Sequence record: NC_061421.1
DNA length: 64,000 bases
Direction: 5' to 3' (one strand)
The notes under the pieces: model-generated
Databases searched by the model: none
What the model was told of the DNA's origin: nothing
Seen by the model: the letters and a program-made list of their open reading frames with translations, nothing else
In this document: one piece after another, positions 1-64,000 of the stretch
Layout of the letters: each line of letters opens with the position of its first letter
How positions within the stretch are numbered: position 1 is the stretch's first letter
Translations under genes and position numbers: made by a program

Positions 1-494
1 TTCTCGACTAACCATGCCCGTAAAAAGGCTATAGGCAGGTCGTCTGGGTGAGACGCATTGTCCAGGATATCGGCGATTTTTACCGCCCAGATAAAAGGGT
101 CGTCAGAGCCAATCAACCTCAGATTTTCTAATGTTGTTCTATTACAGCGATTCGCCTTGATATATTCTTTCGTATAGACATCCGTCACCCCATCCACAAT
201 ATGGATGGTTCGATTTAGTAACTTTGAAAATTGGAAACTGATGTTATCGAAAGAGAAAATAGTATAGCGTAAATCCTCCAGTGACAATTCCGTGTCTTCA
301 ACAACGTCATGGAGAAGGCCCGCACAAACAACTTCTGCTGGAAATTGGTATGCTTTTAAAAGTTCACTTACTTTGAAAGGGTGAATGTAATAAGGTTTAT
401 CACTTCCTTTTCTCTTTTGTCCAGTGGCACCATGGGCAACCATTGCCACGATATTGGCCAGCCGATAAAGTTTTTCTTCATTCGTAGCGTTCAT
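1..494 (-). CDS. HD-domain hydrolase, RelA/SpoT hydrolase (Mesh1/SAH)-like; 3' end runs off the window
   Basis: Not in ORF track; hand translation MNATNEEKLYRLANIVAMVAHGATGQKRKGSDKPYYIHPFKV...AGLLHDVVEDT...VKIADILDN; AH-GQ-RK...PY-HP and HDVVEDT motifs. Confidence 0.85.
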   Translation of the reverse strand, partial: MNATNEEKLYRLANIVAMVAHGATGQKRKGSDKPYYIHPFKVSELLKAYQFPAEVVCAGLLHDVVEDTELSLEDLRYTIFSFDNISFQFSKLLNRTIHIVDGVTDVYTKEYIKANRCNRTTLENLRLIGSDDPFIWAVKIADILDNASHPDDLPIAFLRAWLVE

Positions 495-525
495 GTGCCA
501 CCTTAATAGATTGGGTTACATTAGA

Positions 526-533
526 GTGATATA
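526..533 (-). promoter_or_regulatory. Putative early promoter motif TATATCAC
   Basis: Intergenic, 32 nt upstream of the HD gene; recurs 7 times in the same orientation; resembles phiKZ early consensus TATATTAC. Confidence 0.65.
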
Positions 534-566
534 GTCTTCAAATAAATTCCGTTCACCGTAAAATAG

Positions 567-597
567 AAAGAGGAGAGGGAAACCCCTCTCCTCTTTT
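567..597. terminator. Intrinsic terminator hairpin
   Basis: AAAGAGGAGAGGG-aaac-CCCTCTCCTCTTT just after the stop of 602..1225. Confidence 0.75.
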
Positions 598-601
598 ATC
601 G

Positions 602-1225
602 TCAATAAATTCGAACTTCGTAAACACCCTGCTGAACAAAGGTAATTCCCACACCCAAGTTCGCTGGCCAGTTCACCAAGATCTTGCCCGGTGTCGCTTC
701 ATTGGCGACGATTGCCGATGACATCTCGATAGCATCTGAGGCGTTACCTTTGGCAAGTACATATTCACCGTAAACGTTAGGGTACGACACATTCAAAACA
801 ATAATACGGTGGTAACCGGTAGTCCCGATAAGCCGTGACGGAATCGTGATGCTTTCGTTGGCGGTAGCAGTGTAGCGGAATAATACGCCAGTCGCCGCAT
901 TATTGACAGGAAGAGAAACTGCCACTCCAGAACTGTTCATGATCTGAGACAGTGTACTCCCGTCAAACAAAAAGATGTTTGCCGCTGTTTTGGTGTAATC
1001 CGACCAAATCAGTGCGTAATCACCCGCCTTAAGATTCGCCAAAGCGGTCGCACTGTCCGTATAAACGGTAGGGTTAGCCATAACCATACGAAGCACGGCC
1101 ACTGAGACCGCCTGTGTACTTTCGTCCCCGTTTACCAATGAAGTCGAGAAAGGAATGATATCCTTCTCGGCTATGGTGTTGACACGGGTAAGTTCGGAGA
1201 TCTTTACCGAGATATCTTCTGCCAT
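602..1225 (-). CDS. Tail-fibre/spike-related protein with N-terminal anchor module
   Basis: N-terminus (KISEL...IPFS...LR...VYTDSATALA) aligns by eye with the N-terminus of tailspike 9771..12416. Confidence 0.55.
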   Translation of the reverse strand: MAEDISVKISELTRVNTIAEKDIIPFSTSLVNGDESTQAVSVAVLRMVMANPTVYTDSATALANLKAGDYALIWSDYTKTAANIFLFDGSTLSQIMNSSGVAVSLPVNNAATGVLFRYTATANESITIPSRLIGTTGYHRIIVLNVSYPNVYGEYVLAKGNASDAIEMSSAIVANEATPGKILVNWPANLGVGITFVQQGVYEVRIY

Positions 1226-1280
1226 GTTAAAGTTCCTTAGGAATAAAACGAAGAGTTAACATAGCAACTCAGTCGTGGTA

Positions 1281-2555
1281 TTACGCCGGATCCGGGTTAG
1301 GGATATTGACGTCACTGATACCCACCGCTACATCGGGATTAGGTTCAACGCTGTCATTTTGCTTCCTTTCGATTCGTAATTTCTCGGGGTGTTTCAGATT
1401 AAAACGACGCCGCATTTGGTAGAGATAATTGTTATCGTCGTCATCGCCGATAAATTTGATTTCATACCCAACCCGGTCAAAATAACTGTAGGTATCAGAG
1501 CGACTGTTTTTACGTTCTAATCCAACAACGACTTTCCCTTTAAACCGCTTATAGTCTTCCGTCCAACTCTGGAAATGTTTTGTTGGGAAACAGGGAGTTG
1601 AGAAGCTGATCTCGTAAACGGCTCCTCTGAACCAGGTCAGTTTATCGTCAATAAGCTGGGCGTCATTAGGGATCAACGCGATCAACCGCATCAACGGGTA
1701 AATAAGGTCCCGATGGATTGTTTCTCCTCGAAACTCACCACCAACCCTGACGATCTCTTCCCCGTTATCGTAGCCATCGGACCAGGTTGCGTTATCAAGG
1801 CTCCTGATCGCTTTCTGCCGAGTCTTTGAATCGAATTGACCCATCAGCTTAATGTAATGAAGAAACGTCTCTGTGAGCATATCACAGAGCGTAGGGTCGA
1901 TGAAAAATGATTCCGGTCGGATGTAATTTCCTTCAACGAAACCCGCTCCGGAACGAAGATACCTCAACTCAATAAACGCTTCGACGTGCTGCGGATTAAT
2001 TTCAATAGTTGCTGCGTTGTCGAGATAAAAATGTTTCTCCGGTTTATCGGGCTCACTCCACGGGAAGGTAATTTCGGTAGAGGAATAATAGTTGTGATAA
2101 CCAATAAACTCGCCACTAAAACTACTCGGGTGGTAAAATACCCGACCGTCGTTATAACGCGCTATTCCGTCGTCGTCTAAAAACAGCGCACCACAACGCT
2201 TATTTTGTTTATTCCCATACCCGTGATCAACCCACTCTTCCGGTTCCCCGGTCAATGGAGTCAGCGGAGAAAAGCTGAGCAGTTTGATAAGAATATCCAA
2301 CACCCGGGCACGTTCAGTTGCCTCGTCAATGCGAGAAAATAACAACTGACTGAATCCGTAAAGGAGAGAATCTTTCTCTTCGATAGGGGAAAGGTTTTCT
2401 TTCCAATGACGCATGGAACCAATTAAACAACTAGCGCTTCCGCCGGAGTGACCCTGCTCGTCCCAGATCTCGTAACACTCTCTTAAGAGGTCACAGGTTT
2501 CCGCGTCTAATTTGGCGAAAATGAATTCCACTTCGAAATGACTTTTCAAACTCAT
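1281..2555 (-). CDS. Hypothetical protein (PLTG-PEEW...NKRC motif)
   Basis: 424-aa ORF; motif shared with 4838..5527. Confidence 0.7.
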   Translation of the reverse strand: MSLKSHFEVEFIFAKLDAETCDLLRECYEIWDEQGHSGGSASCLIGSMRHWKENLSPIEEKDSLLYGFSQLLFSRIDEATERARVLDILIKLLSFSPLTPLTGEPEEWVDHGYGNKQNKRCGALFLDDDGIARYNDGRVFYHPSSFSGEFIGYHNYYSSTEITFPWSEPDKPEKHFYLDNAATIEINPQHVEAFIELRYLRSGAGFVEGNYIRPESFFIDPTLCDMLTETFLHYIKLMGQFDSKTRQKAIRSLDNATWSDGYDNGEEIVRVGGEFRGETIHRDLIYPLMRLIALIPNDAQLIDDKLTWFRGAVYEISFSTPCFPTKHFQSWTEDYKRFKGKVVVGLERKNSRSDTYSYFDRVGYEIKFIGDDDDNNYLYQMRRRFNLKHPEKLRIERKQNDSVEPNPDVAVGISDVNIPNPDPA

Positions 2556-2743
2556 GGTTTTGATTTCCTATTGGCTTTGTTTTCGATTAGTAATAGTATT
2601 TAAAGCTGTAGTCTGTATGCGTTTAAACGCTGTTCTTCTTATTTTCAAAACAAATAGATACCGCGTATTTTTTTCTGGGTTCTCGGCCTGGTATTTTATG
2701 TTACCGTAACGTATCAAACACTTTGCAAAGGCTAAAATAAAAA

Positions 2744-4039
2744 ATGAAACATACACGCAATGTTCTTAAGGCGCTCGCATCAAAACCTTCTTTAGAGGCC
2801 CAGGCTTTCGAGGCTTTACAAGAAGGGCAGAGTGCCGACCTCAGCTTCCTGGCACTGGAAGCTTATGAACTCACTGATGAAGTCGCCGATCAGCTTGACG
2901 AAGCTGGTGAACTGGAAGAGAAAACAGAACGCGGTGAAGTACTTAAAGATTTCATCCAATCCGAAATTGCTAATGACGACCGCGTAGCGACCCCTAACGA
3001 AATCGCTTTAATCGAACAAGCCACCGACGCTGTCGTTGACGGCACTGGTGAGACGGTTGAAACCGTCATCCCATCTCTGGAGTCGTTTGAAGTGAAGGGC
3101 GGTGCTGCGCCGTCACTGGAAGCGCTGGGTGGGACAATTTCTGACTTCGCAAAGGGCGCGATTCAGCTGGTTAAGAACGCAGGCGATTCTTTTAAGAAAT
3201 ACCTCAAAAGCCTGTTCTCTCGTCTTGAGGCATTGAAGAACTTAATCGGTGACGTTGAGAAGAAAGCCACCAACGCAGAGTTTGCTGAATCGGTTGAGGT
3301 CTCAGCTGCACTTTCCGTTTCCGCCGCTTGGGACGATAACAGCTTTGCCTCCACATTCGATAAAGCCATTTCCGGAATGGAAGTAATCGCGAAGAAAACT
3401 ACCGAACTGTCTGGTCCCTACGCTCAAAAACTGCTGACTAAACACGACGAGTTTGTCAACCTGGTTCAGAAAACGTTTGACGGGGCATTAGGGCGCAGCG
3501 ATAAAAAATCCCTCGAGCGTTCCGATCTGGCGAAGAAATTTATCAACAACGCCGAAGCACTGGCTGCGCTGTTCCAGAATACCCTTTCTGACGGAAAAGA
3601 GTTCGGCGGGCTGTATGTCTCTAATGGCGAGAAATTAAAAAGTTCCGATGATTTCAGCGCTGTATCTAAATCGATCGTTAAATGCGTACCGCAGGTTTTC
3701 CGTGCTGGTAATGTCGATGGTCGTTCTTTCACCATGACCGGCGTGAACAAAGAGTCTGTACGTCGCCTGTGTTCGATTCTGAAGAACTCTACCGGCAGCC
3801 TGTCCAGAACTAAAGCAACCGGCACTATGTTTAATGTCGATTTCTTTACGACGCAGAACGATTTTGGTTTAGTGAGTTCAATCGTCTTTGGTATCAGCTC
3901 CACCCAATTCCAGATGGCGATTAACCGCGTGAACCGTGCGTACATTTCCGGCTATACTCGCCCGTTGATGCAGTACATCAACCACTACTTCCGTGTAGCG
4001 GAAGCGCAGCTGGCGATCGCCAAAAAAGCCATGAAATAA
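2744..4039 (+). CDS. Virion head protein, phiKZ-type proteolytically processed family
   Basis: Acidic N-terminal ~126 aa with SLE/ALE sites (aa 16-18, 37-39, 111-113, 124-126) followed by an amphipathic helix; strong codon bias. Confidence 0.7.
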   Translation: MKHTRNVLKALASKPSLEAQAFEALQEGQSADLSFLALEAYELTDEVADQLDEAGELEEKTERGEVLKDFIQSEIANDDRVATPNEIALIEQATDAVVDGTGETVETVIPSLESFEVKGGAAPSLEALGGTISDFAKGAIQLVKNAGDSFKKYLKSLFSRLEALKNLIGDVEKKATNAEFAESVEVSAALSVSAAWDDNSFASTFDKAISGMEVIAKKTTELSGPYAQKLLTKHDEFVNLVQKTFDGALGRSDKKSLERSDLAKKFINNAEALAALFQNTLSDGKEFGGLYVSNGEKLKSSDDFSAVSKSIVKCVPQVFRAGNVDGRSFTMTGVNKESVRRLCSILKNSTGSLSRTKATGTMFNVDFFTTQNDFGLVSSIVFGISSTQFQMAINRVNRAYISGYTRPLMQYINHYFRVAEAQLAIAKKAMK

Positions 4040-4056
4040 AAAATAAAAGAAAACAC

Positions 4057-4089
4057 TTTCCTCTCTCCGCTTTTGGCGGAGAGAGGAAA
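4057..4089. terminator. Bidirectional terminator
   Basis: 14-bp stem TTTCCTCTCTCCGC / GCGGAGAGAGGAAA between convergent genes. Confidence 0.8.
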
Positions 4090-4094
4090 TATGC

Positions 4095-4460
4095 TTATTT
4101 GATAATTTTCCCGTTAAGGAGGTTTACAAGGAACAAGCGGTAGTCGGCATCTTCGACTTCAGGGAGAATTTCGCCTTGAACCGCCGCCGCTACGCTCCGG
4201 TATTTCGTGATGTCAATATCGACAACGTCCTTTCCTACTTGACTATCCGAATACCCGATGATCGTAGACTCGATTTCTTTTACAATAACTTCTAAAGGTA
4301 AATCAAGTTCACGCCATCTGCCTTTAGCACCGTCGTAAATATTCTGCAAAGTAGCAGACTCACTGCTGTTAGAGAAAAGTAGTTTGGTGAAAAAACCCAA
4401 AACCTTTTTACTCTGTATTAGCCGCGCAAACAGTACCGAATCATAATCTTTCAGGTACAT
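4095..4460 (-). CDS. Hypothetical protein
   Basis: 121-aa ORF with SD, in operon. Confidence 0.65.
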   Translation of the reverse strand: MYLKDYDSVLFARLIQSKKVLGFFTKLLFSNSSESATLQNIYDGAKGRWRELDLPLEVIVKEIESTIIGYSDSQVGKDVVDIDITKYRSVAAAVQGEILPEVEDADYRLFLVNLLNGKIIK

Positions 4461-4481
4461 CTTTACTCTCCTTTATTCCCG

Positions 4482-4835
4482 CTAATCGGTTTCTTTCACA
4501 AAATACTGAGGGTTAGCTTGGAGGAACGACTCCATTAGTATTACTGCCTTGCCCAAGTCATCGCTGACTGAAAGTAAATTAGTCGATGCAACGTAACCTT
4601 TTGTCCAGCGTGTCGGTTGTTCCTTCATGTAATGAACTTCACAACGAAGTAGAAAAAAGAGCCCTCCGTTAAATTTGGCATCGCCGTCGATAATGTTTTC
4701 AGTCACACCGTAACTGGACCCTACGATAGAAATCCAATTTTTCATCGATTCTTTGGTCTTAAATTTCATGACATCGATGTCTTGAATACGGCTGACCTTT
4801 TTACTCAGCTGGTTTAATGCCTCAGTGATATTCAT
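4482..4835 (-). CDS. Hypothetical protein
   Basis: 117-aa ORF, tightly packed. Confidence 0.65.
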   Translation of the reverse strand: MNITEALNQLSKKVSRIQDIDVMKFKTKESMKNWISIVGSSYGVTENIIDGDAKFNGGLFFLLRCEVHYMKEQPTRWTKGYVASTNLLSVSDDLGKAVILMESFLQANPQYFVKETD

Positions 4836-4837
4836 TA

Positions 4838-5527
4838 TTACAGATCCAAAAGTCGTTTGGTTAATGCGCGGTGTTCTTCAACTTCTTTCTGGAAATTTGA
4901 GCGCTGTAACGCTAACCAACTACTCGCATACTCCGGGTATTGGAGTAAAGTTGATTCAGCAATACGATCTTCAACAGAACCTTTTCCATCCCAAGGCTCT
5001 GCATAGTAGAAAACTTTGTGGTCATCGATCAAGGGGTTAATAGGAAACTCATCGCGGCGAACCATGCGCGTTGAGGCGTAACCTTGCCAATAGGCATATT
5101 TCGGTTTCGGGAAATTATGAACGGCGTCGGTTTTGTAAATAGGCCCTTCGAGTTCATAGCGGATCATCCGATGACAACCCCGATGGTGGTAGTGCTTGTA
5201 ATATTCAGACCACTTCCAATCAGTAGGGTTATTAGTTAAAGGCCGCGGGGATTGCCCGGTGGCCAGTAATTCTACCGCCCGCATAACCTTAGGAGAGAGT
5301 TCCTTTAAACCCGCTTTCTTTTGCGCTAGCAGAATAGATTGCATCAACGGAAAACGGGAAGGGTCATCGGTCAAATCGCGAGTGGAAAATGATTCCATGA
5401 AAGAACGAAATTGACTAAAAATGACCGATAATAATTTGACTTGAAACTGCGGTGTGATTTCATGAATAAATTGTTTTTCATTTTCAGTTAAATCCGCACC
5501 GTCGAGATAAATTTTATTCTTCGCCAT
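4838..5527 (-). CDS. Hypothetical protein (PLTNNPTDW...HRGC motif)
   Basis: Start moved to MAKNK (GGAG SD); motif shared with 1281..2555. Confidence 0.65.
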   Translation of the reverse strand: MAKNKIYLDGADLTENEKQFIHEITPQFQVKLLSVIFSQFRSFMESFSTRDLTDDPSRFPLMQSILLAQKKAGLKELSPKVMRAVELLATGQSPRPLTNNPTDWKWSEYYKHYHHRGCHRMIRYELEGPIYKTDAVHNFPKPKYAYWQGYASTRMVRRDEFPINPLIDDHKVFYYAEPWDGKGSVEDRIAESTLLQYPEYASSWLALQRSNFQKEVEEHRALTKRLLDL

Positions 5528-5588
5528 TTTGTTCACTCCCAATTGATAAAGAGAATAAATGGACGGGAACGACCCGTCCATATCATGT

Positions 5589-6161
5589 TTAACGCCCGTT
5601 AAAAATCTTTCGTGTAAAATCACGCTCTACGTCGACCGTAGTGAGGCCGTAAGCACAAAGGATACCTTGGATATAACCTAACCATCTGTGCTTCTTAGAG
5701 AGGCTCTGAAGAAGGTCATTTTCCAGCGTCTCTAACATCCCCAGCAGATGCTCCGCGTTAAGATAAGGTGTAGTAGGTAAAGCGCCACCTTTCTCTTTAA
5801 TCAGTGAACGATACCGGTTAAGGATGGTTGGGTAAAACGCCTTTGGTACCAGATGAAAATCGCTGAGACTCCCGTGTAACATACAGTCGGTGTTAATGGG
5901 AGTATCTTCTGGAACGTAATCTGTTTCAGGTTCATTCTCGTGGAAATAGGCAATCTCTGATGCTGGGTGTGCCTCCACGACCAGTGTAATAGGAGTCGGA
6001 GTTTCTGAGTTCCCTACACCATCCAGAAGGGTAAGGAATTGATGCGCCATTAGTTCACACGCTTCCTCGACCGTCCCAGTATTACGAGCCACGTAACGAG
6101 CAATTCCTTTCACGTCAGAAAGGAATCCTTCCAATAACGCTTCTTTGGTTAATTCAGGCAT
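5589..6161 (-). CDS. Hypothetical phage protein (C-terminal KKHRWLGYIQG domain)
   Basis: 190-aa ORF; motif common in phage proteins. Confidence 0.7.
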   Translation of the reverse strand: MPELTKEALLEGFLSDVKGIARYVARNTGTVEEACELMAHQFLTLLDGVGNSETPTPITLVVEAHPASEIAYFHENEPETDYVPEDTPINTDCMLHGSLSDFHLVPKAFYPTILNRYRSLIKEKGGALPTTPYLNAEHLLGMLETLENDLLQSLSKKHRWLGYIQGILCAYGLTTVDVERDFTRKIFNGR

Positions 6162-6162
6162 C

Positions 6163-6426
6163 TTAGTACCTCATCAGAAAGAGTGACCATGAACCCATCG
6201 AAAGGGAAAGAAGCAAGTAAAAATACGCCCACTTCACATTCTTTAGATTTTCTTTTCTCATTTCCCGGTGAAAAATAAAGTAGAATAAGAAACTTAAAAG
6301 TACACCAATAACCAACACGGACAACGCAAGGGTTTTTGGAATAAAACCGTCTGTATTTAAACCAACCATCGCCCCCACAGTGTTAGTAATAATAAATAAA
6401 TAAAACATAAGGTTAAGTGACTTCAT
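6163..6426 (-). CDS. Small membrane protein
   Basis: Three hydrophobic segments; start moved to MKSLNL, directly after tk stop. Confidence 0.65.
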   Translation of the reverse strand: MKSLNLMFYLFIITNTVGAMVGLNTDGFIPKTLALSVLVIGVLLSFLFYFIFHREMRKENLKNVKWAYFYLLLSLSMGSWSLFLMRY

Positions 6427-6427
6427 G

Positions 6428-7018
6428 TTATTTTTTATCCACCTCTGATTCACTGGGTTGTTGTAACGCCCAATGTTTCGAACACACGGAAATATAGCTG
6501 TCGTTCCCGCCAATTTGTACCTGTGGACCTACAACCACGACTTCACCTTTGTCGTTGAGCCGTAAAACGAAACGGGCTTTCTTTCCACACCAACAAACGG
6601 TGGGGATTTCCTCTAGCTTATCGGCAATCGCTAGAAGAATAGCCGATGCAGGAAACGCTTCTCGCTGAAAGTCTGTCCGCAATCCATAACACAGAACAGT
6701 GACATCGTTAAGGTCAGCAAGCGACCGCAATTCGTAAACATGGAAGGGTTCCAGGAATTGCGCTTCATCGACTAAAATAACCTTAGGATATTGGCGGTCT
6801 TTGTAGATGTCCGTTAAAAACGAAGTGTTCTTATCGAGCATAACACAATCGCCAGATAACCCGATACGAGAACTCACTTTTCCTTTCTCGTCCCGCGTAT
6901 CGATAGCCGGTTTGAAAATATCAACCTCCATTCCGCGCTCACGATAATTATACGCAGTTTGTAGGAGATTAGAAGACTTCGAGGAATTCATAGCGCCGAA
7001 ACGATAAATTAAAGCCAT
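6428..7018 (-). CDS. tk: Thymidine kinase
   Basis: GAMNSSKS P-loop, FKPAIDTR, ILVDEAQF, YGLRTDF, Zn-site CWCG...CSKH. Confidence 0.97.
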   Translation of the reverse strand: MALIYRFGAMNSSKSSNLLQTAYNYRERGMEVDIFKPAIDTRDEKGKVSSRIGLSGDCVMLDKNTSFLTDIYKDRQYPKVILVDEAQFLEPFHVYELRSLADLNDVTVLCYGLRTDFQREAFPASAILLAIADKLEEIPTVCWCGKKARFVLRLNDKGEVVVVGPQVQIGGNDSYISVCSKHWALQQPSESEVDKK

Positions 7019-7019
7019 G

Positions 7020-7295
7020 TTACAATCCTAATGTAATTGAGGTTAAAATCACAACCAGTCCGAATAAGACCGCACCCAAATAATACCAGCGACATACGAT
7101 TTCTGTTTTAGGGTTACCATCGTTTTTAACGAGTTGCCGTATACAGAAAAACAACCCAACCGTCCCTATTAAAGCCACTAAAGCAGCCGTGATTGGATTA
7201 GGCTCTATCTGGTGTATTGCCTTAGAGGACGCCGCCACAACGAGGATGACAAAAAACATGACAAATGATAAGTAAGTATTAGGAGCCCATTTCAT
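7020..7295 (-). CDS. Small membrane protein
   Basis: Three hydrophobic segments. Confidence 0.65.
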   Translation of the reverse strand: MKWAPNTYLSFVMFFVILVVAASSKAIHQIEPNPITAALVALIGTVGLFFCIRQLVKNDGNPKTEIVCRWYYLGAVLFGLVVILTSITLGL

Positions 7296-7651
7296 CCTTT
7301 GTTTTTCCCGTATAATTTAGTACATTCCACTAACCAAACCTCAGCAATATTTCTTGCTTCGGTTGTTTCAAATTCAATGATAGGATTCATTGAATCACCC
7401 ATTATCATCAGGCTAGTATCGACGTTTTCCCGCCGGTCCCCGTCAACAAAGCTGCCGATATAGCGAATATTTCTCCACGGAATGAAGAAATTTCTGTTGC
7501 TAGGCACAGTATCCTTCACTGGACCAAGAGAAAGGATCAAACGCGTTTCGTCCGAATCCTCACTTAATTGGAAGAAAAGAGCCATGTCACAAATTGTAAC
7601 TTTCTCTTTTTTTGCAATATGTTGGTATTTTTGAATATCGAAGGGAATCAT
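7292..7651 (-). CDS. Hypothetical protein
   Basis: 119-aa ORF with ATGA overlap. Confidence 0.65.
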   Translation of the reverse strand: MIPFDIQKYQHIAKKEKVTICDMALFFQLSEDSDETRLILSLGPVKDTVPSNRNFFIPWRNIRYIGSFVDGDRRENVDTSLMIMGDSMNPIIEFETTEARNIAEVWLVECTKLYGKNKG

Positions 7652-7678
7652 GAAAAATCCTTATTAGACAAAAGAAAA

Positions 7679-7701
7679 AAAGAGGGACTTGTCCCTCTTT
7701 T
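7679..7701. terminator. Terminator hairpin
   Basis: AAAGAGGGAC-tt-GTCCCTCTTT flanked by A and T tracts. Confidence 0.7.
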
Positions 7702-7704
7702 CTA

Positions 7705-8310
7705 CTAACCGTAGTAATCTACGCATTCAGTTACCCATGCGTGAAAAGCAATAGCCGCGCTCTCTGTTTGGAAAGGGATTTGATGATCGTTAATGAACAC
7801 CGTATTTTCATGGTACGCGACGACATTGACATCTTTCCAACGTACGTAAACGACCGTCCCGTGGGCGACGGTATTATCGATATAGCTAAACTTTTTCTCG
7901 TCAACCTCGTCTTCAACTTCAGAGAAGAATTGGAGGTCTTTTTCCGAGTAGGGCTCTGCATCTTCCCCAATGAAGTATGCAGAAGGAGACGGCATAGGTT
8001 TGGCGTCATCTACAATCCCATAGGTCTTCAACCAAAGATCGGCGATGATAGTTTTCGCCAGCTCTGCACATTGATCTGTAGGGTATTGTAAAATGACCTC
8101 TGCTTCTTCTAGAAATTCGAGTATCACCATCTGAGGAGATTGTAGGGAAATCTCGCGCAGTTCGCTGAAAGGGATAACTTTCAAACTTCCCCGGGTCCGA
8201 ACTGCCAAACCACCTACCCCGAGATTATTGATCAGACCAAGAAGAGAATTAAGTTCAATGTCGCTCAGTTGGATATCGTCAGGAATGTATTTATCGAGAC
8301 TAAAAGCCAT
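7705..8310 (-). CDS. Hypothetical acidic protein
   Basis: Start moved to MAFSLD (AGGGG SD). Confidence 0.65.
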   Translation of the reverse strand: MAFSLDKYIPDDIQLSDIELNSLLGLINNLGVGGLAVRTRGSLKVIPFSELREISLQSPQMVILEFLEEAEVILQYPTDQCAELAKTIIADLWLKTYGIVDDAKPMPSPSAYFIGEDAEPYSEKDLQFFSEVEDEVDEKKFSYIDNTVAHGTVVYVRWKDVNVVAYHENTVFINDHQIPFQTESAAIAFHAWVTECVDYYG

Positions 8311-8314
8311 TACA

Positions 8315-8683
8315 TCACCCCTTATCAAGTGTATAAGTAAATAAGACACGGTACGGAAAAATTTCACTACTCCCGCGCCATTTCCGATTTGGGTCGTTGA
8401 GTTTTATTGTTTCGTTGATACGCTGCCGCAATAAGTTGACCTGCGTTTCCAGAATGTAATTGAAATCGGGTTGATCCCCTCCCCATATCGCCTGACCCTT
8501 GGCTTTTACATCAAGGGTAATGACGCCCTCGATAAAAATACAAGTGAAAAATATTTCAGAGCCAAGAGACCCGGTGCGCGAGCCGTAGTCTGCATCTTTC
8601 GCCAGAAAACCTTCCATGGCGCGAATTAAAAATTCGCAGGTTTCGTTATACGCTTTGGCGCGTAAAAGGGCAGTTGTTGTCAT
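8315..8683 (-). CDS. Hypothetical protein
   Basis: 122-aa ORF with ATGA overlap. Confidence 0.65.
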   Translation of the reverse strand: MTTTALLRAKAYNETCEFLIRAMEGFLAKDADYGSRTGSLGSEIFFTCIFIEGVITLDVKAKGQAIWGGDQPDFNYILETQVNLLRQRINETIKLNDPNRKWRGSSEIFPYRVLFTYTLDKG

Positions 8684-9267
8684 CGTAATTCCCCCATGAC
8701 TTTTTCAAGCCAATCGTAAACCATTTGATGAGATAGATCGTATATGTTGATACAGGGAATTCCCCTGTCCAACGCAATTTTGTACGCGGACCGTGTACCG
8801 CCTTTAGGTAAACCCTCTTTGTCTTGCGGCGCGCAAGCAATGAGAAAAGAAGAGGGGCTTTCACAGTCTTCCCCTAAAATCTGGAAGACATTTCTGATAT
8901 GAAAAACTTTTTGTCCGTCAGTGAGTCTGTCCCATACCGGATGAACGTCTTTGATAATTTCACTTGCCTTATTGATATTTTCAGCAGTGTAATTAAAATG
9001 ATCGTAGCGGTCGGAAACAAAAACGTTGTGTCGTTCAAAGGTTTTCCACGGAAGGAATATTTGCGGGTCACGTATGTAGTCATTATCGCGAAGGGCTTTC
9101 TCGAAGCCTACTTGGTACGCTTGGTCTGCCCCCGGCGCTTTTCCTGACCGCATTGAATAACCCTGCTCACAAATGAAGAAACCGAGTTCCTCACAAAAGG
9201 AAAAATGTGCATGTCCAATATCAGTTGCACCAATAGTGGTGACGTAGGAGAATTCGGCGTTCTTCAT
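8680..9267 (-). CDS. SLOG-fold (DprA/Smf-like) protein
   Basis: MRSGKAPGADQAY and KGGTRSAYKIALDRGIPCIN match the SGGAxGAD...GGT pattern. Confidence 0.6.
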   Translation of the reverse strand: MKNAEFSYVTTIGATDIGHAHFSFCEELGFFICEQGYSMRSGKAPGADQAYQVGFEKALRDNDYIRDPQIFLPWKTFERHNVFVSDRYDHFNYTAENINKASEIIKDVHPVWDRLTDGQKVFHIRNVFQILGEDCESPSSFLIACAPQDKEGLPKGGTRSAYKIALDRGIPCINIYDLSHQMVYDWLEKVMGELR

Positions 9268-9280
9268 CGTGTATTCCTTC

Positions 9281-9547
9281 TTAATAGAGCCTTATTAACA
9301 TAGTGACACCGGAGGTGATTTTCACCACCCCGGCTAAGAAGGTGATGAACATCGCTCTGGCATACGTTCGGTTATACGACCAAAAGGAGAGCTGAAAAGC
9401 TAATACTCCCCACCCTAAACCCAATAGAATAATAATGACGGCAATGATCGACTGTTCCATGACGGACCAATTTCCGAGGAATCGACTGACGTTGATTCCT
9501 ATCCAGAGCCCGCCAAGAAAAGCAAGCGTTGTCAACGCCGCCAACAT
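9281..9547 (-). CDS. Membrane protein
   Basis: Three TM-like segments; start placed just after the micropeptide stop. Confidence 0.6.
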   Translation of the reverse strand: MLAALTTLAFLGGLWIGINVSRFLGNWSVMEQSIIAVIIILLGLGWGVLAFQLSFWSYNRTYARAMFITFLAGVVKITSGVTMLIRLY

Positions 9548-9551
9548 CAAT

Positions 9552-9635
9552 TTATTCTTCGTCGTCATCGTCATCCTCTTCGTCGTTAGATTGACCCAGA
9601 AATGCAAGGACGATTAAATCGAGTAAATCAGACAT
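9552..9635 (-). CDS. 27-aa acidic micropeptide MSDLLDLIVLAFLGQSNDEEDDDDDEE
   Basis: Hand translation; first ORF after the promoter motif at 9682; GGAG about 12 nt upstream. Confidence 0.5.
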   Translation of the reverse strand: MSDLLDLIVLAFLGQSNDEEDDDDDEE

Positions 9636-9681
9636 AGTGTTTTAAAGCTCCATTGTTGTTAGTTGGACTAATTCCAATAGA

Positions 9682-9689
9682 GTGATATA
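9682..9689 (-). promoter_or_regulatory. Putative early promoter motif TATATCAC
   Basis: Divergent intergenic region; context ACACCTATATCACT. Confidence 0.65.
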
Positions 9690-9770
9690 GGTGTCAAATT
9701 AATTGGATTCCTCGTTAAAAGAGATGGCAAGTTTCCTATGACTTTTGACCTATGTGATAAGGTAAATGAA

Positions 9771-12416
9771 ATGAGTGATTTCGGGAATAAGATCAGCGAA
9801 TTAAATCCGTTGAGCGCAGGAAATATGGCGGGGGAAATTCCGTTAAGTTTAACACTGTCTAGCGGTACTTTGGCAACCAATAAAATCACGTTGAGCCAAC
9901 TCAGAGATCTTTTTGACTTCGATAGCGCATACAGCAGCGTAGAAGAAGGGATCGCTGCGACGGTAGAAAACCAAATGTTCTACGTTTACGTAGACAATAA
10001 TAAATTATCGGTCAATGAATACATCCGAACTAGCATTGGTGCGAACGCAGTCATCGGTAAAAGCGGCACTAAGAAAATTATTTATATTCCTGAACTACTG
10101 AAGCACGTCAAAGTGCAAGTAGAGAGTTTTACTGCACTGCGGGAGTTTAAACCGTGGTGGGAAGGTCAGGTAGTTTATCTGAAAGGGTACTACTCGGAGA
10201 GTACATCGGGGAGTGGTGACTTCATTGGTCATTTAGGAACAGCAACGGATGACGGCGGTGTCATCGCAGCGGGGTCGGGGTATTACTGGGAACGAAATGA
10301 CAGTAAGAATGTTATAGATGCTCAATGGTTTGGCGTTACAGCCGATGGCACCAATAAAGGGACTGAAATTAGTCGTGCACTCGATTTCATCTCTGTTCGT
10401 GGTGGGGAATTAAAATTCCCTAATGGCGAAATAAACTGGGGTACGCTCAGGAAAGTTTTTAACTATTCCGCCACTTTGAAACCGTTCACTTTATCAGGTA
10501 ACGGAGACAGCACCGTTTTTACGTTTGACGACGTCCCGCCCCCTACGCTACAAACTGGCGCTAATTGGGTTAAAGAATCACCGTTAATATCTTTTATCGG
10601 AACTAGCGGCGACAAATTCATTCCGAAGGTAGCCCTGAAGAATTTCTCTATGGACTATTCGCGACAGAAGAATAAAGGCGGGACGGATTTAACTACGCTC
10701 TCTGTGACACATCCTACTCCATATTCACTCGGGGTCTGGGGAATTTATTTCTTCTATGCCGATAGTCCGACGATTGAAAACGTGACCCTAAACAATATTT
10801 ACGGTGATGGGGTCATCATTAGGAAGTCATTCGAGCCGACAGTAAGAAACTGTCAGTTTTATAATGTTTCCGCTGGGAATATTATTGCGAGAACCGATGG
10901 TAACATGGCATCGGATTCGAACGGTGGGGCTATTTTCTTTTGGGCTTGCGTTGGTGGTCTTATCGATAATGTAACTGCTTGGAACCAACGGACTTATCAA
11001 GTTCATGTTAACTCAACCGATAACGGTACGGACGTATTTAACACATTGTGCGGTTACATTGGTATCTGGACAGAGTACCCGTGGGATCAAAACATGACAG
11101 CTAGTTCGCCAGAGACCGCACCGCCAAGAATGACTTCTATAATTTCATCAAGTAATTTGACAAACAATTGGGACAACGAAGCCAAGGGATGTACTATTCG
11201 AAATTGTACTGTTTATGGATATACTATCGGGATTAAATCGGAAGGATTTAGCGAAACCAATATTGTCAACAATATGGTTCTTAATTGCTACCTTCCTATT
11301 TTCCCGGCCAGTACTCGTGCAACTGTAGCCGATAATTTTACAGATATGCTCTACTGCGACAACCGGACTTGTCCGCAAGGTGGTTATCAAAGTATCCGTG
11401 GTCATCTTGTCTGCCATAACTACAGTACCGTCGATGACGGTGCGCGCAGAGGCGTTGAGTTCAGAGGTAATAAGTGCTATTGCGTATCGTACCCTGCTTT
11501 TAGGAGTAACCGGTCAGGATCGCTCTTCGTCGGCAATATGTTCAGGTTCGCACGTGGCGCGGCTGTTGCGATCGATACGACTATTAGTACTCTTGTTAAA
11601 GGCGTCATTGTTAGAGATAACACGTTTTTCTTTGATAGTACAATCAGCAGTACCGTGACTTCTAATATTTCTTATCATGACGGGCTTGTATTCAGTGGCA
11701 ACCGATTTGTCAATAAGTCGACCTCGTTAGTTACGATCGCATTTAGAAATAATTCAAAGAATGTTAAAATAGAAAATAACTTCTTTGAGGGTTGGTTTTT
11801 TGTAGCGTTACAGTGTACGGGTATTTTCGATAAGAACACTGTAGATGTTCAAAATCAACCGATTGCTAACAGTTATCATTTAGGTAATGTTTTTCAGGCC
11901 ACGGCGAGGGCGGTAATATCAAGGAATGAATTCAGAATTAACTCTTCTGCGACTAGTTCGCAAATTGTAGTTTCTTCAGATAATAGCGTATTTGAACGTA
12001 ATATTATACATGTACAAAATACGGGAACACCGACCTTGAATGGTTTAGTTTCATCTGAGTCCAGCGGAGCAAACCAAATTTTTGAAGGTAATTTGGTTAC
12101 GCAGAACCCGTTTAATACCGCCCTGTTCTACTTGAATACCCCGCACGCACCAACGTTTATCGGAAATGTCAATAGCGGTAATCTGATTTATATTTTCGGC
12201 ACCACTATTTATTCTCCTATAACTCTCGAACGTAACAGATGCACAGGGATATTTACTGCCCTAGCAACAGAAAAAAATACAGGTGTCAATCTTTCGTCTA
12301 AAGTGACGCCCTATGTTGGAATGAAGATGTATTACATTCTCCCTAATGCTAATGGAGCAGAAGGGGAAATATATACTGCGCAAGGATGGAAAACATTTGG
12401 TAGTATTACTGCTTAA
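9771..12416 (+). CDS. Tailspike / polysaccharide depolymerase (pectin-lyase-like beta-helix)
   Basis: Anchor and neck modules, WFGVTADG, long Asn/Gly/Ser-rich beta-helix pattern, C-terminal GWKTFG; start moved to MSDFG. Confidence 0.8.
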   Translation: MSDFGNKISELNPLSAGNMAGEIPLSLTLSSGTLATNKITLSQLRDLFDFDSAYSSVEEGIAATVENQMFYVYVDNNKLSVNEYIRTSIGANAVIGKSGTKKIIYIPELLKHVKVQVESFTALREFKPWWEGQVVYLKGYYSESTSGSGDFIGHLGTATDDGGVIAAGSGYYWERNDSKNVIDAQWFGVTADGTNKGTEISRALDFISVRGGELKFPNGEINWGTLRKVFNYSATLKPFTLSGNGDSTVFTFDDVPPPTLQTGANWVKESPLISFIGTSGDKFIPKVALKNFSMDYSRQKNKGGTDLTTLSVTHPTPYSLGVWGIYFFYADSPTIENVTLNNIYGDGVIIRKSFEPTVRNCQFYNVSAGNIIARTDGNMASDSNGGAIFFWACVGGLIDNVTAWNQRTYQVHVNSTDNGTDVFNTLCGYIGIWTEYPWDQNMTASSPETAPPRMTSIISSSNLTNNWDNEAKGCTIRNCTVYGYTIGIKSEGFSETNIVNNMVLNCYLPIFPASTRATVADNFTDMLYCDNRTCPQGGYQSIRGHLVCHNYSTVDDGARRGVEFRGNKCYCVSYPAFRSNRSGSLFVGNMFRFARGAAVAIDTTISTLVKGVIVRDNTFFFDSTISSTVTSNISYHDGLVFSGNRFVNKSTSLVTIAFRNNSKNVKIENNFFEGWFFVALQCTGIFDKNTVDVQNQPIANSYHLGNVFQATARAVISRNEFRINSSATSSQIVVSSDNSVFERNIIHVQNTGTPTLNGLVSSESSGANQIFEGNLVTQNPFNTALFYLNTPHAPTFIGNVNSGNLIYIFGTTIYSPITLERNRCTGIFTALATEKNTGVNLSSKVTPYVGMKMYYILPNANGAEGEIYTAQGWKTFGSITA

Positions 12417-12419
12417 AAT

Positions 12420-12455
12420 AAATAAAGGGTGGGCCATTTGGCCCACCCTTTATTT
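12420..12455. terminator. Bidirectional terminator
   Basis: 16-bp stem AAATAAAGGGTGGGCC / GGCCCACCCTTTATTT between convergent genes. Confidence 0.85.
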
Positions 12456-12710
12456 TCTCTTTAATGCCACCACTACCAGACCCAACACCGGATCCGCAGA
12501 ATCAGTGCGTACTAACCCGTAACGAGGAAGTTCAATTACTAGTTGAGTGATACGATGTTTTTCTTGTTCACTTAACGCACTTAAATCCAAAGCGTGAAAA
12601 TCCTCTACCACCTTAACATCGTCATCGGAGTAAGGGAAAGACCATTCGAGTTTGTTCTGTTCTTTATTCCCCGGTAAATAAAGGACATGCACCTTTTTGT
12701 ATACGTTCAT
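12450..12710 (-). CDS. Hypothetical protein
   Basis: 86-aa ORF with ATGA overlap. Confidence 0.6.
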   Translation of the reverse strand: MNVYKKVHVLYLPGNKEQNKLEWSFPYSDDDVKVVEDFHALDLSALSEQEKHRITQLVIELPRYGLVRTDSADPVLGLVVVALKRK

Positions 12711-13111
12711 TCTCTTACTACCTTTTTAAACTCGGAAACAAATTCATGTTCAGGAATCGTCACTGCTTCACGTACTAACGAAACGTAAGTCCCTACCACA
12801 GACCATTGGACAGGGAAATTGTTAGTCATTACGCGGTTAAACCCTTGAAAAAGGCGTTGGGTCTTGATGCAAAAATAATAGGCGTGAGGATCAATGTCTT
12901 TAACGTCCGCTAAACGTAAATTTCTTTCTGGTCCGTACGTTAATTGATACAGGTCGTCAGGTATTGCTTTTACTTTCTTTTCCACCAAAGAAAACAAATA
13001 ATGCAACTTACAACCCCCGTCGAAATCTCCACTGCGTAAGTATAAGAAAATATCTCCAAGTGTATTATCCTTGACAAATACCGCGGGGTCATTGCGTTTA
13101 CTTTTAAACAT
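12707..13111 (-). CDS. Hypothetical protein
   Basis: 134-aa ORF with SD. Confidence 0.65.
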   Translation of the reverse strand: MFKSKRNDPAVFVKDNTLGDIFLYLRSGDFDGGCKLHYLFSLVEKKVKAIPDDLYQLTYGPERNLRLADVKDIDPHAYYFCIKTQRLFQGFNRVMTNNFPVQWSVVGTYVSLVREAVTIPEHEFVSEFKKVVRE

Positions 13112-13133
13112 ACGCCATGCTCCTTTTAATAGA

Positions 13134-13161
13134 ATGGAGAGTGGTTTTTACCACTCTCCAT
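13134..13161. terminator. Terminator hairpin after phoH
   Basis: ATGGAGAGTGGT / ACCACTCTCCAT. Confidence 0.7.
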
Positions 13162-13165
13162 ATAT

Positions 13166-13978
13166 TCATTCTGCGTAGATCGCTAAGGCAGTTTGGCAAA
13201 TCGGAGAACGTACACAATCGGCATCGGTAAAGTTAATTACCGGGATACCTAACTGTTTACGCTCTATTCGTTCAAGTAGGTCTGCTAACCCCGACTTGAC
13301 ACCTTTAGGAAGATCGCACTGTTTTAAGTCACCATTAATGATGACCGTGGAATTGTCACCGATACGCGTCAGGAAGAGACGCATCTGATTTACCGTGACG
13401 TTTTGGGCTTCGTCAAGGATAACCACAGCATCGTCGAAAGTTCGTCCGCGCAAGAAACTGAAAGGGGCTACTTCAATTTTCTCGATTTCGGGGCGAAGGC
13501 AATATTGGAGGAAACTCGCACCCATTCTCCGGCGGAGAATATCATAGACCGGTCGGAAGTAAGGAAGGAATTTCTCGTACTGTGTCCCTGGAAGGAAACC
13601 CATCTCTTCTTCCGCTGTCAGCATCGGGCGAGTCACGACGATTTTTTCGACGTTTTTCTCACTGAGTTGATCGACCGCATAAACTGTAGCTAAAAGCGTT
13701 TTCCCTGAACCTGCGGAGCCCGTAGCGATGACGATGTCTTTACTGGCAATCGCATCCATATAAAGACCTTGATTGACGTTCCTGGCTTCAATCGGCGTAC
13801 GATCCCGTTTTTCTTTTTCCATCCCGATCTTGGTAATATCCTGAGAGTTACTTCTGCCGTCGAATCGAATTAAGTCTGCACTTTCTTCGCTCGATAAGGA
13901 CCGTTGCTGGTTCAGTCTACGGCGTGATTCGCGGCGAACTTCACGGTCTAACTTAGCATTACTCTTTTGACGACTCAT
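13166..13978 (-). CDS. phoH: PhoH-family ATPase
   Basis: GSAGSGKT, VVTRP, MGFLPG, FLRGRTFDD, ILDEAQN, GDLKQCDL. Confidence 0.96.
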   Translation of the reverse strand: MSRQKSNAKLDREVRRESRRRLNQQRSLSSEESADLIRFDGRSNSQDITKIGMEKEKRDRTPIEARNVNQGLYMDAIASKDIVIATGSAGSGKTLLATVYAVDQLSEKNVEKIVVTRPMLTAEEEMGFLPGTQYEKFLPYFRPVYDILRRRMGASFLQYCLRPEIEKIEVAPFSFLRGRTFDDAVVILDEAQNVTVNQMRLFLTRIGDNSTVIINGDLKQCDLPKGVKSGLADLLERIERKQLGIPVINFTDADCVRSPICQTALAIYAE

Positions 13979-14072
13979 CAATACCACCTTAGCAGATTGT
14001 AAAGAGGCTCACCTTACCATTCCGAGGAGAGCTTTTTCAGAGAAACCCTTTTCTGATTCATAAAAACCTTAA

Positions 14073-14420
14073 CTAAGAATCTTTTCTGATCAGAGGTTTA
14101 AATCCCCAGCTAAAACCGGAGAACAATCTAATCCAAAATGGCGCATCGGGTTTGTATCGGTAAAACAATTTTATCCCCGGTAACCACCCGTAATAACGTA
14201 CGGTTTTAAACCAATTAGTCCTTACCTCTGTAAAGACAGAACTTAACCAGAAACGTATTGTTTCTTTGTGTGGTTCTAATTCAGGGCTGTCGACTAGAAG
14301 TTTGTTGAAAAAATCAGTGAAGAGTAAATTGGGATCGGAATGTGTAAACTCGAGCCGTTTATTAATCGTCGGCTGATCTTCTCCCTCGATCAAGATTTCG
14401 AGAACGTGTTTCTTATCCAT
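14073..14420 (-). CDS. Hypothetical protein
   Basis: 115-aa ORF. Confidence 0.65.
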   Translation of the reverse strand: MDKKHVLEILIEGEDQPTINKRLEFTHSDPNLLFTDFFNKLLVDSPELEPHKETIRFWLSSVFTEVRTNWFKTVRYYGWLPGIKLFYRYKPDAPFWIRLFSGFSWGFKPLIRKDS

Positions 14421-14465
14421 CGTTAGGAACCCCTCGAGGCAAAAAAAGAAAATACATAGTGAAGG

Positions 14466-14492
14466 TTTGGCTCAGGGATTCCCTGAGCCAAA
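14466..14492. terminator. Hairpin, probable terminator
   Basis: TTTGGCTCAGGG-att-CCCTGAGCCAAA. Confidence 0.65.
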
Positions 14493-14498
14493 TAACGA

Positions 14499-14867
14499 TT
14501 ACGTTTTACTGATCACGCTAAACTGTCCTGCTAGTACTCTGTTATCGTAGAGATACTTTTTAGTACGGGCATTGTAAAGACGTACTTGATAAACGTCGGT
14601 GTTAGTATAATGCTTCAAAACGAAGATGATACGGTTACCGCACTCATACGCCGCCGCAGAAAAAACTAACCCATCGTCATCAATTTCTTCCGGCAAATTG
14701 ATACCAAACTCACAGACGTACTTCTTCCCGTCAACGTACGCTACCGTTCTTTTTTCGCCGATAGTAAAGTTACTTTTATCGTCTTTAAATGAAACGGTGG
14801 TCGCCAACGCCAGAGAAGGTATCAACAGAACAATAACTGCCATAATAAATTTTTTCATCATCAACAT
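14499..14867 (-). CDS. Secreted/periplasmic protein
   Basis: Sec-type signal MKKFIMAVIVLLIPSLALA. Confidence 0.65.
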   Translation of the reverse strand: MLMMKKFIMAVIVLLIPSLALATTVSFKDDKSNFTIGEKRTVAYVDGKKYVCEFGINLPEEIDDDGLVFSAAAYECGNRIIFVLKHYTNTDVYQVRLYNARTKKYLYDNRVLAGQFSVISKT

Positions 14868-14873
14868 TCCAAA

Positions 14874-15173
14874 TTAGTGATAAGTACCAGATAACCAGTA
14901 TAGACACTCTTCTTGCTGAGCGACTTCCAGTTTCATTTTCATTTCCGTGAAGCATTTGATGTCATCACGGTGCTGAGAAACAACCGACGGGTCGAATTGT
15001 TCACCCAGTTCGACTAGCATCTCCAGCGACGCGATAGTCCGTGAGAGTAGTTCAATCGTTTTGTTCAGTAACAGCGGCCTGTCAACCAGATCGTGCTCGT
15101 CTTTAATGTTGAACAGCGCATGGTAAACGTTAGTGAGCTCAGTGAATGTCAAATCTACGTTCTGGGTTTTCAT
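14874..15173 (-). CDS. Hypothetical protein
   Basis: 99-aa ORF with GGAG SD. Confidence 0.65.
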   Translation of the reverse strand: MKTQNVDLTFTELTNVYHALFNIKDEHDLVDRPLLLNKTIELLSRTIASLEMLVELGEQFDPSVVSQHRDDIKCFTEMKMKLEVAQQEECLYWLSGTYH

Positions 15174-15224
15174 CGTGTACTCCTTTTTACGTTAAGGTGA
15201 AATTAACTAACGGTTTACGTGCTG

Positions 15225-15692
15225 TTATTTGGCGAGAATAGATTTACCTTTATATTCCAACATCAGCCCAGCTAAACCGATCCGTGTTTCCGCTTCCGTT
15301 ACCATTGCCTCTAAAGCAGACATCAGAGTCCGTTCTTTCGCTTTCAAGAATACCGGCTCGAAACCATCCGAGAATACATTATCGAGACTGATGCGTACCC
15401 AAACTTCACCGGTATCTTTCATGGCCACTTCCATTTCCCCGAAATCTTCACAGCGGTTCGGCGCCAAGTCTTTAAGAAACAGAATTGTTTTTCCGCACTC
15501 GTCTCCGACGATCCAGTTACTTTCGTCGAAATTCGTTAATTCTTCAAGGAGTTCGCCGGCATGATAAACAATGATAGCGTTAATACTTTCACGCATTTCA
15601 GTCACTGAGTCAGCGAATTTCTTTTCGCGTTCTTCACGAGTGTAGTTCAGAGAAGAGAAGACATTAGCAACAGCATCTTTGATCAGAGACAT
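15225..15692 (-). CDS. Hypothetical acidic protein, first gene of operon
   Basis: 155-aa ORF with biased codon use. Confidence 0.7.
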   Translation of the reverse strand: MSLIKDAVANVFSSLNYTREEREKKFADSVTEMRESINAIIVYHAGELLEELTNFDESNWIVGDECGKTILFLKDLAPNRCEDFGEMEVAMKDTGEVWVRISLDNVFSDGFEPVFLKAKERTLMSALEAMVTEAETRIGLAGLMLEYKGKSILAK

Positions 15693-15827
15693 GTTAGGAT
15701 TCCTTAATTGGTTTAGTTAAACGGAAAGGTCTTTCCTTTCCTTATTCACTCTGGCTATATATACTTTAAAAAAAGTGCATTTCGATTCTTATGAATTTTC
15801 AACTGACTAATAAAGGCTGAGCGCTTT

Positions 15828-17288
15828 ATGGACGTAATTATCGATGGTAAACGTTATATCCCGGAAGAACACGCTTCCCGTAAAATCGGTATCGCGATCT
15901 CCACGCGTAATCGACACGACGTACTAAAGAAAACCCTCGCTGAGCACGCCAAGTTCCTCCCCCCTAATGCGGTAATCTATATTGTCGATGATGGTTCGGA
16001 TACCCCGGTACAAGCTCCTGATTGGGCCGCTGTTCATCGTCATGAAAAAAGTGAAGGGATAGTAGCCGTTAAGAATACATCGCTTCGCCTTTTGATTGAC
16101 GCCGGCTGCGAGCATTTGTATCTGTGGGACGACGACGCCTACCCGATTGCTGATAACTGGTGGGTTCCGTATATGTTGTCACCAGAACCCCATCTCGGAT
16201 ATCAGTTTAAAGACCTAGCGGGAAAAAGAAAAATAAATGACGTTATTGAAGTGTATAATGACGGGAAACATTTTGCACTTTCAGGGCAGCGTGGAGTTAT
16301 GCTCTATTACCACAAATCGGCGATTGATAAAGTCGGTGGTTTCGATCCAATTTATCAACGAGGGATGTATGAGCACGTCGACCTTGCCCTGCGTATTCAT
16401 AACGCAGGTTTAACCACATTCCCGTTTGGTGACGTCGTCGGAAGTAACCGACTTATCCATTCCATGGACGAATACGAAGAGGTTGCGCGGTCTGTTCCGC
16501 CAGCGGATCGTCAACAGCAGGTGGAAAGAAACGTTAAGATTTATACGGCGCGCCGTAAGAGCCAGTACGCCGGTTATGCGCCTTATCGCAAAGCCCGTCG
16601 GGTAGTCGCCACCGCGCTATTAACCGCTTGTACTGACCCACAACGTCAGAATACTCACATGGCAGCAAGTAGTGCTCTACTACAGACGTGGGCAGAGAGT
16701 ATTAAAGGTGCAGAGAAGATTGTTTTTGCAGATCAGCTATCCGATATGTCTGGTGTGACAATAATCAAAGTACCAGAGGTAAGAAATCTTTCCCCGTATT
16801 TTCTCCGCTGGCTGCACATTTACCAGTGGCTGCGTGATAACCCAGATGTTACCCAAATATGGTGTACAGACGGCACCGATGTCAAAATGCTCAAAGAACC
16901 TTGGGATGAAATGGAACCGGGGAAAGTTTATGTCGGAAATGAACATACGACATACGCCAACCCTTGGTTTGACAAAGTCAATTACCAGAAGTATTTGAAA
17001 AACTTTATTACCGCCAACAAAAATGAACAGGTGGTCAACGCAGGGTTAATCGGCGGTTCCAGAGAAGACGTTATGCAACTGGCTCACGGAATGATTGCCC
17101 AAGTGTGGAAAATGAAATCCGAGATCTTCTGGCGAGAAGAACTCGCCCCTGAGTCAGTGACGGACATGGTTATGTTCGGTATCGAAGCGAAGAAGTTTGG
17201 CGATCGATTAGTGCACGGCCCTATTGTCAACACCGTTTTTAAAGGTAACGAACACGGTAAAGATATCGCTTGGTTTGCGCATAAATGA
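15828..17288 (+). CDS. Two-domain glycosyltransferase (GT2 N-terminal plus second GT-A-like domain)
   Basis: IAISTRNR...IVDDGSD, WDDD, VGGFD...YEHVD; C-terminal half WCTDGTDV...NAGLIGG. Confidence 0.85.
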   Translation: MDVIIDGKRYIPEEHASRKIGIAISTRNRHDVLKKTLAEHAKFLPPNAVIYIVDDGSDTPVQAPDWAAVHRHEKSEGIVAVKNTSLRLLIDAGCEHLYLWDDDAYPIADNWWVPYMLSPEPHLGYQFKDLAGKRKINDVIEVYNDGKHFALSGQRGVMLYYHKSAIDKVGGFDPIYQRGMYEHVDLALRIHNAGLTTFPFGDVVGSNRLIHSMDEYEEVARSVPPADRQQQVERNVKIYTARRKSQYAGYAPYRKARRVVATALLTACTDPQRQNTHMAASSALLQTWAESIKGAEKIVFADQLSDMSGVTIIKVPEVRNLSPYFLRWLHIYQWLRDNPDVTQIWCTDGTDVKMLKEPWDEMEPGKVYVGNEHTTYANPWFDKVNYQKYLKNFITANKNEQVVNAGLIGGSREDVMQLAHGMIAQVWKMKSEIFWREELAPESVTDMVMFGIEAKKFGDRLVHGPIVNTVFKGNEHGKDIAWFAHK

Positions 17289-17306
17289 TCTTAGGAGGGG
17301 TTAAGA

Positions 17307-17897
17307 ATGAAAATTGCGGTCGTTGGCCACGTTTCAAGACTCTCTGCGATCGAAAGACTTGTTTCGGCTCTTCCGTGCGAAGTCTTTATGGACAGTGTAG
17401 GGAAAGGGGCTTTACACAATCACCTGAGGGCATTACGTTGGGCGGCAGAACAAAATGAGCGTGTAGTGATCATGGAAGATGACGCCATCCCCGTTACGTC
17501 TTTTATTGAAAAAGCAGAGAAATGGTTTTCGCTATTTCCCGATCAATTTCTTTCTTTTTATTTGGGGACGAGCCGTCCACCTCAATACCAGAAGTTAATC
17601 GATCATTCCATAGAAGACTCCAAAAAGCTCAACCGTCAATTCATTTGGTTGAACCAGTTGATTCACGGTGTCTGTTACTCCCCAGTTCCCGGGACAATTC
17701 AAGATATCGTTGATAAAATCGATATGAATAAACCAGCGGACTTCGCTATAGGTTCTGCTTGGGGTAAATCTGTCTATTACCCTATCAGGTCACTTGTAGA
17801 GCACCGTGACGGTAGATCGGTAGAGAAACACACCGATGGCAGGAAAAAATCTGGTGTGCGAGTAGCGCGCTTCCTAGACGGTAATTTACAGTACTAA
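17307..17897 (+). CDS. Glycosyltransferase (GT-A, GT25-like)
   Basis: GALHNHLRAL...VVIMEDDAIP...D...SLVEH; AGGAGG SD; co-oriented with upstream GT. Confidence 0.75.
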   Translation: MKIAVVGHVSRLSAIERLVSALPCEVFMDSVGKGALHNHLRALRWAAEQNERVVIMEDDAIPVTSFIEKAEKWFSLFPDQFLSFYLGTSRPPQYQKLIDHSIEDSKKLNRQFIWLNQLIHGVCYSPVPGTIQDIVDKIDMNKPADFAIGSAWGKSVYYPIRSLVEHRDGRSVEKHTDGRKKSGVRVARFLDGNLQY

Positions 17898-17918
17898 AAT
17901 AAAAAGATCAGAGCACAA

Positions 17919-17949
17919 CTCCTCCCGTAGCAGAACGCTACGGGAGGAG
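17919..17949. terminator. Terminator between convergent operons
   Basis: 13-bp stem CTCCTCCCGTAGC / GCTACGGGAGGAG. Confidence 0.8.
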
Positions 17950-17958
17950 AGTGTTATC

Positions 17959-18393
17959 TTACTGAACTAACGTCACGCCTTCAAAGCCATCGACCGAATA
18001 CCCTCGACATTTAACGAAGGTGATGTCGTACGCAAGTTTACCCAGATTGAACAGCGCGTCGCCAAGATCAATCCGTTCAACTTCGATTGCACAACTCCCT
18101 TCAAAGAGGTAGATAGGTATACCCTTCTCGGCCACAAAGACAATCCGTTTACCGGAAAGCTCGGCGTCGGCTTTCGCCTTTTTGATCTCAGCCATCAAGT
18201 CGACCGCCTTTAGTTCCCCGTGTTCGCTGTGCAAGAAGAGGATAACGTCCTCCTTTAATTCCGGTACGACACCGGAAAGGAAAGTTTCTGCTTCAGCGCA
18301 ATCTTCCCCGATAATCGACAAAGAATGTTGAGACTTTAAAAACTGAACGAATAACTGTTTAACGGGGGTCACGCAAAACTCCTTAGCTGACAA
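17959..18393 (-). CDS. Hypothetical protein
   Basis: 144-aa ORF. Confidence 0.65.
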   Translation of the reverse strand: MSAKEFCVTPVKQLFVQFLKSQHSLSIIGEDCAEAETFLSGVVPELKEDVILFLHSEHGELKAVDLMAEIKKAKADAELSGKRIVFVAEKGIPIYLFEGSCAIEVERIDLGDALFNLGKLAYDITFVKCRGYSVDGFEGVTLVQ

Positions 18394-18571
18394 AAGCCCT
18401 GAAACAAATAAAATGTAACCAGCCGAAAACCACGGCGCAGAAAAGACAACTGGAAAATGACAGCCACTTTCTCTTCAGTCCATCCCGACAAGCAATACCT
18501 ACGCTCATCAAGACCAGGTTTCCGCTGAACATGATTAGCACCCAGAGCAGCGAGTTAAGCGCGAACGTCAT
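18383..18571 (-). CDS. Small membrane protein
   Basis: Two TM-like segments. Confidence 0.6.
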   Translation of the reverse strand: MTFALNSLLWVLIMFSGNLVLMSVGIACRDGLKRKWLSFSSCLFCAVVFGWLHFICFRAFVS

Positions 18572-18719
18572 CCTTTACTCCGGAGATAGTTTCTAACTTC
18601 CAATAGAGTTCTTTCCCTTCTCGCTTATCGGGATTAGGAAGTTTGCCCTTGCTCACGCGGATACGCACTGCAGCCTGAGAAATACCTAACATTTTAGCGA
18701 CGTCTTTGATGTTTTTCAA
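18555..18719 (-). CDS. 54-aa AlpA/excisionase-like helix-turn-helix protein
   Basis: Not in ORF track; TTG start 9 nt after AAGGA; MKNIKDVAKMLGISQAAVRIRVSKGKLPNPDKREGKELYWKLETI. Confidence 0.7.
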   Translation of the reverse strand: MKNIKDVAKMLGISQAAVRIRVSKGKLPNPDKREGKELYWKLETISGVKDDVRA

Positions 18720-19161
18720 TGGGGTCAGTCCTTACAGAATTATCTTTAACAAAAGTGAAATCGAATCCTTCGATCGTTTCTATCTGAGCAATCCGACCGT
18801 AATCCGATTCGATGATTAAACTCTGGCTTCGCATAGCAAATCCAGAGAGGTCTGGAAATAGATTTCTGAAGCCGATGGCTTCTGGGGAAAGCGCGATGTC
18901 CGCATATAACCACATAGCGCCAGTACTGACGTTATTGACGATTTCATAACCCACTAAGTACCCGGCACTTTCATTTCGCCGAAACGATTTTTCCCAATCG
19001 TCCACCTGACAAAACGTCACGTAGCCAATACTTCCAAAGTTTAAGATGGATTGCATTTGCTTTTCCAGTTGATCTAACGTGATGTTATATTGATCATTGG
19101 AAAGATTCATCGCTGGCGAATTGAAGGTCATTAATTCAATATTGCGGACAAACTCTGACAT
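18694..19161 (-). CDS. Hypothetical protein
   Basis: 155-aa ORF. Confidence 0.65.
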   Translation of the reverse strand: MSEFVRNIELMTFNSPAMNLSNDQYNITLDQLEKQMQSILNFGSIGYVTFCQVDDWEKSFRRNESAGYLVGYEIVNNVSTGAMWLYADIALSPEAIGFRNLFPDLSGFAMRSQSLIIESDYGRIAQIETIEGFDFTFVKDNSVRTDPIEKHQRRR

Positions 19162-19179
19162 AGCACTTACCCCACGAAA

Positions 19180-19707
19180 CTAACCCCCGAAAGAATGGGA
19201 GGAAAACGAAGAATGTGACCGCGACGTTGAACCGAACCCTGAGCGAGTAACAGTCTTCACGCCCGATAAGCCGTTAGCAGTTCGGGTAGGGGAGAATTCT
19301 GTCCCTGTGCGAGAGCGAAAGGTTTCGCTATTCCTTGATCGATAGAAAGGCTGTGCGTAGCTCCCCGTACCGCCATAGGAATAATAATGCGGGTAGGGGT
19401 AGAAGTGAGCACCGCCATGGGACGTGTATTCACAACGATTCGCGTCGTTATCCTTTTCGCATTCTTCTTTGGTACGATATGACTTCCCTGTAACCTTTGC
19501 ATTATCAACCGCTGATTTATACGCATTGGTACAGTTCGAGGAATAATCGTTCAACGTCTTCTGACATTCAGAGATCGAGCCATAAGGACGATACGTGTCG
19601 TCAGAGACATCGCAACCTGATAAGAAAGCGCTGCTGATTATAATTCCGCCCGCGAGAATGATTCTTTTACGGAATCTCGCCTTAGCAATATTTTTTGTTC
19701 TTTTCAT
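19180..19707 (-). CDS. YgiB/DUF1190-family lipoprotein
   Basis: MKRTK...FRK N-terminus, LSGC lipobox, paired Cys, C-terminal TVTRSGFG, as in E. coli YgiB. Confidence 0.85.
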   Translation of the reverse strand: MKRTKNIAKARFRKRIILAGGIIISSAFLSGCDVSDDTYRPYGSISECQKTLNDYSSNCTNAYKSAVDNAKVTGKSYRTKEECEKDNDANRCEYTSHGGAHFYPYPHYYSYGGTGSYAQPFYRSRNSETFRSRTGTEFSPTRTANGLSGVKTVTRSGFGSTSRSHSSFSSHSFGG

Positions 19708-19785
19708 TACCCTTGCCTTAAAAGTAAATAATCAAATAAATTCAGCGGTATAAAAAAATAGACAGAGATAACCCCTGTCTACACC

Positions 19786-20178
19786 TTAATGGTCCATTGC
19801 CGTAGGGGATTGGTTAGATGGCCTAGTAACAGACCATGCAAATCCCCCGCTACCTTTTTGTACTTTGATAACAATATCGGCAACAAATTTTGTTTTGTTA
19901 GTGAGCGCCCTTACGTCCAGCGTCAACCATAACTGACGGTTAGGTACTATTACCGGTTGTGGTTTCGAAGGGTGGGATAACAACGTCACAGTATCAAACG
20001 TCCCTGCTGAAGGTATCTCGGGCAGTGAATCAGAAAAAAGTTTACCTACGCTTCTTTTCGTGATCGGACCAAATTGGTCCTCTACAAAGGTGAGTAAATC
20101 ATCCTCAAGTTCCCCGATAAGCAAGACGATTTTATTTTCTTGCCACATGACCGCATTGAGCGCATCTTGACAATTCAT
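19786..20178 (-). CDS. Hypothetical protein, degenerate P-loop-like paralog
   Basis: KIVLLIG...FVADIVI pattern shared with neighbours. Confidence 0.6.
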   Translation of the reverse strand: MNCQDALNAVMWQENKIVLLIGELEDDLLTFVEDQFGPITKRSVGKLFSDSLPEIPSAGTFDTVTLLSHPSKPQPVIVPNRQLWLTLDVRALTNKTKFVADIVIKVQKGSGGFAWSVTRPSNQSPTAMDH

Positions 20179-20624
20179 TTGGTTTTCTCCTCAAGTTGAG
20201 CCAAACCACTTTTTCTTTCGGTGCGATCAAAACCATACACCGACAACTGACCTTCATTTAATTCAAAGTGCGCGATAATGTCGGCCTTAAACAACGTCTT
20301 GGGCGGAAAGGAATAATCCTGATAGAACCCTTTCGCAAACGAGCCCTCGGAGAGAAATAGGACAGACTCCTCACGCCCACCTATTGCCGGGAAGATTCGA
20401 TTCAGTTGTTTTGTCGCGCCAATAAATCGTTCAACCGGCTTGTAGTAAATGGCCATGTCAAAGCTCATGTGCCGTTCGATAATGATATTTCTGCGGTCAC
20501 TGGGAATGTTTTCAATTCCCAATTCCGCCAACCCCATCGCCAGTGCTTTTTCACTGTTACCAGTAATCAAAACAAACTTACCCTTGGCCGGAACCACTAA
20601 AGCTTTCAGTGTTTCAATGTTCAT
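20175..20624 (-). CDS. Hypothetical protein, degenerate P-loop-like paralog
   Basis: KFVLITG...FKADIIA. Confidence 0.6.
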   Translation of the reverse strand: MNIETLKALVVPAKGKFVLITGNSEKALAMGLAELGIENIPSDRRNIIIERHMSFDMAIYYKPVERFIGATKQLNRIFPAIGGREESVLFLSEGSFAKGFYQDYSFPPKTLFKADIIAHFELNEGQLSVYGFDRTERKSGLAQLEEKTK

Positions 20625-20651
20625 GTTATTTCTCCTCTATTGAAAAATATA

Positions 20652-20673
20652 AGTAGGGGAAATTTCCCCTACT
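20652..20673. terminator. Terminator hairpin
   Basis: AGTAGGGGA-aatt-TCCCCTACT. Confidence 0.65.
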
Positions 20674-20676
20674 GTT

Positions 20677-20976
20677 TTATTTACGATACGCTTTTGTACT
20701 ACCGTCGGTCTTTTGGTCGTACTGGTTTTCAGAAGGGCAATACGGATCACGGGCGGCGTAACTGCCTCCTAAGACAGGCGTAATACTTTTCCCTTCTACG
20801 TAAAAATATTCACAACCTGTCGCATGATCCACGATGATTCGCAGATAACCATCATCCATAGATTTCTTTTCGAATCGCCCACTGTAGTCGCCGTTAGGGT
20901 CGTCCCAAACCGTAATTGAATCAGCCAATGCGCTATGAGACAAGAACAGAAACGCAACAAGAAATAGTTTATACAT
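20677..20976 (-). CDS. Secreted protein with DUF6440-like motif
   Basis: Signal peptide ending SALA; IIVDHATGCEYF...SITP. Confidence 0.55.
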   Translation of the reverse strand: MYKLFLVAFLFLSHSALADSITVWDDPNGDYSGRFEKKSMDDGYLRIIVDHATGCEYFYVEGKSITPVLGGSYAARDPYCPSENQYDQKTDGSTKAYRK

Positions 20977-21424
20977 CTAACACCACCCCCGAAGCACTGA
21001 ATTTATTTCGCCAGACAAACAGGGAAATCCCCTTTTCATTACGTTTGGCTTCTAACCAGACATCAGGTAAGATTTTTATTCTATCTCCCGCACCGCCAGT
21101 CGAAAGCCATAGTTTCTTCCCGCCGGTTTCAGCCGATAACCCAATGCCCATGGCGACGTCGTGAACCGAATCAATATAGTCGTTGAGCGGTTCTGTTACT
21201 TTATTTTCACCTAACCGGTTTTCCCAGTACGTAATGGTGTCAACCTCACCGTCGGAGGTTTTTGTAACATTACGCTGTAACAGAGCCACTTGAGCAACGT
21301 TGGTCACCTTATTACTGAATAATATATCGACCGTCGAAAGTAATAGATCCTCATCAGCAGCGGTGAGTAATAAACTGGATTTTTCTTGGGTGGTGAAGTT
21401 CTTGATAATGCTTTCGATATTCAT
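20969..21424 (-). CDS. Hypothetical protein, degenerate P-loop-like paralog
   Basis: MNIES...SSLLLTA...LPDVWL...WRNK. Confidence 0.6.
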   Translation of the reverse strand: MNIESIIKNFTTQEKSSLLLTAADEDLLLSTVDILFSNKVTNVAQVALLQRNVTKTSDGEVDTITYWENRLGENKVTEPLNDYIDSVHDVAMGIGLSAETGGKKLWLSTGGAGDRIKILPDVWLEAKRNEKGISLFVWRNKFSASGVVLDV

Positions 21425-21873
21425 TTTTTACTCTCCAGATATTCCTCGACATCTTCGACGACTAATCTTTCTTGGTGGGCTATTTCTTCTGCCGACATGC
21501 CAATTTTATCGCAGTTATCAATTACATTAAAATTAGTAAAAGCACCCACCAAATTAAGATCTACCGTGATATCAGATAAAACATCATCTAAAAAATCACC
21601 GCTCAAACCAACCGTTAATAACGCAGTTTCGCCCAATACTTCAGGTGCCATTAACCTTTCTTTAATTTTATCTATACCAGAAAGTGCTTCGGTCACCAAA
21701 ACCCCAGTGGGCTTATTTCGCAAATCGGTAAGAATTTTAACTGACTCGGATTTAAATTCATCGACCATTTCTGAATGGATTTCTTTTACTTCAGCGATTT
21801 TCTCCGGCGTTAATCTTCTTACGATTGCTTTTTGGGCTTCCTCGATAATCACCACATCGATATCTTTATCCAT
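21421..21873 (-). CDS. Hypothetical acidic helical protein
   Basis: 150-aa ORF with ATGA overlap. Confidence 0.65.
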   Translation of the reverse strand: MDKDIDVVIIEEAQKAIVRRLTPEKIAEVKEIHSEMVDEFKSESVKILTDLRNKPTGVLVTEALSGIDKIKERLMAPEVLGETALLTVGLSGDFLDDVLSDITVDLNLVGAFTNFNVIDNCDKIGMSAEEIAHQERLVVEDVEEYLESKK

Positions 21874-21874
21874 C

Positions 21875-22459
21875 TCAGAATCCTTTCGTCGAATTCATTA
21901 ACGTAAGACTCGGCATGTTAAAGTGCCGATCAGATTGAATCTGCGCAGCTAACGAGGTAATAGTTTTAGCTCGTAAAAGAGCCCATTGACCACTAATTGA
22001 AACAATTACCCCGGCGTCCTGGTTTTCCCCGACCAAAAAAGTCGTGTAAGAAAGTACAGAGCGCGTTTTCGCAATGAGGTTCTTCTGCTGTTCTTCGGGG
22101 ATAGGTTGACCTATCTCCTGGTGCGCGCTGATGAGATCGAGGACATCCTGTTCGCAGTAAACCGGGAACAACTGATCTTGCCCAGGGATACGTTTGCACC
22201 GCTGATAATAACGCGTCAGTGTAGGGAGAAAGGAAAAACGTTCTACAGTATTATCGTCTACCGTCACCTTTTCTAAGAACTCACTCTCTAAGCGAGTGTA
22301 GCGGTCATTTCTCCGGTTTATAGACGAGTAAAGAACTACCTGTTCGCCATCCGTTAAATTGTCGGCAGAGACAACGAGATCATCGACGATATAAACTCCG
22401 CCTTTGTAATGACGGAAAATATCCCACTGACGTACTTCACGTTTTACTGAGCTATACAT
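21875..22459 (-). CDS. DUF1653-domain protein
   Basis: FRHYKGGVYIV...EQVVLYSS...YTRLESEFLEKV. Confidence 0.75.
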   Translation of the reverse strand: MYSSVKREVRQWDIFRHYKGGVYIVDDLVVSADNLTDGEQVVLYSSINRRNDRYTRLESEFLEKVTVDDNTVERFSFLPTLTRYYQRCKRIPGQDQLFPVYCEQDVLDLISAHQEIGQPIPEEQQKNLIAKTRSVLSYTTFLVGENQDAGVIVSISGQWALLRAKTITSLAAQIQSDRHFNMPSLTLMNSTKGF

Positions 22460-22490
22460 TTTATTAACCTCTTTCGTTGTAATGAGCGAC

Positions 22491-22518
22491 TTTACCCGTC
22501 CGTTAGTGGACGGGTAAA
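22491..22518. terminator. Hairpin, probable terminator
   Basis: TTTACCCGTCC / GGACGGGTAAA. Confidence 0.65.
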
Positions 22519-22531
22519 GTCGGGTACGGTA

Positions 22532-23173
22532 CTACTCCGCAATTTCGAAGTTGATCCCTTGCTGGATAGAGTGAATAGTTTCCTCGTAAGTCTCAGCCAA
22601 AGGTCTGCGAGAAGAGTTGAAGGAAAAAGACCGTTCTTCGTTAAAATGATACCGTCGGTCTTCGCCCGTATCAAAATAAAGAACAACGCCGTCTTTAACG
22701 AAATAACGTTCTTCAAGTCCTTCACGCGGGTAAAAAAATTCACGCCAGCTCGGCTCACGAACGTAACCTTTCAGAGCTGCTAAATTATCGAGTGAAACGT
22801 CGGTAATCCCCCATTGTATTTCTGGGCGAGGGTCACTGTACCCCAAATCGACGAAGAACTGAATGAAATCGTTCACTGTAACATTTAGTTCAACGCCGTC
22901 GAAGTGAGACGAGACGAAAGAGAGAACACCATCTTTAACCTTTACGACCATATCTCTCGGTTTAGTGACTATCGTCGCCGACTCTAATTCCAATATCGAT
23001 TTTACTCCCAAAAGGAGTTCGCCTGTTACTTCAGATTCATTGATCGCTAAGAATTCCAAAAGGCCCGCGATATAACCCTTTTCTTTTAAACGATCAAACT
23101 CGAAAATAAGGGTATGATTACCTTCAGTTAATCCGAATTTTACGCTCTCTTCTTTCAGGACAAACTTACCCAT
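22532..23173 (-). CDS. Hypothetical protein
   Basis: 213-aa ORF with SD. Confidence 0.7.
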   Translation of the reverse strand: MGKFVLKEESVKFGLTEGNHTLIFEFDRLKEKGYIAGLLEFLAINESEVTGELLLGVKSILELESATIVTKPRDMVVKVKDGVLSFVSSHFDGVELNVTVNDFIQFFVDLGYSDPRPEIQWGITDVSLDNLAALKGYVREPSWREFFYPREGLEERYFVKDGVVLYFDTGEDRRYHFNEERSFSFNSSRRPLAETYEETIHSIQQGINFEIAE

Positions 23174-23176
23174 ATT

Positions 23177-23596
23177 TTATTCTCCGGTAGTGTTTCTGTT
23201 AGGGTCGAAAAAGCTCACAGTCTCTGAAACGGGTTTCCCGAGCGTTCCTTTTAAAACGCGCATGACGTTATAGTTGATCAGGTTTGCGACCGCTTCTGCT
23301 AAAATGGGCGATTTTAAATCAAGTTCTAAACCAACCCCTCCAGAGTGTCTAACTAGAACAGTAGAATCGCCGAAGCCACAAGCGTTCACTGCGCTGTATT
23401 TAACGTAGTACGTTCCTGAGTATTCTCCGTCCGATCCTTTCATTTTTTGGTCGATGAAGAAACCAAAAGGTAAGAAAGTATTTTCGATTCTTTCGAGTAT
23501 TTTTTGTTCTTCTTCTGAAAGAATACCTTGAATAAAATCGTTAATGGATGGATTGTCTAAAACTTTGTTTGTGATTTTCACTTCTTCCGTTTTCAT
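23177..23596 (-). CDS. Hypothetical protein
   Basis: 139-aa ORF with SD. Confidence 0.65.
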   Translation of the reverse strand: MKTEEVKITNKVLDNPSINDFIQGILSEEEQKILERIENTFLPFGFFIDQKMKGSDGEYSGTYYVKYSAVNACGFGDSTVLVRHSGGVGLELDLKSPILAEAVANLINYNVMRVLKGTLGKPVSETVSFFDPNRNTTGE

Positions 23597-23626
23597 ATTG
23601 TCACCTTTAGTTAGAATTAAATGAGT

Positions 23627-24154
23627 TTACCACTTTAATCGAGACTGACGCAATGTCCACGGATTAGAGTAAACCGTTAATGTTTGAACCTTAATATCTT
23701 TTGGAGATAGTTCTATTGGAGGGTTTGATTTGATATTAAAGGGATGAATAGAATAGAATTCTACATTTTCCCCGGGGTTATAAATCCGCACTTTCTTTAA
23801 CAAAAACATATCCAACGGCTTCGTTACCCAAATCTCCTTTGTAAAATGGGCATCCCAAACTTGCTTTTTCTCCGTTAATACATCCGATGGAATGTGACAG
23901 ATTTTTGTTATTAACGCCTCTTCTGGGGTATAAACAAAAAAGTCCATGTATGGATATTTTTTCTCTTCGAAAAAAGTTGATACGTTTGGGTAAATAGAAC
24001 TAAAGCATTTCTCTACCGAAGGCGCTAGAGAAATACGCGGAATATTCGGTTCAGGATATTTTACATCCTTTGATTCTTTCAGTTCCATTCCATCAGGTAA
24101 CTTGGGCTTCCATAACCCTGCTAATTCGCCATTAAAACTAATGTGTAGGTACAT
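23627..24154 (-). CDS. Conserved phage protein (YxHIS...PRIS..PS..C...TxExW)
   Basis: Motif pattern recurrent in phage proteins; function unknown. Confidence 0.65.
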   Translation of the reverse strand: MYLHISFNGELAGLWKPKLPDGMELKESKDVKYPEPNIPRISLAPSVEKCFSSIYPNVSTFFEEKKYPYMDFFVYTPEEALITKICHIPSDVLTEKKQVWDAHFTKEIWVTKPLDMFLLKKVRIYNPGENVEFYSIHPFNIKSNPPIELSPKDIKVQTLTVYSNPWTLRQSRLKW

Positions 24155-24168
24155 TAAACCTCCAAAAA

Positions 24169-24196
24169 AGAAAAGGGGCGATTTCGCCCCTTTTCT
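24169..24196. terminator. Terminator hairpin
   Basis: AGAAAAGGGGCG-attt-CGCCCCTTTTCT. Confidence 0.75.
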
Positions 24197-24198
24197 AA

Positions 24199-25713
24199 TT
24201 AATAACCGAGAACTTTGTTCAGTTGCTCAATTGCCAGACCCAGCGCTGCCTGGGCATCAATCTGCGCATCGATCGCCTTCTGCGTTGCCGCAAACTGAAG
24301 AACAATCTCATCGCGAAGCGGCTTGATCGCTGCGATCAACGCTTCATTACGTTCCTTCTGCTCCAGCTCTGCCGCTACCCGTTCGAGTTCCAGAATCTGT
24401 TTACGAACATCCACAGAACTAGTCGGTGCCGGTAATTGCTCTTTGAGCTCGATCGGTGTGATAGGGTCCGGTACCGCAGATAACATTTCAGGGAGCGTTG
24501 CTAAATTTACCGGTTTAACCTCTAGTTGCGCGAGGCGATTAGGGTATTGAGAAGAATTGGGTTTGACATCGGTCGTTTTCTTCTCTAACGCTTCCATTAC
24601 CGCCTGCGCTATCGCAGTAGTAGGTTCTTCGCCACACGTTCTCACTATTTCCTCCCCGCTCGGTTTCCCTTCATCAATAGCAACCCAGCTCACTACCTTC
24701 TCCTTTGCATTGGCGTTAGGGTGAGCATCATCGTAGATTCTGATTTTACCCTCGGTCAATAACGGATTTAGGATATCGTAACGGTCTTGGGAGCTCAATG
24801 CTCCGTCGAGGCCGATATAGTTCCACACCCGGAAGAGAGGTAACGGTTTTCCTAAATTGGTCAAAAGCTCAATGACCAAAGTACCTACTGCACGCGGATC
24901 AATTTTCCGGACATCTACAACCGAAGGGATAGGATCTAACGTGAGTGTAGGTGCCGCGTGATCGAAACGCTGCTCAGAGGTAGGCAACGGCTTGCAGAAG
25001 TCACCGTGCACAAAACGGCCCACCGGGTAACGAACATTTTCGCCTTCCGGGAACTGCTCCTTGACCCCTTCGTATTTCTTCAGGTAGTTCAGTACGTCAG
25101 AGCGCGCTTGACCTTTCAAGTATTTATACTCTACCAAAGCGTTGTCGAGCTCAGTGCGCGTAAAGCCTTCTTTATTAGTTAAAAGAAGCGCTTTGATTTT
25201 AACCGCCGCATTAATGAGTTTCCCATCTTTGAGGTGCAGTTTACGCAACTCGTCGAAATTGACGAGTTTCTTTTCTTCACCAAGGAAAACGATTTCATCT
25301 TTATTTACTGGTGTTTCAGTGCTCATAGCGGGTTTATCCATGACGGGGACAATACGGTTTATCAATGTGCGTTTGCGAGTCACGAGCGTCTGTTTCCCCG
25401 GAGCTGCAATGTGGACTACCTCTCCGGAGAGTTGATGTTGCGGTGGCTGCGCGACCACGTTAATCGGGGCTGAGTGCATTTTGTGACGCAGGTGCGGAGA
25501 GCCAACGACGCCTTTCCGCGTTATCGGGGTGACAACGATACGATCTTTTGTAATCACGTAATCCAGTAACAACCCTAGCTCTTTCTTGTTCAGCGTACGG
25601 AGGGAGGGGATTTTCGTTTGGAGAAGGTCGTAGGTCATTCCGTCGGGAATACGCTCCAGAAAGCGACTCAGTTCGTTATACGGTAAGTAAAGTTTTTCTT
25701 GTAAACGGGCCAT
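24199..25713 (-). CDS. Protein with repeated winged-helix-like domains and C-terminal coiled coil
   Basis: N-terminal ~70 aa paralogous to 25772..26050; heptad-rich C-terminus. Confidence 0.65.
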   Translation of the reverse strand: MARLQEKLYLPYNELSRFLERIPDGMTYDLLQTKIPSLRTLNKKELGLLLDYVITKDRIVVTPITRKGVVGSPHLRHKMHSAPINVVAQPPQHQLSGEVVHIAAPGKQTLVTRKRTLINRIVPVMDKPAMSTETPVNKDEIVFLGEEKKLVNFDELRKLHLKDGKLINAAVKIKALLLTNKEGFTRTELDNALVEYKYLKGQARSDVLNYLKKYEGVKEQFPEGENVRYPVGRFVHGDFCKPLPTSEQRFDHAAPTLTLDPIPSVVDVRKIDPRAVGTLVIELLTNLGKPLPLFRVWNYIGLDGALSSQDRYDILNPLLTEGKIRIYDDAHPNANAKEKVVSWVAIDEGKPSGEEIVRTCGEEPTTAIAQAVMEALEKKTTDVKPNSSQYPNRLAQLEVKPVNLATLPEMLSAVPDPITPIELKEQLPAPTSSVDVRKQILELERVAAELEQKERNEALIAAIKPLRDEIVLQFAATQKAIDAQIDAQAALGLAIEQLNKVLGY

Positions 25714-25771
25714 GTGATTACTCCTTTCTTAATGAAGAGGTGTTAACTTAACTTATCTTTTATCCAAATAT

Positions 25772-26050
25772 TTACCGGAAGAAGAAAGAGGGCGATATTA
25801 ATTCATTGGTTGATAGCATATATCTTTTATGTTTCAAAAATGTTATTTCACCAGCTTCATTCTTTGTAACAGAAATAAAACCCCTTTCAACGACGTATTT
25901 AAATAAGAGATCAAAATCTTCTTTGTTTAACAAGCGAAGCGAAGGGATTTTAAGTTTTAATGTATCGTAGGTAGATCCTGCTGGGTATTTTTCTAAGAAA
26001 ATATTAAGAGAATTGAAAGAGTCGTAAAGATTTGATTTTAAGCAGGTCAT
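25772..26050 (-). CDS. Stand-alone paralog of the N-terminal domain of 24199..25713
   Basis: FLEKYPAGSTYDTLKLKIPSLRLLNK vs FLERIPDGMTYDLLQTKIPSLRTLNK. Confidence 0.7.
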   Translation of the reverse strand: MTCLKSNLYDSFNSLNIFLEKYPAGSTYDTLKLKIPSLRLLNKEDFDLLFKYVVERGFISVTKNEAGEITFLKHKRYMLSTNELISPSFFFR

Positions 26051-26081
26051 TTAATCTACTCCTTGCGTGTTAGAAACGGAG

Positions 26082-26450
26082 TTATTTAACCAACGTTTGA
26101 AGAGACGCAATGATTGCTTTTATTTCTTCATTATCGAAGACAATGTAGGTTGCCTTTTCTTCGTAGAAACCATCGCGGGTGGTACATTCTAAATCCATCG
26201 GGATATTAGAAGAGATACCATTTACCCGAGTCTCTTTCTGTGCACGCTCGTCGATGTCCATCAACGTTTCCGATGAGTCTGCATCAATATCGACGAGCGC
26301 TTTGTACACGAAATCATTTGTCATGGATTCGTATTTAATGTTCAATGAGTGGATAGCCGGCTCTAACAACGCTTCCTGATACGCGGGGCCAAAAATAAAC
26401 AGCGTTCCCGAAGGTAATTTGAGGAATTCTTCTTTGTTGTAAAGCTTCAT
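26082..26450 (-). CDS. Hypothetical protein
   Basis: Start moved to MKLYNKEEFL. Confidence 0.7.
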   Translation of the reverse strand: MKLYNKEEFLKLPSGTLFIFGPAYQEALLEPAIHSLNIKYESMTNDFVYKALVDIDADSSETLMDIDERAQKETRVNGISSNIPMDLECTTRDGFYEEKATYIVFDNEEIKAIIASLQTLVK

Positions 26451-26519
26451 TTGATTTCTCCTATAAAAGACAACGTAAATTAGAATCGAATTTGATTCAT
26501 CTGTCAATATTACATTCTG

Positions 26520-26527
26520 GTGATATA
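26520..26527 (-). promoter_or_regulatory. Putative early promoter motif TATATCAC
   Basis: Intergenic, just downstream of the NAMPT terminator. Confidence 0.65.
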
Positions 26528-26548
26528 TACATCAAAAATTATGCATAA

Positions 26549-26578
26549 TTCCTTACAGCGCCTGAACGCTGTAAGGAA
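26549..26578. terminator. Terminator hairpin after NAMPT-like gene
   Basis: TTCCTTACAGCG / CGCTGTAAGGAA. Confidence 0.75.
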
Positions 26579-26590
26579 AGTTTTATGCTA

Positions 26591-28348
26591 TCAAATCCAT
26601 TGTGCCGCACGTTCACGGATAGTACGAATACTTTCCAGAATCTTCACATCGCCGTTCAGGTAAACTGTACGCATCGCGTCTCGCTCACTTCCGCGCAACG
26701 TTTCGTACTGCTCCCGAGTCAGATCGTCTTTCAGTGTTAGCGTTCCATCATCTTCACGATAGACAATCAGATACCCTTTTGCTGACTTCTTAGTACCGTC
26801 GTCAGTTTTAGGGTTCTTCGCGATGTTGTAGTGTTTACCGTTGACTTTACCGGCGGTTGCCTTCATGGCGATGCCCAGAGTGTCGCGAGTCACAAACTGG
26901 AACTCGAAACTCCCTACCCCAAAGACAACGTTAGAGCTACAGAATCCATTCTCTTTCAAACGGGAAAGGATCCGTGTCATGGTGTTGATGTTGATCGCAT
27001 CGCCATAGATCAAACCGACGTGCGGATCCAGCTCTTTATACCCAGCGGCATTTGTGGTTCCGCCGAAGATTTCCCAGAGTATCTGTACTGCACCCTTCTG
27101 CTCTTCGATAGAAATAGGTTTCCCTGTTTTAGTCGAATAGAATTGACCATCAACACAGAAAGATTCGAAATTACCAGACGTAGCATTTTGAATCGCGACA
27201 AATTTCGTAGCATCTAAAGCAGAAGCTCCCCCTAAAACGACCATCTCTTGGGAATTGTGATTATCGCCGTCCCAAGTGTATCCGCAGAGGATATGGTACG
27301 GATTCCCGGAATCTGGACGATAGACCAGTTTACCGTCACGCGCCATAATCGCATCTTTGTTTGCGATAGCTTTGGTGGTGATGGTGTCAAAGAAGTCATT
27401 CGTATCACTGACGAAGCTGAAAACGCCAGAAGGGTAAACTTCCGTGATCAGGCGTCGTTGGAATAATTCCTCCGCCTTCGAGAGTAACTCCGCTTCTGTG
27501 ACATTAGCGTATTCAGGGGTCGCCTTCAGCTCCTCTGCGTAAACTGCAATATTCAGACAGGTTACGCTGTGTTCTGTGGCTGGGACACTACCAGCGATTT
27601 CCGAGACCGATACGTCGCCTTCTGGATTATAGAAGCGATTCGCGGTCCAGACCGAAGGGAAGCTGTCGCTCCCTTTGAAATAGATCAGCTGACCTACTGA
27701 GCTGTTCGCATCGTCAAACATCCCCGACATTCCACGTAACGCGAAGTTATGTGCCTGGTAGTCAATGAACGCTTGCGCCGCACCCGTCTCGTTAGCGTAC
27801 TGCTCCAGTACACGGCGGAAGTGTAACGCTTTCGTTGCCAACACGCACGGTTTCCAGAGTTCGTTACTCCAGAGGTCTTCGAAGTAACCGGTCAGCCACC
27901 CAAAGCCGTCGACAGTGTTTTCAATCGTCAGGAATGGAACACGAATAGGGACTAATGACCCCTCCGGTACCGCACGAATTTCGAGCGGGATATAACCCAG
28001 TTCGTGCAGCTCTTTCAGATGCGTCGATTTCACCACGCCTTTACCCAGAACCCCGTCCATGTATTCGAGGTATTCAGCCTCTACCTGATTAAACGGCGTT
28101 TTGAAGAAGTTATCAAAACTCCCGACCAACCAGCGGAGCACTAAACGCTGCAGACCCATAAATACCGAACCGTCAAAGTCCAGTGGGGTATTGAAGTACG
28201 TGTGACTTCTGGCCGTCAGGTTTTCAAAGAAGCTGTCGGTACCCAGCGGTTGTTGGTTGATGTGCCCGGTTTTATAGGCGTCACAGAGCAGGAATACCAG
28301 CGGATCTTCGGTATAGAATTTTGGGTCTTTCAGTAAAGGATTGGTCAT
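26591..28348 (-). CDS. Nicotinamide phosphoribosyltransferase-like enzyme (candidate Namat of NARP1)
   Basis: DAYKTGH, HNFALRG, FKGSDS, SVPATEHSV, SFVSDT, YRPDSG, GLIYGDAI, FGVGS, TRDTLGIAMKAT, KNPKTDDGTKKSAKG. Confidence 0.95.
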   Translation of the reverse strand: MTNPLLKDPKFYTEDPLVFLLCDAYKTGHINQQPLGTDSFFENLTARSHTYFNTPLDFDGSVFMGLQRLVLRWLVGSFDNFFKTPFNQVEAEYLEYMDGVLGKGVVKSTHLKELHELGYIPLEIRAVPEGSLVPIRVPFLTIENTVDGFGWLTGYFEDLWSNELWKPCVLATKALHFRRVLEQYANETGAAQAFIDYQAHNFALRGMSGMFDDANSSVGQLIYFKGSDSFPSVWTANRFYNPEGDVSVSEIAGSVPATEHSVTCLNIAVYAEELKATPEYANVTEAELLSKAEELFQRRLITEVYPSGVFSFVSDTNDFFDTITTKAIANKDAIMARDGKLVYRPDSGNPYHILCGYTWDGDNHNSQEMVVLGGASALDATKFVAIQNATSGNFESFCVDGQFYSTKTGKPISIEEQKGAVQILWEIFGGTTNAAGYKELDPHVGLIYGDAININTMTRILSRLKENGFCSSNVVFGVGSFEFQFVTRDTLGIAMKATAGKVNGKHYNIAKNPKTDDGTKKSAKGYLIVYREDDGTLTLKDDLTREQYETLRGSERDAMRTVYLNGDVKILESIRTIRERAAQWI

Positions 28349-29208
28349 TTCACGCGTCCATCTTTAGCGGTTAAATAGGATTGGGTTGGTAACCCGTCGT
28401 CGGTGATGTTTTCCCACCACACGTTAGTCGAGAAAATCTGATCGAAGGCAGCGGAAAGCTCGCCTAGTCCTTTCGAGAAAATACCGTGAGTCACGAAGAG
28501 ACTGAGCGATTTCGGGCTCTGAGTACTGAGCTTTTTCGCCAGCTCAGTGAAGGTCCACCCACCATCGCAAATGTCATCAACAACCAACAGATTACGACCT
28601 TCGATATTGTCGTTGTCCAGTAGCGTAATGTCGAGGATATTGCCGGTTTTGGTATCGCGCTTTTTGTTTGCATAAACGATAGGCGCACCACCCAAGAGTT
28701 TCGCCAGCTCTTCAGTTTTCTTCGCAGCGCCACCGTCAGGGGAAACTAACACGACGTTATTCTCCCGAATCCAATTGGCCAGGAGATTAAAGACTATTTT
28801 GGACTGCTCCAGAACGACGAGGTTTTTGATCAGGGCCGGGGTGACGTTAGAGTGCGGATCGTGTATCAACACTCGGTCTGCTTTCAGGCTGTTGAACAGC
28901 TCTGCGAATACGCCGAGGGAGAACGATTCTCCTGCATTACACACGCGGTCTTGGCGTGCGTACGGGAAATACGGTACGGTTAAATGAAGTTCTGTTTTCG
29001 CCGTATATTTACCAATACGACGAATAGCATCGACCAGCAGCAGTAAGCGGACTGCCTCACTGGAAGATTTGATACTTCCTTCTATTTTAACGATACCAAT
29101 ATCGTGCGGAGGAAGACCGTGGCGATTAATTGCAATATGTTCTTCCCCGCCCGGGAACGTTAAGTTTTCATAAAGGACGGGTTGTCCATCGAACGTAACT
29201 TTAAACAT
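28345..29208 (-). CDS. Ribose-phosphate pyrophosphokinase-like enzyme (candidate Adps of NARP1)
   Basis: FPGGEEH, PYFPYARQDR, DPHS, SPDGGA, KKRD, VVDDICDGGWTF, THGIFS; GTGA overlap with NAMPT gene. Confidence 0.95.
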   Translation of the reverse strand: MFKVTFDGQPVLYENLTFPGGEEHIAINRHGLPPHDIGIVKIEGSIKSSSEAVRLLLLVDAIRRIGKYTAKTELHLTVPYFPYARQDRVCNAGESFSLGVFAELFNSLKADRVLIHDPHSNVTPALIKNLVVLEQSKIVFNLLANWIRENNVVLVSPDGGAAKKTEELAKLLGGAPIVYANKKRDTKTGNILDITLLDNDNIEGRNLLVVDDICDGGWTFTELAKKLSTQSPKSLSLFVTHGIFSKGLGELSAAFDQIFSTNVWWENITDDGLPTQSYLTAKDGRVK

Positions 29209-29256
29209 TGTAACCCCTTTAAAAATGGTAAACAATAATCTTCAAAATAAATATTA

Positions 29257-29796
29257 TCAGCGTGTTATCGGATTCTGGACTTTCACGTAGGTGGAAAATC
29301 GACACCGTTCGTGCCAACTAAACTCGTGAGTTTCGAGTACCCAACCCTTATGGACCGTAGTATAAGAGAGTAGTTTACCGAGCTCCTGAATAAGGTCGAT
29401 GTCTAACTTTATATTACCGTTGGAGTGAATGGGGATTTCCGTGACGTAGATCTTCTGTACACGATCGATCAATTGTTTGTAGATACTGACCCCTCCGCAG
29501 ATAACAACCTCGTTGTAGCCTCTTCTAGAGGCATCTACGGCGATATCTTCGAATGAGCTGTAGGCAATGATATCAGGGATAGATTCGAATTGAGAAGGGT
29601 TACTTGTCAGAACGTAGTGGGTACGTCCCGGTAAAGCCCGTCCTATTCCTTTTGCTGTAGTAGAGCCCATGACAATCGCTTTATTTTTGGTTTTCCTGAC
29701 GAACCATTGCATATCTTCTTCAGAACGCCAAGGGAGTTTATCGTCTTGACCAATGACGAAATCAAGATCGTGTGCTACGATGAGAGAGAAAATCAT
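29257..29796 (-). CDS. folA: Dihydrofolate reductase
   Basis: VIG..DKLPWRSEEDMQWF, IVMGSTT, LPGR, ICGGVSIY. Confidence 0.93.
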   Translation of the reverse strand: MIFSLIVAHDLDFVIGQDDKLPWRSEEDMQWFVRKTKNKAIVMGSTTAKGIGRALPGRTHYVLTSNPSQFESIPDIIAYSSFEDIAVDASRRGYNEVVICGGVSIYKQLIDRVQKIYVTEIPIHSNGNIKLDIDLIQELGKLLSYTTVHKGWVLETHEFSWHERCRFSTYVKVQNPITR

Positions 29797-29977
29797 TGTG
29801 AGTTACCTTTCAGTGAGTTCAAAATAAAAAACAGAAACGTGATAATAGAGAGAGACGAATGTCTACCTGCCTAGTTTTAAAACTAATTCCTGAATATATC
29901 GGCGTAGGATAGGTTCTACTATAGTTTGATTCTTGTGACAATAACCTCACTACTAGCCCGGTTGGGCAGGAGATGAA

Positions 29978-31960
29978 ATGAGTACCAACTTTATATTCAT
30001 GCCAAATAATCAGTTCAGGTTGGTCGATAATGGTCGTGTCGCTAACGCTGGGAAGCTTTATATCGGTAAAGCAAACACAGATCCTACAGTCGCTGCTAAT
30101 CAGATAACCGTTACTGGTCTTGCCATTGACGGTACAAACAGTATCTTAAATCAACCAATTAATTTGGACAAGCATGGTTTCCCGTTGGACGAATTGGGAA
30201 ACGTAGTGACATTATCAGTTGACTCGCACTATAGCCTTGCTATCTTTGACGCGTACAGTAAACTACAACAATCAGTCAGTGCAGTGGAAATTAATGAGGT
30301 CGAGAGTTTTTCCTCCCTGCGTACATTACCTGTTCTCCGCGCCGGTCAAAGAGTTAGAGTGAAGGCTCATACAGCCGGAACTTCCTTGGGTGGCGGGGAG
30401 TTTATCGGTGTGTTGGGTACAAAAGCTGATGACGGCGGCGTTGTGGCCTCAGGTAGCGGCTTTTACTGGGTGAGGGTTATCAACGGTGTGGTAAATGTCG
30501 ATAACTTCGGCGCGCGGGGCGACGGGAGTGCAGACGATACTAACGCTATTCTCGCCGCACTTAACTACGCCATTGCTAATGGTATCTCCGTAGAGTTTAC
30601 CGCGAATAAAACTTACAAGATTACCGGCAGTACCGGGCTCAGTTTTGATATTGGTAAAATTTCCGTTGGTTGTTACAATGGTCGGGCTAAGCTGGATTTT
30701 AGCGGCTTCACTGGTACTACCGCTATCAACGTTTATTCTTCGTTAACTTATCCAACCTCCATGTACAGAAATACCACAAACCGTTTAATAGGACTGGAGG
30801 TATTTGGTGGGTTAACTACCGGGGTAAATGGGTTGTTAGTCGGTAATGACACTTACGATTACAACGGTCAAACTATTATTCAAAACTGTTCGTTCTTCCG
30901 GTTTGATAACGTGGTACTTTGCGCGAAGAATACGTGGCGAACCAAGTTTATCGCTTGTACGATTTCTACCGGGATAAGTAATATATTTTACGCGCCATCT
31001 GGTATTCTTAATTCTGGTGAAAGTATTACATTTAGCGATTGTCAGATTAGTGATTCTAATAACGCCCCTTTCACGGTTGCTTGCTCAAACTTCGCGATCG
31101 GCTTTATTGGTTCGTCGGTATTGAACACTCGATTAGTCATCAGCGGTTCGGGTAGCGTTGTCAGTATCGAAGGGATGAGTAATTTTGAAAACCCCAATGC
31201 CAAAAACTACTATCGGTTTGCTGAAGTTACCGGCGCCGGAGCGCGGCTGATTATCAGTTACTCAACGGTGGTCTGTAACACCCCTGCTATCCAAACAAAA
31301 CCACTATTTTACGTAGGGGCAAACGCATTCATCATTTTCAATGGAGTTAAACTCCAAGGTAATAGTTATCCTTTCGAATTGGATGCTACAGGACCAGGTA
31401 ACCGCCGGTGGATAGAAGGACCAGGATTTGTTTTTGCCACGGGCTGTACTTGTGATATTCTTTCTGGTGCAGGTAATATCCCGCTACATGAATCATTATC
31501 GCCGATTCGAAATTGGGATTTTGAAAGTGGTGATTTGAGTGACTGGGCTATTAATAACTCAGGATCTTCTGCTCAAACCGCGGTAGTATCGTCGACTTCC
31601 AGTAAAGTAGGTACGTATGGTTTACGGTTAACGTCAGTTAGCGGATTGAATATCTTCGCTACGTCTACATTTAGCGTGAAACCGGGTAGGTACTTCGCCA
31701 CCAGTTTCTGGGGACGAGTTGTTACGGCTAATGCCGGGGCAACGTCTGCAGGTAACTTAACACTCAGTTTTAAAACGGACGCAGGCGTGCAGATTAATGC
31801 ATTAACTGCTAATCTTCCTTCGAGTGTTACCGACTGGGCAGTTTACGGTGCCTTCATTCAGGGAGTTGTCCCACGTGGTGCTGCGAGAGCGGAGATTTCT
31901 TTACGAGCTTCTCAGGGCGCAGTTGTTGACTTTGATTCGGTTCTTTTCAATATGTTTTAA
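29978..31960 (+). CDS. Tailspike/depolymerase with P22-like head-binding N-terminus and C-terminal carbohydrate-binding module
   Basis: GKLYIGKANTDP...NQI...QPI...YSLAIFDA; FGARGDGSADDT; beta-helix; C-terminal NWDFESG jelly-roll; AGGAG SD. Confidence 0.82.
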   Translation: MSTNFIFMPNNQFRLVDNGRVANAGKLYIGKANTDPTVAANQITVTGLAIDGTNSILNQPINLDKHGFPLDELGNVVTLSVDSHYSLAIFDAYSKLQQSVSAVEINEVESFSSLRTLPVLRAGQRVRVKAHTAGTSLGGGEFIGVLGTKADDGGVVASGSGFYWVRVINGVVNVDNFGARGDGSADDTNAILAALNYAIANGISVEFTANKTYKITGSTGLSFDIGKISVGCYNGRAKLDFSGFTGTTAINVYSSLTYPTSMYRNTTNRLIGLEVFGGLTTGVNGLLVGNDTYDYNGQTIIQNCSFFRFDNVVLCAKNTWRTKFIACTISTGISNIFYAPSGILNSGESITFSDCQISDSNNAPFTVACSNFAIGFIGSSVLNTRLVISGSGSVVSIEGMSNFENPNAKNYYRFAEVTGAGARLIISYSTVVCNTPAIQTKPLFYVGANAFIIFNGVKLQGNSYPFELDATGPGNRRWIEGPGFVFATGCTCDILSGAGNIPLHESLSPIRNWDFESGDLSDWAINNSGSSAQTAVVSSTSSKVGTYGLRLTSVSGLNIFATSTFSVKPGRYFATSFWGRVVTANAGATSAGNLTLSFKTDAGVQINALTANLPSSVTDWAVYGAFIQGVVPRGAARAEISLRASQGAVVDFDSVLFNMF

Positions 31961-31983
31961 ATAAAAAAAATAAGTAGTCATAG

Positions 31984-32014
31984 CCCTAGGGGATCCGTAA
32001 TGGATCCCCTAGGG
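31984..32014. terminator. Hairpin between convergent genes
   Basis: 13-bp perfect stem CCCTAGGGGATCC / GGATCCCCTAGGG. Confidence 0.75.
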
Positions 32015-32037
32015 TACGTTCGCGCCGGAAAGCGGAA

Positions 32038-32760
32038 TTATTTAAACGCCGGGTGAAGTTTGATCACTTTCACTTCCGCAGCGAGAGCTTTGTCAGCTTT
32101 GGCTTCGGCGAGGTCGATGGCTTGCTGGAGGTTAACCCAGAATTCGACAGTGGTTTTGGTGGCTTTTGCCAGGCGGTAGGCGGTGCGGATGGTCAGTTTG
32201 GATTTACCGTCGAGCAGACGCGACAGCGTTGACGTTGCCAGGCCGATGTGTTTGGCGAAATCAGTCGGGGCGATACCAGCGGGTTCCAGGTACTCTTTCA
32301 GGAGAATTTCACCTGGAGTGGAGGGTTTGCGTGCTTTTGCCATTTTTTGGTATTCCTTTGGTTTATAAGGAGAAGTTAGTGGTGCGTTGTTACACAATAC
32401 TACTTCTTGACGTGAAAGATTACCCGGAAAGAGAATCGATCCGACGACGAAAATCTCTTGTTTTAAACCGTCCGGGGTATTACGGAACAGCGTAATCTGA
32501 TTTTTGTTTTTCGCCAGAAGATCGGTGAGTAGTTTCACGTAATAATCTGACGGGTTATCGAGATCGCGTAGCAGGAGAACCTCGGCTTCCGCGAAACTGA
32601 TCCTCTTCTCCTGCACTATCGACATTTGCAGCGGGAACTTCAGTTTATGGACCAGGATATCGTACGGTAACGAAATCACCTCTTTCGGATTATTCTCTTT
32701 ATCAAGAATATACCGATTGAGTTCTTCGTCTTTGATGTCTTTGTTCACGTAGTGAATCAT
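32038..32760 (-). CDS. Unknown N-terminal domain fused to HigA-family antitoxin HTH; probable internal start at 32343
   Basis: PSTPGEILLKEYLEP.GI...FAKHIG...LSRLLDGK..LT...AYRLAK..KTT.EFWVNLQ; AAGGA SD before Met140. Confidence 0.85.
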   Translation of the reverse strand: MIHYVNKDIKDEELNRYILDKENNPKEVISLPYDILVHKLKFPLQMSIVQEKRISFAEAEVLLLRDLDNPSDYYVKLLTDLLAKNKNQITLFRNTPDGLKQEIFVVGSILFPGNLSRQEVVLCNNAPLTSPYKPKEYQKMAKARKPSTPGEILLKEYLEPAGIAPTDFAKHIGLATSTLSRLLDGKSKLTIRTAYRLAKATKTTVEFWVNLQQAIDLAEAKADKALAAEVKVIKLHPAFK

Positions 32761-32815
32761 TTTGTTCTCCTTTATTTAAAGATTGGTGACCGTTTGTTGC
32801 CACCAACCGCCAAAA

Positions 32816-33250
32816 TTATTTGGTATAAACGAACCCGCTTAATGTCATACCTACCAAAGGATACGGTTTGACATTCTCTTCGTTGTCTAACATAATGGCA
32901 ACAACGGAGAGCGTAGGATATTCAGGGTCGGTTATGCGGTATTCCCCGCCCAGAAGAACTTTCCTTTTCTGTCTTTCAACTACTCCGATATGCGGTACTA
33001 AAACAGAGAAGTTCCCTTCCCGCGTCATGACGAAAGGGACACTAACTGAGAAACCGATATACTCTTTCTCCCCAGGGGGCGCAAACATAAGAGTATCGAC
33101 GATTATAGCAGAGTGCCCCTTAAGTTCATGCCCAGAAAAATCAGCGCGAGCTTTGAGGAAATCAAGCAATGGTAAGGGACCAGGTCTAGTTATCGGTACC
33201 CAGAGGTTACTAAATTTTTTTGCTTCCACGTTATGAATTCCTTCAAACAA
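32816..33250 (-). CDS. Hypothetical protein
   Basis: 144-aa ORF. Confidence 0.6.
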   Translation of the reverse strand: MFEGIHNVEAKKFSNLWVPITRPGPLPLLDFLKARADFSGHELKGHSAIIVDTLMFAPPGEKEYIGFSVSVPFVMTREGNFSVLVPHIGVVERQKRKVLLGGEYRITDPEYPTLSVVAIMLDNEENVKPYPLVGMTLSGFVYTK

Positions 33251-33270
33251 TTAGTTAGTTACAAAGTACG

Positions 33271-33666
33271 TTATCCGATAGTGATAATACGTTCTTCAAA
33301 TCTGAGCGGGTTAGGAATGTTTACGTCATCCATTTCTGAAAGGTAATACGCGGCAAGTTCCCGCGTAAAGAGAGAAACACTCGTCTCAGATAATGCGAGA
33401 GCGTCTGCAACTTTGATGACAATATTGTTCCAGAAGTCGCTTTTTACTTTCACTTTTAGCGTAGGGAACTTCCCGTCGGCAATAAAATCTAGACCGTATT
33501 CAAACGTCAGATGGTCAGAACAACCATAATCCGTTTCGACGTGCAAATCCGATAACCTCCCTCTTAGTTTCTCCTCAGTCATCGTAGGCATGACTATACA
33601 TAGGTCGATATCATTTTCGTTCTTCTCTGCATTGCAAAGAATGAAGACCATTCGCTGACTGCTCAT
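33271..33666 (-). CDS. Hypothetical protein
   Basis: 131-aa ORF with SD. Confidence 0.65.
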   Translation of the reverse strand: MSSQRMVFILCNAEKNENDIDLCIVMPTMTEEKLRGRLSDLHVETDYGCSDHLTFEYGLDFIADGKFPTLKVKVKSDFWNNIVIKVADALALSETSVSLFTRELAAYYLSEMDDVNIPNPLRFEERIITIG

Positions 33667-33667
33667 T

Positions 33668-34078
33668 TTATTCTCCTTTTAAGTCCCTTAAATCAATAAG
33701 ACCATCGCAGTAACAGATTTTGAGATAATGTTCCTCGCCCTGAATAAATTTTACAATAGCCTCATTTACCCCTGTATCAATTATTTCGATACAACACAAA
33801 GAGACGGATAGTTCAGGATGGGATTTTTTTATTAAGTACGATAACTTCCTTGTGTTTTCCCGAATACCTTCTAAAGGAGATAAGTACTCGACCAAGACCA
33901 CTTTGTCATCTATTCTGCCTATGATAAAGGAAGCCCCAGTCGATAAATGACTGATCGGGTCTGGTATATTGTAGGGCTTAATGGTAAATTTACGGTCGCT
34001 ACCTATCAGCGTAAAGTCATACGTCCCCTCTTGTAGACCCGGTACAACATTTAAACCAAAGATACTCTCGATATCCAT
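33668..34078 (-). CDS. Hypothetical protein
   Basis: 136-aa ORF with SD. Confidence 0.65.
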   Translation of the reverse strand: MDIESIFGLNVVPGLQEGTYDFTLIGSDRKFTIKPYNIPDPISHLSTGASFIIGRIDDKVVLVEYLSPLEGIRENTRKLSYLIKKSHPELSVSLCCIEIIDTGVNEAIVKFIQGEEHYLKICYCDGLIDLRDLKGE

Positions 34079-34090
34079 TTTCCCTCTCTC

Positions 34091-34456
34091 TTAAGGCATG
34101 ACAACCCAATAAGGATCGTCGAGATTGTCGGCGCACCACCGCGCAACCTTTAAGAATTCTTCAAAGTCAGAAAACCCAATATTGTTGCGTTGTTCTTTCG
34201 TCATAGGCCAGCGCGTCAGTAACTGAAGTTTCTCCAGGAAGAAGTCATCTATTTTACCGTAACAAATCCCATCTTTTTCTCGTCCACTGAAAACAATATT
34301 GAGATAGTTGTTAGTGAAGTTGGCCACCGAATAATAAGTGGAATGGTTAATGAACAATGAATTATCCATTGGGCAGGTACTGGGGACTTGCGCAAAAAGT
34401 TTATTGCCGTCCTCGGTGTCTTCTTTGAGCTCACCAAATTGAAATAAGATTGCCAT
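34091..34456 (-). CDS. Hypothetical protein
   Basis: 121-aa ORF with SD. Confidence 0.65.
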   Translation of the reverse strand: MAILFQFGELKEDTEDGNKLFAQVPSTCPMDNSLFINHSTYYSVANFTNNYLNIVFSGREKDGICYGKIDDFFLEKLQLLTRWPMTKEQRNNIGFSDFEEFLKVARWCADNLDDPYWVVMP

Positions 34457-34480
34457 TCATTTTATCCTTTATAGCACGAA

Positions 34481-34505
34481 TCCTAGGAGAGGTTATCTCC
34501 TAGGA
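34481..34505. terminator. Hairpin, probable terminator
   Basis: TCCTAGGAGA / TCTCCTAGGA. Confidence 0.55.
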
Positions 34506-34587
34506 CGATGGAGTTATTTAATGTTTTTAATTTTCTCTTAGTTGAATAAAACGCGGGTTTGACCGCCCGCTTCGGCTTATAACAGGA

Positions 34588-35394
34588 TTACATTCCTGTA
34601 ACGATTGCTTTCAACCAAGCCTCGACAATGGCCTGATTTTTAGGGTAAAGCGCCACGTTACTAAAACCTTCTTCCGTAATCGTAATCGCGTAACGTTCAT
34701 CGTACTGTGGCAAACTTAATGCGGGAGTCACGGTGAAATACCGCGCCGGTTTAAACGACCCGTTAGAATTTAACCATTTAGTCTGGTCAAAAACGTAATC
34801 AATCTCTGCCCGCATTGAAACCCTGGCTTTGATCCCGCCGAACAGCGCATGGTATTGTTCGGTTATTTTTGGTTTCAGTTGCTGCCCCGGTGAGAGATTC
34901 TCGGTATTAAATACGGGTACGATAATCCCTCTTTCCGTTACGTACTCTTCAATGACTTCGAAGAACGGCGAGAGGGTCTTCAGATTCAAGGGGTAGCGAT
35001 CATCGCACTGAAACAAACCGTACGGGCGAATATCGATGTTGGGAGTGCGCAGTAAATACTCGTAGATGAATTCCCCAAACCAACGCATGATTCGCCCTTC
35101 CGGCGAACAATCGAACCACGCGCCCTTACCAGGTGTGGAACAGGTAAAACGGACTACAACTTTTCCCTCCACCGGCCTTTCAACAATTGATAACCAATGA
35201 TAATCGTTATTTTTGGTATAAGTAAACATCGGGTAAAGTTTAGCGGCGGGATGATCGAAAAGTGACTTTTTAGGAATGACGTTAACAGTCGTACCTTCGC
35301 CATCCTTTTCCGCTAAATCAACGATCATCTCTGGAACAAGGGGGTGAACAGCGTTTTGAGTAACCACTGATTTTTCGTTTGGTAAAATAATCAT
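34588..35394 (-). CDS. Hypothetical protein
   Basis: 268-aa ORF, first after a promoter motif. Confidence 0.7.
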   Translation of the reverse strand: MIILPNEKSVVTQNAVHPLVPEMIVDLAEKDGEGTTVNVIPKKSLFDHPAAKLYPMFTYTKNNDYHWLSIVERPVEGKVVVRFTCSTPGKGAWFDCSPEGRIMRWFGEFIYEYLLRTPNIDIRPYGLFQCDDRYPLNLKTLSPFFEVIEEYVTERGIIVPVFNTENLSPGQQLKPKITEQYHALFGGIKARVSMRAEIDYVFDQTKWLNSNGSFKPARYFTVTPALSLPQYDERYAITITEEGFSNVALYPKNQAIVEAWLKAIVTGM

Positions 35395-35497
35395 CGTGCA
35401 GTTTCCTTCTTCGTGACCAGTTAGTGGCCCGTTACGTTAGATAAGAGAATTTTAGATTCTCAGGTATAGAGTGTAGAGACTAGGTCTCTACACTTAA

Positions 35498-35505
35498 GTG
35501 ATATA
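35498..35505 (-). promoter_or_regulatory. Putative early promoter motif TATATCAC
   Basis: Lies in 15-mer ACGCCTATATCACTT, identical to the site at 55652-55666. Confidence 0.7.
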
Positions 35506-35509
35506 GGCG

Positions 35510-36040
35510 TTAATTAACTTGGGTCTCGGTATTCTTCACGTAAATTCCCGTTTCAACAAATAACGAAAACCCTACGGCTGAAATCTCAACCTTCTCATTA
35601 CTTTCAGCAGTAACTTTTGCGCACATGTTGGTGTTTTCAGTATTGATCTCGCCAGTTACGCGAATAGTGGCTTTTTCAACGATCCCAGGTATAGCGACTT
35701 CCGCTTCGCTTTTCAAATCCAGAATCCGGAAATTGTAGTTCTCGACTTGGATAGGTGTGAATGTAGGGTAAGGGACAATTACATACCCTGCTGCCACTAG
35801 CTCATCTGCGTCATTGTATCGATTATAATGGACAAGTACCTTGTCTACATGGATCGCGGTAATCTCCCGGCGACACATTTCCTCCATTTCCATTCTTGGG
35901 AAAGATAAGAAAAAGATATTAAACCCTTCCTTAGAATCTGCTTTAAAGAAGATATCTTTCCCTGTTTCAAGAATCCCGACGAAATGATGGTGGTTTTCTC
36001 TGATGATTTTGAACTGCATTTTCTTAATGTCAGTAAACAT
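35510..36040 (-). CDS. Hypothetical protein
   Basis: 176-aa ORF. Confidence 0.65.
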   Translation of the reverse strand: MFTDIKKMQFKIIRENHHHFVGILETGKDIFFKADSKEGFNIFFLSFPRMEMEEMCRREITAIHVDKVLVHYNRYNDADELVAAGYVIVPYPTFTPIQVENYNFRILDLKSEAEVAIPGIVEKATIRVTGEINTENTNMCAKVTAESNEKVEISAVGFSLFVETGIYVKNTETQVN

Positions 36041-36058
36041 ACTTTATTTTCCTATTAT

Positions 36059-36499
36059 TTAGGGATAAATTCCGTAAGATTCCCACTCTACCAAACCCAC
36101 GGGCGTCAATAAACCCCGTCCAATTTCCTGCTCCCGATCTTTCTGTTTATCCTTTTCAGAAAAGTCGTCAATGCGCATTAACCTATTTGATGCCAAAAGG
36201 TGATTCCCTTTATTCCCGCACAGGCTTTCGTAGTGGATAACTTTAGGGGAGATTGTACGCACCCCTTCGTCAGTGTTAAAACTTAGTATAGCTGTAGTAC
36301 TAAGTTCCCCCTCCAATAACCATAGCGTTTCCGTTGTGTCCCCTGTTCCGCGAATTTTCTGATCGTGGTTTAAAAAGAAAATATGAATTTTTTCGTTTTT
36401 AGGTATTAATTCCACAACCCTGACTACTTTCCCGACGTTATCAAGGTGTTCGGGGTCGCTGATCACGAGCGCTAAACAACCCGCCTCGATTGGTTTCAT
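36059..36499 (-). CDS. Conserved phage protein (GCLALV...NVGKVVRV, KOW/SH3-like)
   Basis: N-terminal motif common in enterobacterial phages. Confidence 0.6.
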   Translation of the reverse strand: MKPIEAGCLALVISDPEHLDNVGKVVRVVELIPKNEKIHIFFLNHDQKIRGTGDTTETLWLLEGELSTTAILSFNTDEGVRTISPKVIHYESLCGNKGNHLLASNRLMRIDDFSEKDKQKDREQEIGRGLLTPVGLVEWESYGIYP

Positions 36500-36876
36500 G
36501 CGCGTTTCTCCTGTGTAAGGAAATACTCGCGTATTCCTTCGGCTAACGGACCGAAATCGGATACCAACTGTAACAGAGCTAGTTGGTCATCGGTCTGCCG
36601 TAGTCGTTCTAACCCGATACGCGGTGGTGTTAGTCCTACCTCAGTCAGTTCCAATTTACCGAGATAGATCTTTGTCTGCCCGCGATCGAGAAAGGCGTGA
36701 AAGGACAATTCCGGCCCAGTAGCAAGAATCAGCCCATCAAAGGGATTCTTCCCGCTATACACGCTTTCCCTCTGAAAATGGAAAGACGCCGCCACTTTCT
36801 CGCCTTCCCCTAATTCCTTTTGACAATGTTTTAACCAACGTTCAGTCAATTCCGCTTCTTTGAATTTAAATTCCAT
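36496..36876 (-). CDS. Hypothetical protein
   Basis: 126-aa ORF with ATGA overlap. Confidence 0.65.
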   Translation of the reverse strand: MEFKFKEAELTERWLKHCQKELGEGEKVAASFHFQRESVYSGKNPFDGLILATGPELSFHAFLDRGQTKIYLGKLELTEVGLTPPRIGLERLRQTDDQLALLQLVSDFGPLAEGIREYFLTQEKRA

Positions 36877-36901
36877 ACCGACTCCTTATTAAACAAAATA
36901 A

Positions 36902-36929
36902 AAATATAGGGACAAACGTCCCTATATTT
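36902..36929. terminator. Terminator hairpin
   Basis: AAATATAGGGAC-aaac-GTCCCTATATTT. Confidence 0.75.
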
Positions 36930-36941
36930 CAGTACGTACTT

Positions 36942-38630
36942 TTAGTAGTGGCGCGTCAGCGAATAACGCACGGTAGCGCCATCTGCCATTTCAGCAACCA
37001 GATTGAAAGGTCCAGTGCTACGATAGATTTCAACACCAGTGTTCCCGGGGATCTGAATCCCTGCCGCAACAGAACCTTCCACTTCTTCCAGCTTATTCGC
37101 TTGGGAGAACGCTTCAACAACGCGACGGACATCGCGGAGTTCATGCGTCAGCTCTTCGGCAAACAGCGCAGATTGGTTTGAATTTTTGTCCTTAAATCCT
37201 TCGAGGACTAAAATCATACCGTGATCTGGAGTGTTGTACGTGAAGGTCTCTTTCCCGCCCCACGCTTGCGGAGAGAGGGTGATCCCAACCACTTTTACCG
37301 GACCCGTTGCATCCGTCCAATTCATCAGACGAGAACCACCTTGGTAGCTGTAGCAAGAAACGGAGTTGCGCTTCTCTTCCGAATCCCAGCGATGGATAGG
37401 TTTGGCATCGACAACCACGCGATCTGTCATCTGAACGGTGTTGAATCGCGAATAACCCGCATTGTGGAATTCGACGGTCAAAGATTGCGCCTTAGGCAAG
37501 ACCTCTACCATAAATTGCATTAGGGAAATCGCACCACCGTCAACAACCCGTTTCGCAGGGGCAACTTTCTCTTCTTTGGTTTTCAGGCCATCGAAGATGC
37601 TACCGACTTCTTCCGTCTCTTTTGCCGTCGCAGTCGGCTGCCATACCCATTCCTGAATATCGCTCACCAACGCGAAACGACGGCGGAACGCGGATTCGAT
37701 CCCGAGCGTTTTCACTAACGTTTTCGCCTTTTCCAACTGCTCCTCAGTTGGAGCTTCAGTGGCGCGCATGTAGTTAACACCTTCAATGCTTTCACGGAAT
37801 TTACGAATCGCGTATTGTTCGTGACCGCTTTGAATGTCGTCCATCAACACGCCGACGACCGTAGTGTGGAAATGAATGATGTCTTTGTTGTCAAAGTTCA
37901 TCGCTTCCCACACCAGGTTGTTTTTGATGTTGTTGTTTTTGGTGGCATTGAACTCGCGATGGAGTTTCGCCCAGGTTTTAAACCGGTTGGCGAATTTGGT
38001 GATATGTTTCAATTCACCGTGTTCGAACAGTTCAACAGCCCGCTGCACTGTTTCAGGCGCCCAGCGTGTCAGGCCACTGCGCAGGATACGAACCAGTTCA
38101 CGCCCTTCTGCTTCTTTACCTAAACGCTCTTCGTCGTTATCGTAAGTAAAGATCAGCGCAGTCGATGCACAGTTCAGTTTACCGTTGAAGTGGCGGAATT
38201 TACCAGAATGCTTCAGCGAGTAATCGGCGACGTTCTCCACGACGATGTCGGTTACCGGGCAACGGGCGACAATACGGTTCAATGCCTTAACCATCGCGTA
38301 TGCGTTGGTGTGCGGTTCGCCCTCTGCTTCGATATCAATATCGAAAGCCAGGCTCTTAGCTACGCCGTCATCGATGGTCACATATTGGCCAAATTTATTC
38401 AGCCAGCGTTCACAGGTTTTACAGCGGTACTGTTGACGCTGCTCTTCCGGAAACAGGCTCAGGTAATGTTGATACAGCGATTTGCCAGTGCTGGCTTCAA
38501 CATCGACTTTATAAATATCGTCATCGATATCGAAAAGAGAAAGGTTGTGCTCAATAATATCAACCAAAGAATCGTAAAAACGATCTTCAGCGACAACAGT
38601 TTCATTGGAAGCTACGATTTGTTCAGACAT
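36942..38630 (-). CDS. Conserved phage protein of unknown function with CxxC motif
   Basis: YLSLFP...YRCKTC...FG; NYMR...LEKAK..VKTLG...RRRFA; F..EVLPKA; strong codon bias. Confidence 0.75.
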   Translation of the reverse strand: MSEQIVASNETVVAEDRFYDSLVDIIEHNLSLFDIDDDIYKVDVEASTGKSLYQHYLSLFPEEQRQQYRCKTCERWLNKFGQYVTIDDGVAKSLAFDIDIEAEGEPHTNAYAMVKALNRIVARCPVTDIVVENVADYSLKHSGKFRHFNGKLNCASTALIFTYDNDEERLGKEAEGRELVRILRSGLTRWAPETVQRAVELFEHGELKHITKFANRFKTWAKLHREFNATKNNNIKNNLVWEAMNFDNKDIIHFHTTVVGVLMDDIQSGHEQYAIRKFRESIEGVNYMRATEAPTEEQLEKAKTLVKTLGIESAFRRRFALVSDIQEWVWQPTATAKETEEVGSIFDGLKTKEEKVAPAKRVVDGGAISLMQFMVEVLPKAQSLTVEFHNAGYSRFNTVQMTDRVVVDAKPIHRWDSEEKRNSVSCYSYQGGSRLMNWTDATGPVKVVGITLSPQAWGGKETFTYNTPDHGMILVLEGFKDKNSNQSALFAEELTHELRDVRRVVEAFSQANKLEEVEGSVAAGIQIPGNTGVEIYRSTGPFNLVAEMADGATVRYSLTRHY

Positions 38631-38684
38631 GTCATTTCCTATTTTGCAAAATAAGGGGTTTTGTTCAGAGTAATTCTAACGGGT

Positions 38685-39278
38685 TTATTTTCGGAACAGA
38701 TTTAAAAATCGGGTAAGTAAAGAAGGACGAGATTTCCGCATAACTTCAGCCCAGTACGCGCCTTCATCGACAGGGGATTTATCGGCAGCAGATGCATAAT
38801 CGGAATAATTTGCGGCGGATGCGTAATTGTCAGAGGGACTGTACTGTTTAGAATCAGTGTAGGGTCTTTTCTTTTCCTGCTTAGCGTCCTGCAGCCGTTG
38901 CCGCTGTACTGCCTCTTCAGCGATATAAGTATTTTTATTACGCATGAAATCCATCAGTGAGGCTAAAGCCAATTCCGCGCGGGCAGTGGAATTGTAGGTG
39001 ATGGAGCAATTGTTCACGTTCCGCCCATCGTTCGTTTGGAAACGGACTAGACCATCACCGTTTGACAAAGTGAACACTTCATTAGTGACCACATTCAGTG
39101 AAGCAACCGGGACCGCTATTGTAATAACGTCGCCCATAATTTCCAACTGGGTGCCGTTATCGATTATTATCCAAAAACGATTTTCCACCTGTTGAACCAG
39201 TTTCCCCAAAAAGTCCGTTCGCTCTGGAATGATCGCACCGTTTTCGTTAGGGACGTCACTACGAATGTTATCTTGCAT
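38685..39278 (-). CDS. Hypothetical protein with low-complexity C-terminal repeats
   Basis: SDNYASAANY-SDYASAADK. Confidence 0.65.
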   Translation of the reverse strand: MQDNIRSDVPNENGAIIPERTDFLGKLVQQVENRFWIIIDNGTQLEIMGDVITIAVPVASLNVVTNEVFTLSNGDGLVRFQTNDGRNVNNCSITYNSTARAELALASLMDFMRNKNTYIAEEAVQRQRLQDAKQEKKRPYTDSKQYSPSDNYASAANYSDYASAADKSPVDEGAYWAEVMRKSRPSLLTRFLNLFRK

Positions 39279-39636
39279 GAGGAAGCTCCGGGGTTAGATC
39301 GCCAACTTTAAGAACGGTAACAGCGCGGTCCTTTTTATCGTACGGGATAAAGGCTATACAGAAGTAGCGTTCTTCTTGCATCAACTGAACAATTTTCCCT
39401 TCTGATTTAATGTCCTTCCCTTCCCACTTGAGTCTCGTGATAGAGACATCGAAGTCAAAAACTAAATCCTCCGCGGGTTCTTTCTCTACTGCTACGGTTT
39501 CACTTTTGACCAGAATCTTTGTATCACCCGCGTACAGGAATATCTTACCGTCACGAATATAGAGTGTTGCTTCCGCATCGCGAAACGGTTGGAAATCAAT
39601 AAAATCCATTTCCTCAAGAATAAACGTCTTCGCCAT
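39268..39636 (-). CDS. Hypothetical protein
   Basis: 122-aa ORF. Confidence 0.65.
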   Translation of the reverse strand: MAKTFILEEMDFIDFQPFRDAEATLYIRDGKIFLYAGDTKILVKSETVAVEKEPAEDLVFDFDVSITRLKWEGKDIKSEGKIVQLMQEERYFCIAFIPYDKKDRAVTVLKVGDLTPELPHAR

Positions 39637-39639
39637 AGC

Positions 39640-39945
39640 TTAATCCGCCAGATCAATAATTTGCTCGGTAAAAGGGAACCGGTTCGCTAACATCTCCATA
39701 CAGGTTCCTACCGAATCGCCAATGAAATAGTAGTCGTAAAGCATCCCGCTCGTATGACGGTGCTTGACATGTAGTATCAGTCCTTTACGATCGGCTGCGT
39801 AAAAGTCATTAAACCACGCAGAGGTGATGTACTCACCTACACCAAACACCGCCCGTAAATAATCTTTCACCGTCATCTGTTCATTTTCCGGGAAAAATCC
39901 AAACGACTTTATCTCGAACAGTTCAAAGCGATGTTCTAATTGCAT
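39640..39945 (-). CDS. Hypothetical protein
   Basis: Start moved to MQLEH (GAGGGAG SD). Confidence 0.65.
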   Translation of the reverse strand: MQLEHRFELFEIKSFGFFPENEQMTVKDYLRAVFGVGEYITSAWFNDFYAADRKGLILHVKHRHTSGMLYDYYFIGDSVGTCMEMLANRFPFTEQIIDLAD

Positions 39946-39976
39946 GTTAACTCCCTCGTTAAAGGCCACAAAAAGA

Positions 39977-40000
39977 CTCCTGAGGCAATAACCTCAGGAG
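39977..40000. terminator. Terminator hairpin
   Basis: CTCCTGAGG / CCTCAGGAG, with U tract on the minus strand. Confidence 0.65.
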
Positions 40001-40006
40001 ACCGTA

Positions 40007-40783
40007 CTATTTACGCTTTTTCTTTTTGGATTGCCCAGAAGCGTGTTTAGACACGCGTTTAGGACGTGCCGGTGGCGCGGTGAAAAGGTTGCGTTTTCCG
40101 CCCATACTGAATCCGCCATTGAAAGAGAAGCTGGTCTGGAACTCTGAGGGCAGAGCTTCTTTAAACTTGGTTTTCCACGCCTGACGCAGCGCTACGTGAT
40201 TAACCTGAAATGTCCCTTGAACAAACCAGTCGCCCGGGTTACGCTCAATCAGCGTTTTCCCGCCGTAGGTTGCAGTGACGGTGTTCTCTTCTTGGCTGAC
40301 AACAATACTGACAACCGGGTGTTCGATCGCTGGTTTTTCTGCATTGACCAGCTCGGAAGCACTGTCTAATTCGATGTGCTTCGTTGAAAGATCTGCAGGG
40401 GTAATTTCGTGCCGATAATATTCACCGGGGTTGTCATCAACTTCAATCCCTTTCCCGAATCGTCCGGACTGAGAATGATTTTGTACCTTTTTGGTATCAG
40501 GAATAAATGCGGGTTCGTCTACGTAAATAAGACGACTCTTTTCTTTTGGTGTTTCTGCTGCAGGTAGTACTAATCTATCGTACGGGGAACGTACATGGAA
40601 ATTGAAAGGTTTTAACTCGCGACCATCGCCCAGTACGCGCTCCAATTCTTCTTCAGAAATAAACGCCGGGTCATCTACCGGAATGGTCAGGCGTGTTTGC
40701 CCGCGGCCGTGGACGTTTTGTTTTTCTGCGAGAGTTTCAGCGGTGATCACGCCTTCTACAGCTTCGATTTTTTTACTTTCCAT
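40007..40783 (-). CDS. Hypothetical protein with basic C-terminal tail
   Basis: 258-aa ORF. Confidence 0.7.
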   Translation of the reverse strand: MESKKIEAVEGVITAETLAEKQNVHGRGQTRLTIPVDDPAFISEEELERVLGDGRELKPFNFHVRSPYDRLVLPAAETPKEKSRLIYVDEPAFIPDTKKVQNHSQSGRFGKGIEVDDNPGEYYRHEITPADLSTKHIELDSASELVNAEKPAIEHPVVSIVVSQEENTVTATYGGKTLIERNPGDWFVQGTFQVNHVALRQAWKTKFKEALPSEFQTSFSFNGGFSMGGKRNLFTAPPARPKRVSKHASGQSKKKKRK

Positions 40784-40810
40784 TTTATTTTCCTTCTTTT
40801 AGAAAATTGA

Positions 40811-41143
40811 TTAACGACGACGTTTTACTTTGATCGGTTTAGCACGTACCTTCTTCTTCGGTAACGGTCGACCTTTGGCGTGCTTAGAAACACGGATCGC
40901 TTCTAATTTCTCGATTTCATAATCGATAGTTTCCCCGCTGTCGTCAGTGATTCGGTTCAACACGGTAATGTCAATGTGTTTTACCTTCACCTTTAATAAC
41001 GGGAAATGTTTCTGAAAGATTTCTGCCAGAGTATCAAAGTTAATGGTCGATGTTTTTGGATCCACTGCTTCACGGAATAAACTGTGATGAAGAGAGTGGC
41101 CTTGAGTTCTGGCAGAAAGGGTGTTCTTAATCCGTTCTTTCAC
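40811..41143 (-). CDS. Hypothetical protein with basic C-terminal tail
   Basis: 110-aa ORF with GTG start and GGAGG SD. Confidence 0.65.
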   Translation of the reverse strand: MKERIKNTLSARTQGHSLHHSLFREAVDPKTSTINFDTLAEIFQKHFPLLKVKVKHIDITVLNRITDDSGETIDYEIEKLEAIRVSKHAKGRPLPKKKVRAKPIKVKRRR

Positions 41144-41209
41144 AGGTTATCCTCCCTGTCGTTTTTATTAAAAGTTGGTTCATAATCGAGTTACCAAACT
41201 AAAAAATAA

Positions 41210-41236
41210 ATTGAGGGGATCCGAAGACCCCCTCAA
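41210..41236. terminator. Terminator hairpin
   Basis: ATTGAGGGG / CCCCTCAAT, with U tract on the minus strand. Confidence 0.65.
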
Positions 41237-41239
41237 TCG

Positions 41240-41713
41240 TTAATTTACCAAATAGAAGATAACGTCTTCAGCGAGCGTAAAGTTGGTGAGTAGGGATTCA
41301 TAAGTCTTGTCCCGACGTACGCGGCTAAAATAAAAATACGCTTCGTCTACGTAAACGTGCGTAATGGGATGTTTTCGGTACGCAGCGGTATAACCCTGTT
41401 CGTACGGTTTTCCGACGATGACCCTTAAGTCTTGCGGTATTACCCCAGCGTTACGCGTAAACCGAGACAAAAGTTCTTCTTTCATTTCACTCGTCGGGAA
41501 TAAGATGAGTGAGTGGGCAGGGTCTTTTTTAGCCCGTGAAAATATCCATTCGGTCTTTCCTGTTTGCCGCGTTGCAGTAAAGCCAATAGTGCGACACTCC
41601 CGAAGTAAAATCGGTCGCCGCCAATCACAACGTTTGGCCTGCTCAGAATTCTCTGAGATAAGCGTCTTTTCTAATACCTGCGCAATTGATTCAAAATCGT
41701 TTTTATTTGCCAT
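41240..41713 (-). CDS. Small P-loop NTPase domain protein
   Basis: TRQTGKT Walker A and HVYVDEA Walker B. Confidence 0.7.
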   Translation of the reverse strand: MANKNDFESIAQVLEKTLISENSEQAKRCDWRRPILLRECRTIGFTATRQTGKTEWIFSRAKKDPAHSLILFPTSEMKEELLSRFTRNAGVIPQDLRVIVGKPYEQGYTAAYRKHPITHVYVDEAYFYFSRVRRDKTYESLLTNFTLAEDVIFYLVN

Positions 41714-41731
41714 GGTGTATTTTGCCTTTTG

Positions 41732-42067
41732 TTACAGTGAATGGAACCAACCTTCATTATCTGGTTCCGAAGAAAACTCAAAGTTCACAAACTCTTTCCC
41801 TTTTGCAAACTCTGCAAAGGTATCCGTACCAATCCAAAATCCCCGGCGTTTCAACTCATATTGGTCGCCATTTAAACGAAAAGATACTTTCCCTTCATTA
41901 GCGTCAAACTCCGCGTCAATCCATTCGCCATCAGTCATTCCTTTAAACGCAGACGTAAAACGAAAGAAGCCTGACTTATACAGACTACCGATTAGTTTCC
42001 CGCCTCGTGAATTACCAATATTTTTTGGCGTAGAAAGAAAACGAAGGTTGTTTAAATCTAACTTCAT
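41732..42067 (-). CDS. Hypothetical protein
   Basis: Start moved to MKLDL. Confidence 0.65.
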   Translation of the reverse strand: MKLDLNNLRFLSTPKNIGNSRGGKLIGSLYKSGFFRFTSAFKGMTDGEWIDAEFDANEGKVSFRLNGDQYELKRRGFWIGTDTFAEFAKGKEFVNFEFSSEPDNEGWFHSL

Positions 42068-42078
42068 TTCCTCTCCCC

Positions 42079-42405
42079 TCAATCAAGAAACTCTATTGAA
42101 AAAGTCCCTTCTTCTCGATTATAACCCACGAAAAAACGGACACCATTGGCTTTCAAGATATTACTCAAGGCAACAACCGCGGTTGTCGAATCGTCGCGGC
42201 CAAACAACGGGTTTGAAATCGTATTCTGTAATTCCCAGAAAGGGTCACCCGATTTCTTTTTTCGTTTCCACCGAGAACGAAAGGTAACCGGTTGTTTTTG
42301 CCAAAGGTATAACGGTCCTTTATTCGTTTGGACTGTCAACGAACGAATAAAGGTTGCGTCCGTATATTCTTTGCCAAATAGAAACGTTTTTATTTTTTCC
42401 AACAT
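42079..42405 (-). CDS. Hypothetical protein
   Basis: 108-aa ORF. Confidence 0.6.
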   Translation of the reverse strand: MLEKIKTFLFGKEYTDATFIRSLTVQTNKGPLYLWQKQPVTFRSRWKRKKKSGDPFWELQNTISNPLFGRDDSTTAVVALSNILKANGVRFFVGYNREEGTFSIEFLD

Positions 42406-42639
42406 TTATAGCTCCTTAGAAACAGATTTCGTCAGTGTCTGAATTTGCTCCAGAACACAGAGGTCGTTTTGAATAGATTCGACACTGATACCGTAGAAAT
42501 GCGCTATTTCCTCAGTGCGCATTCCGTTCTTGACGCCTTGTTGAATGAGTTTAGCAATACTCGGATTTTCTATCTTTGCGAGTAGCGCGTCGAAGTTGTT
42601 GAGGTAATCCTTATACGCGTTACGATCCATTAGAAACAT
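42406..42639 (-). CDS. Small HTH protein
   Basis: GMRTEEIAHFYGISVESIQ. Confidence 0.6.
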   Translation of the reverse strand: MFLMDRNAYKDYLNNFDALLAKIENPSIAKLIQQGVKNGMRTEEIAHFYGISVESIQNDLCVLEQIQTLTKSVSKEL

Positions 42640-43009
42640 CCTTTAAACGGCTTCTGGCAATGTCAGACCAACCGTGTTCACGAAAAAGACGGTCTAAAGT
42701 GGCGCTATACTCGTTTATCTTTGCCTGCAGCTCAATAGCCTCTGCAATTTTAACAGGGTCGTCAGGAATCAGAAAATCTTCTCTGATCAAAAACCAACCA
42801 GATAGCCCCTCTATTTTGACGACGAGGGAGTCAGGTAGCCCGACTCTTTTAACTCCGGGTACCCGATCGACTTCTTTAAAAACTTTCGTTACAAAAGGCG
42901 TAATATTAATAGCCTTTATACCCGTCCAGGTTTTACCAATTTTTCTTACTTTGGAAATCGTATCAGTGACGATAACTTTGTTCATAATCTTTTCCTCTTT
43001 ACTCGCCAT
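42620..43009 (-). CDS. Hypothetical protein
   Basis: 129-aa ORF. Confidence 0.6.
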   Translation of the reverse strand: MASKEEKIMNKVIVTDTISKVRKIGKTWTGIKAINITPFVTKVFKEVDRVPGVKRVGLPDSLVVKIEGLSGWFLIREDFLIPDDPVKIAEAIELQAKINEYSATLDRLFREHGWSDIARSRLKDVSNGS

Positions 43010-43011
43010 TA

Positions 43012-43455
43012 CTATTTCCTCACCTGAATACTATTAACCCACTTCTCATCCTCAGTTATTGGATAGAACTCCGTCGTTTTAATTTTACCGATTAAAGATA
43101 ACCAACGTAAATACGTTTCATCATCTACAAATAAAACCGCATTTTTTCTTTGATTAAATTCATCAGGGATTACCCTACTAATCCCACGCGTAGGAAACGG
43201 AAGAGATTTGATTAACCGCCGTTGGTTAACTTCAATCTTTACTTGTTCTATACCTCGCGAAGCTTCGTCGACCGTTGGGATATAACCAGTTTCAGCCTGA
43301 ACAAACGGTTTTATTTCAGGGCGATCAAAGTATCTGAGGCGTTCTTGCTTCGTCCAGTTTACTTTTCGATCTAGAAAAGCAATAATCGATTTGTCAGTAA
43401 AACCGAGAATAAATCCTAATCTAGTGCAATGGCGTAAATTACCCAGATTTAACAT
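43012..43455 (-). CDS. Hypothetical protein
   Basis: 147-aa ORF with TAATG overlap and GGAGG SD. Confidence 0.6.
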   Translation of the reverse strand: MLNLGNLRHCTRLGFILGFTDKSIIAFLDRKVNWTKQERLRYFDRPEIKPFVQAETGYIPTVDEASRGIEQVKIEVNQRRLIKSLPFPTRGISRVIPDEFNQRKNAVLFVDDETYLRWLSLIGKIKTTEFYPITEDEKWVNSIQVRK

Positions 43456-44453
43456 TACACCTCCTTATTCAACCCAGAAACGATAGTGGCGCGGATCCAT
43501 TTGAATTTCAGCTTTCGTACCCCGTTGACAACAGGACCGACCCAATACCCATGCCAATGGGCACGGCGAATATGCGCTGCTCTTCCGTAAGTCTTTTGTC
43601 CTTTCTTTCGCTTCTCCATTTCTTCCAGGTAATCAAACCCTACTGGAAACTTACGATGCGCATTCAGGAAACGCAAGCTGTAGTGTTTACCCGAACGTTT
43701 CATTTTGGTTAAACGAAAGGTGTTACGGAAATCAGCAGCGTCTTGCTGGTCATATTCCTGCGCGACGAATAAAGCCACATTTAACAGCTTCGTGTACGTT
43801 TCACGATAACCGTCACGCATGAGAATACCTGCCGCCTCTTCTGCGTCAAGGTTGTGCTCCTTCGCAGCACGAACAATCGTAGGGTCAGAAGCAATGACTT
43901 CTTCCAACGTCAACCCTTCATCGAACGGAAAGAAGAGCGTTTGCGGGAATCCACCGTCGTTATACGGGTAGACGATAGTCAACCCTTCTTTCCCGCTCCA
44001 ATGTGTAACCGTGGAGAGGAAAATCCCTTCAATGAGCGGTTCCTCCGGGAGTGGGTGCTTGATAGGGCAAGCTGAAAGGTCGACGTACCCCGTCCAATGA
44101 GGAATGGTTTTCAGAACGGTTAGCGGCAATTTACCGTTGAACTCGGAGTCCAGCACATCTGCCAATAATTCAGAAGGGATTTGATATTCCGGTTTCGTGA
44201 TTTGCCAGCAGTAGGTCATACTCGCGTGCCAGAACATTTCCCGGTAGTATGGATTACTGAAATCGATTCCCTTTGGGAACCCTTTATTTTCACCCCATAT
44301 TTCCAATGGGTAAAAATACGGTGGGATTTCCCCTTTCGTTTCCGTAAGGATGCGATTGAAGAAATCTTTTGCGTCCCACGCCCTCAAGCGCGGGAGTAAG
44401 GTTTTTTCTACGGTTTCAAGAATGTTCACGGAATCTTTTCTCCATTCCTTCAT
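43455..44453 (-). CDS. AcrVA2/FinQ-family protein
   Basis: WQIT...YQI...LP......IPHWTGYVDLS core and C-terminal HIRRAHWHGYWVG...KW; colinear with my recollection of AcrVA2; alternative GTG start at 44429. Confidence 0.72.
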   Translation of the reverse strand: MKEWRKDSVNILETVEKTLLPRLRAWDAKDFFNRILTETKGEIPPYFYPLEIWGENKGFPKGIDFSNPYYREMFWHASMTYCWQITKPEYQIPSELLADVLDSEFNGKLPLTVLKTIPHWTGYVDLSACPIKHPLPEEPLIEGIFLSTVTHWSGKEGLTIVYPYNDGGFPQTLFFPFDEGLTLEEVIASDPTIVRAAKEHNLDAEEAAGILMRDGYRETYTKLLNVALFVAQEYDQQDAADFRNTFRLTKMKRSGKHYSLRFLNAHRKFPVGFDYLEEMEKRKKGQKTYGRAAHIRRAHWHGYWVGPVVNGVRKLKFKWIRATIVSGLNKEV

Positions 44454-44979
44454 CTACGTGCCAACAAAACAGAGAGAAAAAATGCTCTTCCATAGATTGC
44501 GGCAATAATGAGAAATTAGCGGGAGTGACGATATTGTATTTTTTCTTGTTCGATAGAGCGACGATAAAATGACTCTTGGTAACTCTAACCGAAACAATCT
44601 CGTGGCCATACATCTTATTAATTTGTTTGCCATCTCTTATTCGGAGCCCGACAATTCCTTGCCCTATGCGTAATCCATTTTTAGAGGAAGGAACAATCCA
44701 GTCCCCTTGACGATTTTTGAAGAAATTCCACCAAAGACTCACCGGGATAAACCAATGAGCATCTTTAAGATTTCTTCCCGTATGATAAGAGATAGCCTCG
44801 TACATTTCCTTTTGCGTTAAAGTCGTCCCCTCTTGGTCAGGGGTATTTATTTTTACTCCCATTTTTTCAGAGTAAACAAACATGATGATAGAGTTATCGC
44901 GAAGAAATAAATTTTCGCTTACCCACTTACCATACTCTATCTCTAACTCAAGAACTTTTTCTGCTGTACTCTTTTCCAT
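44416..44979 (-). CDS. Hypothetical protein
   Basis: 187-aa ORF. Confidence 0.65.
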   Translation of the reverse strand: MEKSTAEKVLELEIEYGKWVSENLFLRDNSIIMFVYSEKMGVKINTPDQEGTTLTQKEMYEAISYHTGRNLKDAHWFIPVSLWWNFFKNRQGDWIVPSSKNGLRIGQGIVGLRIRDGKQINKMYGHEIVSVRVTKSHFIVALSNKKKYNIVTPANFSLLPQSMEEHFFSLFCWHVDEGMEKRFREHS

Positions 44980-45005
44980 TTTTTACCCGATCAGTGCTAA
45001 TTACA

Positions 45006-45194
45006 TTAGACGTCTAACGTGGGGTTCCACCAAGTAGCAAGTCTGTCCAAATCTTTGACCACTTTGGCAGCCTGCCTTGCCGGGATACGGTACTTTCTGG
45101 CTACCCGGCGTTTTGCGCTTTGTACAGTAGTCATGCAGGTGGAAAGGTCGTAGGTGACCAAGTTATCTATTTTCTTGCGTAAAGATTCTTTCAT
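45006..45194 (-). CDS. Small basic protein
   Basis: 62-aa ORF with GGAG SD. Confidence 0.6.
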   Translation of the reverse strand: MKESLRKKIDNLVTYDLSTCMTTVQSAKRRVARKYRIPARQAAKVVKDLDRLATWWNPTLDV

Positions 45195-45210
45195 TTTATT
45201 ACTCCTTTAA

Positions 45211-45486
45211 TCATTTATCGTTAATGATAACGAATGGATCATTACTTTTTTCTAATACTTGCTTACGTGTGTATAGCGTGGGATCGAAGTTAGACACCGA
45301 TACGTATACGCCGTTGCCGAAATCGGCATAGCAGCCATCACTGTAAATAACCTCTACATCACTGTATAACTTTGCGCGAAGTTTACATTGCTCGATTTCT
45401 TTTTCTTTCTTCGCGGACAATAGATACGGAGTGAATCCTAGCATCACAACAACAGCTACCCCTAAGAAAATAATTAATTTATTCAT
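45211..45486 (-). CDS. Membrane-anchored protein
   Basis: N-terminal hydrophobic helix; two Cys. Confidence 0.6.
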   Translation of the reverse strand: MNKLIIFLGVAVVVMLGFTPYLLSAKKEKEIEQCKLRAKLYSDVEVIYSDGCYADFGNGVYVSVSNFDPTLYTRKQVLEKSNDPFVIINDK

Positions 45487-45746
45487 TACATTTTTCCTTT
45501 AATGGTTTGGTATAACCGATCGAGGTTGTCACTGATGAGTTTCCCACGCGAAATAGTAATCGGCTTAGTCCTTGAATCGTAAAAGGTTATTTCTAATACG
45601 ACGAACGGAATCGTCCCGAGCCGCCCTTTAAAACTACGGTCTACAATAGACCGCCGAATCGTTTTAATATCGCGAATGAATAAGCAATAATAATTTTCTC
45701 CGTCAGTAATATCCACTTTCCCATTAAGTACCGTAAAGTTTGGCAT
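45486..45746 (-). CDS. Hypothetical protein
   Basis: 86-aa ORF with TAATG overlap. Confidence 0.6.
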   Translation of the reverse strand: MPNFTVLNGKVDITDGENYYCLFIRDIKTIRRSIVDRSFKGRLGTIPFVVLEITFYDSRTKPITISRGKLISDNLDRLYQTIKGKM

Positions 45747-45755
45747 AGTTTTCTC

Positions 45756-46079
45756 TTAGTGAAATAATTCGATTAAAGGAACGGTAACAGACAGAGTTTT
45801 TTTCGGTTTATTTCTGTGGTTTCCAACGCCAAAAGCCCTTAGTTTAACGCTGTCTTCCGTGTGGAAACGAAGCGACTGTAAATCCAGTAACATTCTTTCG
45901 ACAGCCCGCTCATTAGCTCTCGACCAAGTCAGAGTCGCAACGGTCTGACCGTTAAGAAGAGTTTCAAGACAAACTTGGTAAGAGTATTCCTTTTTTATAT
46001 TTTCTTTAACTATTTGCTCAATAGCGACTATCAGCCCCTGAAAAGCAGGAACCTCTTCTAAGCGAGGAACGCGTTTCAA
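45756..46079 (-). CDS. Hypothetical protein
   Basis: 107-aa ORF with TTG start. Confidence 0.55.
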   Translation of the reverse strand: MKRVPRLEEVPAFQGLIVAIEQIVKENIKKEYSYQVCLETLLNGQTVATLTWSRANERAVERMLLDLQSLRFHTEDSVKLRAFGVGNHRNKPKKTLSVTVPLIELFH

Positions 46080-46081
46080 GC

Positions 46082-46588
46082 TTAACCTCCGTAACTGTTA
46101 TCGAAACCAAAAGACGTCCCCTCGATAACGAGAATGACTTTACTTTCCGGCGGATAAATAACATCCAGCGCCGATCTGATTTCTTCGTTCACGTTAAATC
46201 TGGCTTTAATGCAACCACAGATATTTTTCATTAATTCCTTACTTTTATTTTCATTGAGCATAATTCGAACAATGAGATCGGCGTCATCGTCAATAGATGC
46301 TTGCGTCTCAATCCCATCGGTTTCCACGTTATATTCGAAGCGAACGTTGTCCGCCGAAACGTTATGAACACTAAAACCTTCTGGTACCGTATGGTATTCT
46401 ACGCCAGACGAAATTAGCGCGACAATTTTCTCGATTTCATTGCGAGAGATTTTACAAACTTCCGCCTTTAAACGCTCAATGGCTTCTTTTTCACTGTTTC
46501 GGTGTTTTTGAATAGCGTCAAGAGCCATAGGGGAAGAAACGAAACTTTTGATCACTTCTGCGATTTTTGACGGTTCAGTGGATTTCAT
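46082..46588 (-). CDS. Hypothetical protein
   Basis: 168-aa ORF, first after a promoter motif. Confidence 0.7.
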   Translation of the reverse strand: MKSTEPSKIAEVIKSFVSSPMALDAIQKHRNSEKEAIERLKAEVCKISRNEIEKIVALISSGVEYHTVPEGFSVHNVSADNVRFEYNVETDGIETQASIDDDADLIVRIMLNENKSKELMKNICGCIKARFNVNEEIRSALDVIYPPESKVILVIEGTSFGFDNSYGG

Positions 46589-46651
46589 GATATTTTTCCT
46601 TTTGTTGATTTCAGAACAATTAAAGAGTGAATGTTTTTCTACTTCATTAAG

Positions 46652-46659
46652 GTGATATA
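46652..46659 (-). promoter_or_regulatory. Putative early promoter motif TATATCAC
   Basis: Intergenic, downstream of terminator 46687-46714. Confidence 0.65.
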
Positions 46660-46686
46660 GACTTTAAATGTAATCGAAACAAAAAA

Positions 46687-46714
46687 TAAAAGAGGGGCAT
46701 CTGCCCCTCTTTTA
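46687..46714. terminator. Terminator hairpin
   Basis: TAAAAGAGGGGC-atct-GCCCCTCTTTTA. Confidence 0.8.
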
Positions 46715-46724
46715 TAGCGTTACC

Positions 46725-48029
46725 TTAGTTCAGTTTCCTGCGCTCCTGTACGACAATCTCCCCTTCTTTCAGGTAGATTTTCTTACGCGGTTTACGCAGG
46801 GCTTTCGCCAGCGAGATGTTTTCTGAAGGCGTGACTTCGAAAGCCGGGAGTCCAGCAGCAGCGCGAGCCTCAATGGCTTCCATCGGTGTAAGCAGACGGA
46901 AATGTAATGGTTCCCCCATGTAATGACGACCATCACGCATTAACGCCGGTTCGATCTGAGTTTTGTCAGTCAGGTTAGTGGTGATGATCATTTTACGTGT
47001 AATAGCGCTTCCTACGCCATCGGTTTCGTTCAGCAGTTCAGCCATCATTTCGTTACCATGGCTACGTGGTGCGATCAGAAGATCACCGTCTTCTACGATA
47101 ATCACCGGGAATGCGGGTTCTTTCCTTTTTACCCCAATTTCTACAGTGGGAAGATTAGGTTGAGTTGCCATCTGGTCAAATATTTTACGCTCTTTAAACA
47201 AAACATCGCGGCCTGCGCCGTTAATGACCTGCGCTTTCTCCATGTAATTGTCACTGAAGTTGAAGATAGAAGAAATGAAATCTTTGTATTCGATCACTTC
47301 CTTTTTCTTCACGTAGATCGGCATGAGATTCAGCGCTGTGGCCGCAGAAGAAATAGCCGTGGATTTCCCGGTACCGGGTTCGCCCATCAGGATCAGTACT
47401 GTTTCATCGGAAGCGATAAAGTCTTCGATGAGGTTAACAATCCCACCGTCAAGGTAGGGGTAAAATGCGTTGTGAGTATGGCCAGAGTGCTGAATTTCCT
47501 TTTTCTTCAACCCCAATCCCTCACCAAACATATTTTTCTCAATGACGGTCTCGTAATAGTAACGACTGTCGTCTTTTGGCGGCTCCGTCGTGTCAAGTTT
47601 GATGTTTTCACGGACAGCCGCCCATAAGGCGTCATAGAGATCTTTTGACAGAATACCAGAGAATTGCAGTAGCGTCTTCTCCCCGCCAAGCACACGAAGA
47701 AAACCGACAGGGCGATTGTAGCGGTCCAACGCGATAAACTGGTCGTCGTCGTACTGAAAGAAACCGTGTTTTTCCAGGAATACGGAAACCCACTGTGTTT
47801 CCGAGAAGTAGTGGATAGACGCGTTTATGTAGTCGCTGGAATCAAGACCAAAAATTGGTAATTGATTGGCGGCCAGAAAGTGACGCACCATATTTTTTGG
47901 AGAGAGCTCATCATTATCGTTGCCGACCAATGCAGCGAATGCATCATAAGCCTCAGCGAATGAATCAAAAACGTCATTCAGTAATTTGTGAGAGCGAGTG
48001 AGATTTGCTACAGCATTAGAATAAGACAT
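46725..48029 (-). CDS. AAA+ ATPase
   Basis: GEPGTGKS, IIVEDGD, LLNETDG, ITTN, ALMRDGR. Confidence 0.9.
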   Translation of the reverse strand: MSYSNAVANLTRSHKLLNDVFDSFAEAYDAFAALVGNDNDELSPKNMVRHFLAANQLPIFGLDSSDYINASIHYFSETQWVSVFLEKHGFFQYDDDQFIALDRYNRPVGFLRVLGGEKTLLQFSGILSKDLYDALWAAVRENIKLDTTEPPKDDSRYYYETVIEKNMFGEGLGLKKKEIQHSGHTHNAFYPYLDGGIVNLIEDFIASDETVLILMGEPGTGKSTAISSAATALNLMPIYVKKKEVIEYKDFISSIFNFSDNYMEKAQVINGAGRDVLFKERKIFDQMATQPNLPTVEIGVKRKEPAFPVIIVEDGDLLIAPRSHGNEMMAELLNETDGVGSAITRKMIITTNLTDKTQIEPALMRDGRHYMGEPLHFRLLTPMEAIEARAAAGLPAFEVTPSENISLAKALRKPRKKIYLKEGEIVVQERRKLN

Positions 48030-48085
48030 TTCGATTCCTCATTAAGTTAGTGAAAAATGAACTTTATGTTCGTTGTATCAATGCA

Positions 48086-48093
48086 GTGATATA
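48086..48093 (-). promoter_or_regulatory. Putative early promoter motif TATATCAC
   Basis: 57 nt upstream of the AAA gene. Confidence 0.65.
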
Positions 48094-48119
48094 TAAGCAA
48101 AAATATTTTCAAAATATAA

Positions 48120-48144
48120 GATGGAGAGGCAACGCCTCTCCATC
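48120..48144. terminator. Terminator hairpin
   Basis: GATGGAGAGGC-aac-GCCTCTCCATC. Confidence 0.7.
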
Positions 48145-48146
48145 GA

Positions 48147-48497
48147 TCAGTGAAAATATTGATAAGACCAAAACCCCAACCATACTGAGGCCATCACCAA
48201 AGTAAAAACATTTAGCATTACGCCAAGCATAGTTGCAAAAGTATTTTTCTGGTAATGACGACGGCGTATTAAGTACCCGGGGTAATAGAGCACCCAAAAG
48301 AAACTCGGCGAGTTACCAGTTTTATTCCCTAAAACAAATTTATCCATCGCTATCAGATAAGTCATCCAGAAGAAATAAATGACAGACATCAACCAAAGCG
48401 AATTAAACGGCCAAAAGGTAACGATGGGATGATAGGCCCAGAGAAAATAATAACCGAAGGTGAGCAGGTAGCCGAGCAGGAAAAAGAAATTCTTCAT
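48147..48497 (-). CDS. Membrane protein
   Basis: Three to four TM-like segments; start moved to MKNFFF (ATGA overlap). Confidence 0.65.
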   Translation of the reverse strand: MKNFFFLLGYLLTFGYYFLWAYHPIVTFWPFNSLWLMSVIYFFWMTYLIAMDKFVLGNKTGNSPSFFWVLYYPGYLIRRRHYQKNTFATMLGVMLNVFTLVMASVWLGFWSYQYFH

Positions 48498-48949
48498 TGC
48501 AGGCACTGCGTAGAAAAACCGCGAAGGAAGCGAAAGATATCTTCCCGGGATTTCAGATCGGTTAACTCTTGCCATGGCGCTTCTTTCCAGAACTGAACTG
48601 AAAGCGAGTAGCGATTGATGCAACCCGCGTAACTGTCAACGTAAACGTTTAAACGGATAGCGAAGATACTGGAGAGTCGCGGAGTTTTGATTGGTAAACG
48701 AATGACAAAATTAGCGTAGGTGCCGCTGATCGACTCGAGAAAAGTTTCCGAGAAAAATTCCAGCTTCGGAAAATAATGCGGGTCGATATAAGGAGCTTTC
48801 AGAATATTGTTGCCGCCGCCCAACCAGTTTGCGGTATCTTTCAGGGACCGCAAGAACAGTTGTTTATTCCGTTCAGGAAAATCAGGGCGGTCCAATTTAA
48901 CGAACCCTAATAATTCTTTACCAAGAACAACTTTTGTATCAAATTTCAT
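48494..48949 (-). CDS. Hypothetical protein
   Basis: TAATG overlap with upstream gene. Confidence 0.65.
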   Translation of the reverse strand: MKFDTKVVLGKELLGFVKLDRPDFPERNKQLFLRSLKDTANWLGGGNNILKAPYIDPHYFPKLEFFSETFLESISGTYANFVIRLPIKTPRLSSIFAIRLNVYVDSYAGCINRYSLSVQFWKEAPWQELTDLKSREDIFRFLRGFSTQCLQ

Positions 48950-49257
48950 TATTTTCTCCAAATTAAGGGAATTGTAAACCTAGAAGGGATTTTGCGATGT
49001 TTGAGTTTAGCTTTGGCTTTACCTGAGCAAATTACCTCTAGCTCAAAACTTTCAGGTAAGAGAAGGTCCATTCGTTTAACTTTCTCGACTAGACCTTTCA
49101 CTGAGACCGGATCGCATGAAGCAATGACTCCCCCACCAATGGCCCTGTTATCTAGCAATAAATTACTTTGTAGTTTGATAGGGTCTAAAATACTCTGTAC
49201 ATCTATTACCCATTTTTCAAGGCCGGGTATTTCATGATAGTTGGGGAGCGTTTTCAT
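48949..49257 (-). CDS. Hypothetical protein
   Basis: 102-aa ORF. Confidence 0.6.
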   Translation of the reverse strand: MKTLPNYHEIPGLEKWVIDVQSILDPIKLQSNLLLDNRAIGGGVIASCDPVSVKGLVEKVKRMDLLLPESFELEVICSGKAKAKLKHRKIPSRFTIPLIWRK

Positions 49258-49260
49258 TTT

Positions 49261-50952
49261 TTATTCCTTTGGTTTTTTACCGGTGATGCGCAATGTGACA
49301 GGTTGCCAAATACCGCGTTCGGTGGCAGCGTGTTCTGCGCGTTGTAGAATAGCCGCTGTATCTGGCCATTCTGTAATAACAGGAAGAACTTCTTTGAGAG
49401 GGATGTCCATTTTCAGTTCATCTCCCTCAAACCACGCTTCACTGTTATCCGCTAACCATTCCGAATTATCAATGGTAACAGCGATTTTTTGATCCGCTTT
49501 TCGAGCAAGGTTATCCACGAGGATGTCGGCATATCCGGTAAGGAGTTCGCGGTTTTTCACCGACTCTTCGGAACTGAAAACTCGCCCAGAATGAATCGAC
49601 CAGAACTCCGCGCCAAAGTGGGCGTATCCGCTAACCTTACGCTCTCCTTTGAGGCCGGACGAACCAAAGAAGCGAATAGCCGGGGAACTTAAAAAAGCTC
49701 GCCAGCGCATTGCATCGCGTAAAAGGTCGGTAGAAAGCGGCTTTAATTTAAAACCATCGGGGTCTTTAACATACTCGCCATCTAACGTCTGGCGGAAGTA
49801 TTCGATGTCTTGTTCGGTTAAAGGTCTGAGAGTTACTGCGCCGCCGCCGTTCTTCAGATCAACGACAAGTTTACCATCTTCCTTAGAGAGGGCTCCGGTT
49901 CCTGGATCAAACCCATAAATTACCGGCGCAGGAGAATTGTCTTTCTCCGCCCGCAAAGCACGATTTTCCGATTGCTTTTGAGTCAACCGGTCATCCGTTG
50001 CTTCTTTCTCCAGCTCTGCCAAAGACTCTCTAGCTTGTCGTTGACGGGCCAACTCTTCACGGATAAACCCCTGAAGTTCCTCTGACGTTTCTGTTAGCGA
50101 GATAACGTAGTGATCGTTCTTACTGGGGGTATCCTTCAGATAAAATCCTAGCGGGTTATTAAATTCGTTATGAAAAATAACCGATATGGTGTCACCAACA
50201 GATTTAACACTGATTTCCTTAATCGGTCCGTAATAATCCTGACCGTTCAGCGTTTCATAAAGCGACCGAATTTCATCCTCAATATCTTCATTGAGTTGTG
50301 CTTTAGGGTAAGGAGCAGTCATTCCCGGCTCCATTATTCCCCAGTCCCACTCTACGATCTCTTTTATTTCCCGAGGTACTCTATTGGACAAGTTGTTCTG
50401 TAACGATCTGATTGATTCTTCAGTCGCCAAAATAACATGGTCGCTACCGGGGAGGATTACCCCTGCGCGACCTTCTAAACCCAGGTAATCTTTTACCAGT
50501 CTACGTGTGTCGAGGGTAAATGAATTTGGCCCGCATTCGATAATCGGGTTAAAACCCACAGCGCTGATCTTTCTGCGAAGGTCAGCGAGTTCCTGGGCCA
50601 TCCGGCGTACTTCGTACATGAAAACAGTACACCCTTCCGGTTGAGTGGGAAGTGTTTGGTAGTATTCAATACGGCTCAGGGGGAGTTGGTCTTGTTTGTC
50701 CATTTCAACCTCAGTGAGTTTGTCTAATAATGCGATTTCGTTGTAAGCACCAAATACAGTCTCAAGACCATATTTGAACTCATGAATTTGGTCGATAGGT
50801 AGTTTGCCGTAAAAGATATAATCGATATCGTTTTTCGGTTCGCAGATAATCCCACCTAACGCCTCAATGCGTTTAGCGTATTGCTCACGGGTAAAACGAC
50901 TAAACTCACCGACGAGCGCAATGTTCATCTTCTCTAAGCTTTCACCTGACAT
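49261..50952 (-). CDS. Mosaic protein with N-terminal BRCT-like domain
   Basis: NIALVGEFSRFTREQYAKRIEALGG....DIDYIFYG; central coiled coil; DAMRWRAFL module. Confidence 0.65.
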   Translation of the reverse strand: MSGESLEKMNIALVGEFSRFTREQYAKRIEALGGIICEPKNDIDYIFYGKLPIDQIHEFKYGLETVFGAYNEIALLDKLTEVEMDKQDQLPLSRIEYYQTLPTQPEGCTVFMYEVRRMAQELADLRRKISAVGFNPIIECGPNSFTLDTRRLVKDYLGLEGRAGVILPGSDHVILATEESIRSLQNNLSNRVPREIKEIVEWDWGIMEPGMTAPYPKAQLNEDIEDEIRSLYETLNGQDYYGPIKEISVKSVGDTISVIFHNEFNNPLGFYLKDTPSKNDHYVISLTETSEELQGFIREELARQRQARESLAELEKEATDDRLTQKQSENRALRAEKDNSPAPVIYGFDPGTGALSKEDGKLVVDLKNGGGAVTLRPLTEQDIEYFRQTLDGEYVKDPDGFKLKPLSTDLLRDAMRWRAFLSSPAIRFFGSSGLKGERKVSGYAHFGAEFWSIHSGRVFSSEESVKNRELLTGYADILVDNLARKADQKIAVTIDNSEWLADNSEAWFEGDELKMDIPLKEVLPVITEWPDTAAILQRAEHAATERGIWQPVTLRITGKKPKE

Positions 50953-50954
50953 TT

Positions 50955-52199
50955 TTACCCCTTCACGCAGACTATTTGTTTCAACGTAAAAAGAACTTCC
51001 ACGAGATCGTCTTGCGAACGCATTACATCGTCAATGTTCTTATACGCTTTTGGTGTTTCATCGATGACATCTTTGTCTTTGCGGCATTCGACGCCTTCAG
51101 TGTCACGTATTTGATCTTCTACTGTGAAGACACGTTTTGCTTCTCCACGGGACATCAGACGACCGGCGCCATGGGAACACGAGCAGAATGATTCTGAATT
51201 CCCTTTCCCGCGTACCACAAATGTTTTTGCACCCATCGACCCGGGAATAATAGCGAGATCGGTTGTCCTGGCTCTGACCGCCCCTTTACGGGTAACAAGG
51301 ACGTTTTGATCAAAGTGATTTTCCAGCGCAACGTAGTTATGATGACAATTGATGGCGGTCACTTTATTCTCGAAGGGTTTTTGTAAAACCTTATGCAGCG
51401 CAATCAGTGTTGCATTGAGCATAATGGCGCGGTTTACAGCCGCGAAGTCCTGTGCCCATTGCACAGCTTCTAGGTAGTCTTTGTAGTAGACCGACCCTTC
51501 CGGTAAATAAGCCAGGTCGTCATCAACTAAATGGATAAAGAAACGCGCCATTTCTTCCTTTGCTTTCTCAATGAAGAAACGACCAATTGCGTTACCTATA
51601 CCGCGAGAACCGGAATGAATTACTATCCAAAGTGAGTCATTCTGGTCGAGTGATAATTCAACAAAATGATTGCCGCTACCCAACGTTCCTGCGTGTGAAG
51701 CAAAACGGTTCGCGTTACGTAACAGAGTAGGGTATTTATCAGTGATGAACTTCAAGCGATTCTCTAATGAGACTAACTCGGCTTTAAGCTGTAGCGTTAA
51801 GTTTTGAGGGTCATTATTACCCCACGCTCCCCGGTCGTTCGGCCCACCGTTATCGGTACGGCCATGGGGGATGAGTTGTTCAATCGCGCTACGAATACCG
51901 GAAAGATCTGTTGGTAAGTCCTCGCGTTTTAACGATGTCTGTTGACCCACCAACCCGCAACCAATGTCAACACCAAGCGCAGCAGGAATAATGGCCCCCT
52001 TTGTTGCAATGACAGAACCTATTGTCGCACCCATCCCCCAGTGGACATCGGGCATGACTGCGATATGCTTGAAGATAAACGGTAAGGTAGTGAGGTTATG
52101 AAGTTGTTTTTCTGCCTGCTCTTCCACTGGGACAAATTTTGTCCAAGATTTAATGTTGACTTTGTCACCTTTAATAAAAACAATATTTGAATCTGACAT
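50955..52199 (-). CDS. rtcB: RtcB RNA ligase (tRNA repair)
   Basis: MPDVHWG, GVDIGCG, GTLGSGNHFVE, HSGSRG, HHNY, RKGA, PGSMG, SHGAGR, DETPKAYK. Confidence 0.97.
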   Translation of the reverse strand: MSDSNIVFIKGDKVNIKSWTKFVPVEEQAEKQLHNLTTLPFIFKHIAVMPDVHWGMGATIGSVIATKGAIIPAALGVDIGCGLVGQQTSLKREDLPTDLSGIRSAIEQLIPHGRTDNGGPNDRGAWGNNDPQNLTLQLKAELVSLENRLKFITDKYPTLLRNANRFASHAGTLGSGNHFVELSLDQNDSLWIVIHSGSRGIGNAIGRFFIEKAKEEMARFFIHLVDDDLAYLPEGSVYYKDYLEAVQWAQDFAAVNRAIMLNATLIALHKVLQKPFENKVTAINCHHNYVALENHFDQNVLVTRKGAVRARTTDLAIIPGSMGAKTFVVRGKGNSESFCSCSHGAGRLMSRGEAKRVFTVEDQIRDTEGVECRKDKDVIDETPKAYKNIDDVMRSQDDLVEVLFTLKQIVCVKG

Positions 52200-52213
52200 T
52201 TTTATTTCCTCAG

Positions 52214-52933
52214 TTATTTAACCATGTTACGGCATTGTTCCAGAGTGAAACCTTTCTCCATGAGATCGGCCACCATGATTTCATGTTGCATTTTATACTG
52301 CTCAAACAACACTTTTATCTCAACAACAGTACCCGCGCTGTCTACTAGTTTAACCGTGAAAGATTCTTCGTTGACGGCGTACGTATTGGTTACAAAGAAC
52401 TCCTGTAACGCTTTTAAAATCAACCCCATTAGAAAGAAGTTGGGTAAATCCAGAAACAGATCGTGATACTCCGTAAGTCCCTTGCCCCAACGATAATAAA
52501 TATCAAGGACATCTACGTTTGGCCCAGAAAAAGATATCGGACCACCTTCGTTTTTCTTTATCGTGATCACGTTCTGTTTAAGTATAACCTCCTTAAAGAA
52601 AATCTCATTAAACAAAGCGCGGTCGTAATGGTAGGGAAGAATTTTAATTTGGAAGCAGGATTCCAAATCCTCTCCGGGTAATTCGTTGACCATAGGGTAC
52701 ATGGCACGTTCCCAGTAACTATTTTTATCGTCACCTACTTCTTTTACGGTGTCGAGATAGGAAAGCCAACCCCGTAGAATGGAGTCAAACACGGGATTAG
52801 CGAAGAAGTCGGGGACAGTTGTTACTATCTTCTCCAACCTGTCAAGGAACGCCCCAGTCATCTCAAGTGGGTCAGTGTGTTCTCGATTCTCGTCCGGATC
52901 AACATCTGTTTGCGCTAATAAATTAAAGTCCAT
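52214..52933 (-). CDS. Hypothetical protein
   Basis: 239-aa ORF. Confidence 0.7.
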   Translation of the reverse strand: MDFNLLAQTDVDPDENREHTDPLEMTGAFLDRLEKIVTTVPDFFANPVFDSILRGWLSYLDTVKEVGDDKNSYWERAMYPMVNELPGEDLESCFQIKILPYHYDRALFNEIFFKEVILKQNVITIKKNEGGPISFSGPNVDVLDIYYRWGKGLTEYHDLFLDLPNFFLMGLILKALQEFFVTNTYAVNEESFTVKLVDSAGTVVEIKVLFEQYKMQHEIMVADLMEKGFTLEQCRNMVK

Positions 52934-52951
52934 CCCTTCCGCCTTTTTTAA

Positions 52952-53515
52952 TTAGAACCAATCCTCAATGACCCTTTCCAGGTCACCTACGCTACTACTC
53001 AACCATTTCGTTTCGTCCGTCCATTCTGTCCAAGGTTGAACTTCGTCTAACAAAGAACAACCTTTACGCACTTTGATAACGGAAAGATCGAGATTAAAAA
53101 CAATCTCGTGTTGAGTCAGTTGCAAATAGAAGATCCCCGTCTGTGATTCTTCATCCCAGTAGGTCCCGCTGGAGTAGGGTAAGGTAGAGCCCTCTTCATT
53201 TTTTCCTTGAACCCCTTCATCCCAAAATCGTTTTACCCATGGACCAGTTTCATCGAGATCTCTTTCAGCTCTGTCAGAAAAATCGATAAAGGTAAACTGC
53301 CACCGAGAAATGAGTTTTTTCATTTTCTCAACGAGGACTTTTCGGGTCAGGGGCTCTTCTGCAAATGTAGGCGAATTAAAGAGTGGTTCTTCTTTCCGTT
53401 CCATTTGCTCACGAATTTTCCCAGTGAGATCCCAGCGCTCGGTATGCTCCGCCAATTCACTTAGAATCTCGTCCACTACTTCACGAGTGAGTACAACCAC
53501 TTTATCGTTAAACAT
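52952..53515 (-). CDS. Hypothetical acidic protein
   Basis: 187-aa ORF. Confidence 0.7.
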   Translation of the reverse strand: MFNDKVVVLTREVVDEILSELAEHTERWDLTGKIREQMERKEEPLFNSPTFAEEPLTRKVLVEKMKKLISRWQFTFIDFSDRAERDLDETGPWVKRFWDEGVQGKNEEGSTLPYSSGTYWDEESQTGIFYLQLTQHEIVFNLDLSVIKVRKGCSLLDEVQPWTEWTDETKWLSSSVGDLERVIEDWF

Positions 53516-53517
53516 CT

Positions 53518-53787
53518 TTAGAGCACCTTATTAATCAAATACAGTTTCACCCGGACAATAACTTCATGACAATAGTCGTTATCAGAGATCGCTTCTAAAG
53601 CAGAACATTCGATAGCAGTAAGAATCCTTCTTGGTTGCCACCCGCCTGCCAGCGCCGCATCAATGAATCCCGTCCAATCAATAGTGAATCCTGCGTTAAA
53701 TATTTTACCTACTGCGATATCTAACGGCAAACCGTGAGTAGCCACCAGGAAGAACAATTTATCTCCCGAGAACAAATTATTTTTCAT
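53518..53787 (-). CDS. Small protein resembling an alanyl-tRNA synthetase helical subdomain
   Basis: SGDKLFFLVATHGLPLDI...GFTIDWTGF vs AlaRS SGEDAFKLYDTYGFPLDL...GLTVDEEGF. Confidence 0.6.
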   Translation of the reverse strand: MKNNLFSGDKLFFLVATHGLPLDIAVGKIFNAGFTIDWTGFIDAALAGGWQPRRILTAIECSALEAISDNDYCHEVIVRVKLYLINKVL

Positions 53788-54289
53788 TTCGCAATTTCCC
53801 TCCGATTGCATCGATTTCATCCATCAAGGGCTTCAGTGCATAAAGGCCCTCAATCGCTTCTAACGAATGATCTGCCCGTAACCGAGACACACTCTCACGA
53901 TGACGTTCAAACCACTCAGCGTCCGTTTCAGGGACTTCTAAGATCTCCCACCAACGTGCGGTAGATTTCTTTTTCCGACCGAACCGTTTCCCTTCGCGAA
54001 GCTCTACTTCTTGAATAACAAAACGACCTCTCCCGGTGACTACTTCCTCGAGGTCACTGATGGGTGAATATTCTTCGGTGACGTTACCTGCCCACATCTC
54101 CTTGAAATTGATTTCCCAACGGCATCGACTGCCCCAAGCAAAATAAATCCCAGTAGTTTCGATTAAAATAACTTTGCCATTTTCAGAGGTAAATGATGCC
54201 GCCGGGGAAACGCCTCGCCGGAACCAAGTGCGGCTACCAATGATTAACATTTTACCGTGTTCACTGGAGACAAACGAGGCTAAGATCAT
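53777..54289 (-). CDS. Hypothetical protein
   Basis: TAATG overlap. Confidence 0.65.
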   Translation of the reverse strand: MILASFVSSEHGKMLIIGSRTWFRRGVSPAASFTSENGKVILIETTGIYFAWGSRCRWEINFKEMWAGNVTEEYSPISDLEEVVTGRGRFVIQEVELREGKRFGRKKKSTARWWEILEVPETDAEWFERHRESVSRLRADHSLEAIEGLYALKPLMDEIDAIGGKLRNEK

Positions 54290-54663
54290 TATTTTATTCT
54301 CCACATTCTGCGGGCTATACGTCGCTCTGCCGGACTCGTTGGCTCATGACTGCCAGTATTGTAAACGTCGAATAAATAATCACCTGTACCTTCTTCTATT
54401 AAAATCTTTCTTCCTGAGCGAAAAAATTCTGCGCGAGATTTTCGCTCATGGTCGTAAACACTTTCTATTTCCTCTACCGAGACACCAAAAACCGCACCCA
54501 GTTCTTCTAAACGCAAACCGGAGGAAATTGCTTTTTCAATGTCGACCCCGATGAGCCTCTCCGAAATTTCGAAGCGCTCCTGTCTGTGCCGGTCCATCAT
54601 TTCATGTTGCGCCTTAACAAGTCGACCTAAACTACTGTCCCAAAAATCGTCGTAGTTTGACAT
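54289..54663 (-). CDS. HTH-containing protein
   Basis: GLRLEELGAVFGVSVEEIE; similar to 42406..42639. Confidence 0.6.
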   Translation of the reverse strand: MSNYDDFWDSSLGRLVKAQHEMMDRHRQERFEISERLIGVDIEKAISSGLRLEELGAVFGVSVEEIESVYDHERKSRAEFFRSGRKILIEEGTGDYLFDVYNTGSHEPTSPAERRIARRMWRIK

Positions 54664-54664
54664 T

Positions 54665-55048
54665 TTATTCTCCGGTATCCATTGCGCCTTGGATGAGATT
54701 ATCGAGTTCCACAAATTCTTCAAATGTGGTATTTAAGTCCATAGACCCTGACATTTGGTAGTTACGGAAATTATGATACCGCTGCTCTTGATCGGTAAGA
54801 GGAGTGTATTCACCTCTCCCCTTTTTAATTTCCATTTTATAAATTTTTCGGCGATTAAGGCTCGTCAAAATACTGTCTTGAAGAGCAGTCAGACGTTGGA
54901 TGGTGATGGTTTTATCTGTTACCCGAAGCCGTGTGTCTTGTAAAGAAGATAAATTGTCACCGTTCGGCGTCACGATAATTAAATTAGGACGAGAGGCACA
55001 AAACTCACGGATTCTTTTCAGGAGACTTGTCAAAGACTCATCATTCAT
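54665..55048 (-). CDS. Hypothetical protein
   Basis: ATGA overlap; GAGG SD. Confidence 0.65.
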   Translation of the reverse strand: MNDESLTSLLKRIREFCASRPNLIIVTPNGDNLSSLQDTRLRVTDKTITIQRLTALQDSILTSLNRRKIYKMEIKKGRGEYTPLTDQEQRYHNFRNYQMSGSMDLNTTFEEFVELDNLIQGAMDTGE

Positions 55049-55290
55049 TTTGTTTTCCTCAGGTGCCATTGTACAATGATTTCTTCGTAAAGTTTATTTG
55101 CTGATTCTTGGTCGTGAAAATGAAACCACTCGAAATTGCTGGGGTTGGAATAATAAAGTACCCCGATGGACGGTTTAGATTCACCCCAGAGCGGGAAATG
55201 TTTTTGAATAGGTGGCGTGACATGTACCAATTCATCGAAATTGACGACACGGCCATTGATCACAATTTTCTTTAGGTTAGTATCGGCCAT
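55045..55290 (-). CDS. Hypothetical protein
   Basis: Start moved to MADTN (AAGGGGG SD). Confidence 0.65.
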   Translation of the reverse strand: MADTNLKKIVINGRVVNFDELVHVTPPIQKHFPLWGESKPSIGVLYYSNPSNFEWFHFHDQESANKLYEEIIVQWHLRKTK

Positions 55291-55318
55291 GTTATGAAAC
55301 CCCCTTGTTAAGAGTGAA

Positions 55319-55657
55319 ATGAATATGAGACTGGACGACGGTATTCTAACTTTCTTTTGCCCGGGTTGCGAGACCACCCATTCTGTTTCGGTCGAACCAA
55401 CTGACCCTTGTTACTGGACGTGGAATGGGTCGTTAGAGAAACCAACGTTATCTCCGAGTGTTTTGACCCGCTCCGGTCATTACGTGGACGGTAGTCATGG
55501 TTGCTGGTGTAACTATTATACCGCGCACCCGGAAGAAGAAGTTGTCTTTAAGTGTTATCGCTGCCACAGCTTTATCCGCGACGGCAATATTGAATTCCTT
55601 TCTGACTGCAGCCATAAATTGGCAGGGCAGACTGTTCCTTTAGATCCATTAAAGTGA
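55319..55657 (+). CDS. DUF6527-like Cys/His metal-binding protein
   Basis: FFCPGCETTH...WTWNGSLEKPTLSPSVL...RCHSFIRDGNIEFLSDCSHKLAGQTVPL. Confidence 0.75.
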   Translation: MNMRLDDGILTFFCPGCETTHSVSVEPTDPCYWTWNGSLEKPTLSPSVLTRSGHYVDGSHGCWCNYYTAHPEEEVVFKCYRCHSFIRDGNIEFLSDCSHKLAGQTVPLDPLK

Positions 55658-55661
55658 TATA
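55654..55661 (-). promoter_or_regulatory. Putative early promoter motif TATATCAC overlapping the stop codon of the plus-strand gene
   Basis: 15-mer identical to the site at 35496-35510. Confidence 0.6.
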
Positions 55662-55667
55662 GGCGTG

Positions 55668-55692
55668 AAACAGGGTCGATACGACCCTGTTT
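55668..55692. terminator. Bidirectional terminator
   Basis: AAACAGGGTCG-ata-CGACCCTGTTT between convergent genes. Confidence 0.75.
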
Positions 55693-55704
55693 CCGTTTGT
55701 GCTA

Positions 55705-57096
55705 CTAACCCACTTTTTTCATAGTAGAATAACTGACCGCTTCCACGGGTTTAGTGACATCATATTCCCGCAAGGCAATTTCAAAGGTCTCAGGGCTATG
55801 TTTATTTAACATGAACAACGCCTGTACTGAGGCACCCGGTAAAGGCGGGAAAGGAACTGGACTACGGGGTTCTGCATCAGGAAACGCCATTTTGAAGAAG
55901 CGGCGAATCTCTTTGTCCCCCAGAACTTCAACCTCTACACGAATGTCAATTCTACCATCCCTTAGAATTGCATCGTCCAGTTTCTCAGGGTGATTCGTGG
56001 TCAAGAACACAATGACATCATTCAGACGCATTACGCCATCTAGTGCGTTGAGGAAATCAGACAAACTCCCATTCAGGTATTCGTCCATTGCCTTGTCGTC
56101 TGATTTCGTTTCTTCTAATGTCCCCGGTACCCCGTGAGGCATTTCGATAACATTCAACCCAGACGACTCTTTTTCCTTTTCTTTTAATTCAACTATTGTC
56201 TTTTCTTTACTGCGTGCTTTCGTAAAAGAGTAAGTATCAATATCCTCGATGATGACAACACCACCCGCCGCGCGCTGGAATAATGCCTGATATTGTAATC
56301 CGCCGCTCGGTTTAAGGGTATGAATGTTACGACCTAAAGCCCCAGCCAGTGCGGAAATAAGACTGCTCTTACCAGTGCCAGGTAGCCCATAAAGTAATAC
56401 TGTAAATTTATAAGGTAATCCCCGCGAATGGTACCACTCTTTACTCCGACTAAATTCAAAGACGGGTTCAATCAATCCTTTTTGTACATTATCAGTAACA
56501 ACAATAGTGTCCAGGCTCCGCTTAGGGAGACGGCAGAGGTATTCCCAATTGGCGGTATTGTTGACAAATGCACCGACTGTATTTTTAGTGTCACTTTTCA
56601 CCATGAACGCATCCATCAGTTCGAGTATTGCCTTATGGCTTCGCCCAAACTTACTGATACTCAACCGGTATTTAGAAGCATTAGACGCATTGGCGTCTAT
56701 TTCAATGATTTTAAATACAAAGAGCGTACCGCGATAGAAAAAGAAATGAGAACCCACACCCGGACCTACCGCGCCGTCCGTCCCACTACTTTCCCCATCG
56801 ATAGTAATCGTTCTGCTCCAGTGAAACCAACTGTTCAATGAGAACCAATTAAGGAAGGCAGTGTACTGCTCTGAGTTATAATTAGTCCAGTTGGTGCTGG
56901 CAGTATTGAAAATCAAACTGGTAACGAATTGCCTTTTAACCCACTGAATCACCGCTTTGGGGGTTTTGATTAAACCCCAACCGATTGCGCCTGAGACAGC
57001 TAAAGAACTCGCAGTAACAATCGCGTTCTGTGCCATGGGGTAATCTTTAAAGTTAGACAATATATGGTCGTAAAACGACATTAGCTGTTCAAGCAT
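55705..57096 (-). CDS. BCS1-like membrane-anchored AAA ATPase
   Basis: N-terminal TM; GPGVGSHFFFYRG; RLSISKFGRS; PKRSLDTIV; KEWYHSRGLPYK..LLYGLPGTGKSS; IEDID; LNALDG; TTNHPEKLDDAILRDGRID. Confidence 0.88.
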   Translation of the reverse strand: MLEQLMSFYDHILSNFKDYPMAQNAIVTASSLAVSGAIGWGLIKTPKAVIQWVKRQFVTSLIFNTASTNWTNYNSEQYTAFLNWFSLNSWFHWSRTITIDGESSGTDGAVGPGVGSHFFFYRGTLFVFKIIEIDANASNASKYRLSISKFGRSHKAILELMDAFMVKSDTKNTVGAFVNNTANWEYLCRLPKRSLDTIVVTDNVQKGLIEPVFEFSRSKEWYHSRGLPYKFTVLLYGLPGTGKSSLISALAGALGRNIHTLKPSGGLQYQALFQRAAGGVVIIEDIDTYSFTKARSKEKTIVELKEKEKESSGLNVIEMPHGVPGTLEETKSDDKAMDEYLNGSLSDFLNALDGVMRLNDVIVFLTTNHPEKLDDAILRDGRIDIRVEVEVLGDKEIRRFFKMAFPDAEPRSPVPFPPLPGASVQALFMLNKHSPETFEIALREYDVTKPVEAVSYSTMKKVG

Positions 57097-57162
57097 TGAT
57101 AATCTCCGTTACACTGGTCTGGTCGTAGCATAAGGTTACATTCCGCCGTAAAAAGCAAAAAA

Positions 57163-57190
57163 AAAAGAGGAGGGAAATCCCTCCTCTTTT
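57163..57190. terminator. Terminator hairpin
   Basis: AAAAGAGGAGGG / CCCTCCTCTTTT, with long U tract on the minus strand. Confidence 0.8.
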
Positions 57191-57193
57191 AGC

Positions 57194-57358
57194 TTATTCT
57201 AAATCGTTGAGTTCCTGACGCACGATCTTTTTATTGATACGACGCTCGGCGCGGTGAGTGAGCAACTTGGAGTACGGTCCCGGAATAGTCGGATTACCTG
57301 GGCGGGCGCTCCAATATTCTTGGCTCTGAGCCTTACTGCCGCGTTTGGTTCTTGCCAT
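57194..57358 (-). CDS. 54-aa basic phage protein
   Basis: Not in ORF track; MARTKRGSKAQSQEYWSARPGNPTIPGPYSKLLTHRAERRINKKIVRQELNDLE; GAGGA SD. Confidence 0.7.
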   Translation of the reverse strand: MARTKRGSKAQSQEYWSARPGNPTIPGPYSKLLTHRAERRINKKIVRQELNDLE

Positions 57359-57417
57359 CTTTTGAGTCCTCGAGTTGAAGTATGTAATCGAGGACGGACT
57401 TGAAAGTAATGCATAGC

Positions 57418-57801
57418 TTACCCCGCTGTAAATATTAAGAGTTTCTGATCAAAGTCAAAGTCTTGATGCCGAGCCATCAAAAAAGTTGAGAGTCCTTCAT
57501 AGTCGTTCCATCGATCGTCGTTCTGTTCATTGCTACACGCAATAATTTCAGAAATAATCATTGGGATATCTTCCTTACTAACAACCCACGGACCCAGTTC
57601 GTCGTTAGGGCAGATATTAACCCGTGCCATAATTTCAACTAGTGTACGCTGATTCTTCCACGTCGCTAGCCTTTTAGGCGCCACCGCGTCGTCATCGAAA
57701 ACTTCGTCGTATTCAAGTGTTTTCCCTACACCATCTTCGCCTGTAACCGGTTCCGGTACAGTCTCTTTATCGACCGAATAAAACGTGAGATAAAAGCCCA
57801 T
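57418..57801 (-). CDS. Conserved phage protein (MG.YL...WKN pattern)
   Basis: 127-aa ORF. Confidence 0.65.
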   Translation of the reverse strand: MGFYLTFYSVDKETVPEPVTGEDGVGKTLEYDEVFDDDAVAPKRLATWKNQRTLVEIMARVNICPNDELGPWVVSKEDIPMIISEIIACSNEQNDDRWNDYEGLSTFLMARHQDFDFDQKLLIFTAG

Positions 57802-58167
57802 CTATTCTCCGCCCCAGAAATAAGTTAAGATTGAATCAAAGTCAGCAATCTCCCAGAAAGTATCCAATTCAAGCCACGAGTCGATAATATCTAAGGGACC
57901 TTCTTTCATCCATTTGTCCAGTAACTCCCGAATCTCTTCGCCTGTTAAAACGAAGTGTATTCCTGGACGAGGGAGATTGTATTTGGCTTGTACCAGTTTA
58001 TGAAAATCTTCTGCCTGTACCCCGCTGATCCCTCTCATCGCTAACACCGGACCAAGGTGATGGCCGTAGGTTAAATACTGACGAGTCTCTCCTGCTTCAG
58101 TTTCGTAGGTAGCGATCTTTTCAGGAATAACACGGTCACGCTGAAATTCTCTGAGCTCAACGAACAT
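57802..58167 (-). CDS. Hypothetical protein
   Basis: 121-aa ORF. Confidence 0.65.
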   Translation of the reverse strand: MFVELREFQRDRVIPEKIATYETEAGETRQYLTYGHHLGPVLAMRGISGVQAEDFHKLVQAKYNLPRPGIHFVLTGEEIRELLDKWMKEGPLDIIDSWLELDTFWEIADFDSILTYFWGGE

Positions 58168-58172
58168 AGTCT

Positions 58173-58646
58173 TTAACCCTCAAACCGATAGACGATAATT
58201 TCAAAATCAGTATCCGAAAAAACCCGCTTGATATTTTCACTCACGCGCTCCCAGTCACCACCTGCTAACCCGCACCCCAATAGAGGGAAACCGACTTTTA
58301 AAACCCTCCCTTCCTTTTTCAGGATAGAGGCCATTAGTTTCAACGCCAGATAAAGAGCAGCGTAATGGGTTTTATAGTCAGGGTGCGAATGTTCGTGATG
58401 AAATTGACCACAAAGGTTGAAGCCCCATTGATTCCCATTCTTAGCAGCAGTTAATTTCCCCAAGCGTTTGTTGTAAGGGCGCTTATCGGAAAAGTAAGAT
58501 TCCGCTAACCAAGGCAATGCTTCGAATATTTTAACAGCAATACCGCTCTTAGCGACCCCAAAGCAATTGACTTGGTGGGCTATGACGTCAACTTCCTTAT
58601 TAAGAAAGGCTTCAATCAAATCCCCTTTTATTTCAGTGTATTTCAT
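58173..58646 (-). CDS. Macrodomain (ADP-ribose binding / hydrolase) protein
   Basis: KGDL, IAHQVNCFGVAKSGIA, FPLLGCGLAGGDW. Confidence 0.92.
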   Translation of the reverse strand: MKYTEIKGDLIEAFLNKEVDVIAHQVNCFGVAKSGIAVKIFEALPWLAESYFSDKRPYNKRLGKLTAAKNGNQWGFNLCGQFHHEHSHPDYKTHYAALYLALKLMASILKKEGRVLKVGFPLLGCGLAGGDWERVSENIKRVFSDTDFEIIVYRFEG

Positions 58647-58664
58647 AGCCCGCTCTCGCCGTGG

Positions 58665-59282
58665 TTAATTGATGATGAATTTACATTTTTCGAGGTGGTA
58701 TTCTTTCCCGCCAAAGCAGAGTTTCTTAACGTAATCCGGACGAGGGAGATTAACGTTCTCTGTGTAGGCGTTATGGGATACTAACGACTTGTTAACGACT
58801 TCGCCTTTGTTGTATTCAACGAGCCGACCGGGGAATTCTTGGGAAAAACCAAACCCCGAGAATTTCAATTTTACATGCGAATGAAAAGAGAGATTTCGCC
58901 AACCTGGGAATTTCAACCCTTTCACGTGGGCAGCGATAAAACGAATCAACGCAGTGTAAACTTTACCCAGTTCACCCGTGGTAATGACTTCGTCTTCGTT
59001 ACCGAAACGGAAGATGACTTTGGAATCGTGACCATCTTTATTACGGTACCAGTCGACGACAAAACGAGAGTAGTAACCGTAGAGACCATTCTCTGGCGTA
59101 CTGCGGTTACGGTAAGACTGCGCCGTATCGGAGTCGTACCGGTAGCACGTATTGTGCTCAAAAGGCTGACCCCGTCTGAAACCGATGAACTGCGCGAGCT
59201 GGACCGCCTGGATTAATGTCAGGTGTACGATCGTACCTAACTTGTTAGTAAGAATAAAGATAGGACTTGAAGCTGTTTGCAT
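58665..59282 (-). CDS. Hypothetical protein
   Basis: 205-aa ORF. Confidence 0.7.
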   Translation of the reverse strand: MQTASSPIFILTNKLGTIVHLTLIQAVQLAQFIGFRRGQPFEHNTCYRYDSDTAQSYRNRSTPENGLYGYYSRFVVDWYRNKDGHDSKVIFRFGNEDEVITTGELGKVYTALIRFIAAHVKGLKFPGWRNLSFHSHVKLKFSGFGFSQEFPGRLVEYNKGEVVNKSLVSHNAYTENVNLPRPDYVKKLCFGGKEYHLEKCKFIIN

Positions 59283-59287
59283 TCGTT

Positions 59288-59887
59288 TTACTCCTGCAGC
59301 AGTTTGGTTATTTCACCAATGAACTCGGAATGGTCTTCTATTTTATCTCGACCAATCTCCGAGCCCGTAATTTGATCATCAACATAACGAGAGACCAAGG
59401 CGTTGATTTTCCCAGCGGGACTGGAAAGGAATTCATCTGACTCAGCGTAATCAGCATTCCAGTTACGAATATAGAATGAAGGGTTAAAGGTCTCTGTCGT
59501 TCGGAAGTCAGGGAGTTTACCCACCATTAAAAGTTCCAACGAAGGAGAATAATGTACACCGTATTCAGTTCGACCGGTGTACTCGTTAAGTTCTGCCTTT
59601 GCCCAAATATTAAAACTGTCTATAATCCATACCCTGCTACATTTTAGAGCAATCTCCCTTTTCCAATCAGCAAGCGGGCCGTCTTGTAACATCGCTGAAA
59701 TATGCTCGTCGCTCATTATGACTTCGTAATAGTTCCGCCGGTTGAAATCTTCTAATCTCCTTTTTAAAAGGGAAAACAGATTCTGCTGCTCGGCGCTGAT
59801 AAAAGCGTCGTAATACTTATTGGTAATAAGATCTCTTTCTACTTCTGACAGCGGTTCTTTAAGAAAACCGAGTTTTGTTCTGGACAT
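59288..59887 (-). CDS. Hypothetical protein
   Basis: 199-aa ORF with GGAG SD. Confidence 0.7.
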   Translation of the reverse strand: MSRTKLGFLKEPLSEVERDLITNKYYDAFISAEQQNLFSLLKRRLEDFNRRNYYEVIMSDEHISAMLQDGPLADWKREIALKCSRVWIIDSFNIWAKAELNEYTGRTEYGVHYSPSLELLMVGKLPDFRTTETFNPSFYIRNWNADYAESDEFLSSPAGKINALVSRYVDDQITGSEIGRDKIEDHSEFIGEITKLLQE

Positions 59888-59896
59888 TTTTACTCC

Positions 59897-60304
59897 TTAA
59901 TTAAAGTTGAACACCAATCGTTCAGCGCCCGATTCTTTGAGGATGTTTAATTGTTCGAACCACCACTCCCCAAGATGTTCCCGCCAACTCGCCGTTACGC
60001 CTTCCCCTTCGGGAAGAGTACTTCTTCCATCGCCACTACGGTCTTCTACGAGCGTATCGTAGTCAAAGTCCAGTAACACTTTGACATCCAAAATATAGTT
60101 ATAATCGTAATCGTAACTGATAGGTCTCCCTGCCTTTTCCCATTTATACGGCAAAGGAGGAACGCCAGCCATATTCCTTACGTCAGCGAGCCAACCGTAA
60201 ATAAAGTAGTTCTGGAAATCAAACCAATCCGCTCCTCCAGAAATAATCTCCCATTTCCCTTCTTTGTTTTTCTTCTCAAACCGTCCCTCGATATAAGCGC
60301 CCAT
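59897..60304 (-). CDS. Conserved phage protein (MG..I...E...GKW...NY.IYGWLADVRN)
   Basis: Motif recurrent in phage proteins. Confidence 0.7.
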   Translation of the reverse strand: MGAYIEGRFEKKNKEGKWEIISGGADWFDFQNYFIYGWLADVRNMAGVPPLPYKWEKAGRPISYDYDYNYILDVKVLLDFDYDTLVEDRSGDGRSTLPEGEGVTASWREHLGEWWFEQLNILKESGAERLVFNFN

Positions 60305-60307
60305 GTT

Positions 60308-61525
60308 CTAGTCTCCGTAGTAATAACTGAAGGTGAAGGTAAACCCGTACTTGGTGTATTCCGGTGAAATATGGAAGATCTGTGCGGGTTTACTTTCCTT
60401 CATAGCGGGGATACGTTCTTTTAATGCATCCAGTGCGATGTCCACTTGGGTGTTACTTAGTTCAGAAAGAGTTATTGTCGCGCAATAGGTAGCGGTGAAT
60501 ATATCTTTTCTATTCCAGCCGACCGCGTGAGAGACAGATTTACCGTCGTCCCAGTCTTTAACATACTGGCGAAGTGTTTGTTCCGTAAAAGACAAATCTA
60601 ACTTCGGTACACTGATCATCTTTTCTTTAATTAATGAGACTAGCGCCCGAGTCAACGTAATTAAAGAAACCTGTTGTACTTGACCGCTGGCGCCTGAATT
60701 TAATTTTCGGATAAAATGGCCAATGAGTTGAGGGAGTTTATTGATCATTTTATTAAAAATAGTATCGTTAGGTGGTTTTACGGGAGGGAAGCAAATTGAC
60801 AATATAACTTTATCCCGATTACCCCCAATTCTTTCCACAGAGTATTCCGCGTAGAGCGAACCGTCTTCCCCGAAAGAAAGTTCAACGTCCTTTCTAACAG
60901 CTGAGGAACCTATCACATCTCGCGCGTCATCAAAAGTGATACTATAGGCTATCGGGGAAACGTTGTTATCTTTGCTCCGCCGGTAATTTGTAAGGACACT
61001 AGTAACCGCGAGGTGCGGGGCGTTGAGGTCCTCTAGGGTAGCGACGATGTCTTTCATTTTAGTCTCCTGTTTATTACTGAGGGAATTATCGACGAAGGTA
61101 AAAATAGCTTCTATTTCTTCGACGGGGTTAATAACATGACTACGGCTCATGTACGAGGTTATTAACCTATTTAGTTTTTCGATCAGTTCTTTTTCTGAGG
61201 CAACACCCACGTAACCTTTTTTCTGCCACTCAAAACGAATATCGAAATGAATAGAGTAGCGATCATTGTCAGGAAGTACTGGTCTTGTAAAATGAGTGAC
61301 AGTACCGTCTTTAATTACAATATCGATACGAACCTGATCTATCGCGTCGCTAATGAATTTTGGAACACTCCAGCTATATTCTAGCTCAGGATTCGGGGTA
61401 GTGGGTTCGCAAGACAGTGTAAATTTCGGGAAAGGAGAATAACTGACATTGGCTTTAAATAAATAAAATTTACCTGCTTGAAAATCTTTAACAATTGAAT
61501 CGTTCTGACCTTTTGAATAGTTCAT
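60308..61525 (-). CDS. Hypothetical protein
   Basis: 405-aa ORF with GAGG SD. Confidence 0.7.
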   Translation of the reverse strand: MNYSKGQNDSIVKDFQAGKFYLFKANVSYSPFPKFTLSCEPTTPNPELEYSWSVPKFISDAIDQVRIDIVIKDGTVTHFTRPVLPDNDRYSIHFDIRFEWQKKGYVGVASEKELIEKLNRLITSYMSRSHVINPVEEIEAIFTFVDNSLSNKQETKMKDIVATLEDLNAPHLAVTSVLTNYRRSKDNNVSPIAYSITFDDARDVIGSSAVRKDVELSFGEDGSLYAEYSVERIGGNRDKVILSICFPPVKPPNDTIFNKMINKLPQLIGHFIRKLNSGASGQVQQVSLITLTRALVSLIKEKMISVPKLDLSFTEQTLRQYVKDWDDGKSVSHAVGWNRKDIFTATYCATITLSELSNTQVDIALDALKERIPAMKESKPAQIFHISPEYTKYGFTFTFSYYYGD

Positions 61526-61551
61526 TTTGTCACCTCACACTTTTACCGTAA

Positions 61552-61579
61552 TAGAGTCGGAGGAACTCCTCCGACTCTA
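61552..61579. terminator. Hairpin, probable terminator
   Basis: TAGAGTCGGAGG-aact-CCTCCGACTCTA. Confidence 0.65.
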
Positions 61580-61584
61580 AGGTT

Positions 61585-61893
61585 TTATTTTGGTCTTACA
61601 CGTAGTTCGAGTTTCACTTTCCCGATGGAATCATTTTCAATGACAATACTTCGCCAGAGACCGATCTCCCCGCCATAGGCGTAAAAGCAGATCTCGCGTT
61701 CAAGAATGTCGAAGAGTCGAGTAACCGCCCTCTTCTCATCTTCGTTGAACTCAAAGCATGGATCAAGCGATTTTTCTCGATGTACCTTTACGTTTTGAAC
61801 CAGTTCTACAGCATCGTTAAATTCCGTAGAAACTAGTCCGGCGTGAACGGCGTTATGTACGTAAACTACTGTCTCCAGTACACAGGTCGTCAT
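61585..61893 (-). CDS. Hypothetical protein
   Basis: Start moved to MTTCV (TAATG overlap). Confidence 0.65.
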   Translation of the reverse strand: MTTCVLETVVYVHNAVHAGLVSTEFNDAVELVQNVKVHREKSLDPCFEFNEDEKRAVTRLFDILEREICFYAYGGEIGLWRSIVIENDSIGKVKLELRVRPK

Positions 61894-62024
61894 TAGATTA
61901 CTCCACCCCAAACAATCGCCGCCGCAAATAACCACCAACCCCAGCTATGTTCCCCGTGAAAGAAACCATAGCCTCCAATACCGATTAACACTAAACTTAA
62001 AATACCGGCCATGAAATATTTCAT
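61893..62024 (-). CDS. 43-aa two-TM membrane peptide
   Basis: Not in ORF track; MKYFMAGILSLVLIGIGGYGFFHGEHSWGWWLFAAAIVWGGVI; ATGA and TAATG overlaps on both sides. Confidence 0.7.
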   Translation of the reverse strand: MKYFMAGILSLVLIGIGGYGFFHGEHSWGWWLFAAAIVWGGVI

Positions 62025-63412
62025 ACCGACACCTCTATTTTAATCGCAGGGTGGTGTTTGTATTCCGTGAAGACGAAGTCCTCAAAGGTGAGTTCAAATA
62101 ATCCTTTCTTTGGAACGACCACCGCCGAATCGTAATAGTGCTCAGAACGAACAAAACATTCTACTGGTTTATACGGCTCACGAGTAAGCTGTAATTTCAC
62201 TTCCTCGATCTGGTTAAGGTAGATATGGACGTTAGTCAGATTACCAACCAACTGTTTTGGCGCCATCCCCAACTCATGGGCAAAGGCCAGTAACATGAAT
62301 GCGTAGAACGCCTGGTTATACGGTTCGCCGACGGGTAAGTCCACGGAACGCATTGAGTACTTAAGACTCAACCACTGCGTAGGGACATGATTCTCAGTGA
62401 GCCACTCCGCTTTACGTTCTGCCGACATCTTAGGTTGATTACAATGTTCTTCTGCGTAGCAGTCGGACATGTGATCTTCCCAGAGATCCTGGAAGTACGG
62501 GTTAGCGTTATTCGCGCACCAATCCAAACGCTCGCGCAGCGTCATCTCTTCCACGTAGAACTCTACGAGGAAATGACAGGGAGTGAGGCACGGTTTTCCG
62601 TTGATAACGTTTTCCTGCGGTGTCACCTTTACCGTCTTAGTTCGCGGTACCCCGTGACTGGCCAGAAAATCTTCGCAGTTATCGGTCTTACCGTGATCTT
62701 CCAGGCGCGGCCAGAAGATCGCATAAAGGTCCGGGCTGTGGGTTTTTAAATGTTCCCACATCTCGTCATTAGTGAGAGTAACTTCTTTCGTTTCCTCTGG
62801 CATCCAGAGTGGGTTCCACGCCGAGATGAGAATCCGGCGGGATTCTGGATTGTTCCGCAGCAGGTCTAAAACATATGCGACTTGATCAACGCCTTTCTTC
62901 TTAAGCGGGTCTTCCGAGAAGTTTCGCCAGGCGCTACCATACGGCGCATTCAGATCATTTACGTGATGTGCGATTACCGAGCGCGTACGCGGTACGTTAT
63001 GCGAATCCAACCACACGTGACCCTCTTCGACTGGGCGAATAGAGATCTTCTTACTGAAGAACTCGATGTACGCATCTTCGTTGTTTTCTTCCAGCCAACG
63101 CAAACGCTCGTAATTCTCCAACTCCACTTCCGTAGAGACGTTTTCCTTCAACCGCCACGGCGCCCAGAAATCCCCTTTCCCGTCCTCGGTGATCATCGAC
63201 TCCATATGGAGCTCACCATTAAGGATAGAACGGAACTCTCGCCAAGCCAGTTTACGAGAAACAAACTTTGTGGTGAGTAACGGGAACTCACCTTTTGATA
63301 GATCGTATTTTAATCTGGCATCAAAAATACCGATAGTCCCTGTCCCGGTACGATCGCCGCGCACTCGTCCTGTTTCCAAGACTTCCTGGAGTAATTCAAG
63401 GTATTGTTTCAT
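62021..63412 (-). CDS. thyA: Thymidylate synthase with three insertions
   Basis: DRTGTG, FPLLTTK, PYG..WR, SRRILISAWNP, PCH, RSVD...PYN, NVHIY. Confidence 0.95.
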   Translation of the reverse strand: MKQYLELLQEVLETGRVRGDRTGTGTIGIFDARLKYDLSKGEFPLLTTKFVSRKLAWREFRSILNGELHMESMITEDGKGDFWAPWRLKENVSTEVELENYERLRWLEENNEDAYIEFFSKKISIRPVEEGHVWLDSHNVPRTRSVIAHHVNDLNAPYGSAWRNFSEDPLKKKGVDQVAYVLDLLRNNPESRRILISAWNPLWMPEETKEVTLTNDEMWEHLKTHSPDLYAIFWPRLEDHGKTDNCEDFLASHGVPRTKTVKVTPQENVINGKPCLTPCHFLVEFYVEEMTLRERLDWCANNANPYFQDLWEDHMSDCYAEEHCNQPKMSAERKAEWLTENHVPTQWLSLKYSMRSVDLPVGEPYNQAFYAFMLLAFAHELGMAPKQLVGNLTNVHIYLNQIEEVKLQLTREPYKPVECFVRSEHYYDSAVVVPKKGLFELTFEDFVFTEYKHHPAIKIEVSV

Positions 63413-63642
63413 TTATTCTCATTCTCCCCTATTTCAGTTAATTTCAACATCAAGTTATTGCGTGCGTTTAGCATAGTCTGTGTATTTTTAAAACCTATGC
63501 GCAGTTCACCACCGGAATAGAAGAGAACTTTAAAAAACGCATAATCGTTTCGGTCTTCTGGCCATGCCGGCCCAACAAACTTTATGTCGCTTAGATCAAT
63601 CATAAAACTTTGATCTGTACCATCGAGTATCGTAGTTAACAT
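63409..63642 (-). CDS. Hypothetical protein
   Basis: 77-aa ORF with ATGA overlap. Confidence 0.65.
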   Translation of the reverse strand: MLTTILDGTDQSFMIDLSDIKFVGPAWPEDRNDYAFFKVLFYSGGELRIGFKNTQTMLNARNNLMLKLTEIGENENK

Positions 63643-63962
63643 TCACTTTCCTCAGTAAAAATTTTATCGATGTACGGCGTTTTATTGACCCCAACAAATT
63701 CCCCGGTAAACCATCCGTCGGAGAGACGAACGATCTTGTAATAAAACATCCGGTTAAATCGCGTTCCGTTTTTCTTTGTGATCATGTTCGTTATTGCTGC
63801 CGGCAAACAAAAGGCACCAGACATGATCTTTCTTTCGTATCCTTTACCGACCCGGAATCGGAATTCTTCTGTGGTTGTATCAACCTCAAAGTCGATCGAT
63901 GAATACAATTCCGGTTGTAGGTCCCGGAAACCTGCGGAGAGATAACAGCTCCCACCAGGCAT
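63636..63962 (-). CDS. Hypothetical protein
   Basis: 108-aa ORF. Confidence 0.6.
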   Translation of the reverse strand: MPGGSCYLSAGFRDLQPELYSSIDFEVDTTTEEFRFRVGKGYERKIMSGAFCLPAAITNMITKKNGTRFNRMFYYKIVRLSDGWFTGEFVGVNKTPYIDKIFTEESEC

Positions 63963-64000
63963 TAAGCGAAGGTAAATGCTCTTTTGTTTCAGCGTAAGCT

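Follow-up and report, generated by a model that had tools for sequence, protein, structure and literature searches.

Two neighbouring genes of Klebsiella phage vB_KpM_FBKp24 (phiKp24), gp237 and gp236, encode predicted glycosyltransferases which we consider, with reasonable though far from complete confidence, to constitute a virion-protein glycosylation cassette of this phage. The window analyzed here, a stretch of 64,000 nt, corresponds to positions 124001-188000 of the phiKp24 record (NC_061421.1), the genome of which comprises 307 kb. The first-pass annotation of the window had assigned it to a phiKZ-like phage, and judged by its gene content phiKp24 is indeed a phiKZ-like jumbo phage: it has an annotated PhuZ, split multisubunit RNA polymerase genes with beta-type fragments, and a capsid protein of the phiKZ type, homologous to those of phiKZ, 201phi2-1, PhiPA3, Goslar and SPN3US. 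Both transferase ORFs are intact and lie on the plus strand, separated by a gap of 18 nt, with gp238 (15225-15692, minus strand) divergent from the pair and gp235 convergent with gp236, in agreement with the earlier description of a divergent two-gene unit. The neighbours are small minus-strand genes, genes for PhoH, DprA, thymidine kinase and NAD salvage are found nearby, and the locus is situated outside the structural modules of phiKp24. The features of the region, in window coordinates, are the following.

15711..15791, plus strand: conserved intergenic element (GTTTAGTTA...GGAAAGGTCTTTCC...TATATAC...TGCATTTCGATTCTTA) between gp238 and the transferase operon
15828..17288, plus strand: gp237, two-domain glycosyltransferase of 486 aa (phrog_1579, E 2e-202; AlphaFold2 pLDDT 96.0)
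15879..16577, plus strand: N-terminal GT-A domain of gp237 (aa 18-250), GT2-like, probably inverting, with VDDGS at 52-57 and the metal motif DDD at 101-103
16587..17285, plus strand: C-terminal GT-A domain of gp237 (aa 254-486), retaining-GT6/GT8-like fold, with TDGTDV at 347-352 and NAGLIGG at 404-410
17307..17897, plus strand: gp236, single-domain GT-A transferase of 196 aa, homologue of Che8 gp110 (phrog_854; EDD at 57-59; pLDDT 91.7)
17919..17949, no strand assigned: GC-rich hairpin of 13 bp between the convergent gp236 and gp235, likely transcript end

Three GT-A domains had been proposed for the pair from the letters of the sequence, and both the AlphaFold2 models (pLDDT 96.0 and 91.7) and the fold searches support this count. 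The motifs named on that occasion (GT2 motifs, TDGTDV, NAGLIGG and EDD) are all present in gp237 and gp236, and most of them are invariant or nearly so among 100 relatives of gp237 and 37 relatives of gp236. Neither protein has a membrane segment in a Kyte-Doolittle scan (19-residue window, maximum about 1.0), so that the prediction of products without TM segments also stands.

The N-terminal half of gp237 is modelled as a GT-A fold and carries both a DD and a DXD motif, the residues D54, D55 and D101-D103 being invariant or nearly so in the alignment of 100 relatives. The domain superimposes on PcManGT, GalNAc-T1 and DPMS with VIA Z of 16-17 (rmsd 2.8-3.8 A over 200-226 residues), and a PDB profile search with it matched chondroitin and heparosan synthases. 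At E <= 0.01 the Pfam families GT2 (PF00535) and Glyco_transf_7C (PF02709) match 75 and 63 of the 100 relatives, respectively, and gp237 itself falls below the curated PF00535 cut-off (17.2 bits vs 23.3). No Pfam or NCBIfam family matches residues 254-486. The modelled fold of this C-terminal domain resembles retaining GT6/GT8 enzymes as a whole, a likeness from which a retaining mechanism cannot be read directly: the comparisons gave VIA Z 15.9 for BoGT6a (rmsd 3.5 A over 205 residues), with lower values for GTB (15.0), human collagen glucosyltransferase (13.9), glycogenin (13.0) and the PBCV-1 capsid glycosyltransferase A64R (12.3), and the clusters listed in an ESM Atlas search bore the Pfam domains GT_PLOD and Nucleotid_trans. 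The gp237 family has longer members, of 671-723 aa; that these are fusions with a gp236-like domain was considered and rejected. One longer member appears to carry a second GT2-like domain.

By full-length sequence homology gp236 belongs to the family of Che8 gp110-type transferases: it matches phrog_854 across residues 2-187 (E 1.2e-49) and Che8 gp110 in BLASTP (E 6e-18, 27% identity over 195 residues). Its model has the GT-A fold with a conserved acidic motif of the metal-binding type, of which E57 and D59 are invariant in the 37 relatives. The EDD motif is also carried by GnT-I. PDB sequence and profile searches with gp236 returned nothing meaningful; Foldseek related it, with probability 1.0, to GT-A enzymes including GnT-I, the best match being Mimivirus R655 (E 2e-6), with POMGnT1, ppGalNAc-T2 and LH3 also among the matches.

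A mycobacteriophage virion glycosylation system involving Che8 gp108-110, Corndog gp38 and Myrna was reportedly described by Freeman et al. in 2023. The phiKp24 proteins are related to components of such phages: gp237 shares 44-47% identity with a 486-aa transferase found in many Cluster F phages and 37% with Myrna gp234, in both cases over the full length, and gp236 is matched by Myrna gp238. The gp236-type transferase is the one component common to every phage with this system. According to PMC12363180, Che8 and Myrna virions are glycosylated and Che8 gp110 is essential for capsid glycosylation; according to PMC12619734, the capsid and tail-tube subunits of Che8 bear their glycans at the C-terminus. 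Since the transferase domains of the pair are related to these virion-glycosylation enzymes, a sugar coat is probable for phiKp24 and, by the same analogy, for many enterobacterial prophages that have the pair.

The placement of the pair in small phages supports virion proteins as its target. It is present in temperate phages of 37-47 kb and, in those examined, lies among late/structural genes and not beside base-modification genes. In HK542, FSL SP-016 and Pantoea and Enterobacter prophages it comes after the lysis genes, with HNH and terminase downstream of it, so that the pair mentioned in the first-pass annotation as adjoining the packaging genes of lambdoid prophages is real; in ENT47670 it is flanked by the genes for the major tail protein and the tape measure, and in prophage L025 by the capsid and connector genes. 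The gp237-gp236 locus is kept in 13 of 13 close relatives of phiKp24 and in a divergent metagenomic relative, the proteins of which are 64% and 48% identical. Because the pair is retained at the same place in divergent relatives, the term "acquired", as had been suggested, applies to the ancestor of the clade and not to phiKp24 itself.

The association of gp236 with late/morphogenesis genes is observed in the small phages, and in phiKp24 only through the upstream element held in common with gp301. Full copies of the element at 15711-15791 number just three in the 307-kb genome, each of them preceding a plus-strand gene island, namely gp301 ("putative head structural protein"), gp274 and the gp237-gp236 operon, and the element is probably the promoter/leader region of the transferase operon. 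A search upstream of the operon revealed no sigma-70-type promoter, and no motif in common with the operon was recognized by eye upstream of the sheath, tail-spike and tail-fibre genes. The hairpin at 17919-17949 is likely to end the two-gene transcript. The pair had been labeled late-oriented on the grounds of its strand; strand was rejected as a proxy of timing because virion genes occupy both strands, and the label is not firm. A search for infection time-course RNA-seq of phiKp24 found only metagenomes.

The C-termini of the virion proteins provided a further link. Both the capsid and the tail-tube protein of Che8 end in -GS. In carriers of the pair this ending is found on seven of eight capsid proteins and six of seven tail-tube proteins, the latter representing four or more groups when sorted by Pfam family or sequence; the background is three of 337 phiKp24 ORFs. 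The tail-tube protein of HK542 ends in -SGS and those of HK97 and HK022, both without the pair, in -TIS and -VTP (the HK97 tail-tube core is homologous to that of HK542, and the HK022 protein is of another type). The tag is not exclusive to carriers, as -SGS is retained on the HK97-type capsid protein where the pair is absent, and ENT47670 carries the pair without -GS ends. In phiKp24 the 180-aa virion structural protein gp048 (phrog_2935, record positions 292864-293406) ends in ...DGFSAGS; its orthologue in the carrier KpLz-2_45 ends in -FGS and that from the non-carrier Moabite in -APAA. The phiKp24 capsid protein ends in ...NETQVTPAS, i.e. in -AS and not -GS, and within this lineage the capsid proteins of carriers end in -PAS and those of non-carriers in -PKP or -PAP. 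The contrast between carriers and non-carriers in the phiKp24 lineage represents a single evolutionary event. The presence of a capsid C-terminal tail was rejected as a correlate of the pair: non-carriers have tails with other sequences, and only the terminal residue differs between carriers and non-carriers. The tag may be regarded as a candidate acceptor signal of glycosylation. The wider proposal is tentative, and we would put it somewhat short of even: a single glycosylation system, common to actinobacteriophages, HK97-like enterobacterial and other proteobacterial phages and prophages, and phiKZ-like jumbo phages, would use -Gly-Ser-COOH (a small residue, then Ser) as its acceptor tag, borne by major capsid and tail-tube proteins and by some further virion proteins.

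Taken as a virion-protein glycosylation cassette, gp236 and gp237 would be soluble cytoplasmic enzymes building a glycan on phiKp24 virion proteins before or during assembly. As the putative initiating transferase, gp236 would place the first sugar onto the C-terminal tail that abundant structural proteins expose, which in carriers typically terminates in a small residue and a Ser (-Gly-Ser-COOH), and gp237 would extend this primer with two different sugars or linkages, possibly alternating. The likely acceptors in phiKp24 would be the C-terminus of gp048 and the C-terminal loop that the major capsid protein exposes on its surface. The analysis itself shows the genes, their folds and conserved catalytic motifs, the homologies, the gene contexts and the counts of C-terminal tags; which proteins accept the glycan, in what order the enzymes act, which sugars they add and when the pair is expressed is what we infer. 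Neither gp237 nor gp236 is mentioned in the two phiKp24 papers, which report no glycan on the phage, and no mass spectrometry is reported in the cryo-EM paper. Glycoprotein staining was negative for ten other phages (PMC12894461); this result has no bearing on phiKp24, because no glycosyltransferase genes are mentioned for those phages and phiKp24 is not named.

According to an alternative reading the enzymes act on a host or other non-virion target, i.e. a host protein, an envelope precursor or a cytoplasmic oligo- or polysaccharide, for instance interfering with capsule or LPS synthesis or with defence. The heavily encapsulated host, the placement of the pair amid non-structural, metabolism-type genes in phiKp24 and the resemblance of the whole gp237 chain to the processive bifunctional polysaccharide synthases PmHS2 and K4CP speak for it. 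Such a target is nevertheless rather unlikely in our estimation: it leaves the -GS ends of capsid and tail proteins unexplained, the same pair is embedded in late/morphogenesis operons of small phages, the pair lacks a membrane segment and is not accompanied by a lipid-carrier enzyme, flippase or export partner, and the homologous mycobacteriophage system is reported to modify virion proteins.

Phage DNA, the other substrate that had been offered besides virion proteins, fares worse. T-even glucosyltransferases and TET-associated glycosyltransferases modify phage DNA against restriction, and glycosylation of a hypermodified base by the pair, with evasion of restriction, might be suggested by the nucleotide-metabolism genes close by and by a weak profile similarity to TAGT (PF20691), which matches 16 of the 100 gp237 relatives (best E 2.5e-5). 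The score of gp237 itself is far under the curated cut-off (13.3 bits vs 27.5, E 0.079). Searches of the phiKp24 genome found no Tet/JBP, no C5 DNA methyltransferase and no hydroxymethyl-pyrimidine genes, and DNA is therefore an unlikely target. The thymidylate synthase homologue looks canonical, passing the ThyA equivalog cut-off and keeping the dUMP-type Asn, DHFR is present, and the pair is found inside late/structural operons of the 37-47 kb temperate phages; moreover, if phiKp24 forms a nucleus, a DNA enzyme would need to be imported into it. We give this reading little credence, and of the two substrates the virion proteins are favored by homology, by late-operon placement in small phages and by the Gly-Ser ends. 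That the pair consists of passenger genes (morons) which do nothing for phiKp24, being inactive or active only in other hosts, might be thought from their position outside any recognizable module but is most improbable given two intact ORFs, the retention of all conserved catalytic motifs and the preservation of the locus in 13 of 13 close relatives and the divergent metagenomic one.

In the literature searched, virion glycosylation by phage-encoded enzymes has been described only for mycobacteriophages, where it is reported to protect the particles against antibody binding and to reduce the neutralising antibodies produced (PMC12363180). If the virion-protein reading is true, how immunogenic the broad-host-range phiKp24 is, and perhaps how stable it is and how it behaves in mucus, would hinge on a glycan coat which the existing structural work did not consider, and the unusual "pore" that twisted C-termini of the capsid protein form in the published map would be worth re-examination. 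The C-terminal Gly-Ser rule would then offer a simple sequence test for modified virion proteins in hundreds of enterobacterial prophages, and possibly a handle for engineering glycan-coated phages. Were the tag reading to hold as well, many phages of Gram-negative hosts would be glycan-coated, including a Klebsiella jumbo phage whose structure has been solved and phages with HK97-type capsids.

Several known systems resemble the phiKp24 pair. The enzymes PmHS2 (8viw) and K4CP (2z86) have, like gp237, two GT-A domains in one chain, and the architecture of an inverting GT2-like domain joined to a retaining GT6/GT8-like one is found both in these bifunctional heparosan/chondroitin synthases and, as modelled, in gp237. 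The whole-chain folds correspond well (VIA Z 17.1 with 387 residues aligned; Foldseek E 1e-12), although sequence identity is only 10-16%, the domains are packed differently (rmsd about 15 A over both) and, in contrast to the synthases, nothing points to a free-polymer product or an export partner for gp237. The giant-virus enzymes PBCV-1 A64R (2p6w), the PDB title of which states that it acts on the major capsid protein, and Mimivirus R655 (9crz) and R699 are likewise virus-encoded soluble GT-A transferases, but they belong to eukaryotic viruses and resemble gp236 and gp237 at the level of fold only (10-16% identity). The TAGT family (PF20691) also consists of phage-encoded sugar transferases with weak profile similarity to gp237, which stays under the family threshold in a genome where no modified-base pathway was found.

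Among the mycobacteriophages, the counterparts of gp237 and gp236 are Myrna gp234 and gp238, respectively, and, in many Cluster F phages, a pair of proteins of 486 aa and about 200 aa; all these enzymes are soluble GT-A transferases. No relationship exists between gp237 and the enzymes that Che8 itself uses for extension, gp108 and gp109. Unlike the mycobacteriophages, phiKp24 is a phiKZ-like jumbo myovirus of a Gram-negative host, and its putative glycosylation pair lies outside the structural modules. The Che8 genes directly precede HNH and terminase across the genome end, and the same arrangement is found in HK542.

The window (record 124001-188000) lies in the 307,210-bp genome of Klebsiella phage vB_KpM_FBKp24 (phiKp24), genus Maaswegvirus, whose phiKZ-like nature, stated in the first-pass annotation, was borne out by PhuZ, by a phiKZ-type capsid protein with homologues in phiKZ, 201phi2-1, Goslar and SPN3US, and by a number of split RNA polymerase genes of beta type. 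The transferase genes indeed form a divergent two-gene operon without transmembrane segments: both are intact, they are separated by 18 nt, a minus-strand gene at window 15225-15692 diverges from them, and no hydrophobic segment was found in either product.

Window 15828-17288, plus strand: gp237, 486 aa, RefSeq 'glycosyltransferase'
Window 17307-17897, plus strand: gp236, 196 aa, RefSeq 'glucosyltransferase'
Window 17919-17949: 13-bp hairpin 3' of the pair

The pair is a plus-strand island within a long minus-strand block of small genes without assigned function, with PhoH, DprA, thymidine kinase, NAMPT/PRPS and DHFR genes nearby; the tailspike gene gp217 is another such island. A further plus-strand virion-type gene of the block is gp245 (window 9771-12416, annotated hypothetical), the N-terminus of which resembles tail-fibre and EPS-depolymerase proteins (phrog_4250, phrog_17640). 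The label 'late-oriented' is not firm as a statement on timing, since many phiKp24 virion genes lie elsewhere on the minus strand and strand is therefore weakly informative; no infection transcriptome was found. Upstream of the operon we identified a conserved element, some 80 nt long and intergenic, in which an inverted repeat (GGAAAG-GT-CTTTCC) occurs together with the core TATATAC-N12-TGCATTTCGATT. The genome has three full copies of it and no more, and every one of them is found between divergent genes, ahead of a plus-strand gene island: gp301, gp274 or the transferase operon.

Window 15711-15791: copy upstream of the pair
Record 96609-96690: further copy
Record 118268-118349: further copy

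As gp301 is annotated as 'putative head structural protein', the shared element suggests that the pair is co-regulated with one or more genes carrying a head-protein annotation. The heptamer TATATAC itself occurs 11 times on the plus strand of the genome and never on the minus strand (for example at record 58402, 69650, 85979, 99147 and 150524, the last being window 26524). Five copies lie within the longer motif (T/A)AG(G/A)GTGATATATAC, which at the two sites checked follows the previous gene, in one case after an annotated terminator, and lies a short way ahead of a minus-strand gene start; it may represent a promoter class for the minus-strand blocks.

The presence of three GT-A domains in two genes was confirmed by AlphaFold2 models, fold matches and conserved motifs. 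In Pfam, gp237 matched GT2 below the cut-off (E 0.005) and gp236 had no match; the PHROG assignments to phage families were firm, with phrog_1579 (E 2e-202) and phrog_854 (E 1e-49), respectively. Among 1.8 billion cluster representatives searched, 1193 proved to be related to gp237, and most of the best 150 of these keep the two-domain length. In the gp237 model, built on 100 relatives (pLDDT 96.0), residues 7-250 resemble GT2-type enzymes (PcManGT, Z 16.7; GalNAc-T1, Z 16.6; also DPMS, TarP and SpsA) and residues 254-486 retaining GT6/GT8-type enzymes (BoGT6a, Z 15.9; blood-group GTB, Z 15.0; human collagen glucosyltransferase, Z 13.9; glycogenin, Z 13.0; PBCV-1 capsid glycosyltransferase A64R, Z 12.3), while the bifunctional synthases PmHS2 and K4CP match the whole chain. 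The gp236 model (pLDDT 91.7) is a compact GT-A domain closest to Mimivirus R655, POMGnT1, GnT-I, ppGalNAc-T2 and LH3. The motifs quoted in the first-pass annotation proved to be the conserved ones in the family alignments (D54, D55, D101-D103, D348/T350/D351 and N404/G406/G409/G410 of gp237; E57/D59 of gp236).

With tblastn, gp237 could be aligned over its full length, at 44-47% identity, in several hundred mycobacteriophages of Cluster F and matched Myrna gp234 at 37%; gp236 matched proteins of Cluster F, Cluster C, Che9d and Gordonia phages and Myrna gp238; direct comparison of gp236 with Che8 gp110 gave E 6e-18. In Cluster C the gp236 homologue adjoins a gene for a PnuC-like nicotinamide riboside transporter, whereas PnuC, NadR, NAMPT and PRPS of phiKp24 (record 200300-202366 cited) are not encoded adjacent to the transferases, and the proximity may be coincidence. 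A 2025 study (PMC12363180) names Che8 gp110 and Corndog gp38 as essential transferases of capsid glycosylation and lists glycosylated virion proteins for Che8, Corndog and Myrna, and another paper (PMC12619734) places the glycans at the C-termini of capsid and tail-tube subunits. Since the gp110-type enzyme is the sole component common to all these systems, we take it to be the initiating enzyme. The likeliest function of the pair, and one we hold to be reasonably probable, is glycosylation of virion proteins, in which gp236 would initiate the glycan and gp237 would extend it with two activities.

Hundreds of Enterobacterales genomes carry the pair. A similar pair, mentioned in the first-pass annotation for lambdoid prophages, was located in HK542, FSL SP-016 and Pantoea and Enterobacter hormaechei prophages. 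The HK542 order (Q, PR', lysis genes, pair, HNH, then terminase across cos) recurs in FSL SP-016, one Pantoea prophage and two E. hormaechei prophages; in Cronobacter phage ENT47670 the pair lies between the major tail protein and tape-measure genes, and in prophage L025 between the capsid and connector genes. In these small phages the pair occupies positions of late and structural genes. In some prophages the transferase genes are separated by an extra gene. Its product belongs to the Acb2/Tad1-hairpin family in L025 (9701-9994), where it is a candidate anti-defence sponge, and is an HNH_3 or AP2-type homing endonuclease in the Pantoea prophage L023 (9679-10020) and the Enterobacter prophage L033 (9426-10007).

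Because the published Che8 glycans are at C-termini, the ends of structural proteins were inspected in carriers of the pair.

C-terminal ends of capsid and tail-tube proteins in 10 phages and prophages (small sample, no phylogenetic control)
Che8: pair present; capsid -KTGS; tail-tube -SDGS
HK542: pair present; capsid -SSGS; tail-tube -ASGS
FSL SP-016: pair present; capsid -GAGS
Pantoea prophage L023: pair present; capsid -ESGS; tail-tube -ASGS
Prophage L025: pair present; capsid -EAGS; tail-tube -AEGS
E. hormaechei prophage L033: pair present; capsid -GAGS; tail-tube -ESGS
E. hormaechei prophage L034: pair present; capsid -GAGS; tail-tube -AAGS
ENT47670: pair present; capsid -ATS; tail-tube -PSS
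HK97: pair absent; capsid -SGS; tail-tube -TIS
HK022: pair absent; capsid -SGS; tail-tube -VTP

The L025 connector protein also ends in -CSGS, and the exception among carriers, ENT47670, is still Ser-terminal. Judged by Pfam family or sequence, the tail-tube proteins of carriers belong to four or more groups, so simple common descent does not account for the shared end. Without the pair, HK97 and HK022 still have the same capsid protein as HK542, ending in -SGS; the capsid tag also persists where the enzymes are missing. The HK97 tail-tube core is homologous to that of HK542 but differs at its end, and HK022 has a different type of tail-tube protein. Against a background of 3 in 337 phiKp24 ORFs, the -GS pattern, small as the sample is, is still far from chance and fits the published modification site.

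One of these three ORFs is gp048 (record 292864-293406, 180 aa), phrog_2935 'virion structural protein', located between genes annotated as virion structural. It ends in -DGFSAGS in phiKp24 and in -FDAPAA in the non-carrier Moabite; the carrier KpLz-2_45 has -DGFGS, although an indel directly precedes this end. For the major capsid protein (record 304809-307097, minus strand) the last residues are -VTPAS in phiKp24, -VVPAS in KpSz_1, which also carries the pair, and -APKP and -TPAP in the non-carriers Moabite and Ea277G. Both proteins are candidate acceptors, a lead from a single lineage contrast rather than a result. According to the cryo-EM study (PMC9700779), the capsid tail Q582-S597, not present in HK97, is twisted to form a 2-nm 'pore' in the middle of the hexamer and lacks order in pentamers. 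The capsid ORF encodes 762 aa as compared with 597 aa of the published protein, and the published numbering fits the last 597 residues, beginning at a non-start codon; about 165 N-terminal residues would therefore be cleaved off or were omitted from the annotation. The bacterial N-glycosylation sequon is D/E-X-N-X-S/T, and the D-V-N-E-T contained in the exposed capsid tail matches it.

The pair might act instead on a host or other non-virion target, which we regard as unlikely. Glycosylation of phage DNA, the other branch of the earlier proposal of an oligosaccharide on virion proteins or DNA, is much less probable. The thymidylate synthase homologue (window 62021-63412) scores above the cut-off of the ThyA equivalog and retains the Asn of dUMP-type enzymes, and a DHFR accompanies it. 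Searches of the genome gave neither a Tet/JBP nor a C5 methyltransferase, TAGT similarity is under threshold, and small temperate phages keep the pair within late or structural operons. This synthase (minus strand, 463 aa) has an insertion of about 135 residues (roughly 206-340) between the conserved halves of the fold. The virion branch gained support from the homology to the mycobacteriophage enzymes, the late and structural placement in small phages and the -GS ends.

The pair is kept at the phiKp24 locus in 13/13 close relatives and, with 64% and 48% identity, at the same locus in a divergent metagenomic relative, whereas Moabite, Ea277G, KpHz_2 and Goslar do not have it. This distribution indicates gain by the ancestor of the phiKp24 clade and retention since; the acquisition that had been proposed applies only to that ancestor. 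That it has no function in phiKp24 is scarcely credible. The 144-kb metagenomic contig L032, apparently from a divergent undescribed phiKp24 relative, keeps the order thymidine kinase, tail fibre, PhoH, transferase pair, NAMPT/PRPS/DHFR.

Neither of the two phiKp24 papers mentions these genes or glycosylation, and in full-text literature searches neither a pair-carrying Enterobacterales phage nor a phiKZ-like phage was reported to have glycosylated virions; for phiKZ-like phages the first-pass annotation had likewise known of no description. Glycosylation of virion proteins by the pair would place a known type of system in a phage type and a host phylum that are new for it, and it comes with a sequence rule for the acceptor that can be tested. 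Che8 has an equivalent arrangement at its right end, ahead of HNH, and its gp110 is homologous to gp236, but Che8 gp108 and gp109 are unrelated to gp237.

Follow-up and report, generated by a model that had tools for sequence, protein, structure and literature searches.

The stretch of DNA analyzed here (the window; 64,000 nucleotides of sequence record NC_061421.1) belongs to Klebsiella phage vB_KpM_FBKp24, as its bases 42000 to 46000 are 100% identical to the genome of this phage (MW394391, 307,210 bp; record coordinates correspond to window coordinates plus 124,000). FBKp24 is a lytic jumbo myovirus with a 307-kb genome, and its published description includes a nucleus shell protein (gp083) and a tubulin (gp094), in agreement with the first-pass annotation of this DNA, which had assumed a nucleus-forming phage. 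The window covers a long arm of the genome in which the genes lie mainly on the minus strand and are largely hypothetical. Among them is gp218, annotated as a hypothetical protein in GenBank, which is the subject of this study. Its gene, the regions of its product and the elements that flank its transcription unit are listed in Table 1.

Table 1. Features of the gp218 locus (window coordinates)
Feature	Position	Strand	Description
gp218	43455..44429	-	Record 167455-168429; 324 aa, 37.6 kDa; AcrVA2/FinQ-family protein
N-terminal helical region	44196..44429	-	Residues 1-78; ends at nearly invariant Trp75 (= AcrVA2 W79)
Central alpha/beta body	43638..44195	-	Residues 79-264; family-wide P102, P110, W112, G135, L220, G264
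Basic C-terminal beta domain	43458..43637	-	Residues 265-324, pI 10.4; best-conserved block of the family
Signature motif	43536..43574	-	Residues 286-298; His286, Arg288, His291, His293, Trp296, Gly298
gp224-gp212 transcription unit	41240..46588	-	13 tightly packed genes, all annotated hypothetical
Promoter-like motif TATATCAC	46652..46659	-	Head of unit, between upstream terminator and gp224
Intrinsic terminator hairpin	46686..46715	-	13 pairs plus T run; closes upstream unit containing AAA ATPase gp225
Intrinsic terminator hairpin	41209..41238	-	13 pairs plus T run; closes gp224-gp212 unit

The gp218 gene and its transcription unit

The first-pass annotation had described an open reading frame of 332 codons, counted from the first ATG, at positions 43455 to 44453 of the minus strand. 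The reading frame is indeed intact, and all of the sequence blocks quoted from the window are present in it, but the gene most likely starts at position 44429 and encodes 324 residues. The start annotated in GenBank is the GTG at 44429, and all six relatives found in the databases (44 to 92% identity) begin at the same position. Centimanus, KpLz-2_45 and one metagenomic relative have ATG as the homologous codon, MJ359 has GTG, and two other relatives have TTG. In KpLz-2_45, a different upstream gene stops directly 5' of this codon. The in-frame ATG at 44453, which would add eight residues, is not conserved among the relatives. A GGAG sequence is located 10 nt upstream of the GTG, while a search for a Shine-Dalgarno sequence upstream of the ATG gave none. 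Residue numbers given below refer to the 324-residue form.

gp218 is the largest gene of its unit, and it and gp212 (PHROG 2586, unknown function) are the only two members with family matches. The octamer TATATCAC at the head of the unit is present in seven exact copies in the window, all seven on the coding strand and all seven in intergenic gaps; 1.7 copies would be expected by chance, and none of 100 shuffled sequences reached seven. A conserved TG follows a few bases downstream. As phages related to phiKZ use extended AT-rich promoters for their virion RNA polymerase, from which transcription starts six bases further downstream, the placement of the copies and the TG suggest that TATATCAC is probably a phage promoter.

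The neighboring genes give little indication of function. When the ten neighboring proteins were compared with Pfam and PHROG, none had a Pfam match and one had a PHROG match, to a family of unknown function; accordingly, neither another acr gene nor an aca-like helix-turn-helix gene was found among them. A comparison of gp219 and gp217 with PADLOC gave no meaningful match. The long arm of accessory genes in which gp218 resides includes genes for NAMPT with a PRPP synthetase, RtcB, a macro-domain protein and a HigA-like protein, a setting that is only suggestive of an anti-defense character. The paper on the virion structure of FBKp24 mentions neither gp218 nor mass spectrometry, a proteome or the phage nucleus.

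gp218 is a full-length relative of AcrVA2

Our results clearly identify gp218 as a true, full-length relative of AcrVA2 and a new member of this family. When gp218 alone was compared with all PDB chains using phmmer, AcrVA2 (7ci1, 323 residues) was found with an E value of 3.4e-6, the match consisting of two colinear stretches at approximately residues 74 to 123 and 274 to 317. A profile of the clade to which the phage belongs improved this to 4.3e-11. The family is visible through exhaustive HMMER searches, as word-based protein searches retrieved only six and then nine proteins. With the clade profile, 1,935 cluster representatives were detected at E values of 0.001 or below, 280 of them at 1e-10 or below; most are 310 to 360 residues long, and for many of them the alignment is a single stretch that begins near residue 20 or 70 and ends near residue 322. 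The clade profile itself aligns with distant relatives in one stretch (21 to 321). A 40-member family profile built from these relatives matched AcrVA2 with an E value of 2.8e-42, again in a single stretch that pairs positions 15 to 323 with chain residues 13 to 318.

The predicted structure of gp218 is in agreement with this relationship. An AlphaFold2 model generated with the family alignment as input had a pLDDT of 89.2 and a pTM of 0.88. In a Foldseek search of this model against the PDB, which is the structural comparison that the first-pass annotation had recommended, the top three matches were AcrVA2 chains (E values of 1.9e-11 to 1.8e-10, probability 1.0), with TM-scores of 0.53 to 0.59 over about 340 aligned columns (0.57/0.59 for the match at 1.9e-11). 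The next match other than AcrVA2 had an E value of 0.1. Weak matches to the DnaK substrate-binding domain (E values of 0.1 to 0.5, probability of 0.1 or below, TM-score of 0.1) were regarded as noise. AcrVA2 is thus the sole significant match of gp218 among solved structures, both by sequence and by fold. The two proteins have diverged considerably, with 14 to 16% identity and an rmsd of 6.7 to 7.0 Å in the structural alignments. Taken together, the colinear profile match and the fold indicate that the similarity is not limited to the C-terminal motif, an outcome that would have spoken against the full-length AcrVA2/FinQ homology proposed in the first-pass annotation.

Residues required for AcrVA2 function are present in gp218

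In AcrVA2, the substitutions H286A, R288A and H291A abolish knockdown but leave binding intact, W79A lowers binding or stability, and the effect of D89A is moderate (Marino et al.). After allowing for the one extra N-terminal residue in the PDB chain, AcrVA2 residues H286, R288, H291 and W79 align with H286, R288, H291 and W75 of gp218. These positions are nearly invariant among 150 distant relatives, in which H286 is kept in 100%, R288 in 99%, H291 in 100%, H293 in 98%, W296 in 95%, G298 in 99%, W311 in 98% and W75 in 96%. In the pairwise alignment, D89 of AcrVA2 corresponds to a proline in gp218, with acidic residues two positions later. Counterparts of the acidic residues with which AcrVA2 holds the Cas12a 620-636 peptide could not be placed on gp218 with confidence.

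Conservation among the 150 distant relatives peaks at residues 281 to 300 and is lowest at residues 1 to 60 and 181 to 200. The N-terminal region is the most variable part of the family (gap share of 0.17 to 0.38) and cannot be aligned to FinQ. Residues 71 to 200 of gp218 are acidic (pI 4.3 to 4.6), and the last 124 residues are basic (pI above 10). A basic C-terminal third together with an acidic body would fit a C-terminal part that binds ribosomes, as in AcrVA2, and by analogy the central body is the putative peptide-binding part.

Relatives of gp218 in phages and on plasmids

Over nearly its whole length, gp218 matches PHROG 6160 (function unknown) with an E value of 2e-35. At least 83 phage records carry a homolog. 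They are mainly jumbo phages of 235 to 307 kb, and their hosts are mainly Erwinia, Klebsiella, Dickeya, Salmonella and Escherichia coli. Predicted structures of the phage homologs gave TM-scores of 0.54 to 0.85. Relatives with 44 to 92% identity carry the precomputed Pfam assignment PF26125 (AcrVA2-like). Our Pfam and NCBIfam scans of gp218 and the 40 family members returned no matches; the Pfam set that was scanned apparently does not contain PF26125, and this silence reflects a gap in the library, since proteins with a precomputed PF26125 assignment gave no match there either. A literature search found no paper on the function of any jumbo-phage member of the family.

Relatives are also abundant on plasmids. 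With tblastn, 493 plasmid records with relatives were found, of which 438 are conjugative and 17 are from Klebsiella. Plasmid genes labeled FinQ were matched over gp218 residues 76 to 320 with E values of 5e-4 to 3e-8, and in an hhalign comparison with the family profile, a FinQ-labeled protein from an Enterobacter plasmid aligned over columns 76 to 327 with a probability of 99.9 and an E value of 2.2e-35. The kinship with plasmid FinQ stated in the first-pass annotation is therefore sound, with the N-terminal 75 residues of gp218 remaining outside the alignment.

Selection on gp218 and conservation of its surroundings

gp218 is under strong purifying selection. Pairwise dN/dS values among FBKp24, Centimanus, MJ359 and KpLz-2_45 are 0.04 to 0.15. 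Within the clade, the ratio is 0.15 to 0.17 at the ends of the protein (0.17 in the N-terminal region) and 0.01 to 0.05 in the middle. In the metagenomic relatives with 44 to 50% identity, the gp218 homolog stays in place in a syntenic arm that comprises the AAA ATPase, gp220, gp218, gp215, gp213, gp211, gp210 and gp206, while gp219, gp217, gp216 and gp214 are not conserved there. gp219, which overlaps gp218 by 14 nt, is also present in Centimanus and MJ359, is replaced in KpLz-2_45 and is missing from the relatives with 44 to 50% identity. The comparison of neighbors identified no conserved partner gene of gp218. In the Erwinia phages Special G and RisingSun, the neighborhoods of the homologs are unrelated to that of FBKp24.

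Proposed mechanism of gp218

AcrVA2 binds the first 30 residues of nascent Cas12a, with the conserved N-terminal Leu-Ser-Lys-Thr stretch as its site, and translation of the target is required. The not-yet-translated 3' part of the message is lost, and binding alone does not inhibit. The C-terminal part of AcrVA2 is reported to associate with ribosomes, and cleavage of the mRNA is reportedly left to a cellular enzyme that AcrVA2 recruits. Because the fold of AcrVA2, its C-terminal motif and its tryptophan are retained in gp218, we infer a mechanism of the AcrVA2 type. gp218 would be produced from a phage message translated in the cytoplasm, and its basic C-terminal beta domain with the His-x-Arg-x-x-His motif would dock on translating ribosomes. 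Its acidic body would bind a short stretch near the N terminus of one specific nascent protein, and a cellular RNase recruited by gp218 would degrade the 3' portion of the mRNA that has yet to be translated. The target protein would then never be made. Every step of this scheme is drawn from homology with AcrVA2. We consider it reasonably probable (approximately 60%) that gp218 is a functional member of the family that directs ribosome-associated, nascent-chain-guided mRNA knockdown against a target other than Cas12a.

The choice of a target other than Cas12a relies on what is known of the host and the phage. A survey of 520 Klebsiella pneumoniae genomes reported CRISPR types I-E and IV-A3, and types I-E, I-F and IV-A are given for the species in its review text. 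Type V is absent from these lists, and by this literature Cas12a is not reported from K. pneumoniae, in line with the first-pass annotation, which had presumed that the likely host lacks it. DNA-cutting CRISPR nucleases are, according to published work, kept out by the phage nucleus. The lack of type V systems in the surveys, the nucleus shell and the reported occurrence of the family mostly without Cas12a make a non-Cas12a target the sensible reading. The target would most probably be an antagonist of host, plasmid or prophage origin that acts from the cytoplasm, outside the protection of the nucleus. The first-pass annotation had named a host protein; its view that Cas12a is probably not the target is supported by the CRISPR surveys and the nucleus shell, but a host protein is not favored over one encoded by a plasmid, a prophage, a rival phage or the phage itself. 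A more specific version, in which gp218 silences a cytoplasmic, non-CRISPR defense protein of host, plasmid or prophage origin through its nascent chain, is put forward tentatively, as we judge it somewhat less probable than not. Candidates for such a target would be RNA- or translation-directed immunity that the phage nucleus cannot block.

Other explanations for gp218

Two alternatives would retain the mechanism or the target of a known relative. Like FinQ, gp218 might reduce expression from operons, for transfer or other functions, that belong to co-resident conjugative plasmids or rival mobile elements, and thereby serve conflict between elements rather than counter-defense. FinQ-labeled plasmid proteins are homologous to gp218 from residue 76 to the end, the family is widespread on plasmids, most of them conjugative and some from Klebsiella, and the general role that Marino et al. 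propose for it is conflict between mobile elements. On the other hand, identity to FinQ is 20 to 26%, the first 75 residues do not align, and the gene resides in a 307-kb lytic phage genome rather than on a conjugative plasmid; a strictly lytic jumbo phage would have no obvious gain from blocking plasmid transfer. This explanation shares its mechanism with the knockdown that we favor and differs from it only in the kind of target, and we regard it as unlikely. That gp218 is a true anti-Cas12a anti-CRISPR, used when the lineage sometimes meets type V-A hosts or plasmids, is far less probable still. gp218 is a full-length homolog of the only member with a proven target, and the essential residues are all present, but type V has not been reported in K. 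pneumoniae, and the nucleus shell already shields the DNA from DNA-cutting CRISPR nucleases, according to the published work. Moreover, identity to AcrVA2 is only 14 to 16%, the N-terminal and body regions expected to confer specificity are the least conserved, the family is mostly found in the absence of Cas12a, and neither an aca-like helix-turn-helix gene nor another acr gene is present nearby.

The strong conservation of gp218 raises another possibility, namely, that it regulates the program of the phage itself or shuts off a housekeeping protein of the host, for example by silencing an early protein of the phage, or a factor of the host, after the need for it has passed. In the relatives with 44 to 50% identity, gp218 is about as conserved as its core-like neighbors, and this conservation, together with the very low dN/dS, is more readily reconciled with a stable target than with an arms race. 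The family is, however, distributed patchily in phages and common on plasmids, as expected for an accessory gene and not for a core regulator, and no family member with such a role is known. We consider this explanation to be about as improbable as a FinQ-like role. It is also conceivable, at a markedly lower probability, that the fold has been kept while the activity has changed, so that gp218 would bind peptide or RNA and block its target by binding only, or act on RNA as an enzyme with its His/Arg motif. The texts on AcrVA2 leave room for more than one molecular role of the motif, and FinQ has been described differently. Against this, binding by AcrVA2 alone does not inhibit, AcrVA2 is reported not to cut mRNA itself, and the retention of the motif residues in 98 to 100% of the sampled relatives suggests one shared activity. 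With these alternatives considered, knockdown of a non-Cas12a mRNA guided by the nascent chain is the explanation of gp218 that we prefer.

Significance

AcrVA2 was the first bacterial protein found to read a nascent chain and have the translated mRNA destroyed. In a study that has reportedly appeared in Nature (2026), Marino et al. (bioRxiv 10.1101/2022.11.29.518452) described homologs on plasmids and megaphages, typically in the absence of Cas12a, and raised the possibility that these act likewise on other targets. Al-Shayeb et al. (2020) had noted AcrVA2-cluster proteins in huge phages, and an AcrVA2 homolog from a Shewanella phage has also been described. The first-pass annotation regarded such a knockdown in a jumbo phage as undescribed, a view that these earlier reports do not support. 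AcrVA2 relatives in hosts without Cas12a are already described; what is new is the membership of gp218, which its GenBank record calls hypothetical. The existence of gp218 is in itself not surprising, since homologs are known from many jumbo phages and from hundreds of plasmids and the idea of other targets has been published.

For this family of about 1,900 sequence clusters, Cas12a is the one known target. FBKp24 is a cultured phage with a known laboratory host and a conserved, intact homolog, and infects a species without reported Cas12a. It is thus a sensible system in which to seek a second target, which would show how specificity is encoded and what a nucleus-forming phage must neutralize in the cytoplasm. 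If gp218 does silence a defense protein, this would be the first non-Cas12a target identified for the AcrVA2 family, and would imply that nucleus-forming phages pair DNA shielding with target-specific, cotranslational knockdown in the cytoplasm.

Comparison with known systems

The nearest analog named by Marino et al. is mammalian tubulin autoregulation, in which an mRNA is degraded during its translation once the nascent N-terminal peptide has been recognized. This resemblance is one of analogy only, as the system belongs to a different domain of life, and homology is neither claimed nor found. Among the phage homologs of PHROG 6160 and PF26125, the labels vary from "putative protein FinQ" in Special G to "putative mycothiosynthase" in RisingSun and otherwise hypothetical protein, and neighborhoods are not shared outside the close lineage.

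FinQ of IncI1 and F-like plasmids (for example, R820a), the only other characterized relative, is a member of the same family with the same C-terminal motif, and the outcome of its action is likewise that specific transcripts, here those from the F tra operon, are lost. Unlike gp218, it is plasmid borne, has 361 residues in the copy compared here, and carries an unrelated N-terminal region; the two proteins share 20 to 26% identity. Its mechanism was described as Rho-independent termination within the F tra operon and has not been revisited since then. This raises the possibility that the mechanism is not uniform within the family.

AcrVA2 itself, from a Moraxella bovoculi prophage (PDB 7CI1 and 7CI2), differs from gp218 in its setting, as gp218 is encoded by a jumbo phage that is strictly lytic and forms a nucleus, Cas12a is not reported from the host species of this phage, and neither an acrVA1-like partner nor an aca gene is present nearby. 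The two proteins are of nearly the same length (322 residues in AcrVA2 and 324 in gp218), have a three-part architecture in common and carry the His-x-Arg-x-x-His motif at identical residue numbers, and the equivalent of AcrVA2 W79 is conserved in gp218.

Promoter-like motif and transcription units

The octamer TATATCAC recurs between genes in the window, where all seven exact copies lie upstream of gene blocks on the coding strand, several of them directly preceded by terminator hairpins. On its 3' side comes Y and then, after a few bases, a conserved TG. Only 1.7 exact copies would be expected by chance, and none of 100 shuffles contained at least seven. The motif is probably a promoter for a phage RNA polymerase. 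A terminator directly follows each of the AAA-family ATPase genes gp225 and gp239. The gp225 product gave only faint matches to ATPase domains against PADLOC; one metagenomic relative has a conserved counterpart (41% identity) next to its AcrVA2-like gene.

Features of the gp218 arm and one homologue of gp218 (window coordinates unless a locus is named)
Feature	Position	Strand	Basis
(p)ppGpp synthetase/hydrolase	1-494	-	GenBank annotation only
TATATCAC, exact	526-533	-	
TATATCAC, exact	9682-9689	-	
TATATCAC, variant	15754-15761		
TATATCAC, exact	26520-26527	-	
Nicotinamide phosphoribosyltransferase and ribose-phosphate pyrophosphokinase (adjoining)	26591-29208	-	GenBank annotation
HigA-family antitoxin-like HTH protein	32038-32760	-	GenBank annotation only
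TATATCAC, exact	35498-35505	-	
TATATCAC, exact	46652-46659	-	
gp225, AAA-family ATPase	46725-48029	-	
TATATCAC, exact	48086-48093	-	
RtcB-type RNA ligase	50955-52199	-	GenBank annotation only
TATATCAC, exact	55654-55661	-	
gp239, AAA-family ATPase	55705-57096	-	
Macro-domain protein	58173-58646	-	GenBank annotation only
RisingSun gp126 (Erwinia phage), gp218 homologue	L003:5935-6936		

Upstream neighbor and family annotation of gp218

The gene upstream of gp218, gp219 (187 aa; no family match), runs 14 nt past the GTG start of gp218 (44416-44429, minus strand), an overlap that points to translational coupling. The Klebsiella phages Centimanus and MJ359 carry the same pair; gp219 is replaced by other genes in phage KpLz-2_45 and is missing from more distant relatives, and is therefore not an obligate partner of gp218.

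Relatives of gp218 carry a precomputed match to PF26125 ("AcrVA2-like"). Our Pfam-A scan matched neither gp218 nor these relatives, and the library copy apparently lacks the PF26125 model, so that the absence of a Pfam hit is not a negative result for recently added families. RisingSun gp126, whose predicted structure compares with the gp218 model at a TM score of 0.69, is named "putative mycothiosynthase" in both GenBank and UniProt; this name looks wrong for what is an AcrVA2-family protein.

Accessory genes

Within the gp218 arm, a run of largely hypothetical genes, those for the RtcB-type ligase, macro-domain protein, HigA-like protein, and (p)ppGpp enzyme look like counter-defense or host takeover functions. 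The nicotinamide phosphoribosyltransferase and ribose-phosphate pyrophosphokinase pair could rebuild NAD+, making it a candidate counter to NAD-depleting defense systems.
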